A stretch of 64,000 nucleotides of DNA from Candidatus Woesearchaeota archaeon (lineage in GTDB: Archaea; Nanobdellota; Nanobdellia; Woesearchaeales; GW2011-AR15): assembly GCA_038874655.1 (NCBI GenBank), contig JAVZBY010000003.1, forward strand, positions 9,808 to 73,807, written 5' to 3'. This document shows, piece after piece, positions 1 through 64,000 of this stretch. The notes under the pieces were generated by a model, which ran no database searches, had not been told where the DNA came from, and saw nothing but the letters and a program-made list of their open reading frames with translations. Made by a program: the position numbers and the translations under genes. Positions within the stretch are counted from its first letter, which is position 1. The number at the start of each line of letters is the position of its first letter.

Positions 1-2
1 TA

Positions 3-260
3 ATGGAATTTCATTATAATCTTTTAAAGATTACAGAAGAGAAAATAGCAAAAGATATTGCACTTTCTTATCAGGACTTAGTAATTGAAATTAGTATTAA
101 TAATATATTAGAAGCAAATATTTTTAGGTATAAAAACAAAGAAAAAAAACTTTCTTTTACTGATTGTTTAGGTTATGTAATTGCAAAAGAAATGAAAATA
201 AAATTTTTAACAGGTGATAAACAATTTCAAAATATGGAAAATGTTGAGTTTGTTAGATAA
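3..260 (+). CDS. vapC: PIN-domain (VapC-like) protein, 5' truncated at window edge
   Basis: C-terminal PIN motifs LSFTDCLGY and FLTGDKQF; N-terminal acidic strand lies outside the window. Confidence 0.8.
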   Translation: MEFHYNLLKITEEKIAKDIALSYQDLVIEISINNILEANIFRYKNKEKKLSFTDCLGYVIAKEMKIKFLTGDKQFQNMENVEFVR

Positions 261-357
261 ATAGTTATATAAATAATTACTATAAAAATAAATAAAATAT
301 TAACAATTAATCTGTAATAAAGCATCTATAATAAATGTAAAAATAAATGGTGAAAAA

Positions 358-1653
358 ATGAAAGATTTACAAACTGCTCGAGGAACAAGGGATATTAATC
401 CAGAAGAAATGATTATTAGAGAAAAATTAATACAAAAACTAAAAAATGTTTTTGAAAGATATGGATTTAATCCATTAGAAACACCCATCATAGAAAGATT
501 TGATGTATTATCTGTAAAATTTGGAGCTGGTTCTGATAGTGATGCAATGAAAGAAATCTTTAAGTTTAAAGACCAAGGCAATAGAGAATTAGGTTTAAGA
601 TTTGAATTAACATTATCTATGTGCCGTTATATTGCTATGAACCCTAACTTAAAAATGCCTTTTAAAAGGTATGAAATTGGCAAAGTATATAGAGATGGGC
701 CAATAAAATTAGGAAGAATGCGTGAATTTTATCAATGTGATGTTGATGTTGTAGGCATTCCTAATGTTATTGCAGATGCAGAAATAATAAAATTAGCTTT
801 AGATGTCTTTTCTGAGTTAGATTTAAATGCTTATATAGAAATAAACAATAGAAAACTATTGAATGCAATTTTAGAATATGCAAATATAGAAGAAAATAAA
901 AGATTAAGTGCTATAATCATAATAGACAAATTAAATAAAATCGGAGAAAAAGGAATTGAAGAAGAATTATTAAAATTAGGTGTAAAAAAAGAAAGCATAA
1001 AAAAAGTTTTAGAGATTTTCAAAATTGAAGATTATGAAAAAATAGAAAATTTATTAGAAAAACAAAAAATAAACACTGAAGGGATTTCAGAAATAAAAGA
1101 ATTTTTTTCATATTTTAATGATAAAGAACTAAAAAAATTAAAATTCAATCCAAGCTTAGCAAGAGGTCTTTCTTATTACACTGGCATAATTTTTGAAGGA
1201 TTTTTAAATAATTCTCAAATAACTTCCTCTATATGTGGTGGTGGCCGTTATGATAACATGATTGGATTGCTTTTAGAGAGCAAAAATAAAATTCCTGCCA
1301 CAGGAATAAGCTTTGGATTAGTTCCTATAATGGAAGCATTAAAAGAAAAATCTAAAACCTTAAATGAAAAAGAAAAAAAAAGTGTTGTTAAAGTTTTTGT
1401 TATTCCTATAAGAACACAGAAAAAGGCATTTGAAATAACACAAGAATTAAGAAAAAATGGCATTAATGCTGATTTTGATTTATTAGAAAAAGGAATCTCA
1501 AAAAACTTAGATTATGCTAATTCCTTAGGAATTCCATATGTAATATTTGTGGGTGAAAAAGAGTTAAAAGAAAACAAATTAAAACTAAGAGATATGGAAA
1601 CTGGAAAAGAAGAAAATTTAGGTTTAGAAGAAGTTGTAAAAATATTAAAATAA
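358..1653 (+). CDS. hisS: Histidyl-tRNA synthetase
   Basis: ARGTRD start, motif 2 VYRD...GRMREFYQCDVD, LARGLSYYTG, GGGRYD, C-terminal anticodon-binding domain; GGTGA SD upstream. Confidence 0.97.
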   Translation: MKDLQTARGTRDINPEEMIIREKLIQKLKNVFERYGFNPLETPIIERFDVLSVKFGAGSDSDAMKEIFKFKDQGNRELGLRFELTLSMCRYIAMNPNLKMPFKRYEIGKVYRDGPIKLGRMREFYQCDVDVVGIPNVIADAEIIKLALDVFSELDLNAYIEINNRKLLNAILEYANIEENKRLSAIIIIDKLNKIGEKGIEEELLKLGVKKESIKKVLEIFKIEDYEKIENLLEKQKINTEGISEIKEFFSYFNDKELKKLKFNPSLARGLSYYTGIIFEGFLNNSQITSSICGGGRYDNMIGLLLESKNKIPATGISFGLVPIMEALKEKSKTLNEKEKKSVVKVFVIPIRTQKKAFEITQELRKNGINADFDLLEKGISKNLDYANSLGIPYVIFVGEKELKENKLKLRDMETGKEENLGLEEVVKILK

Positions 1654-1676
1654 AAAAATTAATATAAAAGATAATA

Positions 1677-2594
1677 TTGTATTTACTTATGAGTGTTGAA
1701 AAATTAATTTGGCAACTATGTAATTTTGAAGCTTATAGAACTCAATTTATATCAGAATTAGAAAAAAAAATATATTCAAACAAAAAAAAAGAGGATATTG
1801 ATACTCTTAGAAGAAAAGTTAAACAACAATTAGAACATAAATATAGTATTGATAGTCTAACAGAGAGTAGAGTAAACCAACTAGATATTGATAATTTTTT
1901 ATTGAATTTTTCTTATGAAGAATTAGAAAATACACTTTTAGGATTACAATATGATTTACCCACAGAAGTCATTTTACATTTATCTAGGCAAGAAATGATG
2001 TCATTATTTATAGGCTTAGGAAAAGCAGCAAAAAACAATTATTTAAAATTTTTAAAAACACATATCAATAAAAGCGAATCTGTATTAGAACTAATAAGCA
2101 GAATAATTTCTGATAATTTATCAAATCCTAATTTATTAAAAAGAGATTATTATATTAGAAGACAAAAGAATATAATTTATGACGAAAATTTTAATCCTCC
2201 AATAGTTAAATTTCATTTTAATGGTTCTTTTTTTGAATATTGTAAACAAAGAAAGAATAGTATAGTTGTTCATGGAAATGATCCTAGTAGTCATGAAAAG
2301 ATAAAAGAAAAAATTAAAAAAAAAGGATTTGCTCATGTCTTTTTTGAAGTTAAAATTGGCTCATTTTCTCTTGATGTTGTTTGCTTTACGAAAAACCAAG
2401 AAGTTATCGTATACGAAATAAAAGGTGGTTATAATCATTATCAAGAGGGTGTATCACAACTTCAAAATTATGGTGCAATAATTTATCAAGAATTTCATAT
2501 AACCCCTAATTTAGTATTAATACATAATACAAGATACTCTGGCTTTATTGAAGAAATAGTTCCTTTAAGATTAAATCCAAAAACTTTAATCTAA
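1677..2594 (+). CDS. Hypothetical protein with C-terminal PD-(D/E)xK-like nuclease domain
   Basis: FEVK...LDVV...VYEIK...QLQNY pattern (E...D...ExK...QxxxY) near the C-terminus. Confidence 0.55.
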   Translation: MYLLMSVEKLIWQLCNFEAYRTQFISELEKKIYSNKKKEDIDTLRRKVKQQLEHKYSIDSLTESRVNQLDIDNFLLNFSYEELENTLLGLQYDLPTEVILHLSRQEMMSLFIGLGKAAKNNYLKFLKTHINKSESVLELISRIISDNLSNPNLLKRDYYIRRQKNIIYDENFNPPIVKFHFNGSFFEYCKQRKNSIVVHGNDPSSHEKIKEKIKKKGFAHVFFEVKIGSFSLDVVCFTKNQEVIVYEIKGGYNHYQEGVSQLQNYGAIIYQEFHITPNLVLIHNTRYSGFIEEIVPLRLNPKTLI

Positions 2595-2649
2595 TAATTT
2601 TATTAATTAAAATATCAAAGTATTAAATTTTTAATCAAAGGAAAACTTT

Positions 2650-2673
2650 ATATATACATACATATATACATAC
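2650..2673 (+). promoter_or_regulatory. Tandem 12-bp direct repeat ATATATACATAC x2 overlapping the TATA box of vapBC; probable autoregulatory operator
   Basis: Exact copies at 2650-2661 and 2662-2673, overlapping TTTATATA and ending 4 nt before the ATG. Confidence 0.55.
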
Positions 2674-2677
2674 AATT

Positions 2678-2902
2678 ATGACTAAAGTTATTTCATTATC
2701 AGATGATGCATATGAGTTGTTAAAAAGTTTAAAGGAAGAAGGTGAATCTTTTTCTGATGTTGTTAGAAAAATAGCAGGTAAAAAAAAACACATATCTGAA
2801 TTTTTTGGTATTTTAAAAGAAGATACAAAAGAATGGGAAGAAATTTCTAAAAAAATATATGAAGATAGAAAAAGATCAAAATCTAAAGAGGTTAATTTCT
2901 GA
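2678..2902 (+). CDS. vapB: Archaeal VapB-type antitoxin
   Basis: MTKVISLSDDAYELLKSLK..GESFSDVV signature; stop overlaps the start of a PIN gene. Confidence 0.88.
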   Translation: MTKVISLSDDAYELLKSLKEEGESFSDVVRKIAGKKKHISEFFGILKEDTKEWEEISKKIYEDRKRSKSKEVNF

Positions 2903-3288
2903 TGTATTGTCTAGACACAAATATATTAATTGATATTTTAAGAGGCGATGAATCTTTAAGAAGATCTATCTTTAATAGTGATTTAATTGTTTCTACCACA
3001 CAAATAAATGTTTGTGAATTATATAAAGGTGCATATTTATCAAATAAACCAAAAAAGAATATTGAATTAATAAAAAATTTAATTAATAATATAAAAATTT
3101 TAGATATAAATGAAGAAACATATTTTATTTATGGAAAAATATTTAAAGAATTAAGTGAAAAAGGAAAAATTATAAGTGAATTAGATCTTTTAATTGCTTC
3201 AATTTGTTTATCTCATAAATTTATATTAATTACAAGAAATATAAAAGATTTTGAAAATATTTCTGGATTGATTGTAAAAAAATGGTAA
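2902..3288 (+). CDS. vapC: VapC PIN-domain toxin
   Basis: LDTNILID, ELYKG, DLLIASI and ITRNIKDF PIN motifs. Confidence 0.92.
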   Translation: MYCLDTNILIDILRGDESLRRSIFNSDLIVSTTQINVCELYKGAYLSNKPKKNIELIKNLINNIKILDINEETYFIYGKIFKELSEKGKIISELDLLIASICLSHKFILITRNIKDFENISGLIVKKW

Positions 3289-3332
3289 TTAATATTAAAT
3301 AGAATTATAAATTAACTTAAGATATTCATAAT

Positions 3333-4238
3333 TTATAATGTTGTCACAATAATCTTATCTTCTATAATAATAGTATGCTCTGCTTGACTCACTAAACCAT
3401 TATCAGCATCAGGTAAAGGAGGATAGCTTCTTATTATACCTAATTGCAATAACTCTCTTAAAGCAAAGTTCGTTTTTTGCAATCCAAATTTATATGCAAG
3501 CCATCTTGTTGTAAATGGCATATTCTTGTATTTTTCAATTTCACTTAAAACTTGTCTTGTTATCATATTTCTAACTGGCTTTTTTGCTATTTGAGAAAAA
3601 ATATTTGCATTACTGCTCTCATAAATAATACCTTTTCCTGTGCTTGCAAATGGCTCAATTGCTATTACAATGCCTTTTTCTAATTTTGTTTTATCACCAC
3701 TATCAAAATTTGGGATATTTGGTTTTGCATGAAAAACATATTGATCTAAGCCATGACCTGATAAATTCTTTACTGGTGAAAACCCATAAGATTTTATTGT
3801 CTCTTGAATAACTCTTCCTATTTCTCCTATTGTTATGCCTGGTTTTATAATTTTAATAGCATTATTCAAAGCTTCTTTAGATGCTTTTATTAATTTATTT
3901 CCTATATATGTTTCATCATTCTCATAGCCTACACAAATAGTTTCTGCAGTATCACCAATAAAACCATCAAACATAACTCCAACATCTAATTTAGCTATAT
4001 CACCTTTTTTAAAAACAATTTTATCCTCATAATCAGCACAATAATGAGCTGCTATATTGTTTAAAGAAATTTGTGGAGGAAAAGCAAAATTGGCTCCTAA
4101 TTCAATAATTTTTTTTTCAACTTTCTCACTAACCTCTAATAAAGAAACACCTTCTTTTATCAATGAAATTCCGTATTTTCTTGCTTCTGAAGCAATTTTT
4201 CCAGCTTTCAAATATTTTTCTTTTATATCTTTATCCAT
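3333..4238 (-). CDS. map: Methionine aminopeptidase, type II
   Basis: AAHY, KLDVG, IGDTA, NLSGH, AIEPF, QAEHT metal-binding motifs plus the type II insertion. Confidence 0.96.
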   Translation of the reverse strand: MDKDIKEKYLKAGKIASEARKYGISLIKEGVSLLEVSEKVEKKIIELGANFAFPPQISLNNIAAHYCADYEDKIVFKKGDIAKLDVGVMFDGFIGDTAETICVGYENDETYIGNKLIKASKEALNNAIKIIKPGITIGEIGRVIQETIKSYGFSPVKNLSGHGLDQYVFHAKPNIPNFDSGDKTKLEKGIVIAIEPFASTGKGIIYESSNANIFSQIAKKPVRNMITRQVLSEIEKYKNMPFTTRWLAYKFGLQKTNFALRELLQLGIIRSYPPLPDADNGLVSQAEHTIIIEDKIIVTTL

Positions 4239-4376
4239 TAAAAAAGAAAATATATTCTCATTTATAAATTTTTAAAATAAATTTAAAATCTACATTAGAA
4301 AAAACAACAAAAAGAGCATATAAAAATTTAGATTATAGCGATTAAATTTAAATATCTCTAAAAAAAACACATTACT

Positions 4377-4940
4377 ATGAACACATTTATTATAAACATA
4401 ATCACTTTTATTAATGACTTATTAAAAAATTTGAATACTACTTTAACAAGAATATTACTAGCTTTAATTGTATTTTTTTTAGGATTTATAGTTGGAAAAG
4501 TTTTAGGAAAAGCAACATACAGAATTTTAAATGACAACCAAGTTAACAAAAAATTAGAAAAAAAAGGCATTAAGATAAATGCTGAAGAAATATTAAGTTT
4601 AATTGTTTCTTATGTAATATATTTCATAACAATTCTTTATACCCTAGAAATATTGAATATTGCTAACACTTTAATAACCTTCTTTGTATTGATGATTTTT
4701 TTATTGATTCTAATCTCCATATTCATTGCTTTAATTGATTTATTCCCAAATTTTATAGCAGGATTATATCTATACAGCAAAGAAAAATTAGAAATCAACA
4801 ATAAAGTTAAAATAGATAATATTGAAGGTAGATTACTAAAAAAAGAACTTTTCCATTTAGTCATAGAAACTAAAAAAGGAGATTTAATTTATATACCTAA
4901 TTCTAGTGCATTAAAATCTAACATTATTATAAAAAAATAG
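4377..4940 (+). CDS. Short MscS-family membrane protein
   Basis: Three TM segments, NFIAG, beta domain ending IYIPNS; lacks the C-terminal alpha/beta domain. Confidence 0.7.
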   Translation: MNTFIINIITFINDLLKNLNTTLTRILLALIVFFLGFIVGKVLGKATYRILNDNQVNKKLEKKGIKINAEEILSLIVSYVIYFITILYTLEILNIANTLITFFVLMIFLLILISIFIALIDLFPNFIAGLYLYSKEKLEINNKVKIDNIEGRLLKKELFHLVIETKKGDLIYIPNSSALKSNIIIKK

Positions 4941-4999
4941 CAAATAAATTGATATATAAAAAAAACTAAAACAACAAATAAATTAAAAATTATTAAAAT

Positions 5000-5248
5000 T
5001 TAAACCAATGTTTCAAGCATGGAAACTAAATTCCATATTTGTGTTCTTGTATAAGGTTGTAAATTAACATCTTCAGAAATTTCTTCTAAGATGCTTAATG
5101 CTTTATTAACTTGTAAAGATAAATCTCCTGGTTGTTGTAAAGATTTTATTATTTGTTCTAATTTTTGTTTAATATTTTTTGGAACAGTATTATCATTTAA
5201 TAGCTCATTCATTGTTTCTATAACATCCTGTGTTTTCATTTTAATCAC
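5000..5248 (-). CDS. UPF0147 family archaeal protein
   Basis: DNTVPKNIK...LEEISEDVNLQPYTRTQIWNLVSMLE signature. Confidence 0.85.
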   Translation of the reverse strand: MIKMKTQDVIETMNELLNDNTVPKNIKQKLEQIIKSLQQPGDLSLQVNKALSILEEISEDVNLQPYTRTQIWNLVSMLETLV

Positions 5249-5318
5249 CCTGTTAATCTTTTAATAATCAATAATTCACTAATTAATATGAAATCTATTG
5301 TAATGATTTTTTTTTGAA

Positions 5319-5642
5319 TTAGTTATTTATTTCTTTTAACACTTCTTGTTGTAATTCTGTTGCTTTTTGTCTTAATTTTTCTTCTTGTTTTTCTATTGTT
5401 TTTAACCTAAGTTCTATGACCTCTTTTTTTTCATTCAGATCATTTTTAGCCTCTTCTTTTGTTGATTCAACCATTATATTTCCTATTATTCTAAAAACCC
5501 TTTCAGTTTTATCTATTTGAGATAATGCATTTTCTATTTCTAAATTTTGGCTTTGAAATTGTTGTTTTTGTGCTATTAAAGTATTAATATTTTGCTCAAT
5601 ATTTTGCAATTGATTAATTTTTTCTTCTGTTTCTTTTTTCAT
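5319..5642 (-). CDS. pfdB: Prefoldin beta subunit
   Basis: Coiled coil-hairpin-coiled coil with VFRIIGNIMV; conserved rpl37ae-rpoP-pcc1-pfdB order. Confidence 0.92.
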   Translation of the reverse strand: MKKETEEKINQLQNIEQNINTLIAQKQQFQSQNLEIENALSQIDKTERVFRIIGNIMVESTKEEAKNDLNEKKEVIELRLKTIEKQEEKLRQKATELQQEVLKEINN

Positions 5643-5848
5643 TTTGCCTTCTCATATACCTCAATGATTTTTAATATTGTATTAAGAATTGTTTTAAAAG
5701 CAATTATATCTTTTGCTTCCACCTTTATTATTAATTTTTTATTTTCTATAAAATAATTACAATGTGCTCTTTGAAAATTCAAATTTTCTGCTTGTAATAT
5801 CTTATATAAATTTTCAACATCATTAAAAAACTCTAATTCTGCTTTCAT
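5639..5848 (-). CDS. pcc1: KEOPS complex subunit Pcc1-like
   Basis: Small size, LIIKVEAKDIIAFKTILNTIL motif, conserved gene position. Confidence 0.75.
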   Translation of the reverse strand: MKAELEFFNDVENLYKILQAENLNFQRAHCNYFIENKKLIIKVEAKDIIAFKTILNTILKIIEVYEKAK

Positions 5849-5961
5849 AGTAATTTATTACTAAAAAAAGTTTATTTTTATTAAGTATAATTTAGTCTAA
5901 TTATATTTGTAAAATTTATTTTAATTTTTTATCAATCTCTAATTTGAAGTTTCTATCTTGT

Positions 5962-6099
5962 TTATCTTGCTTTTACTTTTGTTACTGTTGTTCTTGGCTT
6001 AAACAATAACTTTGAACCACAATAAATACATCTTACTCTTTTTCTTAATGTTGTATCTTCAATTTCTTTATTGCAATTAAAACATTTGTATAATACCAT
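5962..6099 (-). CDS. rpoP: RNA polymerase subunit P (Rpo12); not in the ORF track
   Basis: Hand translation MVLYKCFNCNKEIEDTTLRKRVRCIYCGSKLLFKPRTTVTKVKAR (45 aa): CxxC...CxxCG zinc ribbon, between rpl37ae and pcc1. Confidence 0.93.
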   Translation of the reverse strand: MVLYKCFNCNKEIEDTTLRKRVRCIYCGSKLLFKPRTTVTKVKAR

Positions 6100-6154
6100 T
6101 TTAATCAAACTTTTAATTAAAGGATTAATTTACTTAATTTTAAATATACTAAGT

Positions 6155-6367
6155 TTATTTTGGCACATAAGCTTTTCCTGTAAAAACAGCATTACACTTT
6201 TTACATTCCCATATGCCTGCTGCTTTTCTTTTAACAGCTACTTTATTACAATAAGGACATTTATGTAAAGCTCTTTGCTGTTCTTCTATTTGACCAAATA
6301 ATAATTTTGTTCTTCTTCCATATCTAGGACCAAATCTTTTAATTGATGTGGGAACTTCTTTGACCAT
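6155..6367 (-). CDS. rpl37ae: 50S ribosomal protein L37ae (eL43); start corrected to MVKEV
   Basis: RFGPRYG, CPYC...GIWECKKC...FTGKAY. Confidence 0.95.
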   Translation of the reverse strand: MVKEVPTSIKRFGPRYGRRTKLLFGQIEEQQRALHKCPYCNKVAVKRKAAGIWECKKCNAVFTGKAYVPK

Positions 6368-6528
6368 AGCAAGTTGAAAATCCCATATATTTAAATAATT
6401 AACTAAAAAAATCCTAAAAAAGAAATTATTATATAATTTAAAAATCAAAAAATTAGACAAAACTAAAAAATTCGATATATTTAAAATATGCTTATTATTT
6501 CCCATTATTAATAAAAAATAAAAGGTTT

Positions 6529-6602
6529 GGGGCCATGTTCTAGCTTGGCTATGATCCGTCGCTTGGGACGACGAGACCCCGGTTCAAATCCGGGTGGTCC
6601 CA
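6529..6602 (+). tRNA. tRNA-Pro (UGG), no intron, CCA not encoded
   Basis: Acceptor GGGGCCA/TGGTCCC+A, anticodon arm CGTCG-CTTGGGA-CGACG, T arm CCCGG-TTCAAAT-CCGGG. Confidence 0.95.
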
Positions 6603-6728
6603 CTTTTAAATTTTCTTATCTTTTTAAACACATCATCCACATAATACTCTTTAAATAAGAAAAAAAAATTAAATTTATAGACAGAAAAATCAGTAAAGTT
6701 TATATACCTTTTATATATAGTAATTTTT

Positions 6729-9197
6729 ATGGGTATTTTTGAAGTAATATTTAAATCTAAATCCAACTATAATGATCATTTAGATAAGGAAATTTTATTA
6801 TTAAGAAAAGATTTGGAAAAAAGCACTGATTTCTTCAAAGATTTTGAAAAATTAAAAAAAATAGTCAACAATTATTTTTCTAAAAATTATAATGTACATT
6901 ACAGATTCACATATGAAGATTTAAAATTTGATCTTAAAGAAAAAAACCTTGATATAGAAGAAAGCAAAAAAATTGAAAGTTTATGTGATTTTTTAAATGA
7001 AATGGAATTTGACATAAATAAAGTAAACAAAGAAAACATAGACAAAGCATTAAAACTGCTATCTGATCTTAATCAATTCAAATCTTTTGATAAGAATACA
7101 TCTGAAAAAAATTTAACTGTGGATTTAAATAATAAATCATCTATAGAAAGAAAAGCTTCTGAATCTATAATAAATAAAGAAACAGTCAAAGATACTAATA
7201 AATTAGAAGAATCTCTGTTTTCTCCTAAAATAAATTTAAAAGAAAACAATGAATTAAAAAAAGAAGAAATTGTTAAAGAATTACCCTCTTTTGAATTACC
7301 TTCCTTTAACATCAAAGAAAAAACAAATATCAGTGAAAAAGAAATTAATGAAAAAATAGACAAGAAAGAGTTAGATATAAAAAATGAAATAAATATAACA
7401 AAAACAATTCAAGAAAAAAAAGATAAAATTAATGAAATAAAAACTAATAAAGAATTAAGAAAAAAAGAAAAAAAAGAAAAAGAACTAGAAAAAACAAAAA
7501 ACCTAAAAAAAGGTATTGAAAGTATAAAAAAAGGTTTAGAAAAAAACAAATCCTCATTAGAAGAACAAATTGACTTAATCGAAAAACAACAGAATATTAT
7601 AAAAAAGGAGAAAGAAGAATTAAATAAAGTAAAAGAAGAGTTGCCTGCATTTAATATTTTAAAAAATAATTTAACAAATAAATTTGATAAACTTGAAGAA
7701 AAGAAAAAAGATATTGAAGAACAAGAAAAAAAAATTGATGAAAAGATAAAATCACTAATCTTAATGGAATCAAAATTAAAAGAATATGAAGAAAAAATAA
7801 AAAAAGATGAAATTGATTTAAGAAATAAAAAATCATTACTAGATGAAAAGGAAAAAATTATAGAAAATATAAAAAAAGAGTTAAATGAAAAATATCAATA
7901 TGCCTTACAAGAAATAGCCAAATTAAAAGAAGATCTAAAAGAAAAAGAAAAAAATTTTTTAGAACTTCAAGAATTTTTTAACCAAAGAGAAAATAAATTA
8001 AGTGTAGAGGAGCATAATCTATTAGAAGAAAAAAGAAAATACTCAAATTTTGTTTCTGGTGTATTAAAAAAACATATTGAACTTGCCATTAAAGATTTAT
8101 TGTCAACTGAGAAAAGATTAAATGAAGTAATTAAACAAAATAAAGAGTTAGAAAAAAAGATTAATGAATACGAACAAAAAAGTTTAGAAAACTTAAATAA
8201 AATAGAAGAATTAAAAAATGAAGTTAAAACAAAAGAAGCATATTTCAAAAAATTAGAAAAAGAATTCAAAGAGAAAGATGAATTATATGAAAATTTATCT
8301 AAATCTTTATATGAAAAGGAAAAAGAAATTCTTGAAAAAGAATCTGCATTAACACAATATAAAAACAAAATTGAAAAAACAGAAGCAGAAATCAAAGAAA
8401 AACACAAAAACATAGAGATTAAAGAAACTGATATAAAAGCAATTGAAAAAGAAATTGAAAGATTGAATTTTGATTTAAAAAACAAAAACTACAGAATAGA
8501 ACTTATGAGAAAGCATATAGAAAAAAGAATTGCTTCTTTCAAAAGATTAAGAGATGATGTAATGAAAAGCATCAAAAGAGAAAAAACAGAGATTTTAAGA
8601 ATAGAAAGAAAATTAAAAAGAAAAGGTATTTCAATAGATTTAAATTTGAGCAAGTTTGAAAAAAAGGAAAAACAACTAGACTTATTAAAATCAAATTTAA
8701 AAAATTTAAAAACTAGTGATGATAAAGTACTAGAACAGGGTATTGACATAGGTTTAAGCAATGATTATGTTGGAAACCCAAATATATTAGATATTTTAAG
8801 ATTATTAAACATTGCAAGAGATTTTTTAAAGCATAATGAAAAAGAAAGAGCAAGAGACGCTTATTTAGAAATCCAGAGATTATTTGATGAATTAGAAGAA
8901 GATGAAAGAGAAGAAATTTATCCTGAAATATTAGAAGTTTTCAAAACAAAAGATTTAAAAGTTTTATCAAACAAATTCATTGAACCACAGATAAGCGAAG
9001 ATGATATACAATCTTTAATACATCAATTTGAAGTTTATGTTGAAACAAAAGATTTAGAAAACGCTCAAACAATATATGAAATCCTACAAAAAAAATACCT
9101 AACAATGAATCAAGAAGAAAAAGCTATATATTATCCTCAAATAATGGAAATTTATAACAGATTGTTGGATAAAGAAATTAACACATATAATTTTTAA
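6729..9197 (+). CDS. Long K/E-rich coiled-coil protein with two C-terminal helical repeats
   Basis: Several hundred aa of heptad-like sequence, no Walker motifs, two related approximately 50-aa helical units at the end. Confidence 0.7.
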   Translation: MGIFEVIFKSKSNYNDHLDKEILLLRKDLEKSTDFFKDFEKLKKIVNNYFSKNYNVHYRFTYEDLKFDLKEKNLDIEESKKIESLCDFLNEMEFDINKVNKENIDKALKLLSDLNQFKSFDKNTSEKNLTVDLNNKSSIERKASESIINKETVKDTNKLEESLFSPKINLKENNELKKEEIVKELPSFELPSFNIKEKTNISEKEINEKIDKKELDIKNEINITKTIQEKKDKINEIKTNKELRKKEKKEKELEKTKNLKKGIESIKKGLEKNKSSLEEQIDLIEKQQNIIKKEKEELNKVKEELPAFNILKNNLTNKFDKLEEKKKDIEEQEKKIDEKIKSLILMESKLKEYEEKIKKDEIDLRNKKSLLDEKEKIIENIKKELNEKYQYALQEIAKLKEDLKEKEKNFLELQEFFNQRENKLSVEEHNLLEEKRKYSNFVSGVLKKHIELAIKDLLSTEKRLNEVIKQNKELEKKINEYEQKSLENLNKIEELKNEVKTKEAYFKKLEKEFKEKDELYENLSKSLYEKEKEILEKESALTQYKNKIEKTEAEIKEKHKNIEIKETDIKAIEKEIERLNFDLKNKNYRIELMRKHIEKRIASFKRLRDDVMKSIKREKTEILRIERKLKRKGISIDLNLSKFEKKEKQLDLLKSNLKNLKTSDDKVLEQGIDIGLSNDYVGNPNILDILRLLNIARDFLKHNEKERARDAYLEIQRLFDELEEDEREEIYPEILEVFKTKDLKVLSNKFIEPQISEDDIQSLIHQFEVYVETKDLENAQTIYEILQKKYLTMNQEEKAIYYPQIMEIYNRLLDKEINTYNF

Positions 9198-9514
9198 AGA
9201 TTTTTCCAATAATTTAACCAATAATCTTTATAATTATTAAAAAGGTCTATAAATTCTTGTAAATTATTAAAACCCAATTCTTTTGCTACTTTTTCTGCTT
9301 CATCCCTATTTTTGATACTTAATAAAGTTCTTATAACATTAAAAGCTCCTTTACAATTTTGAATATAATTATGATAAGCATTTTTTAAATCATTAAAATC
9401 TTTATAACCTTGTGTTTGCCAGGATTGACCATTTAATTTATAAATTGCATCTGTCAAATATTTAAGAGTTGATAAAGTAAGTTCTAACTCTAAAATTTTT
9501 TTTGATTTTGCCAT
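9194..9514 (-). CDS. Hypothetical protein
   Basis: ATG ORF filling the gap, typical composition. Confidence 0.6.
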   Translation of the reverse strand: MAKSKKILELELTLSTLKYLTDAIYKLNGQSWQTQGYKDFNDLKNAYHNYIQNCKGAFNVIRTLLSIKNRDEAEKVAKELGFNNLQEFIDLFNNYKDYWLNYWKNL

Positions 9515-9547
9515 AGTTTATATTCTAATTTAAATATTTAACATTTT

Positions 9548-10969
9548 TTATTTTATGTTATCTAATAAATCCACATTATTTTTTTCCAATATCTGCCTCA
9601 TTTTTTCCTTTTCATATTCATAAATGGAATTCATTAGATTATGTAAATTAATATGAATCATTTTTTTTAATTCTTCTAATTTTTTGTTTTCTTCATTTGT
9701 GTTTTCATTTCCAATCTCTTTTTCTAATGTATTTTCATCTGCTTTATTTTGATCAAAAATTTTATTTTCAGATAAACTATTTTGATTATTTTTAATAAAA
9801 GCCTGGTTTATCGTGGATTCATCAATACTAAATAAAAAATCATCATCAGTTTCTATAATCTCTTTTTCATTAATCTGTTGTTTTTCTTGCTTTGTTTCTT
9901 GAATATCTTTTTTATAGGAATTTTCAAGAATTTTATCTATCTCAATATATTCATCTGAATCTGTCAATTCTTTTATAGTTATAGTATCAATACTTTTTTC
10001 ATTATCCTCATTTTCACTAGATAAATTATTATAGAGATTATTCTTTTCTTCAGTATTTTTCTCATTAAAAGTTTTATTATCACTAATCTCTGAAATAATT
10101 TCTTCTTTCTTTTGCTCAATTTGATTAATTGAAAAAATACTCTTTTGTGAATTTTCTTTAATTAATTCTTCATCATGAGAACCTAAAAGATTATTGTCTA
10201 AATCAAAGACATCAAAAATATAAATTTCACCCTTATAAATACCAAAATTTATACCTACTTTTTTATTCAAAATTACAGAAATTCTTTTCACTAATCTAGC
10301 AATTTCAAAAATTTCTTTTTCACTTAATACTTGTTTATTTGATTTTTCATTTAAATTAATTTTTTCAATTTTCTCAGATTCATTATCAAAGAAATATGCA
10401 AATTCCTTATAATTAACTTTTATTGACTTTATACTCAAAGAATCTTTATCTACAATATAAATATCATTGTTCCTTTTGCTAAAATCCTTACCAATTCCAT
10501 ATAACGCTTGAACAATAATATTTTCATTATCGTAAAAAGACTTTCCACTTATCTCTGAAAAAATCATCTTTTGACAAAAAACAAAAAAATCTGTGGATGA
10601 AAATTGACTATGTTTTATCTCATTAATTATATTTAAAAAAGATTCTTTTCCTTTAATGTTAAAAATTGTTTTTACATTATTCCCATTTTTATCTAAAATT
10701 TTAATAACAACAAACGGCTCTTTTTCACTTAAGATCTTATTAATATTAAAACCACTAGTATCTATATCTAATGTCAAATAAGAATCATAAAGATCTTCTT
10801 TTAATTCATCATTAGAAAAATCAAAATTTTCAATTTCATCATAAGTTATTAAAAATCCTAACGGAATGTTAAACTTTTCATATAGATTATACAAATTACT
10901 TAAATTATTATTAATTTGATTCCCAATCTTGTTTAAAAAAATTACCATAGATAATGAAAAAATTATCAT
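9548..10969 (-). CDS. Degenerate PEP synthase/PPDK nucleotide-binding-like domain with acidic tail
   Basis: IPLGFLIT, QKMIFSEISG, QALYGIG, DIYIVDK, KQVLSEKEIFEIARL follow the PpsA N-domain in order; no His or PEP-binding domains. Confidence 0.65.
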   Translation of the reverse strand: MIIFSLSMVIFLNKIGNQINNNLSNLYNLYEKFNIPLGFLITYDEIENFDFSNDELKEDLYDSYLTLDIDTSGFNINKILSEKEPFVVIKILDKNGNNVKTIFNIKGKESFLNIINEIKHSQFSSTDFFVFCQKMIFSEISGKSFYDNENIIVQALYGIGKDFSKRNNDIYIVDKDSLSIKSIKVNYKEFAYFFDNESEKIEKINLNEKSNKQVLSEKEIFEIARLVKRISVILNKKVGINFGIYKGEIYIFDVFDLDNNLLGSHDEELIKENSQKSIFSINQIEQKKEEIISEISDNKTFNEKNTEEKNNLYNNLSSENEDNEKSIDTITIKELTDSDEYIEIDKILENSYKKDIQETKQEKQQINEKEIIETDDDFLFSIDESTINQAFIKNNQNSLSENKIFDQNKADENTLEKEIGNENTNEENKKLEELKKMIHINLHNLMNSIYEYEKEKMRQILEKNNVDLLDNIK

Positions 10970-11034
10970 GCTATATAAAATTTATTCTTAAAATAACAAA
11001 AAAACTTAAATATAAAATAAAAGTGCATTAAAAA

Positions 11035-11547
11035 ATGCTTGAGCCAATAAGCGATGATTTGGAAGAAAAAATTAAACAAAATTTTAATGAAGGTGAATAT
11101 TGGCAGATTAGAATTTTAATTGATGATTTATATCAAAAAACAGGAATTCCAACAGATTACTTTGCTAATTTGATTTTGTCATATTATACTGAAAGAGATA
11201 ATTGCACTAAGAAAAGATGTATAAATCCAGAGAAATTAGAACAAAGAATCTTTAGTTCAATGAAAGAAAATGAAAGTCCTGAAATTAAGGCAAAGGGTTA
11301 TCTTTTAAGCATTGGTTGGACAGGTTTGGGAGAAATGACTGCAAAAGAAGTTAATGGAGAATTATATTGCTTTCCTAAGGCAGTAGAATCTTTCAATCCA
11401 AAAATAAATGAACTCCCAATTGAAGCAATAATAAAATTTAAAGATGGTCAAATTATATATGTTATGGCTAATTATGGTGCTAAAATATTAAAAAAAAGAT
11501 CACCAAAAAGATATACTGAGAAAGGTGATTTCCCATTAGCAAACTAG
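11035..11547 (+). CDS. Hypothetical protein
   Basis: 170-aa ATG ORF, no recognised motif. Confidence 0.6.
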   Translation: MLEPISDDLEEKIKQNFNEGEYWQIRILIDDLYQKTGIPTDYFANLILSYYTERDNCTKKRCINPEKLEQRIFSSMKENESPEIKAKGYLLSIGWTGLGEMTAKEVNGELYCFPKAVESFNPKINELPIEAIIKFKDGQIIYVMANYGAKILKKRSPKRYTEKGDFPLAN

Positions 11548-12059
11548 AACATGAATTAAAAAAAAGATTTAGGAATATCTCTGAAATAATTCAAACCATA
11601 GATCAATTTTCCATAATATTTGGAATTCATAAAGAAATCTTAAAAAGTTATTCTTTAGATATATCTCCTGATTACAATGTTGGCTATTTTGAGTTTTATC
11701 TTTTGGAAAGATTAAAAAATTCAAATAACCTATTAATAAGTGCAAAAGCAAATTTATATGATTACATGCTTCAACAAAGTTCATATTCAGAAACAAATTT
11801 AAATATTAATTTGGCTTCATTAGAACTATTAATTATTAATAATAACTACATACTTATTTCACAAGATTTAAGAGAAAAATTAACTAATCTTGGAATAACA
11901 AATTTATTTGAAAATAAGGATGTTTTATATGTCCTTTTTGAAATACCAAATAATAGATATAGATTAATTTATATTGTAGATGCTTATATTGATAAAAATG
12001 AAAAAAATAAAAATGAACAATTTTATAAAAGATATAGTTCTTTGCCATTAGCAATTTAA
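11535..12059 (+). CDS. Hypothetical protein; frame is open 174 nt upstream of the track's TTG start (possible ATT start at 11535)
   Basis: No stop from 11529 to 12056; GGTGA SD-like sequence 6 nt before ATT at 11535. Confidence 0.5.
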   Translation: MSKLEHELKKRFRNISEIIQTIDQFSIIFGIHKEILKSYSLDISPDYNVGYFEFYLLERLKNSNNLLISAKANLYDYMLQQSSYSETNLNINLASLELLIINNNYILISQDLREKLTNLGITNLFENKDVLYVLFEIPNNRYRLIYIVDAYIDKNEKNKNEQFYKRYSSLPLAI

Positions 12060-13459
12060 ATCTTTTTCACTATACTTTTTTCCCCACTATCATCAACATA
12101 GTAACCTAATTTTTTAATTTCTTCTCTTAATTCATCAGACAATTTCCAGTTTTTATTTTTTCTTGCTTCCTCTCTTTTTTTAACTAATTCCAAAACCTTT
12201 TCTGGAATCTTTTCTTCACTGAAATCTAATATGCCTAAAACCTTGTCAAATTCCATCATTAAATTAAAAACTTTCAAAGCATCATTTCTTGATAAATTGT
12301 TATCTGCTATTAATTTGTTAATTTGATTCATAAACTCAAAAATAACAGCCAATCCTTCTGAAATATTTAAATCATCATCCATTGCATTTTCAAAATCTTG
12401 TTTTGCTTTTTTTATCAATTCATTAACTTTTGAATTATTATTGTTATTTTTTTCTTCAATATTTTTTAATCTCAACATAAATTCTTTAAATTTTTTAATT
12501 GTGTTTTCAGCACTTTCTAATCCTGAAAAAGTGAAATTTAATTTTTGTCTATAATGAGTAGCCATTAATAAGTATCTTATTGCTTTTGCACTATAACCTT
12601 TATTTAATAAATCCCTTAAAGTATAAAAATTGCCTTTGCTTTTTGACATTTTTTCATTGTCTACTAATAAATGCTCGCAATGAAGCCAATAATTCACAAA
12701 TTTTTTTCCTGTAAAAGCCTCGCTTTGTGCAATTTCATTTTCATGATGTGGAAAAATTAAGTCAATGCCCCCTGTATGAATATCAAAGCTTTGTCCTAAA
12801 AATTTCATAGACATTGCAGAACATTCAATATGCCAACCTGGTCTGCCTTTTCCTAACTCTGTTTCCCAATAAACATCTCCGTCTGATTTATCATATGATT
12901 TCCACAATGCAAAATCTTTTGCAGATTCTTTTTCATATTCATCTTGTTTTACCCTTGCACCTTCTTTTAAATTTTCTACATTAATTTTTGATAATTTCCC
13001 GTAATCTTTAAATTTAGAAACACTAAAATAAGTAGAACCATCTTCGCTTTTATATGCAATTCCTTTTTCTAATAATCTTTTTGATATTTCAATCATCTCA
13101 TTTATTGTTTCTGTTGCCTTTGGATAATATTCCACTTTCTCAATATTTAAAGTTTCTAAATCCTCAAAAAAGTACTTTGTATATCTCTCTGTAAATTCTT
13201 TTAAAGAAACACCTTCTTTTTGTGAATCTCTTATTGTTTTATCATCAACATCTGTTAAATTCATAACATGAATTACTTCATAGCCCTTATATTTTAGATA
13301 TCTACGCAACATATCAGAGAAAACATAACTTCTCATATTGCCTATATGTGCAAAATTATATACAGTTGGCCCACAACTATATATTCTAACTTGTCCTGGG
13401 TTTATTTCTTTAAACTCTTCTTTTTGCCTTGTTAAGGTGTTATAAAATTTTAATACCAT
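12056..13459 (-). CDS. cysS: Cysteinyl-tRNA synthetase
   Basis: CGPTVY, HIGN, GRPGWHIECSAM, DIHTGGIDLIFPHHENE, KMSKS. Confidence 0.98.
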   Translation of the reverse strand: MVLKFYNTLTRQKEEFKEINPGQVRIYSCGPTVYNFAHIGNMRSYVFSDMLRRYLKYKGYEVIHVMNLTDVDDKTIRDSQKEGVSLKEFTERYTKYFFEDLETLNIEKVEYYPKATETINEMIEISKRLLEKGIAYKSEDGSTYFSVSKFKDYGKLSKINVENLKEGARVKQDEYEKESAKDFALWKSYDKSDGDVYWETELGKGRPGWHIECSAMSMKFLGQSFDIHTGGIDLIFPHHENEIAQSEAFTGKKFVNYWLHCEHLLVDNEKMSKSKGNFYTLRDLLNKGYSAKAIRYLLMATHYRQKLNFTFSGLESAENTIKKFKEFMLRLKNIEEKNNNNNSKVNELIKKAKQDFENAMDDDLNISEGLAVIFEFMNQINKLIADNNLSRNDALKVFNLMMEFDKVLGILDFSEEKIPEKVLELVKKREEARKNKNWKLSDELREEIKKLGYYVDDSGEKSIVKKI

Positions 13460-13478
13460 TTTAATTTAGATAATAAAC

Positions 13479-14060
13479 CTATTTTTTAATTTTTGTTTTA
13501 GGTAATTCTAAATCAACCTTTTTTCCATTTAATTTAACTATTTTTCCTGGAATTCCAACAACTGTTGAATTACTTGGCACATCATGTTCAATTATAAAAG
13601 TATTAGCTCCAATTTTAACATTGTCTCCAATAGTTATAGGACCTAATAAAATAGCACCAGTTCCTATTAAAACATTATTTCCTATTGTTGGATGTCTTTT
13701 ACCTAGATGTTTTCCTGTTCCTCCCAAGGTTACATTATGAAATAAAACACAATTATTTCCTATTTCAACAGTTTCTCCTATAACCACACCCATTCCATGA
13801 TCAATAAAAAAACCTTTTCCAATCTTAGCTCCTGGATGTATTTCAATGCCTGTTAAAAATCTCATAAACTGTGAAATTAACCTTGGCAAAAAAGGAACAT
13901 TCAATTTATATAAAGGATGACAAACATATCTATGGATTATAATAGCATATAAACTAGGATAAAGAAAAACTTCTAAATTTCTAAAAATATTGCCTTGTAA
14001 TGCAGGGTCATTTTTTATTGCTACTTTTACATCTTCAAACATTTTAAAATCCAATGGCAA
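13479..14060 (-). CDS. cysE: Serine O-acetyltransferase
   Basis: [42 protein letters not shown] hexapeptide repeats. Confidence 0.92.
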
Positions 14061-14131
14061 TGAATTTATAAAATTTTTTAAATTTTTATTTAAATTAAAT
14101 TTTTATTTAAAATGAATCAAATAATTTAAAA

Positions 14132-14396
14132 ATGAAAAACATAAATATAAAAGCAAGAGTTATTGAGATAAAAGAAGTAAAAGAATTCGAGAAATTTGGA
14201 AAAAAAGGAAAATTAGCAATTGCTGTTATTGAAACAAAGGAAAAAAAAAGATATTTTCTAAATCTTTGGGATGAACAGATAGATTATATAAAAAAAGGAA
14301 CTCATAGAAATAATAAACGGCTATTTCAAACAATATAAAGGTGAAAACTACCTAAATGTTAATAATTATGGTAGAATAGAAGTCCTGAAAAAATAA
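14132..14396 (+). pseudogene. Single OB-fold ssDNA-binding protein (SSB/RPA-like) interrupted by a +1 frameshift (or a sequencing error)
   Basis: Frame 1 INIKARVIEI...LNLWDEQID; the +1 frame from about 14295 continues LIEIINGYFKQYKGENYLNVNNYGRIEVLKK*, completing the OB fold. Confidence 0.75.
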
Positions 14397-14471
14397 AAAA
14401 GTAAATAAAATAAATAAAAAATACTAAAAAAAATAGTAAAATTTTTATTCTATTTACTTTATTAAATAAAT

Positions 14472-15398
14472 ATGCTAACAATCTACAGAAAAAGCCAATC
14501 TGATAAAGAACTTATTACATTAGAAAAAAGCGAAACAGGATCTTGGATTAGCTTAATAAATCCTAATGATGAAGAAATCTCAAAAATATCACAAGAACAA
14601 AATGTTCCAGAAGATTTTTTAAAAAGCGTTAATGACCCAGATGAAAAACCTAGAATTGAAACAGAAAATGGTAATGTATTAATTATTATTAAAATCCCAC
14701 ATTTAAGAGAAAATTTTATTGAAACACTTTCTTTTGGTATTATTGTAGCAGAGAAAAATATAATTACTGTTTGCTCAACTGATAATATAATTATAAATGA
14801 TATTCTATCTAATAAAATTAAAAATTTCTACACCACAAAAAAAACAAGATTTTGTTTACAAATACTAGCAAGAGCAAATAGAAATTATCAAAAATACTTA
14901 GATGATATTGAAAAAAATATTGAAAAAATTGAATCAGAGATAATGAAATCTTTTAAAAATGAGGAAATAATAAAATTATTAGGCATACAAAAAAGTTTAG
15001 TTTATATTAACACAGCTATATTATCTAATGAAAAGGTCTTAGAAAAAATAATGACTGGTAAGCTATTAAAAATGTATGACGAAGATGAAGATTTATTAGA
15101 AGATATAATTGCAGATAACAAACAAGCAATTGATATGGTGAATATATTCTCAAATATCTTATCAAACACAATGGATGCATATGCATCAATCATTTCAAAC
15201 AACTTAAATATTGTAATGAAATTCTTAACATCTGTAACTATTATCTTAGCAATTCCTTCAATTGTAACAAGCTTTTATGGAATGAATGTTGAATTGCCAT
15301 TTCAAGATTCTCATATAGCTTTTGTTTATGTAATTTTAATATCATCTGGATTAGCCATGCTTGCTTCTTATTTCTTTTTTAAAAAGGGGTATTTTTGA
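14472..15398 (+). CDS. corA: CorA-family Mg2+ transporter
   Basis: NIVMKFLT, YGMN signature, two C-terminal TM helices. Confidence 0.93.
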   Translation: MLTIYRKSQSDKELITLEKSETGSWISLINPNDEEISKISQEQNVPEDFLKSVNDPDEKPRIETENGNVLIIIKIPHLRENFIETLSFGIIVAEKNIITVCSTDNIIINDILSNKIKNFYTTKKTRFCLQILARANRNYQKYLDDIEKNIEKIESEIMKSFKNEEIIKLLGIQKSLVYINTAILSNEKVLEKIMTGKLLKMYDEDEDLLEDIIADNKQAIDMVNIFSNILSNTMDAYASIISNNLNIVMKFLTSVTIILAIPSIVTSFYGMNVELPFQDSHIAFVYVILISSGLAMLASYFFFKKGYF

Positions 15399-15445
15399 TT
15401 TTTAGTTTATATTTTGAGAGTCTAATATAATTCTAATTATATCCT

Positions 15446-15499
15446 AAATAGTAAAATAAATAAATAGTAAAAAAATAGTAAAATAAATAAATAGTAAAA
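15446..15499. repeat. Tandem 27-bp duplication AAATAGTAAAATAAATAAATAGTAAAA x2
   Basis: Exact copies at 15446-15472 and 15473-15499, upstream of the Cys-rich surface gene. Confidence 0.7.
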
Positions 15500-15543
15500 T
15501 AAAGTATAAAAATATAAGATAAAATTTCATAGGTGGGGAACTA

Positions 15544-18500
15544 ATGAAAAAATCTTTAAAAGCGCAAATAACTTTGTTTGTTGTTATTGGTTTGGTTGTT
15601 TTGATTGTGGGTGGAATGGCAATTTTTTATTTGAATAAAGACAATAAATTACTAAAAGAAACAAAAAAAGGTGTTTCTTTTTCTTCAGATAAAGATGTTT
15701 TTAAAGAGAGATATGATAAATGCATGAAAGAAATTTTATTAGAAGGAATGTCTAAAGCATTAACTATTGAAAATGCAAATGGTTTCTTAGAACAATATTT
15801 AATACAAAATTTTGAAAAATGCCTTTATTTAGGAGAAAAATCAACTTTAGGCTATAGTGTTGATTTTACAAATTTTGTTCCTAAAGTTAGGGTTTATGAA
15901 GATACTATTGTTTTTGAAAGCACAGGTGTTTTAATTGCAGAAAAAGACGGCAAAAAAATAGAAATAAAAGGAAATAGCTTTACATTGCCATTAAATGTTG
16001 TTCAAACATTAAAAACAGATGATTCTGGCAAATGTTTTAGAAGATTTCCAAATTGTTTCTCCAGATACTAAAGTTGTTTTTAGAATTAAAAAAGGAACAA
16101 AAGCACTAACAAGTGATGATAAGCCTATAAAACAAATAAAAATGAAATTAATTCCAAGACCAAAAGAGGAAATATTGCCACAAGATTTAAGTATAATGAT
16201 AGGCCCAGTTCTTTATAGAATTGAGCCAGATGGTGCTAAATTTGATCCTCCTGTAGAATTAAGTTATTACTATCATGACCCTGATCCTAATGAAGAAACA
16301 AACGAAAAAAATTTCATGTTAAGCTATTACAATTATTTATCAGACGGACAATTTGTTGCTTATGAAACAAGCGTTGATACTAACAAAAACCTTATAACAG
16401 CAAAAGTTCCTCATTTATCAGACCCAGTTCCTGTAAGTGATTGTGGCTCATCTGCTAAAACTTATAAATTAGAAGATATTTTTGTCCCTAATTGTGATTT
16501 GATAAATAGAGATACTGTTTTTACAATTGAATCTAAAAAGCAGTTATTTTTTCATATAAAGGATTTTTATTCAATATTTACAACAAGAAAAAAAAATGAA
16601 GAAAAATATTTAATAAAAGGCATAAATGGGCAAGTTATAGATTATATGGAAAAATGCCAATTAATTCAACCTATATTTACAGATGCTAATGGAGATAGTC
16701 AACTTAATTACCCTAATGATGATCCAGAAAAAGATTTGGATAAAGTTTTGTTGAGAATATCATCTTATTATCCTTATTTATGTGATGAGACTTGTAAAAA
16801 TAAAATCAGTTCTGGAGATTATACTGAAGTTTGTAAAAAACTATGCACTTCTGACACAGCAAATTTATGCAAAAAATATTTTATAAAAGATGTGCCTGAT
16901 CAATCTGATAATGTGGTATGGAGATGGTCTAATGATGGAAATTATTATGATTCAAACCCTGAATGGGGTGAATATTTCAAAACAATAAAAGGCATAAAAG
17001 AAGATGGCACTTATTTTGAGCCAGAACCTGATGATAAATACAAAGGCAAAAAAATAACAGATGATGTTTTTTATGGAGATGGCATTAATGATGAATTTGC
17101 TAATAAGTTATTACTTTATCCTTCTACTGAGGATATATATGATGGTGCTTACTTCCTTTGCAAACCTGAAAATGGCATGAAACCAGCAACTCCTAAGTAT
17201 GCATGGGGTTATGAAAATTTACAAAACTTTGGCGGCAGGGCAGAATTTAAATTTTTCTTTGATGAAAATTCTTGTTTTAATCCACATAAAACACAGAATA
17301 ATAAAATTGTAATAACACATCATAAATATTTAAAAATCACAAACTTCAAAATAAACGACAACTCTTATCCATTGCCAGAAAAAGGAAAATCAAACTTTGC
17401 ATTTGATTATGTTGATAGTAATAGTGTTTATGAATTAACCTTAAAAGTAAAAGAAAATAAATATTGCGAAGGAACTGGTTGTTCACAAGACACTTATATA
17501 AAAGAAGGTGAAAATGTTGTTGAATTAGAATTTTCACTTGATGAAAAAGAATTAGCAAATTTAAAAGAAGGTGATACAATAAAAATAAGTGAATTAGTTG
17601 GAGATGGCTCTGTTTCATTAATTGGCAATGGATTTAAAGAACAAGCATGCACAATAGACCAAAGAAAAACTTATTTAACTAATTATAATTCAAAATGTTC
17701 TTTTGATACTGATAATGTTAATATAAATAATAATGAACTAACTAACGTATTAAATAAAATAACTGATGATAACAAAGCAATAAAAACTTCAAGTTTACTT
17801 GATTCAAAAGAAGTTAAACAATTTTATGCTGCAAATGGAGTTGAATTAACAACAGAAATGATGTTTACTTGCCCTACTGATGATAATAATATTGTATGTA
17901 AAAATGCACAAAAAGGATGTTATGATAAGAAAGAGACATATGTAGGTGATGTTATTGTTGATGTTGATACTATTTTTACTTATTTGGGTATGCAGTGTAT
18001 TCCAACTTCTCCAAGTGATATGACTCCAAAATCAGGAACAAATCAACAAGCTAAGTGTTCTGAGGTTTTAGGTTATGAGTATGAAGATTTTGATAATAAT
18101 GGAGATATTACAAAATGCACAATAAACTGCCAATGGGACACTAGTGTTTGTAAAAAAAGAACAAATGATTTTAGTAATTATCAGTTTGCAGGCAAACCTG
18201 GAAGTGCTTGTGTTGGTGGAAAACCAAATGGTGTTTTAGATAAAGATGAGCAATGTGATCCTTTGGTTAATCCGCCAACTGAAAAAAAATGCAATCAATT
18301 AGATTCTAATAGATATAAAGACACTGCAAATGTCATATTAACTTCGAACTACCATTGCAAAGAAGATTGCACATGGGATTATGTAGCAAGATGTGATTAT
18401 TTGGCATTAGGAGATAGTGGAAAATGCACAAAAAAACCTGATGGATCTGAGAGTGTTGACAGTAATGAATTTTGTGATATAGACGATGACGGAACACATT

Positions 18501-19690
18501 TATTAAATGGTAAAACATGCACAGATTACAAAGGAATGCCAGATATAGGAAGCCTTTATTCTGGCGGTGTTTTAAAATGCAAAAATGATTGCACTTATGA
18601 CTTTTCTGGCTGCATTAAAAAAGAATCTGCAAGATGCAGAATAATTAATGGTGAAAAAATAGAACCTCCTAATGGTCAGATTTCAAATACTATATGTTCT
18701 GACTTTTCATGCACTTGTGAATGCAAAGATATGGAAGATAAAGATTTAGATGAAAAAGACTTTAAAACAACATGCGAATCTTTATGCCAAAACAGATATG
18801 GTGGGAAATTTATTTATTATTCAGCTGGAATTTCATACAGACAAGTATCAAATGATTTATGTAATATGCCTACCTGCTATGACACAGATCCTAATAATGA
18901 CCCAACAATATTAGGAACTGTACAGGTTAAGTATAAAGAGGGTGAAAATTGGAAAAGCGAAACAAAGACAGATGAATGTGAGACTGATGGAAAAAAAACA
19001 ATAGAATATAAGTGTGATTTATTAGAAAAAAAAGGATATACTACAGAGACAAAAGATTGCTCAACTTATAATAGTGGAAAAGATGATCCAGACTTTCCAT
19101 TTGGCTATTGCTCTAATGGAGTTTGTAAATCCTCAACTGTACAAGCAAGATGTGATGCTAATTCAAAAGCTAATCCACCTATAGAGCCAGATACTTATGT
19201 TTCATTCACAGATGTTGATGGCTATACTTTTGAAACTTGCTGTAATGATAATACTTATTGTGTTGGCCGCGATACTAATTGTTATGAAAACGGCTATTTC
19301 ACTGAAAAGAAAATCTGTAATTCAGGAACATGGGCTATTTGTGGCTATAAGAATTATAATGACAAAAAAACAATTCCAGAAATTAATATTGGTGGAACAA
19401 TATATTACTGCGATTTAAACACCAATAAATGGCGAACTTCAAAAATTTATGATGGAAAACCAATAAAATATTGTGGCCCTGATTCACAACCTTTTTTAAT
19501 TAATTCTCAAGGAGAAGATTGTAATTCAGGTAATAAGGACTGTGTTTATCTATGCAAAGCAGGCTATTTTTACGCAAATGATTATGCTCCAGGAAAAAAG
19601 GTTTATGCATTAGATGGAACAACAGTAATTGCAATTTTAAATGAAGACACAACAACAGCTTCAAGTAAAAAATACTGGGTTTTGCAATAA
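15544..19690 (+). CDS. Large Cys-rich surface protein with class III (pilin-like) signal peptide, split by a +1 frameshift near 16030
   Basis: KAQ|ITLFVVIGLVVL N-terminus; removing one A from GGC AAA TGT joins KTDDSG to NVLEDFQIVSPD; ZU5-like segment ending VPHLS; many Cys-rich modules. Confidence 0.75.
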
Positions 19691-19754
19691 ATTTAAAATA
19701 AATTTTTCTTTCTTTTTTTAAAAAAAGGATAAAAAAGATTAAATTTATAAATTG

Positions 19755-19779
19755 TCTTACTTTTCTTACTTATAAGAAA
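19755..19779 (+). promoter_or_regulatory. Probable operator of the AbrB/MazE antitoxin
   Basis: Direct repeat TCTTACTT x2 and inverted repeat TTTCTTA-N4-TAAGAAA just downstream of the TATA-like TTTATAAA. Confidence 0.5.
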
Positions 19780-19788
19780 GTGATAAAT

Positions 19789-20031
19789 ATGTCAATTTTA
19801 GATATTAAAACAGCTACAATAACTGAAAAAGGCCAGATTGCTATTCCTAAAGAGATAAGAAAAAGATTTAAAATTGGCTCAAAAGTTGCAATTATTTCTT
19901 TTGAAGATAGAATTGAATTAAGACCTTTAGAAATAATTAATGAAAAAATATTTACTGCAATAGCTAGTGAAAAGTCATTATCTAAAGAATGGAATAGCAA
20001 AGAGGATGAAGAAGCATGGAAGAATTTGTAA
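19789..20031 (+). CDS. mazE: AbrB/MazE-family antitoxin
   Basis: ITEKGQIAIPKEIRK AbrB motif; acidic tail SEKSLSKEWNSKEDEEAWKNL; overlaps the toxin gene. Confidence 0.85.
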   Translation: MSILDIKTATITEKGQIAIPKEIRKRFKIGSKVAIISFEDRIELRPLEIINEKIFTAIASEKSLSKEWNSKEDEEAWKNL

Positions 20032-20348
20032 AAGGAGATGTTGTTGTTTTGCCTTTTCCTTTTTCTGATTTAAGTAATTCTAAAAAAAGGCCTGCTTTAG
20101 TTGTTGCAAAATTAAAAAGTGATGATATTATTTTATGCCAAATAACAAGCCAAAATAGAATTGATGATTATTCTATTATTTTAGCAAATGATGATTTTAA
20201 GCAAGGTAGTTTAAATTTAACCAGTTTAATAAGAGCAAATAAAATATTCACAACAGATAAATCTTTAATTCTTTATAAAATAGGTACTCTTAAAGAAAAT
20301 AAAATAAAAGAAGTTGAGGCAGCACTAATAAAAATATTCAAAGAATAG
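20016..20348 (+). CDS. mazF: MazF/PemK-family toxin
   Basis: GDVVVLPFPFSD...KKRPALVV...ITS signature. Confidence 0.92.
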   Translation: MEEFVKGDVVVLPFPFSDLSNSKKRPALVVAKLKSDDIILCQITSQNRIDDYSIILANDDFKQGSLNLTSLIRANKIFTTDKSLILYKIGTLKENKIKEVEAALIKIFKE

Positions 20349-20475
20349 TATTTATTTCAATATAAACGATAAATTAATATAATTTAGTTTAATTAAAATT
20401 TATTATTACTGATCTTCAATCTATAATAGAATAATATGAATAATTTTATAAGCTCTTTTTCTTTCTTTTTTTCTT

Positions 20476-20805
20476 ATGGCAAATAAGCAACCAAATCATA
20501 AAAAAACAAACAAAACAAGCAATTTAATAACCAAAGAATACTTACTAGAAATAGCCAAAAATTCAAGACTAAATTTATCAGAGCAAGAACTTAATGAATT
20601 AATGCCTCAATTATCTGAAATTTTAACTTATTTCTCAGAGATTCAGAAAATAGAAACAGAAAACACAAAGCCTAGTTTTCAGCCTATTGAATTAAAAAAC
20701 AATTTCAGAGAAGACATTGTAAAAAAATCAACTGACAATGAAACTGCTTTAAAAAACACAATGCATAAAAAAGATGGTTATTTTAAAGGGCCTAGAATTT
20801 TATAA
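20476..20805 (+). CDS. gatC: Asp/Glu-tRNA amidotransferase subunit C
   Basis: IAKNSRLNL...FRED...GYFKGPRIL; near gatA and gatB. Confidence 0.88.
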   Translation: MANKQPNHKKTNKTSNLITKEYLLEIAKNSRLNLSEQELNELMPQLSEILTYFSEIQKIETENTKPSFQPIELKNNFREDIVKKSTDNETALKNTMHKKDGYFKGPRIL

Positions 20806-20859
20806 ATATCTCTAAAAATTAACAAAATATTTATAAATTTAAATTTTTAAATTATTTAT

Positions 20860-21258
20860 ATGAAAGAAATATTATATCCTTCACCTGAGTTAATAATTCA
20901 ATTTAATGCATTAGCAATAACTATGTTTGAAACAAAAAAAGCAGACTCTTCAAAATTATTAAGTTATACTAAATTATTAGAAGCAATTGAAAAATGTAAA
21001 AAAACAGAAGGAGACATATATGATAAAGCAGCTGTATTATTAATTGAATTAGTAAAAGCACATGCTTTTGCAAGTGGTAATAGAAGAACTGCATTCATAA
21101 CTACAAAGGATTTTATAAAAAAAAATAAAGCAAAATTTAATATTAAAGATGATCCAACTAATGCAAAAATATTAACTGGTGTGAGAGAAGGTTATTATAA
21201 AACTAATGAAATAAAAGAGTGGATAAAAAATGGAAAAATCAGAAAATTTGAAAGATGA
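20860..21258 (+). CDS. doc: Fic/Doc family toxin
   Basis: KAAVLL...HAFASGNRRTA Fic motif variant. Confidence 0.88.
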   Translation: MKEILYPSPELIIQFNALAITMFETKKADSSKLLSYTKLLEAIEKCKKTEGDIYDKAAVLLIELVKAHAFASGNRRTAFITTKDFIKKNKAKFNIKDDPTNAKILTGVREGYYKTNEIKEWIKNGKIRKFER

Positions 21259-21352
21259 AGAAAGATATAAAATTGTAGTTGAAGAAGTTTTAAAATTTAA
21301 AGAATTAGTAAAAGGTCATAGAAAATTATTAGAAGCAATAGGAAGATTATAA
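21230..21352 (+). CDS. 40-aa helical peptide, candidate antitoxin of the Doc protein; not in the ORF track
   Basis: Hand translation MEKSENLKDEERYKIVVEEVLKFKELVKGHRKLLEAIGRL; overlaps the doc 3' end. Confidence 0.6.
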   Translation: MEKSENLKDEERYKIVVEEVLKFKELVKGHRKLLEAIGRL

Positions 21353-21445
21353 AGAATAATTCCTTAATATATTAATCTTCTTTTAATATCTTTATTTGAA
21401 TCTTAAAGCTAACTAGCAATAAAACATTTATATCATTATAATAAA

Positions 21446-22078
21446 ATGCCAAAAAAAACCATAATAAAAAAAACAAAAAATAAACCTAAATTAAACATAA
21501 AACTAATTTTAATCCTAATCTTATCACTATTAACTTTATTAACAATATACATAAGCAAAACAAAAAAAGGTGAAAATATGTCTGAAAATATTATTGTGGT
21601 ATTTGAAACCAACAGAGGTAATTTTGAGGTTTTATTAGATGAAAAAAACTCACCAATAACAACAAAAAACTTTTTAGAATATGTAAATGAGGGTTTTTAT
21701 AATGGCTTAATATTTCATAGAGTCATAAAAGGTTTTATGATTCAAGGTGGTGGTTTTGATATTAACATGAATCAAAAAAAAACAAAAGAGCCGATAAAAA
21801 ACGAAGCAAATAATGGCTTAAAAAATTTAAAATACACAATTGCAATGGCAAGAACATCAGAAATAAATAGTGCCACTTCTCAATTTTTTATAAATACAGC
21901 AAACAATAGTTTTTTAGATTATGGTGTAAGAGATTATGGCTATGCTGTTTTTGGAAAAGTTATAAGTGGTTTTGAAACAATAGACAAAATAGAAAATTCA
22001 AAAACACATTCAATCGGTTATTTTGATGATGTTCCCGTTGAACCAATTATAATAAAAAAAGCTTATGTTAAAAAATAA
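21446..22078 (+). CDS. ppiA: Cyclophilin-type peptidyl-prolyl isomerase with N-terminal hydrophobic segment
   Basis: FHRVIKGFMIQGGG, TIAMART, SATSQFFIN, YAVFGKV. Confidence 0.93.
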   Translation: MPKKTIIKKTKNKPKLNIKLILILILSLLTLLTIYISKTKKGENMSENIIVVFETNRGNFEVLLDEKNSPITTKNFLEYVNEGFYNGLIFHRVIKGFMIQGGGFDINMNQKKTKEPIKNEANNGLKNLKYTIAMARTSEINSATSQFFINTANNSFLDYGVRDYGYAVFGKVISGFETIDKIENSKTHSIGYFDDVPVEPIIIKKAYVKK

Positions 22079-22138
22079 TAAGTATAAAAAAATATAAATA
22101 ATCAAATAACTAATAAAATAAACAAAATAACCAATAAA

Positions 22139-23569
22139 ATGAATGCAATAGACTTCATAAAAAAAACACAAAATCAAGAAATTAATATAATTGAAAATAT
22201 AAAAAACACTTTAAAAGTTTGCAAAGATATAAATTCAGAATACAATTATTTTATTAATTTAAATGAAGAATATACTTTAAAAGAAACTGAAAAATTGTTT
22301 TCTGAAACAAAAAATCTAACAAAAGAACAAATTAAAAACAAAAAACTTTATGGCTTGCCAGTTTCTGTAAAAGATTGCATTTGTGTTAAAGATTTAGAAT
22401 CTAGAGCAGGCAGCAAAATTTTAAAAAATTATAAACCGTTTTTTGATGCAACTGTCATAGAAAAAATAAAACAAGAGGGGGCCATTATTTTAGGAAAAAC
22501 AACACAAGATGCTTTTGGATTTGGTTCTTTTAATGTTAATGTTGGGTTAGATGAAAAAATTCCATTAAACCCAATTGACAAAGAAAGAGTAACTGGTGGA
22601 TCTTCAGGTGGCTCAGCTGGAATAACTAAAAAATTAAATGAGAAAAAAATTCCACACATAGCAATTGCTGAAAGCACAGGTGGCAGTATTGCTTGTCCTT
22701 CTGCTTATTGCGGTGTTTATGGATTAACTCCTACTTATGGCTTAGTTTCCAGATATGGGTTAATGGATTATGCAAATAGCCTAGACAAAATTGGGATAAT
22801 GGCAAATGATATAGAAGAAATCTCCTTAATGTTGGAAATAATTGCTGGTTATGATGAAAAAGACAGCACAAGTAAAAAAATTGAAATTCCAAAATATACT
22901 AAAAAAACAAATTTAAAAAAAGATAATTTCAGAATTGCAATTTTAAAAGAATTTATTAAAAACATTGAGTCTGATGTAAAGAAAAATTTATTTGATACAC
23001 TAAAAAAAGCCAATCTTAATTATGAATTAGTTTCTTTGCCATTAACATTTAAATATGGTATACAAACCTATTATTTAATTGCCATCTCAGAAGCCTCAAC
23101 AAATTTAGCAAAATTCTCTGGAATAAGATATGGATATGAAAAAGAACTAAAAGGCAACTTTAATGAATATTTCTCAAACATTAGAACAGAAGCATTTTCT
23201 AAAGAAGAAAAACGAAGAATTATTTTAGGAACATTTGCAAGAATGTCAGGATTTAGAGATGCCTTTTATCTAAAAGCTTTAAAAGTAAGAACAAAAATTA
23301 TTGAAGAATACAAAAAATTATTTGAAAATTATGACATATTGATAAGTCCAACAATGCCAAATATTGCTCCAAAATTCTCTGAAATAGAAAAATTAACACC
23401 TTTAGAAAATTATATGATGGATATAATGACTGTTGGCCCTAATTTAGCAGGATTGCCTCATTTAAGCATGCCTAATGGATTCTCAAAAGGACTTCCTACT
23501 TCAATTATGTTAATAGCAAATCATTTTGAAGAAAAAAGATTAATTGACTTTGCCAGATTATTAAACTAA
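22139..23569 (+). CDS. gatA: Asp/Glu-tRNA amidotransferase subunit A
   Basis: Amidase signature VSVKD, GGSSGGS, ESTGGSI, GLVSRYGL, RRIILGT. Confidence 0.95.
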   Translation: MNAIDFIKKTQNQEINIIENIKNTLKVCKDINSEYNYFINLNEEYTLKETEKLFSETKNLTKEQIKNKKLYGLPVSVKDCICVKDLESRAGSKILKNYKPFFDATVIEKIKQEGAIILGKTTQDAFGFGSFNVNVGLDEKIPLNPIDKERVTGGSSGGSAGITKKLNEKKIPHIAIAESTGGSIACPSAYCGVYGLTPTYGLVSRYGLMDYANSLDKIGIMANDIEEISLMLEIIAGYDEKDSTSKKIEIPKYTKKTNLKKDNFRIAILKEFIKNIESDVKKNLFDTLKKANLNYELVSLPLTFKYGIQTYYLIAISEASTNLAKFSGIRYGYEKELKGNFNEYFSNIRTEAFSKEEKRRIILGTFARMSGFRDAFYLKALKVRTKIIEEYKKLFENYDILISPTMPNIAPKFSEIEKLTPLENYMMDIMTVGPNLAGLPHLSMPNGFSKGLPTSIMLIANHFEEKRLIDFARLLN

Positions 23570-23603
23570 AAATAGAAATTTGAATAATAATTGAATTATT
23601 AAA

Positions 23604-24401
23604 ATGAAAAAAATAAAACTTGGATTAGCTCTTGGAAGTGGAGGCGCTCGTGGATATGCCCATATAGGGGTTATAAAAGCCCTATTAGAAAATAATATAA
23701 AAGTAGATTACATTGCTGGAACTAGTATTGGTAGTATTATTGGTGCTTATTATGCATTATATAATGAAATTGACTCACTAGAGAAATATGTTATAGATTT
23801 GCAAAAAAAAGATTTAATGAAATTAATAGATCTAAATGACCCAAGAAAATCCTTAATAAAAGGAGATAAAATTAAAAATTTTTTAAAACAATTTTTTGAT
23901 AACAAAAATATTGAAGAAACAAAAATTCCTTTTAAGTGTGTTGCAACTTCACTCCAAACTGGGAAAGCAATTATTTTTGATAAAGGAAATATAATAGATG
24001 CTGTAATGGCTTCTAGTTCTATTCCTGGAATTTTCATGCCCGTCAAATATAATAACCAAGATTTAGTTGATGGTGGTTTAGCTGATGGCTTACCCATTGA
24101 CATTGTAAAAGAAATGGGTTCTGATGTCATAATTGGCGTTGATTTATATGGTTTTGATTATGAAGAAAAGAATTATGAAAAAAGCAAAGATGTGTTTGAA
24201 AGAACCTATCAATTATTATTGTCAAAATTATCTTATTTTTATGAAAAAGAATACTCAAACAAAGTAATTGTTTTAAGACCTAAAATAAAGCACGGATTTA
24301 GCACATTTGCATTTTACGATGCTAAAGATAAAATTCAAGTTGGTTATGATGAAGCAATAAATAACATGCAAAAAATAAAAAAATTATTAAAAAGAAAATG
24401 A
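23604..24401 (+). CDS. Patatin-like phospholipase
   Basis: LGSGGARG, GTSIG nucleophile elbow, DGG. Confidence 0.92.
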   Translation: MKKIKLGLALGSGGARGYAHIGVIKALLENNIKVDYIAGTSIGSIIGAYYALYNEIDSLEKYVIDLQKKDLMKLIDLNDPRKSLIKGDKIKNFLKQFFDNKNIEETKIPFKCVATSLQTGKAIIFDKGNIIDAVMASSSIPGIFMPVKYNNQDLVDGGLADGLPIDIVKEMGSDVIIGVDLYGFDYEEKNYEKSKDVFERTYQLLLSKLSYFYEKEYSNKVIVLRPKIKHGFSTFAFYDAKDKIQVGYDEAINNMQKIKKLLKRK

Positions 24402-25915
24402 AAAACAATAAAGAATTATTTAATAAAGAAACAATTTTTGATAAAAATATAATAATTGGTTTAGAAATACATGTAGAATTAAATACAGAAACAAAATTGT
24501 TTTGCTCATGTTCTAGAAAACCTATCAATTTAAATGAAAACAACACAGAAAAATTAAATCAACCTAACACAAGAACATGTGAAATTTGTTTAGGAATGCC
24601 AGGAAGTAAGCCAAAAGTAAATAAAAAAGCAATAGAATATGCTTTAAAAATAGCAAAAGCATTAAATTGCAATATTGCTGATGATGTAATTTTTTCAAGA
24701 AAAACCTATTTTTATCCAGATATGGCAAAAAATTTTCAAATAACTCAATATGAAAATCCAATTGGACAAAATGGTTTTATTAATTTAAATCTTAAAGATA
24801 AAAACAATATTAATAATTACTACATAAAAAAAATTAGAATAAAAAGAGTTCATTTAGAAGAAGATCCTGCTTCCTTAATTCATCCTGCGGGAATTGATAA
24901 ATCAAACTATGTATTGATTGATTATAATAGAAGCGGAAATCCCCTAGTTGAAATTGTAACAGAACCAGATATAAATTCTAGTGAAGAAGCCAGATTATTT
25001 TTAAAAAAATTATCAACCATTTTAGATTATTTAAATGTTTATGATAAAACTTGTATAATGAAAGCAGATGCTAACATATCAATAAAAGAATCTGTTTATG
25101 TAAGAACAGAAATAAAAAACATAAACGGCTTTAAAGACATACAAGATGCATTAGATTATGAAATTCTAAGACAGAAGCATGAAATTAAAGAGGGAAAAAA
25201 ATTATTCCAAGAAACAAGAGCTTATGATTCAGAAAATAAAATAACCTTTTCTCTAAGAAAAAAAGAAACTGAAGAAGATTATGGTTATATTTTTGAGCCA
25301 GATTTAGTGCCCATTGAAACAAAATTATTCAAAATTGAACTTCCTGAATTACCAGATGAAAAAATTGAGACCTATACAAAAAAATATAATCTTCCCTATG
25401 AAGATGCTGAAATAATTGCTAATGAAAAAAAACTAGCAGAATTATTTGAAAAAACAATAGATGAAAAAAATACTGAAAAAATTAACCAAAAAATAAATCC
25501 AGAATTAGCCGCAAAATGGATTAGAAGAGAAATTATCAGAGTGCTAAATTATAATAAGATAGAAATTTCAGATTTAAACATAAATGAAAATGAATTCATA
25601 AAATTACTCTATTTTTTACAAAGCAATAAGATAACAGAAAAAACCGCTCAGAAGATAATTGAAATTTTGGCAATAAAAGAGATTGATGTTGAAAAATACA
25701 TAAAAGAAAATAATTTAGAAGTTTTAAAAGATTCAAACTTAGTTGATAATTTTTGTAAAGAAGCTATTAATGAAAATCCAAATGCTGTTAATGATTTTAA
25801 AAAAGGAAAACAAGAAGCATTAAATTTTTTATTAGGGGGTGTGATGAAAAAAGCAAAAGGAAAAGTCGATGCTAAAGAAGTAAGGGAAAAATTAATAGCA
25901 ATGCTAAATGATTAA
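24398..25915 (+). CDS. gatB: Asp/Glu-tRNA amidotransferase subunit B
   Basis: IGLEIH, KLFC, RKTYFYPD, HLEED, NRSGNPLVEIVTEPD, YqeY-like C-terminal domain. Confidence 0.96.
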   Translation: MKNNKELFNKETIFDKNIIIGLEIHVELNTETKLFCSCSRKPINLNENNTEKLNQPNTRTCEICLGMPGSKPKVNKKAIEYALKIAKALNCNIADDVIFSRKTYFYPDMAKNFQITQYENPIGQNGFINLNLKDKNNINNYYIKKIRIKRVHLEEDPASLIHPAGIDKSNYVLIDYNRSGNPLVEIVTEPDINSSEEARLFLKKLSTILDYLNVYDKTCIMKADANISIKESVYVRTEIKNINGFKDIQDALDYEILRQKHEIKEGKKLFQETRAYDSENKITFSLRKKETEEDYGYIFEPDLVPIETKLFKIELPELPDEKIETYTKKYNLPYEDAEIIANEKKLAELFEKTIDEKNTEKINQKINPELAAKWIRREIIRVLNYNKIEISDLNINENEFIKLLYFLQSNKITEKTAQKIIEILAIKEIDVEKYIKENNLEVLKDSNLVDNFCKEAINENPNAVNDFKKGKQEALNFLLGGVMKKAKGKVDAKEVREKLIAMLND

Positions 25916-25953
25916 GTTTAAATGATTAAATTTAAATCTAAAAAATAAAAATT

Positions 25954-26346
25954 TCATTTTTGTTTGGGCCCGTTTTGTCCACCTTTTCTCTTATCTGGTG
26001 TTGATTTTGGTATTTTTGAGCCACTTCCAAGACTATTGCCTGCATGTCCATTTCCTGGAGTTTTTATAGTCCCTTGATTTTTTTTAGAAAATAAAGCTCC
26101 AAAACTTAAATCCACAAAACCATTATTATACAAAGAGGTTTTATATCTTTCATAAAAATAGGAAAGATTTAAAATAAAATTTTCGATAGAAGTCTTATAA
26201 ATTTCTAATAATTTATTATAAAAATTTACTGAATATATCCTTATAGTTTCAGTCACTTTATTTATACTATGAACACACTCATATAATTGATATTCTATTA
26301 TTTGAGAAAGGTTACTGGGTTTTTCATTTATATATAACATAGCCAC
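25954..26346 (-). CDS. Hypothetical protein with G/K/P-rich tail
   Basis: 130-aa ORF in an otherwise empty interval. Confidence 0.5.
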   Translation of the reverse strand: MAMLYINEKPSNLSQIIEYQLYECVHSINKVTETIRIYSVNFYNKLLEIYKTSIENFILNLSYFYERYKTSLYNNGFVDLSFGALFSKKNQGTIKTPGNGHAGNSLGSGSKIPKSTPDKRKGGQNGPKQK

Positions 26347-26379
26347 TTGGAAATAAAAAAAATTTTTAAATTTAACTAA

Positions 26380-26642
26380 CGAATTGACCTAAGATAGTAT
26401 TGTTTATATACTAATTCTTTTCTTAATATTAAAGAGGTGAATAGATGGCAAGAAAAGCAAGAAGCTTTCCAAAAAGAAAAGAATCACTAAATCAAAGACT
26501 TGAAATATTCAGCATTCAACACAACTTTATTGAAAAGAAAAAAGGAAAAACCCCTGCTATGTTAGAAGGTTTGATAAACAAACCTCTAACTTGGAATTCC
26601 TTTTTTTGTATTAAATTAACAACATTAATTTAGGTCAGTCCG
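26380..26642 (+). mobile_element. 263-bp internally deleted IS remnant (MITE-like) carrying a transposase C-terminal fragment
   Basis: 25-bp imperfect terminal inverted repeats (19/25 match); flanking 9-bp direct repeats TTTAACTAA/ATTAACTAA; ORF 26445-26633 with ARK..SF.K...HNF...TPAM.EG. Confidence 0.78.
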
Positions 26643-26647
26643 ATTAA

Positions 26648-27364
26648 CTAAATAAGCCAACTTAACGCTTCAAACAAATAATCCAAAATACCCCAAGAAA
26701 CAACTTTATAAACAAAGGTTATTATTAAATTCTTAAATAAAACAAATAAAACAAAAGTAATTATGAAATTTATTTTTGTATCTTTTAATGCCTTTGAAAA
26801 TATTTCTTTTACTTGTTTTATTGTATAATCTTTTTTATGAGTTAAAACATCTAAAAGAAGTAAAATATAATAGTTTAAATGATGCAAAAACCATAAAAAA
26901 GTCAAGAAAAATAAATTATCTCGTAATTCTTTATTTTTTCTAGCCACAAAAAGCAATAAAAAAGGCGCAATATATTGCCCGATAAAACCTAATGCCCTTG
27001 ATTTTAAAACACTATATTTCTCTGATTTTCTGTTCTCTTCTTCGTATAAGCCAGTAATTCCTCTAAAATAAGATATATAAATAAAAAGAAACCATCCTAA
27101 TAAAATATTCTCTTGAAAAAGCATCATAATTGCAAAAGCCAGAAACATATCTTCTTTATAATATGCTTTTTTAAAAATAGATAAAATAATAATTAAAACA
27201 ACTAGAGCAACTAAATTTTTCCAATGCAAACCAAAGTATAATTTTAATAGTAATCCCCAAAAACCTAACTCTATAAAATGCTCAAAAGCCTCTCCAAAAA
27301 AATGTCTAACAAAAGGAAACAACTTTTCTTTTAATTTTTCTCTAAAATTTAGTGAGATGATCAT
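26648..27364 (-). CDS. Multi-pass membrane protein
   Basis: Six to seven hydrophobic segments. Confidence 0.65.
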   Translation of the reverse strand: MIISLNFREKLKEKLFPFVRHFFGEAFEHFIELGFWGLLLKLYFGLHWKNLVALVVLIIILSIFKKAYYKEDMFLAFAIMMLFQENILLGWFLFIYISYFRGITGLYEEENRKSEKYSVLKSRALGFIGQYIAPFLLLFVARKNKELRDNLFFLTFLWFLHHLNYYILLLLDVLTHKKDYTIKQVKEIFSKALKDTKINFIITFVLFVLFKNLIITFVYKVVSWGILDYLFEALSWLI

Positions 27365-27404
27365 TTCATAATAAATTAATTAAACCTAATATAAAAATAT
27401 TATT

Positions 27405-27460
27405 TTTATCATACTTTATATGATAAATAAAAGAAAAAATATCATACTTTATATGATAAA
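27405..27460. promoter_or_regulatory. Two identical palindromic boxes TATCATA-CTTTA-TATGATA at 33-bp period between divergent genes
   Basis: 21-bp copies at 27407-27427 and 27440-27460. Confidence 0.65.
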
Positions 27461-27535
27461 ATAAAACATTTTATATAAAATTTTGAGGCTTTTTTAAAAA
27501 AAATATTTATAAAACAATTTTCTTTTTAATTTAAA

Positions 27536-28780
27536 ATGACTTATTTTAAACCATTTTTATTTGAATTTAAATCAATAGTAAAAAACATAAAAAAAGAAAA
27601 TAATTTTTTATTAGTTGAATTTAATGATACAATATTTTATCCTGGTGGTGGAGGTCAACCTCATGATACAGGAATAATAAAAAATAATAATTTTGAAGGC
27701 AATGTTGTTGAAGTTTTTAAAGAGAGTAATAAAGACAATAATGAAAAAGAAAAAATTTTACATAAAATAAAACCCATAAGAGGCACTTTAAACATAAATG
27801 ATGAAGTTGATTTAATTCTTAACAAAGAAAGAAGAATCAGCCTAATAAAAATGCACACTGGTGAGCACATCTTATTCAAAAGCTTGGAAATTACTCTTGG
27901 AGAAATTAAATTAAACAAAATTGATTTAGATGAAAAAGAAAGTTCTTTGTTTATATTTTATGATAAAGAACTAAATTGGGATTTATTGTTTAAAGCTGAG
28001 GAATTAGCAAATAAAATAATTAAAGAAGATAGAGAGATTATTGAAAAAGAATATCCTAAAACAGATGCTGTTATGATGGAAAAAATAAGAATAAAACCAG
28101 AAAGAATAAAAAATGACTTTGTTAGAGTTATTGAAATTAAGGACTTTGATTATTCTGCTTGCACAGGAACACATGCTTTTAATACTGGCTTTGTGGAAAA
28201 TATTTTAATCACAAAATTCAATAAAGATAAACAAGGATATGAAATTAGATTCACAACTGGTGAAAATGCAAAAAAATATTTATTTGAAATGTCTAAAACA
28301 GCAAGAATTTCTAGTTTTTTATTAGAAACTGATTTGATTAATGTTCCTACACATATAAAAAAAATAAAAGAAGAATCCGAAAACTACAAAGAAAAATTTA
28401 GGCAAATTTCTTATAAAGCATTAGACAATTATCATATAGAAGAACTAAATTATAAAAACAAAAAGGTAAAATTTATATATAAAATTACAGAAAATATAGA
28501 AAAAAAGCAATTAATTGACAAATCAAATGAAATAAAAGAAAATAATAATCAATCAATTATTTGCTTTATAAACGAAAATCAAAACTCAGACAAAGCAGAA
28601 ATACTATTAACTTGTACTGATGATTTAGAGATAAATATTCCAGAATTACTGAAAAAATCAATAGAGCAATATAATGGCAAAGGCGGTGGAAAAGACAAAT
28701 TTGCAATGGGAAGTTTTGATTTAAAAAATATAGAAGATGTTATTAAACTAATTAAACAGCATATAAATGGATTAAAATGA
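27536..28780 (+). CDS. alaX: Alanyl-tRNA editing protein (AlaX) with C-terminal DHHA1/C-Ala domain
   Basis: TIFYPGGGGQPHDTG, HTGEH, ACTGTH zinc motifs, GKGGGK tail. Confidence 0.88.
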   Translation: MTYFKPFLFEFKSIVKNIKKENNFLLVEFNDTIFYPGGGGQPHDTGIIKNNNFEGNVVEVFKESNKDNNEKEKILHKIKPIRGTLNINDEVDLILNKERRISLIKMHTGEHILFKSLEITLGEIKLNKIDLDEKESSLFIFYDKELNWDLLFKAEELANKIIKEDREIIEKEYPKTDAVMMEKIRIKPERIKNDFVRVIEIKDFDYSACTGTHAFNTGFVENILITKFNKDKQGYEIRFTTGENAKKYLFEMSKTARISSFLLETDLINVPTHIKKIKEESENYKEKFRQISYKALDNYHIEELNYKNKKVKFIYKITENIEKKQLIDKSNEIKENNNQSIICFINENQNSDKAEILLTCTDDLEINIPELLKKSIEQYNGKGGGKDKFAMGSFDLKNIEDVIKLIKQHINGLK

Positions 28781-29226
28781 ATATTTATTATTTTTTTTCA
28801 AAAGAAATTGTCTTCAAAAAAGATCCTATAGGGGGTTGGAGAGATTTGAAACGTTATAGTGAAGTCAGTGATCTTGTTTCTCGTTTTCAAGATCCATATG
28901 AAACAATTGAAAATAAATTAACCGCTTTAGAAACTTTACAAACAAAAGGCTTTTTACCATATGGCCTATTAATGATTTCTTCTAATGAAAATGAAATAAA
29001 TAAAATAGTTGAACAATACAAAAAAGAAGCTTATTTCAAAATTGAAATCAACTTGAATCCAAATTTTGTTTTTTCATCAGCCATAAATGTAGCTATCACC
29101 TTAAAAATACCATTAAAGATGTCCAATAATAAAAATTATGTGTTTATACCCTTACTCGCAAAGGATATATTTACTTTTTTAGAATTAGTACAACAATATT
29201 CTAATAATCTGCCAAGATTAAATTAA
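28777..29226 (+). CDS. Hypothetical protein
   Basis: ATGA overlap with the alaX stop. Confidence 0.6.
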   Translation: MNIYYFFSKEIVFKKDPIGGWRDLKRYSEVSDLVSRFQDPYETIENKLTALETLQTKGFLPYGLLMISSNENEINKIVEQYKKEAYFKIEINLNPNFVFSSAINVAITLKIPLKMSNNKNYVFIPLLAKDIFTFLELVQQYSNNLPRLN

Positions 29227-30408
29227 CTTATCCATCTCCTCTTTTATTCTTGCTTCATATTGATATTTAGTTTCTCCTTCTTTTTTTTCAGAACTTAAAA
29301 AATGCATCATGTTTTTTATTAATTTTATTTGTTTTTCTTTTGTGAAATTTTTAAAAACTGGTTGTTGCTCTATTAATGTATTTTCAACATCTAAAGTGTT
29401 AGAAGCTTCTATTTTTATTTCTTCATATTCCTTTGTAGATAAACCATTAGTATTTCTCATTACAAAATAAGCTCCATTTAAAAAATCATAAATCTTTTTC
29501 CATTCAATATCACTAGGTTTTCCACTTTCCAAAACACCATAAACCCTTATTAAAACCAAAGTATTGTAAAATTCATTTCCTTTTATTTTATCTAAAATTT
29601 CATTTGTAATTAATTCTGGTGTTTTATGTGTTGCATTAATAGTTATTGTAAAAACATTTTTTATATTGATATTTTCCCTTATTAAATTTCCATTATCATA
29701 AATATAAAAGCCACCTCCTTTTAATTCTTCTAATTCATGAAAATTATTTGGAAATAAAGGCCCAGGATAAACAATATTTTTATATCCTTGTAAATCTACT
29801 TTTTCAATAATATGAACATGACCACCTGCATAGTAATCAAAATTTTTTGGTAAATAAGAAATGCCAAAAGATTCCATTTTATCCATGTTTTTTGGCTTCA
29901 ACTCTGTAATAGCAGAATGAAACATGAATATTTTAAAACCATCTTCTTTTTCCAAATGCTCCAAATCTAAATCTTCATAATACAATTTTTCTAATTGTCC
30001 TTTTCTACCTAGCATTCCTGTTATTTTCGCTCCTGTTTTTTTGTCAATGGTAAATTTTAATCTTAATTTCTTATTTATAACTTCACCTTTAACAACATTA
30101 ACACATAAACCAGCTTCTTCTAAAACATCTAACATTGTTTTTCCACTAGGAGAATAATCATGGCTACCTGCTATCAAATAAACATTTATGTTTTTTTCTT
30201 TTAATTCACGAAACTTTTTAACAACATCTTTTATATTATTTATACTTGGAATTGCATTATTAAACAAATCACCTGAAATTAAAATAAAATCAACTTCTTT
30301 TTTTATAGAAATATCAATTGCTTTGAAAAATGCTTCTGTGTTTAGCTCTTTTAATTTATCCTCTCGCCAAGAACCTATATGACAATCTGCTAAATGACTG
30401 AATCTCAT
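29218..30408 (-). CDS. mre11: Mre11/SbcD nuclease
   Basis: ADCHIG, SGDLF, AGSHD, FMFH, GGHVH, YPG phosphoesterase motifs; near herA. Confidence 0.9.
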   Translation of the reverse strand: MRFSHLADCHIGSWREDKLKELNTEAFFKAIDISIKKEVDFILISGDLFNNAIPSINNIKDVVKKFRELKEKNINVYLIAGSHDYSPSGKTMLDVLEEAGLCVNVVKGEVINKKLRLKFTIDKKTGAKITGMLGRKGQLEKLYYEDLDLEHLEKEDGFKIFMFHSAITELKPKNMDKMESFGISYLPKNFDYYAGGHVHIIEKVDLQGYKNIVYPGPLFPNNFHELEELKGGGFYIYDNGNLIRENINIKNVFTITINATHKTPELITNEILDKIKGNEFYNTLVLIRVYGVLESGKPSDIEWKKIYDFLNGAYFVMRNTNGLSTKEYEEIKIEASNTLDVENTLIEQQPVFKNFTKEKQIKLIKNMMHFLSSEKKEGETKYQYEARIKEEMDKLI

Positions 30409-30504
30409 ATTATAAATAAATAAAACAAAATATTTAAAATTAATTAATAAAAAAACAATGAATTAATAAAAAAATATAAAAAAAATTATAAATAATAAAA
30501 GATA

Positions 30505-32277
30505 TCAACAACTAGAATATTTTTTAAGTAAATTGAAAATTTCTTGTTTATCTGTTTCTGTTCCTGGAAAATAATTATCTGCCCAATACATTAACTCATT
30601 AAAAGCTTTATCAAAACACCAACCATCAACTTTCATTCTATACAAAGCAATTGCTAATCCTGTTCTATGTTGTCCATATTTACAATGCACAAAAATTGGA
30701 TAATTATCTGAATCTTGCAAAACACTTAAAACATTATTCATCCAAGATTCTTTTGCTCCTGGATAAGGCAAATGTATATATTCTAAACCTGCTTTCTTTG
30801 CAATATAACTATTATCAATACCTTGTAAATCTAAAACAGTTTTATAACCTTTTGAAGCTAACCATTGATATCCTAATTGTGAGGGTTGTGCTCCTGCTGC
30901 TATATTACTATTAATCTCTCTAAACAAAACTATATTTTCATTATTAGATAAAGTAGATAATTGAGTGTATTTATTTTTTGGAATATCATCAAAATCAACA
31001 TAATCTATTTTTAGATTTGGAAAATTTAAAACAAAACTAAATTGTGAAGGCAACTTTTCAGCCCAAACTCCAAAATGATTAGCAACTGCTCTCTCAGAAC
31101 CATCTGACAAGGTATTTATTATTCTAGGCACACTATTTTCTTCTATAACCAATGTTGTTGAACCTCCACCATCCATATTAATCATATTTGTGCTTCCATA
31201 TTTCAAATGAATTTCTCCTAACTCTAATGCAGAAACCCCTTCACTAATTCCTGGATTTCTGCCATCAACAACAATTATATTAAGCCATTTTTCATTTTCA
31301 TCTAACCCAATTGAAGTTCTTGGATTTAAATAATCATAACCCTCTTTATGTTGTGGATTTCCTTTATAAAATCTATCTAAAATTTTTCCATTTTCAATAA
31401 TATGATTAAATCCTGAGATTGCATATTTATAATTATTAGGCATGTTTGGCATCATATATATTTGATTATCCTCGCTAACAAACAAAGTTACATCTGGTTT
31501 AAACTCAGGATTAGAATAAGGTTTTCCATCATAAGCAGCAAAGCCATTTACCTCATTTGTATTGCCTATATCAAAACCACCTCCATTTATTGCTAATTGT
31601 AAATTATTTTGTCTTAAAAAATCAGAAGTTGTCATTACATTAGGCGCTATTTTAGGAGTAACATAAAATCTTAATGTTGGATCATACAAATCAACCTTAA
31701 CCACAAAAATGTGTAAAGGTCTTGGATCATTAATTTCTTCATATTTATAAAAAATTCCTCTATAAATAGGGTTAAATCCTACTAAATTTTTTGGTATGTA
31801 ATCTTTTGAATATTTTAAATCTATAACTTTATTTTTTAACTCCAATTTTTGATTTTCATATTTTATTGTTAAATTTGTATTTAATTCTGTTATTATCAAA
31901 ATTTTCTCTTCCTCATCCAGATATGTTTTAGTTAAATTAATATCAAAAAAAGTATATTCAATATTCAAACCTTTTTTTTTAAAATCCTCAACATTTAAAC
32001 ATTCATTAAACTTTTTTTCTAGATAATATTCTAACTGCTCATCCAAATAATTAAGACCATATCTCTCTATTGTTTTTTCTGTTGAAATTTTTAAACATTG
32101 TTGAACAGAAAACTCAAATGAATTCTTTAATGCTGTAAAATCAAAATTTCGGTTATTTTGAGTTGCTTTTTTAAATAATGCTCTATTAAATAATATGAAC
32201 AATAGTAAAATAAACAAACCTATAATTATAAATAAGGTTATTTGAGTTTTTTTGTTAAATATTTTTTTAGTGGACAT
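30505..32277 (-). CDS. Pilin-like N-terminus + phosphodiester glycosidase (NAGPA-like) + Cys-dependent phosphatase fusion
   Basis: KKTQ|ITLFIIIG; AINGGGF, NPRTSIG, VVDGR, NMDGGGST, ERAVAN; FVHCKYGQHRTG (CX5R). Confidence 0.82.
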   Translation of the reverse strand: MSTKKIFNKKTQITLFIIIGLFILLLFILFNRALFKKATQNNRNFDFTALKNSFEFSVQQCLKISTEKTIERYGLNYLDEQLEYYLEKKFNECLNVEDFKKKGLNIEYTFFDINLTKTYLDEEEKILIITELNTNLTIKYENQKLELKNKVIDLKYSKDYIPKNLVGFNPIYRGIFYKYEEINDPRPLHIFVVKVDLYDPTLRFYVTPKIAPNVMTTSDFLRQNNLQLAINGGGFDIGNTNEVNGFAAYDGKPYSNPEFKPDVTLFVSEDNQIYMMPNMPNNYKYAISGFNHIIENGKILDRFYKGNPQHKEGYDYLNPRTSIGLDENEKWLNIIVVDGRNPGISEGVSALELGEIHLKYGSTNMINMDGGGSTTLVIEENSVPRIINTLSDGSERAVANHFGVWAEKLPSQFSFVLNFPNLKIDYVDFDDIPKNKYTQLSTLSNNENIVLFREINSNIAAGAQPSQLGYQWLASKGYKTVLDLQGIDNSYIAKKAGLEYIHLPYPGAKESWMNNVLSVLQDSDNYPIFVHCKYGQHRTGLAIALYRMKVDGWCFDKAFNELMYWADNYFPGTETDKQEIFNLLKKYSSC

Positions 32278-32321
32278 AATAATATTAAACAACAACTTAT
32301 TAAAATAACTTATTAAAAACA

Positions 32322-33872
32322 TTAATTAAAATTTATACCATGAAACTCTTTTTCTTCAATTTTCTTTTGAAAATTTTTCTCGTATTTTCTTACAAAATCC
32401 TCAAACAACGGAATCTTAACTGGAATTGCAAATTTTGAAAAATTACTAGTTATGATTGCTTCTCCTTTATCTAATGAAGCTATTGTTCTAGAATCATTGC
32501 TTAAATCTTGTGCTGCTGATTCTATTATTGCTTGTCTTTCTGGTTGCATTTCAATTCCTAATATAATTTTTGTGTTCATATTTGCTAAAATTTCTCTTGG
32601 AATTAGAGAGGGTAATTGTGTTATTGCTGTTAGTCCTATTTTAAATTTTCTACCTTCTCTGGCAATTGTAGAAAATATATTAGGCCCAGTTTCTAAAACC
32701 TCTTTGCCTAAAACTCTTGGCGCTTCTTCAAGAATAATATTAATAACAGGTTTATTCTTCAATTCTCCACTAGATTTATACATTTTATATCTGTTAAAAA
32801 TTTCTGTTGTAATTAAACTACCAACTAAGATTTCTATATTTCCCGAAAAATTAGAAGTATCTATAATAACAATTTTTCCTTTTTCTAATTCATTGCAAAT
32901 ATCATTGATAGTTGTTTGACCTAAATTTAAATCAAATATTCCTTTAGGATATATTTTAAAAGGCTCTACATCAATATCTAATAATTGAGATAATTTTCTT
33001 TTTAAAACAGCTAAAGTAGATTCATTAACAACTGTATCTGTTTCTTTTTCTAACAACAAAGATTCAATCCAATTTTCATTATACTTTCTATAATAGACAT
33101 TAATGGCTTCTTTTTGTGCTGTTGTTAATTCCAGAGAACCATCAAAATGATAGGGCATTAATTGCTTTAAATTAATTTTTAATGTTCTTTGTCCAGGGGG
33201 TACATTATTAGGTGTATAATATACTAATTTTTTATTTGGATGATCTTTCAAGCCTATTTTATTTCTACCAAAATATTCATCATGGGGGTCCAAAACTAAA
33301 ACACCTGCATAATCTTTATCCATTAAATCCCATAACATAACATAAGTTAAATTACTTTTTCCTCTACCTGTTGTTGCTGGTATCAAGATATGATGACTCA
33401 AAACATCATCCCCTTTCAAATAAATTGGGACATCTAAAACTTTTGAACCACTTCTAAGATAACCAAAAAAAAGAGAATTTTCAGGTTTTGTTAGAAACTT
33501 TAAATCTTCACTATTAATCTCTCTTAATTCTGAAAAAAAATCTGGTAAATTTTTAGCTAAACTTATTTTATTATCCTCAATAACTAACATATTTTTTAAT
33601 TTTGCTAGATTATAACTTCTAAGTTTTTCATCCATAAAATATAGATCAGAATTTTCTTCTAATTTTAAACCACTGATTAACTCTAAATTTTCTGAAGAAA
33701 TTTGACTACCATAAATTAGATCATATACTTGAAAAATTGTTTTATGCTTATTTTTATTTTCTGCTATTAGTAATTCTCCTATTTCAATTCTTTCATCAGA
33801 TTTTTGTCTTGCTATAATTTCTCCGAACTTTCCAGAAATAATAATTCCTTTGCAATTTTTAGAATTTTTCAT
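32322..33872 (-). CDS. herA: HerA-family ATPase/helicase
   Basis: N-terminal HAS-barrel-like region, [38 protein letters not shown]. Confidence 0.9.
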
Positions 33873-33983
33873 AAAAATAAACAAAAAAAAGCAACTTTAA
33901 AAATTTTTATAAAAACAAGTAAAAACAAAAAAATTAATAAAAGAAAAAAAGAAAGAGTAAATAAAAATTTTTAAACAAATTCT

Positions 33984-34217
33984 TTATTTTCTGCCTCTAG
34001 CCATCTTTGCTCTAGAGACATCTCCTTTTGAATCAACAAAGTATAGATAGCCTTTTTCTTTTTTAACTCCTACTTTTGCTACTTTTTCAACTTTTTGTTT
34101 TCCTTTTTTTCTTCCTCCTCTAGCCATTTTTGCTCTAGAGATATCTCCTTGCTTATCTACAAAATATAGATAGCCATCTTCTTTTTTAACTCCTACTTTT
34201 GCTACTTTTTCAGCCAT
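33984..34217 (-). CDS. Small basic protein made of two near-identical repeats; putative nucleic-acid-binding protein
   Basis: EKVAKVGVKKE.GYLYFVD..GD.SRAKMARG x2; strong GGAGG SD. Confidence 0.8.
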   Translation of the reverse strand: MAEKVAKVGVKKEDGYLYFVDKQGDISRAKMARGGRKKGKQKVEKVAKVGVKKEKGYLYFVDSKGDVSRAKMARGRK

Positions 34218-34273
34218 TTTTTAACCTCCTTTAACATTTCATTGGTGAGAATTAAAAGAATGTCTCCCCACCG
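34218..34273 (-). promoter_or_regulatory. Structured 5' UTR: hairpin whose loop is complementary to the SD (putative H-type pseudoknot)
   Basis: GGUGGGGA/UUCUCACC stem; loop UUCUUUUAA pairs with UUAAAGGAG; TATA TTTATATA at 34295-34302. Confidence 0.55.
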
Positions 34274-34345
34274 AGTATAATATAGAATAACAACTATATA
34301 AATCTTACGATTTTGTAGACGAATAATATAAAAAAATTATAAAGA

Positions 34346-35032
34346 TTAAGATATTTCTATCTTCAAAGCTTCTTTAATTTCATCCTCAGAAACAGAACAG
34401 CCATTTAATTTAATCCCCCATAAAAGCCCTTCTAATAAAGTTCTTTTTGAATTAGGTAATTTTAAATAATATTCTTTAAACAACCCCATTTCATATGCTA
34501 TTAAAACTATCTCAAATGTTCTAATTATAGTTAAATTAACTATTTTTTTAAAATCCTTAATTTTTTGTTCATCTGCTTTTACAACTAAATGAAGTTTATT
34601 TTCTAATCTCTCATGCACTAAATTTGGATTTTCAACTAAATTTCTAGTAATAAACTCGTCTATAACTATTGCGTCAGAATTTAAAACTAATGCTGCTGCA
34701 ATAGTTTCTATTTCTGCATAATGAGCAATTTTTATAAAGTTATCGTGCGCTTTAAAAAACGAATTTATTTCATTAAAAAGAAAATTTGCCTTATATTTTA
34801 TTTTATTATCATCTACTAACTTTATAATTCCTTCCTCTAAAAGCTTTAATATTTGTATTGCCTCATATTTAAATTTCTTTGATTCCAAAGGTTTATCAAT
34901 CACTTCTCTTTTAACTGATTTTGTTATAAAAAATTCTCCTTTAAATTGTTCTTTTAGTGGTTTTAAAATCCACAATAAATTATTCAATGAAAGTGTAATT
35001 AAAGGTCCTGTGTCAAAAACTAAAGATTTCAT
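34346..35032 (-). CDS. PIN-like protein (DUF3368-like)
   Basis: LVFDTGPLI, SVKREV, AEIETIAAA, IVIDE. Confidence 0.75.
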   Translation of the reverse strand: MKSLVFDTGPLITLSLNNLLWILKPLKEQFKGEFFITKSVKREVIDKPLESKKFKYEAIQILKLLEEGIIKLVDDNKIKYKANFLFNEINSFFKAHDNFIKIAHYAEIETIAAALVLNSDAIVIDEFITRNLVENPNLVHERLENKLHLVVKADEQKIKDFKKIVNLTIIRTFEIVLIAYEMGLFKEYYLKLPNSKRTLLEGLLWGIKLNGCSVSEDEIKEALKIEIS

Positions 35033-35085
35033 ATGACCTCACTAATGATAATTTTCATTTTAAAATGAAATTACATTTATCTTAT

Positions 35086-35625
35086 TTATAAATTAAATAT
35101 TGCTCTTGCTTTTTTCATTCTATCTTGTACATTTGTCTTATTTTTATAAGTTTCAATTATAGGTGTTTTACCGACATAATCCATTAAATCCCATAGAGAT
35201 ATGCCCAATGCATCAGCAACTTGTCCTAATGAAATACCATGTTCAAACATTCTTGATGCTTTTTTTATTTGTGCTTTTTCTAATGCTTCTTTTATATAAC
35301 TTTTTATGTAAGAATCTTTTTTGGACAAATCCTTAATTATACTTTTCAATTCATTTTCATAATTAGAATTTGAACCATTTTCTAAATAAGTTAATGCATT
35401 TTTAAATTTTACAATAATTAAATCTGAGATATCATTATATTTATAGAGTTTTGACAAAGCATAAATTATAACTGCAATTGTCAAAGTATCCTTATCTTGA
35501 AAAATAGATGCATTATGTATAACATGATCACTTAACTCTCTTAATTTAAACAATTCTTTTTTTTCTACAATGGAGATTGCTTCATTTAACACATTAAGAA
35601 TATCTTTTTTCACAATAGGATTCAT
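35086..35625 (-). CDS. Protein with C-terminal UPF0175-like HTH; probable partner of the PIN gene
   Basis: GISLGQVADALGISLWDLMDY; directly upstream of the PIN gene. Confidence 0.62.
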   Translation of the reverse strand: MNPIVKKDILNVLNEAISIVEKKELFKLRELSDHVIHNASIFQDKDTLTIAVIIYALSKLYKYNDISDLIIVKFKNALTYLENGSNSNYENELKSIIKDLSKKDSYIKSYIKEALEKAQIKKASRMFEHGISLGQVADALGISLWDLMDYVGKTPIIETYKNKTNVQDRMKKARAIFNL

Positions 35626-35812
35626 AAATATAAAAAAAATTATAAAGTATAAAAAACTTGTGATATATCTCAATAATACAAATTATATACCCCAATTTAA
35701 ACTAATGGTTGATAAACATATTAAATTAAGAAAAAGTTTTTAAACCTTATATAGAATAAAAAAGATAATAAATTAAAAATTATAAAACTGGTTAAAATAA
35801 ATAGAGGAAAAA

Positions 35813-36412
35813 ATGGCTATTTTTAATAACAGCATAAATTTTTATATAATTGCTCTTTTATCTTATAGTGGACTAATATTTGGCTTAATTATAAGTAAGC
35901 ATTGCGAAGAAGAGCTTGAAAATGCTCAATTTTTCTTTAGGTATATTAAAGTTTTTATCTTATCAATTATGATAAGTTTATGGATATTTTTTATCATGAA
36001 CAATTTATTAATCTCAATTTTTATTCTTTTTTCAGTTTTTGTTTTTCTATTAGTTCTTATGAATCTTAATTTTTTAAATAAAAAGAATATAAAAATAAAA
36101 GCTAATTATTCAAAATCTAAGAAATCAACTGAACAAAAGGAAAATAAAAAATATCTTATCGAAGAAAATTATAGACTACAAACTTATTTAGATAATTTTT
36201 TATATATATATTCTGGTTTTGTTTTATTTAATACCTTTAAAAACGAAGTTAGTCTAATTGTTGCATTATTAATATTTTTTTATAGTCTTATTGTTTCCTC
36301 TTCATTGTACTATTATCTAAAAGAAATTAATTTATTTGAAAAAATAATATTCATATTAAAAAACAACATATTGTTTTTTCTAACAATCCTAATTTTAGAA
36401 ATAATCTTTTAG
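35813..36412 (+). CDS. Multi-pass membrane protein
   Basis: About six hydrophobic segments. Confidence 0.65.
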   Translation: MAIFNNSINFYIIALLSYSGLIFGLIISKHCEEELENAQFFFRYIKVFILSIMISLWIFFIMNNLLISIFILFSVFVFLLVLMNLNFLNKKNIKIKANYSKSKKSTEQKENKKYLIEENYRLQTYLDNFLYIYSGFVLFNTFKNEVSLIVALLIFFYSLIVSSSLYYYLKEINLFEKIIFILKNNILFFLTILILEIIF

Positions 36413-36505
36413 ATTTATAGACAAAATTCTAAACTAAAAAATAAATAACATAAAATATATCAGTAAATAAAATATATATGACTTGTGTATAAAAATATAG
36501 AAATA

Positions 36506-36958
36506 TTAAAAGTAATAATAAACTAAATTACCACTAAAAATTCCAATTAAAATACCAACTATCACTTGTAAAGGCGTATGCCCAATAAACTCATATAATT
36601 TCTCTGGCTTGATATTTTTATTTTTAAATAACTCTGATATGATTTCATTAAGCACTTTGGCTTGTTTTCCTGCTGCCCTTCTTACTCCTAATGCATCTGC
36701 TATTACTATACAACTAACAATAAAAGACACTACAAATAAATTAGAAAACCCTTCTAACAAATATAAAATAGAGGTCATTGCAGTTACTGTTGCAGAATGC
36801 GAACTTGGCATACCTCCTGTTTTTAAGAAAAGTTTTATATCTAGCACTTTATTAATTATTAAATGAAATAAAACTTTAAGAAAACCTGCTATCAGATAAG
36901 CTACTAAAACACTTAATATAATCTTATTTTTAATAAGTTCAAAAAAAAAATCTGTCAT
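36506..36958 (-). CDS. DUF212 / divergent PAP2 (YuiD-like) membrane protein
   Basis: TGGMPSSHSA, DALGVRRAAGKQA, GHTPLQV. Confidence 0.9.
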   Translation of the reverse strand: MTDFFFELIKNKIILSVLVAYLIAGFLKVLFHLIINKVLDIKLFLKTGGMPSSHSATVTAMTSILYLLEGFSNLFVVSFIVSCIVIADALGVRRAAGKQAKVLNEIISELFKNKNIKPEKLYEFIGHTPLQVIVGILIGIFSGNLVYYYF

Positions 36959-37236
36959 AAAATAAATAAAATTAAAATAATATAAAAATTTTTTTAAGTT
37001 AAATTATTAGTTTAAAAAATAATTTAATGACATAGATAAAAAATAATAATTTGCGAAAAATAATAGGAAACTATTTTAAAAAGTATATATTTATTTAATA
37101 AAAAAATAAAGAAAATTTTCAAAAAATCCAAAAGAATATTTTTTTAAGAAGATTCATATTATAATTGCTAATTTGTATTAAATAAATATAATCTAAAATT
37201 AAAGTAAATATAATTAAAATTAAAGGATGTAAAAAG

Positions 37237-38592
37237 ATGATAAAAAAAACAAAAGATAAAAAAATACTAGATATTCTTGAAAAGATAAAAAAAGAGATTA
37301 CACCTGATATTGAAATAATAAAAAATATTGATTCTTTTGTAGATAAACTAAATTCTTACTTTAAATCAAAGAATCTCAAAATAAAATGTATTAAAGGTGG
37401 AAGTATTGCAAAGGGAACATTTCTTAAAGATGATTTTGATGTTGATTTATTTATCAAATTTGATTATAGCTATAAAAATGAAAACATATCTTCTATATTA
37501 GAAAAATCTTTATTAGAACAAAAAATAAAATATGAAAAAATACATGGAAGCAGAGATTATTTTATAGTCAAATTTTCAATAAAAGATAAAAACCTAACTT
37601 TTGAAGAAAATCATTTTAGCAAAAAGATTTTGTGTTATGAATTGGTGCCTGTATTAGACATAAAAAATCCTGAAAAAGCAATAAATGTTACTGATATGAG
37701 TCCTTTACATGTTTCATGGGTTAAAAAAAATTTAAAAAAAGGACAAGAAGATGAAATAAGATTAGCAAAAAAATTTTGTAAAGGCATTAATGTCTATGGT
37801 GCTGAATCTTATATTAATGGCTTTTCAGGACATGTTATTGACATTCTTATAATTTATTATGGAAGTTTTCTAAAATTATTAAAAGAATCAATAAAATGGA
37901 AACCTAAGGTGATAATTGATCCTGAAAAACACTTTAAATCAAAAGACGATGTGCTTTTTAATCTAAATAAAGCAAAAACAACAGGACCTTTAATTATAGT
38001 AGATCCGATATTAAAATATAGAAATGCAGCTGCAAGTTTATCCTATGAAAAATTTAATCTTTTCATAGAAAAAGCAAAAGAATTTCTAGAAAATCCTAGT
38101 GAAGATTATTTCAAAGAAAAATCTATACAAGAAATAATAAATGAAAAAATAAAAGAACAGAATAAAATTACTATAGTAGAAATGAAAATAATAGACCAAG
38201 ATTTAAAAAAAGAAAGATATAAAGAAATTTTGTATGCTAAAATTTTAAAAACACATAATTATCTAAAAGACGAATTAATAAAAAAAGGATTTAAAATAGT
38301 AGATAGTAATTGGGGTACATCAGTTAATCAAAAAGAGCTCATAATAACCCTATTTTATATTTCAGAAAACCTTGAATTAAAATCTGAAAAACTAATAAAA
38401 GGACCTATGCTTAACATGAAAGAACATGTTGAAAGATTTAAAAATAAATATATAAAAACCTATGTCAAAGATGATTGCATATATGCAATAGCAAAAATAA
38501 ATAAAGTAAAAATAACAGATAATATAAAAGAAATATTCAATAAATCTTATTATAAAAAATATTTTATAATTACTGGTATTAAAACAATTTAA
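37237..38592 (+). CDS. cca: CCA-adding enzyme, class I (archaeal)
   Basis: GGSIAKGTFL.DDFDVDLF, VTDMSPLH, YGAE...GFSG, DP..KYRNAAASLS. Confidence 0.92.
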   Translation: MIKKTKDKKILDILEKIKKEITPDIEIIKNIDSFVDKLNSYFKSKNLKIKCIKGGSIAKGTFLKDDFDVDLFIKFDYSYKNENISSILEKSLLEQKIKYEKIHGSRDYFIVKFSIKDKNLTFEENHFSKKILCYELVPVLDIKNPEKAINVTDMSPLHVSWVKKNLKKGQEDEIRLAKKFCKGINVYGAESYINGFSGHVIDILIIYYGSFLKLLKESIKWKPKVIIDPEKHFKSKDDVLFNLNKAKTTGPLIIVDPILKYRNAAASLSYEKFNLFIEKAKEFLENPSEDYFKEKSIQEIINEKIKEQNKITIVEMKIIDQDLKKERYKEILYAKILKTHNYLKDELIKKGFKIVDSNWGTSVNQKELIITLFYISENLELKSEKLIKGPMLNMKEHVERFKNKYIKTYVKDDCIYAIAKINKVKITDNIKEIFNKSYYKKYFIITGIKTI

Positions 38593-38620
38593 TATAAATA
38601 AATTTATTAAAAATCGATTA

Positions 38621-39385
38621 ATGAGATATAAAAAATTAAAAATGAAAAGTAAAAATAAAAAATCACAAATAAGTATTTTTATTATAATTGGCTTAATAAT
38701 TCTTATAACCACATTATTAATAATAAACTTAACACCTAAAAAAATAAAAATAACAAGTTCTACAAAAAATAACACCATTAAACAAAATTTAGAGAATCCT
38801 GATTATTATTATGTTAAAGATAGATTAGAAAAATGCATAAACAATTTATCCGAAGAAGCAATTTTAAAGATAAGTAATCAAGGATTATTAAATCCAAAAG
38901 AATATATTTCATCAAATAAGATTGTTATTGGCTACTTATACTATGATGGAAAAAAGAATATTCAAAATGAAAAAGAATTATCTAATTCTATAGCAGAATA
39001 TATAAAAAGAAATATTGAAAGTTGTGCAAAAAAAGAATATATTGAAATTGATAAAGACAATATTAATGTTATTATAGTTTTATTAAAAGATGAAATAAAT
39101 ATAAAAGCAGAGTTTTCAGAAAAAATTAACTATAAAAACAAAAAAATAGATATAACTGAAATTTATGTAAATAAAAAATCAAATTTATTAAACTTAGTAA
39201 AAGCAGCTAATAAAATTATTAATAATTTAGATAAAGATGAATGGCTTAATTTAAATGGCATAGATGATGAAAAAATTAAAGTTAATATTATAAAGATCAG
39301 TGAAAAAACCTGGATTTATGAAATAATTCAAATTAATGAAACTGAAAATAATAACTCACTATATAGATTCGCAATTAAATATTAG
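38621..39385 (+). CDS. Pilin-like (class III signal peptide) protein
   Basis: KKSQ|ISIFIIIGLIIL; shares EKC...EYIKRNIESC with the N-domains of 15544 and 30505. Confidence 0.7.
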   Translation: MRYKKLKMKSKNKKSQISIFIIIGLIILITTLLIINLTPKKIKITSSTKNNTIKQNLENPDYYYVKDRLEKCINNLSEEAILKISNQGLLNPKEYISSNKIVIGYLYYDGKKNIQNEKELSNSIAEYIKRNIESCAKKEYIEIDKDNINVIIVLLKDEINIKAEFSEKINYKNKKIDITEIYVNKKSNLLNLVKAANKIINNLDKDEWLNLNGIDDEKIKVNIIKISEKTWIYEIIQINETENNNSLYRFAIKY

Positions 39386-39391
39386 TTAAAA

Positions 39392-41089
39392 ATGAACAAA
39401 AAAAAATCAACAGAAATAATTAGTAAAAATATAGTTTTATTAATAATATTTAGTTTTATCGCTCTTATATTTATTTTGAAGATATTATCTGTGAGTGCAA
39501 TCCTATCTTTAGATGAAATAAAAAATGTAATAGAAACCGAAACAAATATAGAAATAACAATAAATCCTGAGTTAAGTTCTTATAATATTAATTATAAGGA
39601 AAATATTTTAAAATTTGAAATTGAAAAAAAAGCATTTAAAATATATCTAAAAAACCAAAATATAGATTATGAAAATAGTATTAACCTTCCTAAAAAAATT
39701 ACATTAGACTTTGAGATTCTAGAAAATAAAAAAAATCCAAAAATTATTTTCTATGGAGAAAAAAATAATTACAGCATTATTCAAAAAGATGAAGGAACCA
39801 CAAACATATATTTTGAAATTCCAGAAGAGATAAAAAATAAGAGTGAAATTGATATAAAAAATATAAATAATCTTGATTATGGAATTATATACCTTGTAGA
39901 ACACTATGAACCTGATTTAAGAATTGATGACTCTTCAAGGTTAAATGGAAAAAAAATTCTATCAATAAATATGTATAATAATCCAAAAATATTATTTAAT
40001 GATTCAAAAATAGTTTTATTTCCAAATGAATTAAAGATATCTAAAAAATCATTTGAATATGCTGAATCATTAGAAAATAGTGAGATAAACATTATTAATA
40101 ATAACACAATAAAAAGAATATATAAAAAATCTAATTTAACAATCATAGAAAATGAGATAATAAAATATGATAAAAATTATGATAGAGGATTTACAAGTGA
40201 ACAAGACTATTTAAATGAAGAAAAAATACAAGAATATTCAAAAATATCAAATAATCATAATATTGTAGATGAAGAAAGTTGTAATAAATTTATAAAATTC
40301 AAAAAAAATATTATTATAGATAATGAATTTTTAAATATATATTCTAATGAAAACAAAAATAATTCTTGGGAATTATATGTAATTAATCAAAAAAGAAACA
40401 TAAATAATGATGAATCCATCATATTAAAAGAAAATCTAGACAAAATCATAGAACTAATAAAACAAAGTAATGGAAAAAAATTCATTATTAAAATAGATAA
40501 AAACACTATAAATTTATTCGAAATTATAAAACATATATATAATAATTTAGACACATATGATATTAAAGAAAAAAATAAGGAAATATTTTTTGTTATAATA
40601 GATAAGCCAAATTCTCTAGAAAAGGAAGCAGATAAGGAAATTATTACTTCTGAGGATTATATTAATTTGTTAAAAAACATTTATAATGAAGTTAGCAATA
40701 ATATAAATATAATTATAAGTCCATTAGAACAAAGCAAAGAAAAAATTGATTCCGAAAAAATAATTTTAAACTCAAAAGATTACTATGAAACTATTTTTAA
40801 AAATGAAGATATAATTAATCCGATAAAATATATTGCAATATCTATAAATACTAGTCAATTAGAGGGATTAAATTATTGCATTAATTTAAACACATTATAT
40901 AATAAAGATTATTTTTGTATTGATTCTATTTATGCACATAGAGTTGTTTTAGACATTGCAAAAATATATAATAAAGAACTAAAAGCAATTATATTAATTG
41001 AAACCCAAAATATAAATGAAAGTTTTATAGAGGAATTAAAATCTGATCCTTATGTTGAAGCAGTATTTTTAGATAAAGAGGTTTGTTAA
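39392..41089 (+). CDS. Secreted or membrane-anchored hypothetical protein
   Basis: N-terminal hydrophobic segment ending VSA; N/I/K-rich. Confidence 0.6.
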   Translation: MNKKKSTEIISKNIVLLIIFSFIALIFILKILSVSAILSLDEIKNVIETETNIEITINPELSSYNINYKENILKFEIEKKAFKIYLKNQNIDYENSINLPKKITLDFEILENKKNPKIIFYGEKNNYSIIQKDEGTTNIYFEIPEEIKNKSEIDIKNINNLDYGIIYLVEHYEPDLRIDDSSRLNGKKILSINMYNNPKILFNDSKIVLFPNELKISKKSFEYAESLENSEINIINNNTIKRIYKKSNLTIIENEIIKYDKNYDRGFTSEQDYLNEEKIQEYSKISNNHNIVDEESCNKFIKFKKNIIIDNEFLNIYSNENKNNSWELYVINQKRNINNDESIILKENLDKIIELIKQSNGKKFIIKIDKNTINLFEIIKHIYNNLDTYDIKEKNKEIFFVIIDKPNSLEKEADKEIITSEDYINLLKNIYNEVSNNINIIISPLEQSKEKIDSEKIILNSKDYYETIFKNEDIINPIKYIAISINTSQLEGLNYCINLNTLYNKDYFCIDSIYAHRVVLDIAKIYNKELKAIILIETQNINESFIEELKSDPYVEAVFLDKEVC

Positions 41090-41105
41090 AAATAAAAAAA
41101 TTAAA

Positions 41106-42158
41106 TTATTTTTTCATTTCTATTGTTTGTGTTGGGTATGCAAAATCTATTTTATTTTTTTCAAATTCTTCTTTTATTTTAAAATTAATCTTATCTTTAA
41201 TTTCCCTAACTAATTTAGGTTGGTTTGTTTCAATAAAATACCTAACTTCTAAATCTAAACTATAAGCACCAAAATTAATAAAATTAACTTCGTAATTAAA
41301 TATCAACTTTTCTTTTGATAATATCTCTTGTATTATCTTTTTTGCTTTTTTCATTTTTTCATTGCTAGTGTTATAAACTAAGTTCAATGTCATAATAACA
41401 AGTTTTTGATTTAATCTTTTATGGTTTATAGTTGCTTTTTCTGTTATAAATTTATTAGGAATTGTGATAAATTCACCATTAGGTGTTTTTAATTTTGTAC
41501 TTCTCAAACCAATTTCTACTATTTCACCTTGGACATCACCTATCTGTATATATTCACCAACTTTAAAAGGCTTATCTATAATAATAGTTAATCCTCCAAA
41601 AAAATTACCTAATAAATCTTGTGCCGCTAATGCAAAGGCCAAACCACCAATTCCTAAACCAGCTAAAATACTTGTTACATGATATCCCATATTATCTAAA
41701 ATCATTATTATTGCTACTGCTGTTAATGATATTTTTACTATTTTTCTTATAAGTGGAAATAATAAATCATCCAAGTCTGTTTTAGTTTTTTCTGATAATG
41801 GCATTAAATAATTTACTATCAAAGCATCTATTAATCTAATTATAAGCCATGAAATTGCGGAAATTACTAAAATTTTAAAGATTCGATTAAATATATCATA
41901 TGCCTTTTCTGATAAGTTTAATTGATGATATGCAAAGAAAAACCCAGCAATAACTACTAAAAAAACAATCGGCTCCTCTATCATATCAATTATAATATCA
42001 TCTAATTTTGTTTTTGTTTTGGAAGTAAATTTTTTAATTATGTTAGTAGATATATAATACAATATTCTTCCAACTAAAAATGCTATTGCTATATATGCAA
42101 AAAATAATAAATATTGTTTTATAGTATTTCCAAAATATAAAGTGTCTAAAAAACTCAT
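41106..42158 (-). CDS. mscS: Small-conductance mechanosensitive channel
   Basis: LAGLGIGGLAFALAAQDLLGNFFGG, DKPFKVG, IGLRSTK, IPN, IDFAYPTQ. Confidence 0.93.
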   Translation of the reverse strand: MSFLDTLYFGNTIKQYLLFFAYIAIAFLVGRILYYISTNIIKKFTSKTKTKLDDIIIDMIEEPIVFLVVIAGFFFAYHQLNLSEKAYDIFNRIFKILVISAISWLIIRLIDALIVNYLMPLSEKTKTDLDDLLFPLIRKIVKISLTAVAIIMILDNMGYHVTSILAGLGIGGLAFALAAQDLLGNFFGGLTIIIDKPFKVGEYIQIGDVQGEIVEIGLRSTKLKTPNGEFITIPNKFITEKATINHKRLNQKLVIMTLNLVYNTSNEKMKKAKKIIQEILSKEKLIFNYEVNFINFGAYSLDLEVRYFIETNQPKLVREIKDKINFKIKEEFEKNKIDFAYPTQTIEMKK

Positions 42159-42495
42159 CTTCTCACCTTTTAAAGATTTTTTAATTATCTATTTAAAACA
42201 TTAATTCATATTTAGTAGTTATCTAATTTTCTTATATATGTTTGTAAATAATGAATTAAAAAAATTATATTTAAATCTATCCAAAATGAAATTAAAAAAT
42301 TCAAAATTAAACTAAATCTTAAGAGAAAGATTATAAAAACATTAAATCTTAGTAAAATATTTAAATAATAACTTATTTAATTTAATATAATTAATTTACT
42401 TAGTTAAATAAGTTAACTTAACTAACTTATTAATTATTAAAATAAAAACAATAATTATTAAAATAAACATAAGATTGTTAAAAAAATAATAAAAA

Positions 42496-42627
42496 ATGAC
42501 AAACATAAACATTGAAATTCCTGATGAATTACATAAAAAATTAAAAATTCAATGTGCCATAGAAGAAAAAACATTGAAAGAATACATTGTCAATGTTTTA
42601 GAAGAAAAAGTAAAAAAATTAAAATAA
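42496..42627 (+). CDS. Ribbon-helix-helix DNA-binding protein (43 aa); not in the ORF track
   Basis: Hand translation MTNINIEIPDELHKKLKIQCAIEEKTLKEYIVNVLEEKVKKLK: alternating beta strand then two helices. Confidence 0.8.
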   Translation: MTNINIEIPDELHKKLKIQCAIEEKTLKEYIVNVLEEKVKKLK

Positions 42628-42656
42628 AATTTATAAAATTTCATAAATTAAAGAAA

Positions 42657-45600
42657 ATGAAAAAAAATTTAAATCATATAAAAAAATATTTAAACAATTT
42701 ATTTTTACAAAATTCTTATCATCTTAATTCTATGAAAAGCCATGCATTCAACCCCCGAAAAAAACGCATGGCTTTTATTTTTTTTATAATTAATCTATTA
42801 TTTCTAATTTTAATTTTAAATAATGTTTACTCGGTTGATTTTTCCCCTGTTGAATTATCTCCAAAAAACGCAACAACTCTTGATAATTTAATTTGCTCTT
42901 GGAACACAAGTTTAAATCCTAAAGTAAATGTTAGTTGGTATAATGGCTCTAATCTTTATAGTGTTGTAAAAGAAACAACAAGTATACAAATTTTAAATAA
43001 TTTCATTGCAAGAAAAGGTGAAACTTGGAATTGCACAGTTGTAGAGTGGAATGATGCTAATAATATTGGAAGTAGTTCAATAACAATTAGAAACGCACCT
43101 CCTTTTCAACCTAATGTGGTTAATGACACAATAGAAGAAGATTCAACCTATATAAGAGATATATCAACCACTGATCCAGATGGTGATGAAATAATTTCCT
43201 ATATATGTATTCCAAACACATTCACAATTAATAATGGAATTATCTCTTGGACACCAACATCAAGTAATGTTGAACCTGAGAAATCAAAATTATATAACTT
43301 TACATGTCTTACCTTAGATTCAGAAGGATTATCAAATTCAAAAAAATTTTCTCTCAATGTTACTGCAAGAAATGACCCTCCATTTTTTAACCCTAGTTTA
43401 GTAAATATTTCCAAATATGAAAATCAAAAAATACAATATATAATAACTGCAAGTGATGAAGAGAATCCAACAGGAAAGTTTAATTTAACATTTGACAATA
43501 AAATATGTCCTTATGATTCAAAAACAGCATATGAGTTAGTTAGAATTAACAATTACACTTTTATTTTTCAAGTAATAAATAATCAAACACTTCCTTATAG
43601 TTTAGTTGGAAACTGTTCTATAACTTTAAGTTTATATGACCCTATGGATACTAATATCTCTACTAATAGTTCTATTAACATTGAAGTTATTGCAATAAAT
43701 CATCCTCCAATAATAACCAATATTGAAAGCAAATCAAGAAATTATAGTCAAGGAGAATATTTTAATTTATCTATAAATGCAACTGACATTGATGAAAACG
43801 AATTAATAAATTTCTTTGTTATTACACCTACTTGTAGCTTCAACCCATGGAATATAACGATATTAAACAACAGTAGAAATGCTTCTGCATTATTAAAAGC
43901 AACTCCGTTAAATGAGAGCCATATAAAATGCAAGCAAATAAAAATAAGAGCAAGTGATACAAAAAATGCTTATTCTGAAGTTAATCTTACTTTAAATATT
44001 ACCAATGTAAATGATCCACCAATCATAAAAGAAATAAGCAATCATATTAATAATAGTTTTTCAAATATAAACTTAAGTAATTTAACTGCTTTTGCTTATG
44101 TTAAATTTAGATATTATATAAATGCTACTGATCCTGACATTGAATATGGAACAGATCCTAGTGATTCTTTAACATTTAATATAAATTCTTCATTATGTTT
44201 TGATTGTCCTTTTATAAGTATTAATTCAAATACAGGAGAAATAAATTTCACACCTAACTTAGATAATATTGGAAAAACTTATTCTTATAAAGTAAATGTC
44301 AGTGATAAATATGGTTTATTTGACGAAAAAATACTTAAAATAACCATTTTAAATAATAGTGTACCCTATTTTAATCAAACACCACCAGATATTTATGCAA
44401 AAGAAGATATTTTATATACCTTAAAAATTAATGCTACTGATAAAGAAGATATAAATGTCAGCTTTTTTCTAAACACAACTTTATTCAATATTACAAACAC
44501 AGGATTAATAAATTTCACACCAACATGCCAAGATGTAGGAAACTACTCTGTTTTAATTACAATAAGAGATACTTATGGCGCAGAAAACTCTAGTATCATG
44601 AGAGTATATATAAATATGAGTCCTGATTTACCTATAATAATACCAATACAAAACACTACATTATTTGAAAATGAAGCTTATTATTTAGAAATAATTGCTA
44701 GTGATGATGATTTATTATGTAGTCAAGATGATAATTTAATTTTCAGTTATAATTTTATAAATGGTTCTGAAAGTTCATTAAGTGATTTTATTTTTGAAAA
44801 TATAAACAATAGTGGAAATTATAAAGCCCTCTTATCATTCCAAACTATTTTAGGTAGTCAAGGAATTTATATAATCAATTTCAGTGTGGTTGACAATTAT
44901 AATTTAAAAAATTCATATTTATGGGAATTAACTGTAATAAACAGAACAAATCCTCCTGTAATTAATAACATAACACCTTATGGTAGTCCTTATACAAATT
45001 ATTCAAATGGTTGGAGACCCAGATCAAATTTTTTAGGTGATTACACAAATATAAATATTTCTGAAGGAATGACCATTATTTTTGATCACAATAGCACAGA
45101 TCTAGATAAAAACACTTTAAATTTTACATGGTTAAGAAATAATCAACAAATAGGTGATAAAAAAAACTTAAGTTTATTCTTTGATTATGAAAGTCATGGA
45201 AATTATAACATAACACTTATAGTTTCTGATATCGTAAATAATAGAATTGCTAACTCTGTTTCTTTTTCATGGAACATAAGTGTTAGAAATAATAACAGAC
45301 CTCCTATTTTAAATAATTCTCTTCCTAATATCACAGTAAATAAAACTATAAGTATTCCAAATTACTTTACTTGTAGAGATATTTTGCCGGGCTATATTTG
45401 TGATGAGCCAAGATTTTTTGACCCTGACAATGATAATTTAACATTTACACATTCAAATGCTACAAAAGTTTCTATTTCCATAAACAAAAATTCCATAAGC
45501 TTAACTGCATTGGAATTAGGCAATGAAACAATAACCTTTTATGCATCTGATGGAACTTACACAATTGAAAGCAACCCTGTTATTATAAATGTAATTAGTT

Positions 45601-46379
45601 TGCCAGAACAAAATCAACAAGTCAGTCAATCTACATCGACAAGAACCTCACAAAGCACTAATTATGTGCCTTATTCTGTTTTACAAGAAGTGGAAAAAGA
45701 AAAAGAGATTTATTTAGATATTATTGTTCCAGAGCAATTAACAATTTATCAAAATGAAACAATAAGACAAGTAATTAACATAAAAAATGAAGGCAACACC
45801 ACTTTAAGAGGTATTATATTATCTGCATCCACAAATTCGAGCTCTGCTGATTTAAGCTTTTCTAATTCATTTATCTCAGAATTAAAACCAAATGAAATTG
45901 TAAAAACAGATTTAATCATAAAAGATTACAAATTAAAAAACAATTATGAGATAATAATATGGGCTAATGTCACAGAACCTAATTACAGAGATAAAGCAAT
46001 TATTTATGTTAATGCAATAGAAAAAACTAGAGGAAATCAAAGTATAACTGCAACAAAAATAACATTTGCACAAGATTTATTATCAAGTAATCCTGAATGC
46101 ATAGAATTAAATGAATATTTAAAGAAATCACTTAATTATATGGAAGCAAAAAATTATGAAGAAGCTGAGAAAATTATTGATTCTGTAATCCAAGGCTGTA
46201 AATACTTAGTAAGTCAAAGTAAATTAAAAGAAGAAAGTCCAAAAGGGTTGTTATTAAATTTAAAAATAACCAATCCCTATATAAGAGGTGCTATAATTTT
46301 AACAATTTTAGCAATAATAACTATTGTAGCTATGACAATTAAATTAAAAAAATCAAATAACGAAGAAAACAATCTATAA
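42657..46379 (+). CDS. Large surface glycoprotein with tandem Ig/cadherin-like repeats and C-terminal TM anchor (start uncertain: 42657, 42732 or 42768)
   Basis: Signal-like FIFFIINLLFLILILNNVYS; repeated N(D/H/R)PP...AxDxD...ISWTP/INFTP units; many NxS/T sequons; C-terminal TM. Confidence 0.82.
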   Translation: MKKNLNHIKKYLNNLFLQNSYHLNSMKSHAFNPRKKRMAFIFFIINLLFLILILNNVYSVDFSPVELSPKNATTLDNLICSWNTSLNPKVNVSWYNGSNLYSVVKETTSIQILNNFIARKGETWNCTVVEWNDANNIGSSSITIRNAPPFQPNVVNDTIEEDSTYIRDISTTDPDGDEIISYICIPNTFTINNGIISWTPTSSNVEPEKSKLYNFTCLTLDSEGLSNSKKFSLNVTARNDPPFFNPSLVNISKYENQKIQYIITASDEENPTGKFNLTFDNKICPYDSKTAYELVRINNYTFIFQVINNQTLPYSLVGNCSITLSLYDPMDTNISTNSSINIEVIAINHPPIITNIESKSRNYSQGEYFNLSINATDIDENELINFFVITPTCSFNPWNITILNNSRNASALLKATPLNESHIKCKQIKIRASDTKNAYSEVNLTLNITNVNDPPIIKEISNHINNSFSNINLSNLTAFAYVKFRYYINATDPDIEYGTDPSDSLTFNINSSLCFDCPFISINSNTGEINFTPNLDNIGKTYSYKVNVSDKYGLFDEKILKITILNNSVPYFNQTPPDIYAKEDILYTLKINATDKEDINVSFFLNTTLFNITNTGLINFTPTCQDVGNYSVLITIRDTYGAENSSIMRVYINMSPDLPIIIPIQNTTLFENEAYYLEIIASDDDLLCSQDDNLIFSYNFINGSESSLSDFIFENINNSGNYKALLSFQTILGSQGIYIINFSVVDNYNLKNSYLWELTVINRTNPPVINNITPYGSPYTNYSNGWRPRSNFLGDYTNINISEGMTIIFDHNSTDLDKNTLNFTWLRNNQQIGDKKNLSLFFDYESHGNYNITLIVSDIVNNRIANSVSFSWNISVRNNNRPPILNNSLPNITVNKTISIPNYFTCRDILPGYICDEPRFFDPDNDNLTFTHSNATKVSISINKNSISLTALELGNETITFYASDGTYTIESNPVIINVISLPEQNQQVSQSTSTRTSQSTNYVPYSVLQEVEKEKEIYLDIIVPEQLTIYQNETIRQVINIKNEGNTTLRGIILSASTNSSSADLSFSNSFISELKPNEIVKTDLIIKDYKLKNNYEIIIWANVTEPNYRDKAIIYVNAIEKTRGNQSITATKITFAQDLLSSNPECIELNEYLKKSLNYMEAKNYEEAEKIIDSVIQGCKYLVSQSKLKEESPKGLLLNLKITNPYIRGAIILTILAIITIVAMTIKLKKSNNEENNL

Positions 46380-46391
46380 AGATATAAACAA

Positions 46392-47471
46392 TTAATTTAA
46401 ATTTAAAACAACAATTTTTCTAGTCAATGATTTATGTACATAATAACTAAATTCTCTTTTTATTTTAAGATTTAATTTTCTTATAATTTTTTTATAATTA
46501 ATAAAATGTGGAAAAATTAAAACCATATTTATACCTTTTTTAAAACTAGTTTTCATAATATCTTTTGAATTAATTAAAAATTGTTCATATAAATTTTCTA
46601 AATCTTTTCCATATGAACCTTTTCCATAAGGCAAATCACTAACTATTGCAAAATCCATTTTTGTTGAAAAAAGTTTATTATCAAATAGCAAATTCAAAGT
46701 AATTTTTCTTTCGTCTAAATTCAATAATTTATAATTTTTTATTTTATAGAAATCTAGATTGATTTTTGCATAATCCAATTGTTTTTTTATTATATCTATG
46801 CCCATAACATTAAAGCCAATTAACCCCGCTTCTATTAAAATTCCACCTGAACCACAAAAAGGATCAAAGATTAAACCTTTTTTCAATCCTGTTAAATTAA
46901 TACACGCTCTTGCCAAATCAGGGCTTAATGATGTTGGATGAAACCCAGGTCTAAGATGTGCTTTTCTATTAAGATATGTTTTGTCTACCTCTTTTAAGAA
47001 TAATCCTGCTATTATAAAATCATCTTTTTCAAAAAACTCTATTTTTGTAAATGGTTTTTTTAGATTAACACATGGTTTTTTTTTAAAAGAACTTTTTAAA
47101 TTTTCATAAATCAAATCAGCTACATATTTTTCTTGAAAAAAATTTCCATGATACCTAACACAAAAACTTTTTTTATATAGTTTATACCAATCATAATTCC
47201 TAACTTTTTTAAAAAAATTATTTTTAGTTGCCTTAAAAATAAAATTATAAATTGAATGTGTAAAACCTAACCTTTTTGAATAAAAATCAACTATTTTTGA
47301 AGAAATATGTGATGAGAATGTAATACCTTTATATTCACAAAGCAAAATATCATCAAATAAAAAATATCTATTTGGTTTTATTAAAGAAATAACTTCCTCT
47401 TTAGCAATTTCCAGGTAGGGTTTTTTCAAATGAAAAATCAAATTTAATTTATTTACCATTTTATAAAGCAT
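46392..47471 (-). CDS. trm11: tRNA (guanine10-N2)-methyltransferase Trm11/TrmG10-like
   Basis: THUMP-like region, HPTSLSPDLARACINL, DPFCGSGGILIEA, SDLPYG, VHKSLTR. Confidence 0.85.
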   Translation of the reverse strand: MLYKMVNKLNLIFHLKKPYLEIAKEEVISLIKPNRYFLFDDILLCEYKGITFSSHISSKIVDFYSKRLGFTHSIYNFIFKATKNNFFKKVRNYDWYKLYKKSFCVRYHGNFFQEKYVADLIYENLKSSFKKKPCVNLKKPFTKIEFFEKDDFIIAGLFLKEVDKTYLNRKAHLRPGFHPTSLSPDLARACINLTGLKKGLIFDPFCGSGGILIEAGLIGFNVMGIDIIKKQLDYAKINLDFYKIKNYKLLNLDERKITLNLLFDNKLFSTKMDFAIVSDLPYGKGSYGKDLENLYEQFLINSKDIMKTSFKKGINMVLIFPHFINYKKIIRKLNLKIKREFSYYVHKSLTRKIVVLNLN

Positions 47472-47568
47472 TAAAAAATTACATAATAATAGATATTTTA
47501 GTATTATAGATATTTTATTATATTCAATATGGAAAAATATATAAATTTATTTACTACAATAAACAATT

Positions 47569-47895
47569 ATGAGAGGTAGACCTTCTTATTCTAAGATAAG
47601 AGAAAACATATCTGAGATTCTATTTTATATGGAAAAAGCTCATGGCTATGATATTTATAAAATCTATTGTGAAATCTTTCCCAAAGTAACACAAAGGTCT
47701 ATATATTATAATTTAAAAAAAGGTTATGAACTTAATGAATTTGAAATTGAGGTTAAAAAAGAGGAAGGTAATTACTCATGGGGCAACCTTGCTGAAAAAG
47801 TTTATTACAAATTAGGAAAAAACGCTAAAGTTAGTCATAATGAATTAGTTGCCGATTATTTTTTTAAAAAAAATAAGGAATCTAATAAAACATAA
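47569..47895 (+). CDS. Winged-helix (PadR-like) protein
   Basis: HGYDIYK...RSIYYNLKKG...KVYYKLG pattern. Confidence 0.6.
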   Translation: MRGRPSYSKIRENISEILFYMEKAHGYDIYKIYCEIFPKVTQRSIYYNLKKGYELNEFEIEVKKEEGNYSWGNLAEKVYYKLGKNAKVSHNELVADYFFKKNKESNKT

Positions 47896-47934
47896 TTTAA
47901 TATATCTAATTAGATTAAGATGTAATTATACAAA

Positions 47935-48603
47935 ATGGTAGAACAACAAATCATAGAATATATCAAATCATTAAAAGAAAAAGGTATTGATGATGAAACA
48001 ATAAAAAATCATCTATTAAAATACAATTATAGCCCTGATCTAATAAAAGAATGCTTTGATGAACTAAATAAACAATCCTTAAATATTGTTCTTCCTTCAA
48101 TTACAAATAACAACAATTTAACAAACAACAACAATTTGAATAACCAAAACATAAAAATTGAGAATAAAGAAAATAAAAAAAATAAAACTAATAAAAATTT
48201 ATTAAGCCCTGTCCTAATTATTTTGGTTTTAATTACTTTAATAAGTGGAATATTTTTATTTAAAGATTTAATTTTAAACTTATTTGAAAATCCTAATTGC
48301 AAAGATGCTTCCATAAAAATATTTGAATCAAATAATAATGAAATTTTATGTTCATTTCCAGATAACTCTAAAGTTCAAATGATACTAGAAAATAATGGAA
48401 ATAAAAAAATTGAAAAAATAGATATATTCTTAAACAACAACAAAGTTGATACATCAATTATAAATTTAATGCCTGATCAAGTTTTAACAAAAGTAATTGA
48501 TAATAACCTAAAACAAGATATAAATGGAATAAAAATAATTCCTTATTTAGAGAACAATATAAGATGTAAGGAACTCATAAAGAAAAACATTAAAAAATGC
48601 TAA
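47935..48603 (+). CDS. Single-pass membrane protein with small N-terminal helical domain
   Basis: YIKSLKEKGIDDETIKNHLLKYNY domain, Asn-rich linker, TM, Cys-containing outer domain. Confidence 0.62.
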   Translation: MVEQQIIEYIKSLKEKGIDDETIKNHLLKYNYSPDLIKECFDELNKQSLNIVLPSITNNNNLTNNNNLNNQNIKIENKENKKNKTNKNLLSPVLIILVLITLISGIFLFKDLILNLFENPNCKDASIKIFESNNNEILCSFPDNSKVQMILENNGNKKIEKIDIFLNNNKVDTSIINLMPDQVLTKVIDNNLKQDINGIKIIPYLENNIRCKELIKKNIKKC

Positions 48604-48657
48604 ACTTATTTTATATGTTTTTTATTTTTTATATCTTTTTTATATCCCTTTATTTTT

Positions 48658-49386
48658 TTATCTATTATTAATTAATTTTTTATTTAACTTTCTTAAAAAA
48701 CCTATAACTGCAAAAGCTTCTCTTTTTGTAATCATTGATTTTTCAAAAATATTTTTCCAAACCTTTTTTTGTGTTTCTTTTTTTTCTTTTGTTGAAAAAT
48801 CTATTATATCTAAAATTTTGTATAAATTATCGTATATAATCTCTTTTTCTTTTCTAGTTGCTAATTTTAAATGACTTGTTATTTTATTCTCCCCAATTTT
48901 TTTATAAATTTCGTAAAGGATTATGGCAACAGCATGACTTAAATTCATGGAAGGATATTTTTTTGATGTTTCTATAGTAATTACAAAATCACAAATCTCT
49001 AATTCATTATTTGTTAAACCAATTCCTTCATTTCCAAATACAATCGCAATATTATTTTTTTTTGTATCATAAGACCTTAATTTTTTAGAAAAAAAATCAC
49101 TTGATAATGGTATTCTTTTAATATTGTAGTCTGTTCCTAAAACAGAGGTTGTTCCTATAATTAAATCAAAATCATTTCTTAATTTAAAGTAATCCTCATA
49201 ATTTATTTTTTTTGCTTTTTTTAAAATCTCTTTTGCATGCATGCTTTTTTTTAATGCATCATTATCTAAGAAATCACATAAAGGTTCAACTATGATTAAA
49301 TTATCAAGATCAAAATTAGCCATTATCCTAGCTATAAAACCAATATTTCCTGATGTTTCTGGTTTTACTAAAATAACAGATATCAC
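48658..49386 (-). CDS. trmJ: SPOUT tRNA methyltransferase, TrmJ-like
   Basis: VILVKPETSGNIGFIARIMANF, IVFGNEGIGLTNNEL, YPSMNLSHAV. Confidence 0.88.
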   Translation of the reverse strand: MISVILVKPETSGNIGFIARIMANFDLDNLIIVEPLCDFLDNDALKKSMHAKEILKKAKKINYEDYFKLRNDFDLIIGTTSVLGTDYNIKRIPLSSDFFSKKLRSYDTKKNNIAIVFGNEGIGLTNNELEICDFVITIETSKKYPSMNLSHAVAIILYEIYKKIGENKITSHLKLATRKEKEIIYDNLYKILDIIDFSTKEKKETQKKVWKNIFEKSMITKREAFAVIGFLRKLNKKLINNR

Positions 49387-49463
49387 ATTAAAGAAAAAAA
49401 CAAATTATAATAAAAATCTTTTTGATAAAACTAATAGAAAATTTAAAAAAATAAAGAAATTTT

Positions 49464-50126
49464 TTAAATCTCCATAATCTTTACTTGGCAAAAAGTACAT
49501 AATTTTTTAAATTTCTCAGCATCACTAACTTCACCAACTATTTTTCCATAATGCATTGGTATTGCAACTTTAGGCATTATTTTTCTAGCTGCTTCAACTG
49601 CCTCATTCACATTCATTACATAAGTTCCTGAAACAGGTAAAAAAGCAACATCGCATGAAATTTCAGACATCTCTGGGATAAAATCACTATCTCCTGTATG
49701 ATAAAATTTTATTCCATTTATAGTAAAAATAAAACCTAACCATTCATTTTGTCTAGGATGAAAGGGCTTATTTATATTATAAGAAGGAACAGCTTCTATA
49801 ATAACATCTTTATAACTTAGTTTATCGTTTGGTTTCATTTTATTAAAATTTGCTTTTATAGTTTTTAATTTATCTGGCACATCATAAGGACAAAATATTT
49901 GTGTTTTCTCGGAAATTATTTTTTTTAAATCTTTTTCTGAACAATGATCATAATGACTATGTGTTATTAAAACAATATCAGATTTATCTCTTAATTTTTC
50001 ATCCTTAGCTTCAAAAGGATCAATATACAAAAACAAACCATTATAATAAAATTTAAACCCATCATGTCCAAGCCATTCAACCTTCACATTATTGAAATCC
50101 AATATTTCCGCCATTTTTTCACCCAA
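49464..50126 (-). CDS. Metallo-beta-lactamase fold hydrolase
   Basis: WLGH, IDP, THSHYDH, YHTGDS, IPMHYG. Confidence 0.9.
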   Translation of the reverse strand: MGEKMAEILDFNNVKVEWLGHDGFKFYYNGLFLYIDPFEAKDEKLRDKSDIVLITHSHYDHCSEKDLKKIISEKTQIFCPYDVPDKLKTIKANFNKMKPNDKLSYKDVIIEAVPSYNINKPFHPRQNEWLGFIFTINGIKFYHTGDSDFIPEMSEISCDVAFLPVSGTYVMNVNEAVEAARKIMPKVAIPMHYGKIVGEVSDAEKFKKLCTFCQVKIMEI

Positions 50127-50220
50127 GTTATTAAAAATATAAAAGATTCATTTAAAAAATTAAAGCATAATAAAAACATAATTTATAAAACATACTAAAA
50201 TTATTTTTTAATTTACATAT

Positions 50221-50901
50221 CTAATTCATAATTAATTTTCTCAATTCTTTAATTTCTTTTTTTTTATCTCTTGAATTAAATATAGCACTACCTATTACAA
50301 AAATATTAGAGCCAGCTTCTTTTGCTAATTTTATTGTATCTTTATTAATACCTCCATCTATCTCTATATCTTTTTGAAATGTTAACTTTTCCCTTAATAA
50401 TTTTACTTTATCTAATACATTAGGAATAAATTTTTGCCCACCAAAACCTGCATAAACACTCATTATTAAAACATAATCTATTTCATCTAACACATACTTT
50501 ATTAAATCAATCTTTTTATCAGGATTTAAAGCTAAACCAACTTTTACATCTAATTTTTTTATTTTTTGAATAGCTTCTTTTAATTTTTTAATTTCTTTTT
50601 TTGTATTATTCTTGTTAAATAACTCAGGATGAAAACTTATCATTGAAATATTATTACAATTTTCTTTAAATACAGGTGCATACTTTAATGGATCTTCTAT
50701 CATAAAATGAACATCTAAACTTAATCTTGTTTTTATCCATTTAATAACTTCATAACCAAAGCTAATATTTGGAACTAAATGACCATCCATTACATCTATA
50801 TGTAATAAATCTGAGTAGGTTTCAATTTCTTTTATTTCATTATTTAAACTTCCAAAATTAGCTGACAAAATAGATGGTGCAATTTTATAATTTATTTTCA
50901 T
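50221..50901 (-). CDS. rpe: Ribulose-phosphate 3-epimerase
   Basis: IAPSILSA, HIDVMDGHLVPN, DVH, MSV.AGFGGQKF, IDGGIN. Confidence 0.95.
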   Translation of the reverse strand: MKINYKIAPSILSANFGSLNNEIKEIETYSDLLHIDVMDGHLVPNISFGYEVIKWIKTRLSLDVHFMIEDPLKYAPVFKENCNNISMISFHPELFNKNNTKKEIKKLKEAIQKIKKLDVKVGLALNPDKKIDLIKYVLDEIDYVLIMSVYAGFGGQKFIPNVLDKVKLLREKLTFQKDIEIDGGINKDTIKLAKEAGSNIFVIGSAIFNSRDKKKEIKELRKLIMN

Positions 50902-50963
50902 TTTAAGTTAAGTATAATTAAATTTTTCATAAATTTTTATTTATAAACTTAATTATTGTATCC

Positions 50964-51440
50964 TCATTTATATAAAATTTCTTCTAGTTCTTTAATTTTT
51001 TTTAATCTTCTTTTATGTCTTTCTTCATTACTAAATTCTGTATTAAGCCAAGCTAAAATAATTCTTTTTGCTAATTTCTCATTAACCCAATCCCCTGAAA
51101 TTCCAATAACATTAGTATCATTATGCAACCTAGAATGCTTTGCTGACTTAACATCAAAAACAGAAACTGCTCTTACATTCTTAAATTTATTAGCTGCTAT
51201 TATCATTCCTGCTGAGCTTCTACAAAATAAAATTCCTTTTGCCCTATCTTTCCATTTTTTTGAATCATCATCTTCTTTTGAAACCATCTCTGCCACTAAA
51301 AAAGCGTAATCAGGATAATCGTCATCTTTATCATATACTTTATTCCCTAAATCAACAAACAAGTATCCTTTTTTTTCTAAAAACTTTTTTATTTTTTCTT
51401 TTAATCTAAAACCACCATGATCACTTCCTAAATATATCAT
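50964..51440 (-). CDS. rpiB: Ribose-5-phosphate isomerase B family
   Basis: GSDHGG, DYPD, AANK, RLHNDTNV, RHKRRL. Confidence 0.9.
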   Translation of the reverse strand: MIYLGSDHGGFRLKEKIKKFLEKKGYLFVDLGNKVYDKDDDYPDYAFLVAEMVSKEDDDSKKWKDRAKGILFCRSSAGMIIAANKFKNVRAVSVFDVKSAKHSRLHNDTNVIGISGDWVNEKLAKRIILAWLNTEFSNEERHKRRLKKIKELEEILYK

Positions 51441-51562
51441 ATAAAGTTATAATTAGTACTCTTTTTTATAAGTTTCTTTTTTATAAAAAAGTAATAAAAA
51501 GAGAAAAATGCCTACCTCTAAAAAATAAAATTAGATAAAAAAGTAGAAACTCTAAAAAAATA

Positions 51563-51982
51563 TTAAACCTTTTTAAAAACAACTGTTGTTATTCCATTAT
51601 ATTTTCCTAAGCTATAATTACCTACATTACAATAAAATATTACTGATTTTGTTTCATTAGATTTTAAAATAAAATCATTGTCTGAAACAGTTATCATAGG
51701 ACTTATATTTCCATCAACTTTAATAGATACATAAACATCTTTATTATAATTATTTTGTAATGTTATTGCTCTTTTTCCTACATTTCCACTAGATATTTTA
51801 TCAAAATACAACCCATCAGTGTTTAAATTTATACCTACAATAGCTTTATCAACTACTTCAACACTTAAAGGCAATTTTTTAACTTCAACTAAAACATTAA
51901 AATTATAATAAAGTAAATACGCAGATATAGCTAACAAAAAGATTATTAAAAAAGACATAAAAAAAATATAAATTTTTTTCAT
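51563..51982 (-). CDS. Small secreted beta-sandwich protein; candidate minor fibre subunit
   Basis: N-terminal TM; LYFD...ITLQN...GKYNGITTVVF parallels IDFG...IENN...GTYENSTIEF of its neighbours. Confidence 0.6.
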   Translation of the reverse strand: MKKIYIFFMSFLIIFLLAISAYLLYYNFNVLVEVKKLPLSVEVVDKAIVGINLNTDGLYFDKISSGNVGKRAITLQNNYNKDVYVSIKVDGNISPMITVSDNDFILKSNETKSVIFYCNVGNYSLGKYNGITTVVFKKV

Positions 51983-52077
51983 AAATATAGAAAAAATAAG
52001 CTAGTTTTTAACCCTTTCTATTAAATTACAATAGATTAAAAATAAAAAAATAAATATCTCAAAGAAATTAAAAAGAA

Positions 52078-53517
52078 CTATTTATTTTTATTTAAATAAT
52101 TAAACAATTTATCAACTTTAGCAGGATTCCAACCTTTTTTTATCAATTTCTCTTTGATTTCTTCATTACTAAACAATTTCTGTAGATCTCTAATTTTATT
52201 TAATGTTTCTTCATCAAAAAGCAAATCATCAAAATTAGACGAATTAACAAATGATTTTGAAATATTTTCTTTCTCTATTGATTTTGATTTAAAAATTGTA
52301 TAAACTAAATATAAGGATAATAAAACAAAAATTATCAATAGAAAAACTAAAACATTAACTAAAGTTATATTTGATATAATATTTGAAACAAATTTCTTCA
52401 TACTAAATGTTCCTGGGATTTCTTCAACAACATTTTTATTTATATTCTCATCTATAATAATAAAATCTTCCAAACTTGAAGTACTTCCTTCATAATTTAA
52501 AGTGATAACTATCTTATATTTACCTTTATCAAAATTTCTTGCATCCAAATAAGATTCTAATGTTTTTTTTTCTAATCTCCCTAAATTGGTATCAAAACTT
52601 CTAAAATTAGTTAATTTTGTTTTTTTATCTTCGGTATAAACATCAACAATAGCATATATATTATTAATTTCCTTATTCCATTCGCTCTCTACTTCAATAT
52701 CAAATTTATTAATACTTCTATATTCAATTAATTTTGTAAAATTTAAGATTTTAACATTTTTTTGTCCTATTCTAAAATAATATGTTTGATTGCTTATATT
52801 ACCATCATAATTAAGATATGCTATAGCATAATATTCTCCTGATAATAAACCATTTGCATCAAAAGAAGTTGTCAATGATTTTTCTTCCTTAGATTTCAAA
52901 TTATATATTTCATTTGTTCTTAATTGTCTTATTTGTTGATTATCAATATTATAAACATAAATATCTGCATATGCTTTTTCTATTGTTGGCACACCGATAT
53001 TTTTAACATTTATATTAAAATCTTGTTTATCATTTAAATTCATAGGTGGCAAACTAATAGTCCATTCAACTGCCTTCCATGGATATAAAACATAAATTAA
53101 ATATCTTAATCCAACAACAGGCCTAGCAACTAAACCACCATAAGTATCTTTTGCAATATCTCTTAAAAAAACAATAATTTCATTTTCACCTGGAGAATCT
53201 AAATTATTCGGCAAATTAATTAAAACCTTAAATTTTCTTGTTTCTCCTGCAGGAACATCTTTAAAAGTATTAGGTTCTATAATAACATATTGTCTTAAAT
53301 CAACTTTACTTTTAGATTCAACAAAAAACTCATAATCAGCCAAATAACCATCGTTTGCTATTAGTTCATAATCAAAAACATATTTTTTATTTGGTTCATA
53401 ATCAAATCTCCTTAAAAAATCACCACTATTTGAAGAAATCCCTAACCCATAAATAAAAAAACTAGTTACAATAAGATTCAAAATAAGAAAAAATAAAAAA
53501 TAAATTTTTTTTTTCAT
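52078..53517 (-). CDS. Membrane-anchored multi-Ig-like protein, paralogue of 55314-56480
   Basis: Signal ending YG|LGIS, LPNNLDSPGE, VKNIG, GEYYA...NYDG, C-terminal TM plus cytoplasmic helical tail. Confidence 0.72.
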   Translation of the reverse strand: MKKKIYFLFFLILNLIVTSFFIYGLGISSNSGDFLRRFDYEPNKKYVFDYELIANDGYLADYEFFVESKSKVDLRQYVIIEPNTFKDVPAGETRKFKVLINLPNNLDSPGENEIIVFLRDIAKDTYGGLVARPVVGLRYLIYVLYPWKAVEWTISLPPMNLNDKQDFNINVKNIGVPTIEKAYADIYVYNIDNQQIRQLRTNEIYNLKSKEEKSLTTSFDANGLLSGEYYAIAYLNYDGNISNQTYYFRIGQKNVKILNFTKLIEYRSINKFDIEVESEWNKEINNIYAIVDVYTEDKKTKLTNFRSFDTNLGRLEKKTLESYLDARNFDKGKYKIVITLNYEGSTSSLEDFIIIDENINKNVVEEIPGTFSMKKFVSNIISNITLVNVLVFLLIIFVLLSLYLVYTIFKSKSIEKENISKSFVNSSNFDDLLFDEETLNKIRDLQKLFSNEEIKEKLIKKGWNPAKVDKLFNYLNKNK

Positions 53518-53569
53518 TTTTACATTAAAAGAGTTTAATTAAAAAATATAAAAATTAAAATTATAAAAA

Positions 53570-54226
53570 TTAAACTTGTGTTGTATAAAATTCTATTGTA
53601 CTATTTTCATATGTTCCTGCAGGTAAATCTACTGGAATTAGTACATTAACATCAACAGCAATACTATCTTCTGTATCAGGATAATATTTTAATCGTTGAC
53701 ATAATGTAACATTCTCTGATAATTCTACCCATGGCCAAGTATATAATCCTGTTGCACATGAATTTGCTTCATTCTCTCTTGCTACAACAGTCAAATTATA
53801 ACCTAATGCACCATTATAATTATTGAAAAAACTTTTTGCAGATGGTCCTCTTACTGAAACAGATACATTAACATTACCATTATTTTCTATTATAAAGCTT
53901 GTTGGTGTTGTATTTCCTGTCCAGCAATCAGTATTATCAATAAAAGTTAATCCTGCTGTTAGATTTGCAAATGTCTTTCCATTTAAATTAATTTCATCAC
54001 AACTAGAATTTATAAAGCCTACTCCAAAATCTATTACAGAATTTAATAATGCTATACTAATAGAATTTTGCACACTTAAATTTATTCTACCCATTTCTGT
54101 TGCTTTTGCTGTCGGATATGTGCTAATCGCAATTTTATTTAATTGATTCATCAATAAAAAAGTAGATGAAACAGAAAAAAAAATTGATAGCATTATAACA
54201 AATGCTAAAAACTTATTACTAACCAT
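53570..54226 (-). CDS. Secreted subunit-like protein A (tandem paralogue)
   Basis: TM, GRINLSV, IDFG, IENNGN, DVNVLIPVDLPAGTYENSTIEF; four Cys; GGTGA SD. Confidence 0.8.
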   Translation of the reverse strand: MVSNKFLAFVIMLSIFFSVSSTFLLMNQLNKIAISTYPTAKATEMGRINLSVQNSISIALLNSVIDFGVGFINSSCDEINLNGKTFANLTAGLTFIDNTDCWTGNTTPTSFIIENNGNVNVSVSVRGPSAKSFFNNYNGALGYNLTVVARENEANSCATGLYTWPWVELSENVTLCQRLKYYPDTEDSIAVDVNVLIPVDLPAGTYENSTIEFYTTQV

Positions 54227-54246
54227 GTTTTCACCTATTAGTTTTA

Positions 54247-54897
54247 TTAAACTTGCACAGCATAAAATTCAATAGTGCTATTTTCATAAGTTCCTGCTGG
54301 TAAATCAACTGGAATTAATACATTAACATCTATTGCAATACTATCTTGTGAGTCTGGATAATATTTTAAACGAGTGCAAAATGATGCATTATTATTTAAT
54401 TGCACATAACTTGATTGTAATGTGCCTGCACATGAATTTGCTTCATAATTCCTTGCCAATGCTGTTAAATTATATGTGAAAGAACCATTATACATACCAA
54501 AAAATGCTCTTGGATCTGGTCCTCTTATTGAAACAGATACATTAACATTACCATTATTCTCTACTATTATACTTGTTGGTGTTTTGTTGCCTGTCCAACA
54601 ATCACTTGTATCAATAAAAGCTGCGCCTGCTGTCAAATTTGCTGCTGTCTTGCTATTTGATAAAATCTCTGAACAACTAACATTAACAAAACCTGTGCCA
54701 AAATCAACTGTTGCATTATAAAGTATTATACTAATTGAATTCTGAACTGATAAATTTACTTTTCCAGGAACATTTTGTGCTTGGCCAGTAATCCCAAAAG
54801 GATTTAATTTATTTAATGAATAAATTGTTACTCCCAAAGAAACAACAATTGACATAACCAAAAAAAGTGCTAATGTTCTATTTGAAATATCATCCAT
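54247..54897 (-). CDS. Secreted subunit-like protein B (tandem paralogue)
   Basis: TM, GITG, GKVNLSV, VDFG, VENNGN, identical C-terminal motif; GGAGG SD. Confidence 0.8.
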   Translation of the reverse strand: MDDISNRTLALFLVMSIVVSLGVTIYSLNKLNPFGITGQAQNVPGKVNLSVQNSISIILYNATVDFGTGFVNVSCSEILSNSKTAANLTAGAAFIDTSDCWTGNKTPTSIIVENNGNVNVSVSIRGPDPRAFFGMYNGSFTYNLTALARNYEANSCAGTLQSSYVQLNNNASFCTRLKYYPDSQDSIAIDVNVLIPVDLPAGTYENSTIEFYAVQV

Positions 54898-54908
54898 TTT
54901 TTTACCTC

Positions 54909-55151
54909 CTATTCTTCCTTTAAAACTTGGAATATTATTTTACCTGTTGTTTTAATTCCACTTGGTGCATTTGGATCAATAACTTGTAAAGAAATTTTCG
55001 CATTCTGACTACTTGTGCCTTGCTGTACTGGCGCATTATTCAATCTGTTAATCTCTGTCAATACAGTAAAAGTACCAAGAATTGATATAACAACTGCCAA
55101 AACAACTAATATCACAACTATGCTTTTTGGCAAATCTTCTTTTTCATCCAT
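54909..55151 (-). CDS. Small membrane-anchored peptide with two repeated beta strands
   Basis: TM followed by AKISLQV and GKIIFQV; G-rich SD before MDEKED. Confidence 0.72.
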   Translation of the reverse strand: MDEKEDLPKSIVVILVVLAVVISILGTFTVLTEINRLNNAPVQQGTSSQNAKISLQVIDPNAPSGIKTTGKIIFQVLKEE

Positions 55152-55221
55152 AAACCCCACCCATTACAAAGTAATAACAAATAATTAAATTATATTTAAC
55201 AAATTTTTTTTATTATTAACT

Positions 55222-55240
55222 AATATATAAACTTTACTCT
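55222..55240 (-). promoter_or_regulatory. Putative BRE/TATA promoter internal to the surface cluster
   Basis: Minus strand AGAGTAAAG-TTTATATA in the 55152-55313 gap; AT-richness limits specificity. Confidence 0.4.
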
Positions 55241-55313
55241 TTTTAAATACTAAAAAAAAAAGTAAGATATAAAATACTAAATCTACTTAATTTCTCCTAA
55301 ATCTAAAAATTTA

Positions 55314-56480
55314 TTAGTTATTTCTCTTTTTAAGAATAAAAATAATCAAAATTATATTCAATAAAATTAAAATTATAACACCTATAATTAAAATATTTAA
55401 TTGAAATTTATTTCCTTGTCCAATAACTTTTGCACTCACATAATTTTTAAAATTCACCGAATCTGGTGATACATAAGCAGTATAAGTTTTTTCAGAAATT
55501 TTATCTTCATAAATAACCTTTGTAGAGAGCTCATATTCACCTATAGTTAAACCTTCTGTATTCCAATACGCATTCATAATTGAAGTTGATTTTTCATTAA
55601 TACTAACAGGAATTGCATTAAAAGTTGAAATTAATTTATTATCTTTAAAAACATCAACTTTTCCTTCTGCCTTAATTTGCTTGTTCCATTTATTTCTTAA
55701 ATAGATATCTAGTTTTGCAATTTGACCTATTTTAAAATTATTTATTTCTATTTTTTCAATTTCAACTTCTAAATTTCCAACATCAAATTTTTGATAGAAT
55801 TCTAAAATCTTAGAATCATATTCTAATGTTGCTTCTAAAACATAGCTTCCAGAATGTTCAGTTTGCCAGGTTAAAATAAAACTTTCTTCTTTATTCGACT
55901 CTATTGACTTTGATTCTGATGTTGCTTTATATAATTCTTCATTTGTTGGACCCTTAATTACTAAATTAATTTTTGCATTTTCTATTTTTTCCTTTCCAAA
56001 ATTTTTTATTGCAAATGTAAAAATAATAGGCTCATTAACTTTTGTATTTGTTATAAATAAATTACCCTCTGCATATTTTCCAGGATAGGGTACATTAACT
56101 ATTATTTTATGCATTACTGCAGGAGCTGCCATTATAACATCATTTTGCATTTCTCTAGGTAATTCCAAAACAATTAAAGAACATGATCTTTCACCTGGAG
56201 GTAATTCATTTGGTAGTTGAATCTTATAATTAATCCATGTTTCTTTATTTTCAATAATCATCGTTTCTTTATCAAGTGAAATATATTTTGCTAATTCTCC
56301 TTCTTTCGAAATTATTATTTTAGTAGGTGTATCATCAACAACTACTCTAAAAGCCCCTTCTTGTTGAAATTGATTAAAATCAAACTTATTTTTAGCAGGA
56401 GCTATTCCTAATCCAAAGATCATATTTATATTTACTAAAAACATAATTAACATAATAAATTTTAAAAATATTTTTCTCAT
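55314..56480 (-). CDS. Membrane-anchored multi-Ig-like protein, paralogue of 52078-53517
   Basis: FG|LGIAP, LPNELPPGE, VPYPGK, IKNFG, GEYEL, C-terminal TM; start overlaps the giant gene's stop. Confidence 0.75.
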   Translation of the reverse strand: MRKIFLKFIMLIMFLVNINMIFGLGIAPAKNKFDFNQFQQEGAFRVVVDDTPTKIIISKEGELAKYISLDKETMIIENKETWINYKIQLPNELPPGERSCSLIVLELPREMQNDVIMAAPAVMHKIIVNVPYPGKYAEGNLFITNTKVNEPIIFTFAIKNFGKEKIENAKINLVIKGPTNEELYKATSESKSIESNKEESFILTWQTEHSGSYVLEATLEYDSKILEFYQKFDVGNLEVEIEKIEINNFKIGQIAKLDIYLRNKWNKQIKAEGKVDVFKDNKLISTFNAIPVSINEKSTSIMNAYWNTEGLTIGEYELSTKVIYEDKISEKTYTAYVSPDSVNFKNYVSAKVIGQGNKFQLNILIIGVIILILLNIILIIFILKKRNN

Positions 56481-59400
56481 GCCTGCTCACCCACTATATA
56501 AATTGTTACATATTTTGGGCCGCCAGGCTCATACATCGGAACTGTTATATTAATATCAATTTGTGCAGTATCATGTTCATCACTATAATTTAAATTTCTT
56601 AATAATGTGGAATTTGAAATTGATATATCTGTCATATTTGCCCATTCTGTTTGTGAATTTGCATAATCAAAAGAAGGCATTTCACTAGTATTATCTGCTT
56701 TATATCTAAAATAAATTGTATTTAAAGGCGCCATTATAAATGGTGATTGATTAGCACCAATTCTTGTAATATTAACAACAATATTACCATTATTCTCTAT
56801 TATTAGAGGTGGATAACCATTATCAGTATCTTTTGATTCTAAAATATTCATTATTCCAAAATCAATTGAATTAACAGTTAAATTTATACTTAAAAAAGAT
56901 TCAATTGTAAAGTTCCATGCTAGACTCCATAGACTATAATTAAAACCATCATATGCCCGAACACTCCAATTAATTAGTCTATCAACACAAAAATCATAAT
57001 TTGGTTGATAACTTGTATCAGAAACATTAATACTAACATCTGGACCACATTCGAAAGTAGAGGAAAAACTAATATTTATTGTATAATTTATATCATCATA
57101 ATCTAAATCTGAGCTATTAAACAGAAATAAAGGTTTTCTTTCATGTATAGTATGATTATTGTTTGTTGGGGTTATTAATATTGGAATAGTTGGTGGACTA
57201 TTAACAATTGTTGTTTTTGTTGAATTATAATTACTTGAATCAATACCATCGTATGCTTTTATAGTGCAGTTCCATATTTCATTCTTTTTTGTATTAGAAC
57301 TGGCTATAAATGATATTAAAGTATTTGTGTTATTATTCACACTAACATTTCCTGATGAAAATAAATTAGTTCCATTATACCAAAAATATTCAACTCTTAA
57401 AGAGGTGTTTAAATCATCAACGATAGTTGCATAACAATTTAAATTTGATGTGGTATTTGGCTCATTAGGTAAAATTTGTATGTTTGAAACTCTTGGAGGG
57501 GAATTTAAATTAATTCTTACCTTTGTACTATTTTTAGTAATTCCATCTTGATAACCATCATTAGGTGTTACTGAGCAAATTAGTTCATCGTTTAAATTAA
57601 ACGCATATCTTAATAATTCATTATTAGTTCTATTTAATATACCATAATTATATTCATTTAGAATTTCTTCATCAGATAAAATATAATTATATATTTTGAT
57701 TTCATCTATAAACCCATTATAAGGTGCTTTTCCTGTATTATGTAAAGCCCAATTTGACAAACCACTAGATGCACCAATAACTAAATTTAAAATTGAGTTT
57801 GAAATATTACTATTCACTTGAGAAGAATTTTTATTCATACCATTAACATATAATTTAAAAATATCTCTATTTAAAGTTAATAACAAATGTGTCCAATTAT
57901 TTTGTTTTATCGTCTCATTACTAATCACTTCATTTCCAAACTTTCTAATAATTAATGCTGAATCTGTTGTGTTTATTGAATATCTACCACCTAATATTAA
58001 ATTTTCCCTGGAATCAAAGGTACCTACTTGAAAAACATCCTTATAATTAGATAAATCTAAAGTAAAATTATAAACCTGTGAACCTGTTTTATTCAATTTA
58101 AATACAAAAATAACATTATTTGTTGAATTTAACCAATAAAAACCTAGGCCATAAATATCATTATTTGAATCAATTAAAATTTTCTGTATGCTATCATTAA
58201 ATGGTGTTGGATTTAAAATATAATTCCATAAGTTATTACCATTTTTATCAAACTTCATCACATTAATATAGCTATCTATTGGTTGATTTGCGATTCCTGC
58301 AATTATTAAATTATCTTCACTATCTACCTTCATATCTTGAAGTGTATCATTATATATTGTTGGGTTTGTAGTAATATTGAAAAGATTCACTCCTGTAGGT
58401 GAAAATTTCACTATTCTATACTGAAAATTACCTAAAAGTTGATCATATCCTCCTATATAATACGAACCATCTAATGCCTTAACAATAATATTAGCAGAAT
58501 CAATTCCTGAACTAATTTGAGGAGTATAATTCCACAAATTTACACCATTTTCATTAAAAGCTGAAACAAACCAATCATAAACAGTTGTTGCTTTAATCCC
58601 CACTGCAATTATCAATGTATCATTATAAACTAAAACATCATTATAAAGATCTGTTCCTGATGTCGGATTAAATGTTCTATTCCATAAATAAGTTCCTGTA
58701 GAATTATATTTAACTAAATAATGACTATGCCCTACTACTGAATCATATATATATCCTGCTACATAAATGTTATTTCTTGAATCTACATCTACACCTAAAT
58801 ATCTATCATGACCTAAATTTGGATAAGTATAATTAAAAAGTAAAGTTCCATTTGGTGAAAATTTCATAATTATTTGATCAATAGAATAAGGGTTATTATT
58901 ACCTGCTCCAACAGCTATAAAATTATCTTCATTATCAACTATTAAATCTGTTAAATATTCATAATATGTATCATCATTTAAATCATTTAAAAAGTAATTT
59001 TTTCTAAATTCATATAAAGTTTTGTTTTTATTATTTTCATTTAAAGAAACTCCTGGATAACCATTAAGTAAAAATATTGAATATATTCCATTACTCAGAA
59101 TATTATCTATTACATCAAACCTTGTAGGCTTTATCCATAATGAAATAGAGATATTATTACTTTTTAGTAAATTTGTATTATTAACATAAATAAAATTAGT
59201 GCCATTAAAATTATATCCTCCAAATACCTTACCAAATTTTCTTGACCAATTTAAATTATTTGAAAAATTTATACTAGTATTATAGCCACTGTAATCTTTT
59301 GTAAAAGTATTATTACTTCCTCCTTCAAACGGCAAATACAACAAATAAATACTTTGATTATTTTTATACCAAGTAGTTATATTTACAACTTGATCTCCAT

Positions 59401-62400
59401 CTGCATCAAAAACATTATTAGCATTACAAGTCAAATTATTAAAAGTATAAGCAGGATCAGGCGTGATATAAGGATTATCATGTGTTGGTGCATCATTAAG
59501 TTTTATTTTCACACTTGAGCTGTTTTTAGTTATGCCATCCTGATAACCATCATTGGGTGTTATAGAACATTTCCATTCATCTTCAAAATTAGTATTTGTA
59601 AAAGATATAATATTACTTAATTTTCCTGAAATTCCTAAAAGATAATCATTATATATCTGCTGATCTGATAATACAAAATTATACACCTTAACCTCATCAA
59701 TTGTACCATTAAAAAATTGTGTATTTGGTAAACCTATTCCCCCTCTTCTACCTATGTTGATAGATTTATTTACAGTATAAATAACATTACCATTTGCTTG
59801 CTTACTATTATCCAAAACCCCATTTACATATAAAAGTAATTTCGAATTATCATATACTCCTACTATATAATACCATTTTCTTTTTCCTAATACTGTATTA
59901 GAGGTAATATTTTGAGATGCAAAACCATTGTTATTCGATGCGAAAAACCTAACTCTACTTTCATTAGAAATTTGTAATCCATAGCCATCATCTCCCCCAC
60001 CATCTTCATCAGTACTTATAATCATTTGATAAGTATTATTATCAAAAAGATATATCCATGCAGAAACACTAAAATTATTATAAGGCCTTAAATTAGGATT
60101 TGAAGGAAAAACAATATATTGATAATTTCCATTAAACACATAAGCACCTCCTATTATACCTGCAGTTGTGTCAAATGTAGCATTAACCACAGATGCATTA
60201 GTAAAACTTACATAATCTAATGTTGAACCATTTTTTGAATATGTTCCAGTTATTGAACCTCCTTCAAACGGCAAATACAACAAATAAATACTTTGATTAT
60301 TTTTATACCAAGTAGTTATATTTACAACTTGATCTCCCTCTGCATCAAAAACATTATTAGCATTACAAGTCAAATCACTAAAAATATTTGCTGGATTAGG
60401 TGTGATATAAGGATCATCATGTGTTGGTGCAGAAGGATATATTTTAACAGAACTACTGTTTTTAGTTATCCCATCTACATAGCCATCATTTGGAGTTATA
60501 GAGCATTTAATTTCATCATTTAATTTTAAATTTAAATATTTTAAATCTAAAAATTGTTCCTTATTTGAGAAAGAAAAAGGATAAATTATTGAATTAATAT
60601 ATGAAATAGAGAGAGGAATATTAAAAATTTTAACTTCATCAATAATACCATTAAAAAATTCTGTATTAGGTTGATAAGTACCACCTATTCTACCTATATT
60701 TATAGAATTATTAACAGTATATACTACATTTCCATTTCCTATTTTTCTACCAACTAATAAACCATTAATATAAAGAGATATTTCAGAATTATTATAAACT
60801 CCAACAATATTATACCATATATTTTTTCCTAAAGTAATATTTGAAGTTACATTTTGTAAAGCATAGCCATTAGAATTTAAAACTGCAAAGCTAACTCTTC
60901 CTTGATCAGTTATTCTTAAAAAATATCCATCATCATTACCTCCATCACTATCTGAAGAAATAATTGTTTGATTTGTATTATTTGAATTTAAACTTATCCA
61001 AACTGAGATACTAAAATTATTATAAGGCCTTAAATCATTATTAGAAGGCACGGAGATATAATCATAATCCCCATCAAAAAAATATGCTCCTCCTATTATA
61101 CCTGAAAACTGCAAATATGTTGCATTTACTACACTAACATTTTTTAAAGAAACATAATCTCTTGTAGAACCATTTGAAAAATTATCGCCACTAGTTGAAC
61201 CTCCTTCAAAAGGTAAATTTAATGAATAAATACTTTTATTATTAATATACCATGTTGTTATGTTTCTAATAAAATGATCCTCATAATCTATTAGATTTGT
61301 AGTATCACAAAAGATTGTTTTATTTAAAGTTGGTGTTTGTGGGTTAATTTGTGGATTATCATGTATAGGTTCTGTATTATTAATAAAAAACCACAATCCT
61401 TCTTCGTAAAAATAAATTATATCTGGAAACTCTCCTATTTCAGAGGAATATATAATTCTATCACTATTATTAAACTCTATACAATGAACTATTAGATCTA
61501 TAGCTTGAGATGCTAAAATATGATAATATACTGAAATATTATGTTCTCTAACAACACAAGATTGTGGTAAAGTAATATTGTTATTAAGATTAGAAATAAT
61601 TTTAACATTGGTAACATTATTTGGTTTATAATAAATTGAGGAGATATAATAATCATTTGCTTCACTACCAGTAAACCAATTACCATCAAAGAAAGCTTGT
61701 GCATTAACACATCCTCCTACTGCATTACAACCACTTATATTACTAAATTCAACATAATAATAATAACTAGGATCATAAGCATAATCACTTACATAAGCTA
61801 AATCATTTTCAAACTCAAAAAGCAAAGTAGCATAACCAGCTTTAATCATGTAATTTTTTAGATAAGCAGTTTGATTACATTCAAAATTTGGAATAAACAA
61901 TTTTTTGATTTTAACAGAGTTTTCAGATAAATCAGAGTAATTATAAGTGATATTATTAACATCAACTATTAATAATTTATCTAGGAGAGGGTAATTACCA
62001 CAACTTAGGTTTAAAAATAACATTTCATCAAAAGTTTGATTATTATCAACAGAGATTTCAGTCCAATTAGCATTAGTAGAGCTAATAGATAAATTAGCAA
62101 TTCCGCTAGTATTAAAAGCCACAATCCATATTTCATTATCTTTTAGATAGGTGTAAGGATTCAGTACAATTATAGAAATTTCAAAAGTTTGATTACTTAG
62201 ATGAGGCACAATCCATTCAATTTTATCAATTAAGCCATTATCATTAGTATCAAAATAATTAACATTTTCAAACAATATTTTCTGATCATCTTTAAACCAA
62301 TAAACCTTTATATTTTCTTTTTTAGATTCTTTAATATTAGTATAAGCTAGGACATTTTCATAATGCAAATCTGATGAAATAACAACATGTTTTTTATTTT

Positions 62401-63934
62401 CATTTAATATAATTTCATCAGCTTTAGGTGGTTCAGTATAGAAAGATAATTCTAAGATCTCACTTTCATGATTACTTTCAGATAAATTTTCAGAATCATT
62501 TTTCTCAAAGACTAAAACAACATCATTAACATTATCTAAATTCAAGTTTATGTTATTAAGATTTTGTAATTCAGAATTAAGTTCATTCAATTTATTTAAC
62601 AATAAATTAGCTTTATCTTTGCTTACAGGTTTTTCTAATTCTTTTAACTCTGATTTAATTTTTTTAACTTTATTAAATTGTTCAACATCAATTAAGTTTT
62701 TATCTGCATACACATATGGCTTAATATCATCATTACTAAAAGAGATGTTAAAAGCAGATTTAGGCAATATAGTATAATTAGTAATAGACAAATTAATTTT
62801 CTTTTTCCATAAAACTGGCTCATTAATTTTAGCACTATAATTAAAATCAATAACACCAATTTCCTCAGAACTTAGATTCAAAGTTAAATTAATTATTTGC
62901 AATGTTTCATTAACTAAAGTTTCATTCAAAGTTTCATTTAAGAAAGTTTCATTTAAACTCTCATTAACAAAAACATTTTCAATAAAAGTGTATTCAATTG
63001 AACTTAAATTTAAAACAGCATTCTCAACTATAATCTGTAAAACTATTTCATCGCCATAATTATACAATTTGCATGTTTCTAAACAATAATTACTGAATAA
63101 AAGCACTCTTTCTTCAATAGTTATATTTTCACTAGCATTACTCTCTGTGATTGTTTCATTAATAATTATTTCTGGAATAATTACATCTGTAAAATTGGTT
63201 TCATTAAACTCATATGCTATATTTGTATTGTTATCTATAATATTTTCTTCAATTATAGTTTCATTTAATATTGTTGTTTCATTTAAACTTTGATTTAAAC
63301 TTATTTCAATTATTTCCTCATTAATAACTTCATGACTATTATTTAAAGAAATATTTTCTAAATTAGAACTTTCTCCAACAGAAAAATTTTCATTAATTAT
63401 ATTATTTTCTTCAATGGTTTGAGTTTCTTCTGTAATTTCAATTAACTCTTGATTATTAACAGAGGGATTAACCTCATTATTAGTTAAATTATTTTCTTGA
63501 TTATATTCTTGAACAATATCTTCAACAACTAAACCTGTTAAAATATTTTTTCTATTAAGTTCATTTGAATCAAAAACCAATTTTGAATTATTACTTTTAT
63601 CAATCAATAAAACCTTTACAGAACCATTTCCTATTATAGAACCAGTTATTTTTAGAGATGTTAAATTTCCATTAACATTAAATCTTAGAACATTATTATC
63701 ATAAAACTCTTGATTAACATTAATAACTTCTTTTATTTCTGTATTGCCAAAAATTAAAAACCCTGTTAAATTTTGACCAAATAAATTATAAAATAAACCT
63801 ATTGAAAATATTGTTATTATAAATAATAACACATACGACTCATGCTTCATTAACCTCTTTATTTTTCTATCTCTTTGCTCTCTCCTCTCTGCCTCTCTAA
63901 TTGCCTTTATAAACTCTTGTAAGGGTGATGTCAT
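56477..63934 (-). CDS. 2485-aa surface adhesin: TM, acidic glycosylated stalk, three Ig/LamG modules, beta-propeller, C-terminal subunit-like domain
   Basis: LamG motifs FSISVWI...WYNIVGVY...LYING...INIG...FNGIIDEVKIFN x3; VDSxNNIYVAG...KY..G..LWN blades; C-terminal IDFG/IENNGN domain. Confidence 0.88.
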   Translation of the reverse strand: MTSPLQEFIKAIREAERREQRDRKIKRLMKHESYVLLFIITIFSIGLFYNLFGQNLTGFLIFGNTEIKEVINVNQEFYDNNVLRFNVNGNLTSLKITGSIIGNGSVKVLLIDKSNNSKLVFDSNELNRKNILTGLVVEDIVQEYNQENNLTNNEVNPSVNNQELIEITEETQTIEENNIINENFSVGESSNLENISLNNSHEVINEEIIEISLNQSLNETTILNETIIEENIIDNNTNIAYEFNETNFTDVIIPEIIINETITESNASENITIEERVLLFSNYCLETCKLYNYGDEIVLQIIVENAVLNLSSIEYTFIENVFVNESLNETFLNETLNETLVNETLQIINLTLNLSSEEIGVIDFNYSAKINEPVLWKKKINLSITNYTILPKSAFNISFSNDDIKPYVYADKNLIDVEQFNKVKKIKSELKELEKPVSKDKANLLLNKLNELNSELQNLNNINLNLDNVNDVVLVFEKNDSENLSESNHESEILELSFYTEPPKADEIILNENKKHVVISSDLHYENVLAYTNIKESKKENIKVYWFKDDQKILFENVNYFDTNDNGLIDKIEWIVPHLSNQTFEISIIVLNPYTYLKDNEIWIVAFNTSGIANLSISSTNANWTEISVDNNQTFDEMLFLNLSCGNYPLLDKLLIVDVNNITYNYSDLSENSVKIKKLFIPNFECNQTAYLKNYMIKAGYATLLFEFENDLAYVSDYAYDPSYYYYVEFSNISGCNAVGGCVNAQAFFDGNWFTGSEANDYYISSIYYKPNNVTNVKIISNLNNNITLPQSCVVREHNISVYYHILASQAIDLIVHCIEFNNSDRIIYSSEIGEFPDIIYFYEEGLWFFINNTEPIHDNPQINPQTPTLNKTIFCDTTNLIDYEDHFIRNITTWYINNKSIYSLNLPFEGGSTSGDNFSNGSTRDYVSLKNVSVVNATYLQFSGIIGGAYFFDGDYDYISVPSNNDLRPYNNFSISVWISLNSNNTNQTIISSDSDGGNDDGYFLRITDQGRVSFAVLNSNGYALQNVTSNITLGKNIWYNIVGVYNNSEISLYINGLLVGRKIGNGNVVYTVNNSINIGRIGGTYQPNTEFFNGIIDEVKIFNIPLSISYINSIIYPFSFSNKEQFLDLKYLNLKLNDEIKCSITPNDGYVDGITKNSSSVKIYPSAPTHDDPYITPNPANIFSDLTCNANNVFDAEGDQVVNITTWYKNNQSIYLLYLPFEGGSITGTYSKNGSTLDYVSFTNASVVNATFDTTAGIIGGAYVFNGNYQYIVFPSNPNLRPYNNFSVSAWIYLFDNNTYQMIISTDEDGGGDDGYGLQISNESRVRFFASNNNGFASQNITSNTVLGKRKWYYIVGVYDNSKLLLYVNGVLDNSKQANGNVIYTVNKSINIGRRGGIGLPNTQFFNGTIDEVKVYNFVLSDQQIYNDYLLGISGKLSNIISFTNTNFEDEWKCSITPNDGYQDGITKNSSSVKIKLNDAPTHDNPYITPDPAYTFNNLTCNANNVFDADGDQVVNITTWYKNNQSIYLLYLPFEGGSNNTFTKDYSGYNTSINFSNNLNWSRKFGKVFGGYNFNGTNFIYVNNTNLLKSNNISISLWIKPTRFDVIDNILSNGIYSIFLLNGYPGVSLNENNKNKTLYEFRKNYFLNDLNDDTYYEYLTDLIVDNEDNFIAVGAGNNNPYSIDQIIMKFSPNGTLLFNYTYPNLGHDRYLGVDVDSRNNIYVAGYIYDSVVGHSHYLVKYNSTGTYLWNRTFNPTSGTDLYNDVLVYNDTLIIAVGIKATTVYDWFVSAFNENGVNLWNYTPQISSGIDSANIIVKALDGSYYIGGYDQLLGNFQYRIVKFSPTGVNLFNITTNPTIYNDTLQDMKVDSEDNLIIAGIANQPIDSYINVMKFDKNGNNLWNYILNPTPFNDSIQKILIDSNNDIYGLGFYWLNSTNNVIFVFKLNKTGSQVYNFTLDLSNYKDVFQVGTFDSRENLILGGRYSINTTDSALIIRKFGNEVISNETIKQNNWTHLLLTLNRDIFKLYVNGMNKNSSQVNSNISNSILNLVIGASSGLSNWALHNTGKAPYNGFIDEIKIYNYILSDEEILNEYNYGILNRTNNELLRYAFNLNDELICSVTPNDGYQDGITKNSTKVRINLNSPPRVSNIQILPNEPNTTSNLNCYATIVDDLNTSLRVEYFWYNGTNLFSSGNVSVNNNTNTLISFIASSNTKKNEIWNCTIKAYDGIDSSNYNSTKTTIVNSPPTIPILITPTNNNHTIHERKPLFLFNSSDLDYDDINYTINISFSSTFECGPDVSINVSDTSYQPNYDFCVDRLINWSVRAYDGFNYSLWSLAWNFTIESFLSINLTVNSIDFGIMNILESKDTDNGYPPLIIENNGNIVVNITRIGANQSPFIMAPLNTIYFRYKADNTSEMPSFDYANSQTEWANMTDISISNSTLLRNLNYSDEHDTAQIDINITVPMYEPGGPKYVTIYIVGEQA
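59319..60375. repeat. 118-bp near-identical direct repeats within the adhesin (59319-59436 and 60258-60375)
   Basis: One mismatch seen; offset 939 bp, in frame. Confidence 0.8.
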
Positions 63935-63999
63935 TTTTTATCACCCCTCTTCTTCTTTAATGCCCTATTATATATTGTCCAAATAGTTCTATCATCTCT
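63931..63999 (-). CDS. 3' end of a probable HTH DNA-binding protein, coupled to the adhesin; truncated by window edge
   Basis: Hand translation ...RDDRTIWTIYNRALKKKRGDKK*; TGA overlaps the adhesin ATG; resembles a recognition helix. Confidence 0.55.
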   Translation of the reverse strand, partial: RDDRTIWTIYNRALKKKRGDKK

Positions 64000-64000
64000 A

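Follow-up and report, generated by a model that had tools for sequence, protein, structure and literature searches.

A short hairpin (P1) lies in the leader of the gene for a 77-aa basic protein in a Woesearchaeota archaeon; it is a genuine, conserved leader element, specific to this gene, across Woesearchaeota-type genomes. The element is of a known kind, the 5' leader hairpin, and occurs here in a poorly studied lineage. The layout that is kept consists of a G-rich 5' arm, a C/U-rich 3' arm, a loop that varies freely, an A-rich linker and an open Shine-Dalgarno (SD) sequence. The leader may best be explained as a 5'-terminal stem-loop that protects the 5' end of the mRNA and insulates an open SD, a reading that we hold to be about evenly poised between right and wrong. 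A second helix (S2), formed by the P1 loop and the SD region, had led an earlier note to propose an SD-sequestering pseudoknot or switch; S2, and hence the pseudoknot, is most likely a fortuitous peculiarity of this one sequence.

Locus and leader

The window is the whole stretch of DNA analysed (64,000 nucleotides). It belongs to an assembly of 1.26 Mb in 17 contigs, 97% complete, with 24.5% GC. The features of the locus are collected in Table 1. The minus-strand sequence quoted in the earlier note, GGUGGGGA-GACAUUCUUUUAA-UUCUCACC-AAUGAAAUG-UUAAAGGAG-UUAAAAA-AUG, is present, UUAAAAA being the stretch between SD and AUG. Its distance of 22 nt from TTTATATA was correct; its start at 34273 was one base early, GGUGGGGA beginning at 34272. 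The term 'GC-rich island' was overstated: in 60-nt windows the GC content at the leader is 0.30 versus a genome mean of 0.245, and the feature that stands out is the local G-run.

Table 1. Features of the basic-protein locus and its neighbourhood (window coordinates)
Feature	Position	Strand	Basis or remark
Upstream ORF, 195 aa	35086-35673	-	No family match above cut-off
Upstream ORF, 228 aa	34346-35032	-	No family match above cut-off
TATA box TTTATATA	34295..34302	-	Read in sequence; 22 nt then precede P1
Predicted transcription start	34270..34274	-	23rd nt past TATA box is G34272
P1 5' arm GGUGGGGA	34265..34272	-	G-run, SD-like
P1 loop GACAUUCUUUUAA, 13 nt	34252..34264	-	Sequence reading
Proposed S2 5' strand	34252-34260	-	Last 9 nt of P1 loop
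P1 3' arm UUCUCACC	34244..34251	-	C/U-rich
AAUGAAAUG	34235-34243	-	Between P1 3' arm and S2 3' strand
A/U-rich spacer, hairpin to SD	34230..34243	-	Sequence reading
Mini-ORF AUG AAA UGU UAA	34231-34242	-	Three codons, inside spacer
Proposed S2 3' strand UUAAAGGAG	34226..34234	-	Overlaps SD
Shine-Dalgarno GGAGG	34225..34229	-	
AUG start codon of 77-aa ORF	34215-34217	-	
Gene for 77-aa basic protein	33984..34217	-	ORF
T-rich tract past stop codon	33900..33983	-	Sequence reading
Downstream neighbour	32322-33884	-	HerA-like DUF87 ATPase, Pfam E 1.6e-27

A purine-rich, BRE-like AAGA precedes the TATA box, and in most archaeal orthologous loci TTTAWATA and the G-run are as far apart as here. The predicted start, G34272, follows from the distance that archaea usually keep between TATA box and start. 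The word TAGACG of the orthologues has a conserved CG whose spacing to the TATA box equals that of the predicted start in the window. Downstream of the TATA box but upstream of the G-run, family members have another TATA-like stretch, TATTTATAGA; if it were the true box, the 5' arm of P1 would lie outside the transcript.

Two further words were noticed around the promoter. Several family orthologues (L004, L012, L013, L014, L018, L023, L026 and others) share, 3' of the TATA box and ahead of the predicted start, the block (T)CTCCTCTATT-N-ATAGACG, which combines a palindrome-like TCTAT-N2-ATAGA with a CU-rich stretch complementary to the G-run. The block is degenerate in the window (34273-34290). 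Conceivable roles are those of an operator or a second TATA-like box; in read-through transcripts, the block might also serve as an alternative pairing partner. The word CGTCT(A/T)(C)AAAA (34311-34319 in the window, minus strand) recurs at two places in many orthologous loci, some 10-20 nt before the TATA box and directly after the leader hairpin.

The stretch AGGAGGU is complementary to the 16S rRNA 3' end (...GGATCACCTCCT), as read in two genomes of the same family; in the window's own assembly, searched as a whole, no 16S rRNA was matched. The T-rich tract past the stop codon is presumably an archaeal oligo-T terminator, in which case the basic-protein gene would be monocistronic.

The 77-aa protein

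According to the alignment of homologues, the protein consists of two tandem repeats of about 36 aa plus basic linkers, with the repeat consensus KVAKVGVKK-x-GYLYFVDK-x-GD-V/I-SRAKMARG; one homologue (P0064) has three repeats. In the AlphaFold model (pLDDT 85.9) it forms two three-stranded beta units. Homologues are numerous (6069 at E <= 0.001), and the protein is present in 56 of 61 related genomes. Close orthologues come from records titled Woesearchaeota or Nanoarchaeota. Other homologues come from records labelled Elusimicrobia, Nitrospirae, Omnitrophica and others, and identity between Woesearchaeota-type archaea and the records bearing these three labels is about 70-80%.

Searches of Pfam and NCBIfam with the protein gave sub-threshold rows only; PF27482.1 is precomputed on two of the homologues. 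Foldseek found no match of the model in the PDB at E <= 0.001, and a protein atlas search gave unnamed clusters only. The literature search returned general reviews only and nothing on the protein or its leader.

Divergent copies of the gene (L192-L198 and L200) were also seen. They are about 58-63% identical and their products begin with MAEV or MATV. They are second copies in genomes G002, G003, G009 and G013 and the sole copy in G008; copies of the same kind occur in G031 and G041. Most have a short leader or no recognisable TATA box and lack the 5' hairpin, which was found in two of eight (L196 and L197).

Conservation of the 5' hairpin

Upstream regions were collected at 190 loci, 30 of them from related genomes, 80 from metagenome contigs and 80 from genome contigs, the last two sets being drawn from 464 and 510 confirmed relatives, and gave 174 unique leaders. 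For the folding test, 33 of the 174 had no TATA match and 37 had too short a leader; the other 104 were tested. The segment from predicted start to SD had a mean z-score of -2.24 relative to dinucleotide shuffles and was below -1.64 in 69 of the 104 leaders. The control set was made up of 65 other genes of the genome in which a TATA-like box precedes the SD by 46-110 nt; folded in the same way, they gave a mean z-score of -0.14, with 8 of 65 below -1.64. Since the control leaders stay near zero, the structure is specific to the leader of the basic-protein gene and is not a general property of AT-rich leaders.

By eye, the family-level loci share one order: TTTAWATA, about 23 nt ending in TAGACG, the G-run, the hairpin, an A-rich spacer and GGAGG. 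The G-run is the 5' arm of the hairpin; the loop and the 3' arm vary from locus to locus. In 23 family leaders, the mean pairing energy of the 5' arm with the downstream region of the same leader was -10.13 kcal/mol, compared with -8.41 kcal/mol for non-cognate combinations, and the cognate value was matched by 0 of 10,000 permutations, a figure that overstates significance because the leaders are related sequences. The P1 of the window ranked 15th of 23 and is among the weaker family hairpins. The aligned G-run columns 15-18 were paired in 21 to 23 of the 23 leaders, each in its own minimum free energy (MFE) fold; a single column showed up to six types of pair.

Column-wise analysis gave no covariation signal: the MAFFT alignments leave the 3' arms out of register and the RNAalifold consensus contained 0 predicted pairs. 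One alignment, that of the second clade, mixed two subgroups. The evidence for covariation thus consists of each sequence's own fold, which leans towards structure, and of the comparison of cognate with non-cognate arms.

Of the two strands, the sense strand gave the more stable fold in 85 of 104 leaders (mean difference -2.96 kcal/mol; Wilcoxon p 4e-13, overstated for the same reason of relatedness). G-U pairs made up 187 of the 1180 pairs predicted in these leaders (16%). Both observations argue against a DNA palindrome. The 5' stem-loop is conserved beyond what base composition gives, and its structure is specific to the RNA strand.

Among the 100 leaders with any predicted pair, pairing begins at a median of +1 nt relative to the predicted start; the distance is 5 nt or less in 85 of them. 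Past the last paired base, the spacer of the orthologues contains 66% A, compared with 38% for the whole segments. Loop length ranges from 3 to 58 nt and the loop sequences are unrelated. The combined promoter and G-run pattern gave one match per genome, at this gene only, in 5 of 20 family genomes. In the genome of the window there are 17 matches to TATA box plus G-run, and the G-run has a complementary arm only at the basic-protein gene.

As these 17 sites show, TTTAWAWA is followed in many genes of this genome, after about 20 nt, by an SD of the GGGGUG or GGGGGU type and by an AUG; such leaders are short enough to put the SD at the predicted 5' end. The G-run of the leader studied here occupies the same position as these 5'-end SDs.

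Another Woesearchaeota clade (L054, L066, L069, L143, L154, L159, L163 and L166) has a different hairpin, UUAAGACG-loop-CGUCUUAA, about 20-60 nt upstream of the AUG; the same GACGUGGGGUG words are present, with the G-run in the loop. Loci related to this clade have the variants AAGACA/UGUCUU and AAGGCA/UGCCUU; by eye, these seem compensatory.

Folding of the window leader

The whole 81-nt leader of the window folds at an MFE of -13.2 with a z-score of -0.87, and 40 of 200 shuffles fold equally well; on its own, the fold is barely unusual. The two helices of the earlier note do exist in the sequence. P1 has 8 bp, two of them G-U, and alone is worth -9.9 kcal/mol; the P1 segment alone gives a z-score of -1.69. 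S2 pairs 9 of 9 bases across the SD, again with two G-U pairs, and a contiguous 10-bp helix is possible. It is worth -2.8 kcal/mol as a hairpin and -5.1 kcal/mol as a duplex. The alternative pairing GACAUU/AAUGUU is also there and has 6 bp. Together, P1 and S2 would give pseudoknot loops of 4 nt (L1), 0 nt (L2) and 9 nt (L3), which is sterically possible for the H-type geometry claimed.

Within the window, S2 is mildly unusual. A helix of at least 10 bp joining the SD window to the 60 nt before it occurs in 21 of 312 other SD-bearing genes of the genome, and a duplex energy of -9.3 kcal/mol or lower in 6.4% of the same 312, which places S2 in the top 6-7% of this null. Relative to dinucleotide shuffles its z-score is -1.37; with only the 13-nt loop shuffled, P is 0.01. 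In nested folding, the S2-type fold (-13.0) is preferred to the fold with P1 enforced (-10.6) by about 2.4 kcal/mol. The balance depends on the assumed 5' end, a shift of 1 nt flipping the dominant fold: the probability of P1 is 0.86 if the transcript begins exactly at G34272 and 0.014 to 0.16 at neighbouring starts. SD accessibility in the window is 0.16 versus 0.46 for shuffles, which makes the window an outlier in its family.

The second helix in relatives

In the 174 leaders there was no excess complementarity between SD and upstream region (mean z-score -0.08; below -1.64 in 14 of 174), and in 68 leaders there was no excess pairing between the loop and the downstream region (mean z-score -0.04; below -1.64 in 3 of 68). 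In the nearest relatives, L002, L031 and L033, the loop/SD helix has 0, 0 and 5 bp. When each of the 23 family leaders was compared with its own shuffles, the 9-bp helix of the window was the sole clear excess (P 0.01); of the other 22, L153 (P 0.04) and L072 (P 0.08) were marginal. The SD is more open than chance: the mean probability of its being unpaired was 0.634 in native leaders and 0.514 after upstream shuffling, the native value being higher in 75 of 104 (p 1.4e-7), and it was at least 0.5 in 16 of the 20 family leaders evaluated (of 23).

A conserved SD-sequestering pseudoknot is ruled out by these figures, S2 being at shuffle level in the 174 and 68 leaders and missing in the nearest relatives. 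An RNA thermometer, which the earlier note had also considered, would require a conserved SD-pairing helix; this helix is absent and the SD is more open than in shuffles, so the thermometer reading fails. As to a riboswitch or known RNA family, Rfam 15 gave only a chance CRISPR-DR17 row (E 8.4) for the window region at E <= 10, no match for the whole window at gathering score and none for 20 orthologous loci at E <= 1. The earlier note had likewise seen no match to the ligand-binding consensus of the preQ1-I and SAM-II riboswitches. Its suggestion of a new riboswitch finds no footing, since loops of 3 to 58 nt without a common sequence leave no room for a conserved aptamer. Of the structural conservation on which its proposal depended, the position and foldability of P1 are kept and S2 is not. 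The observation in the earlier note was thus partly confirmed and its interpretation partly supported.

Two other readings of the leader were rejected. No U-run of 5 or more was found 3' of the hairpin in the window or the orthologous loci, and a terminator or attenuator was discarded on this ground. An upstream ORF driven by the SD-like G-run was discarded because, by eye, an AUG at SD-like spacing past the G-run occurs in only one orthologue (L004). The mini-ORF in the spacer of the window, whose stop codon overlaps the 3' strand of S2, was not seen by eye in orthologues.

Discussion

The leader is best read as a promoter-proximal 5' UTR of about 55 nt whose first 29 nt would form P1. The hairpin would begin at, or a few nt from, the predicted 5' end of the transcript and would be followed by an unpaired A/U-rich spacer and the strong GGAGG ribosome-binding site. 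Its main effect would be to shield the mRNA from decay that depends on the 5' end. It would also prevent interference with the true SD, whether by the SD-like G-run or by other parts of the leader. The outcome would be a stable, well-translated mRNA for a protein that is probably abundant.

This function has precedents. In bacteria, as described in PMC3997798, mRNA gains stability from a hairpin that lies upstream, at the 5' end or close to it. For archaea, PMC7531240 describes protection of Sulfolobus mRNA by aIF2-gamma bound to the 5'-triphosphate end, and PMC5499594 describes a methanogen in which 5' structure and SD exposure jointly set translation and stability. The genome of the window encodes a single beta-CASP ribonuclease (629 aa; L191 1231-3120, minus strand), with the architecture KH-KH-MBL-betaCASP-RMMBL of the FttA/aCPSF1 type. 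Given the order of 5' hairpin, linker and open SD, these bacterial and archaeal precedents and the presence of this ribonuclease, protection of the 5' end was taken as the likeliest function.

Two findings count in another direction. P1 is favoured in the window only if transcription starts exactly at G34272, the S2-type fold winning otherwise, which counts against a stabiliser. The clade whose G-run sits in the loop and not in the stem still has the G-run motif GACG(U)GGGG(U)G; such persistence hints at sequence-specific recognition, something a plain stabiliser would not need. The hairpin is possibly a protein site.

The main rival to 5'-end protection is an autoregulatory operator, in which the encoded basic protein, or another RNA-binding protein, would bind the G-rich 5' hairpin. 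Translation or stability would drop as a result, for instance if the C/U-rich 3' arm were thereby released and paired with the SD. We regard this as unlikely, yet the best of the alternatives. The small size, strong basicity and high conservation of the product would suit a protein that binds nucleic acids, and the hairpin is specific to its gene. The persistence of the G-run motif across clades that differ in stem register also speaks for an operator. Since the 5' arm resembles the GGGGUG-type SDs of other genes, its C/U-rich partner is anti-SD-like. The divergent second copies found in some family genomes mostly lack the hairpin. Against it, the protein was assigned to no Pfam or NCBIfam family, its model had no structural match at the threshold used, the loop has no conserved sequence, complementarity between SD and upstream region does not exceed that of shuffles in the 174 leaders, and the SD is more open than chance.

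A pseudoknot or two-state P1/S2 switch limited to the genome of the window, with temperature, a ligand or a protein as the trigger that hides the SD, seems to us very unlikely. Both helices exist with feasible loops, S2 is in the upper tail of the genome-wide null and stands out from loop shuffles, the two states are close enough in energy for a 1-nt change of the 5' end to reverse them, and the SD of the window is poorly accessible. On the other side, the nearest relatives have little or no loop/SD helix, only two of the other 22 family leaders are marginally above their own shuffles, the family as a whole is at shuffle level and most of its SDs are predominantly unpaired. S2 itself is weak and rich in A-U and G-U pairs, in a genome of low GC, and has no Rfam counterpart; many windows were screened, so that an occasional event in the 6% tail is expected.

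Similarly small is the probability we give to an element acting as DNA, in which the inverted repeat and G-run would affect transcription as a start-site operator or as initially transcribed sequence. The element overlaps the predicted start, the sequence of the G-run is itself conserved, and family members have the palindrome-like and CU-rich block between TATA box and start. The preference for the sense strand tells against this, as do the G-U pairs, which are A-C mismatches in the other strand; the spacing of the arms, 3 to 58 nt, is unlike that of operator half-sites, and the arm sequences drift while their pairing is kept.

A three-part translational switch can also be imagined, and we think it quite improbable. 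It would consist of the 5' G-run as SD mimic, the anti-SD-like C/U partner and the true SD. By default, the mimic would hold the anti-SD, with P1 formed and the SD open. In the off state, put forward with the same strong reserve, the basic protein or a 30S subunit would capture the G-run and the C/U arm would move onto the SD. For the genome of the window one would have to suppose, just as doubtfully, that the loop segment forming S2 replaces the C/U arm. If true, the switch would be a case of protein-autoregulated control in DPANN, acting on a small protein that occurs in archaea and bacteria.

Comparison with known systems

For the 5'-terminal stem-loop preferred here, the closest systems are the bacterial 5' stabiliser stem-loops named in PMC3997798 (ompA and papA of E. 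coli and the aprE leader of B. subtilis). They have in common with it a hairpin at or close to the 5' end, which is a predicted end in the present case, then a single-stranded stretch and a strong ribosome-binding site, and likewise keep the structure while sequence and loop drift. The present case differs in its archaeal (DPANN) host with other decay machinery, in which only the FttA/aCPSF1-type beta-CASP enzyme was found, and the conserved G-run suggests an additional sequence requirement.

The structured long 5' UTRs of methanogen ribosomal-protein and housekeeping operons (PMC5499594) are similar as leadered archaeal mRNAs of housekeeping-type genes with 5' structure. As described there, their length is 54-154 nt or more, the SD is often buried, and endonucleolytic processing activates them; the leader studied here, in contrast, has about 55 nt and an SD that is open family-wide.

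The preQ1-I and SAM-II pseudoknot riboswitches resemble the window sequence, and only this sequence, in the potential of a hairpin loop to pair with the SD region within feasible loop lengths. They differ in that the window and the 20 loci searched have no Rfam match, no loop or junction nucleotides are conserved, and the second helix is absent in relatives.

Protein-autoregulated leaders include the ribosomal-protein operators and the archaeal L7Ae K-turn leader. The gene studied here is comparable in that a small basic protein is encoded behind a gene-specific conserved hairpin; unlike the L7Ae leader, it has no K-turn-like motif by eye.

Significance

Compared with its relatives, the pseudoknot or riboswitch reading fails, and there is no new ligand-sensing RNA to claim here. 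To our knowledge, almost nothing is known of post-transcriptional control in DPANN archaea, whose cultivation is not yet easy. The conserved 5' hairpin offers a concrete element for 5'-end protection or autoregulation in this group, and its conservation marks a widespread small-protein gene as one whose expression level matters.
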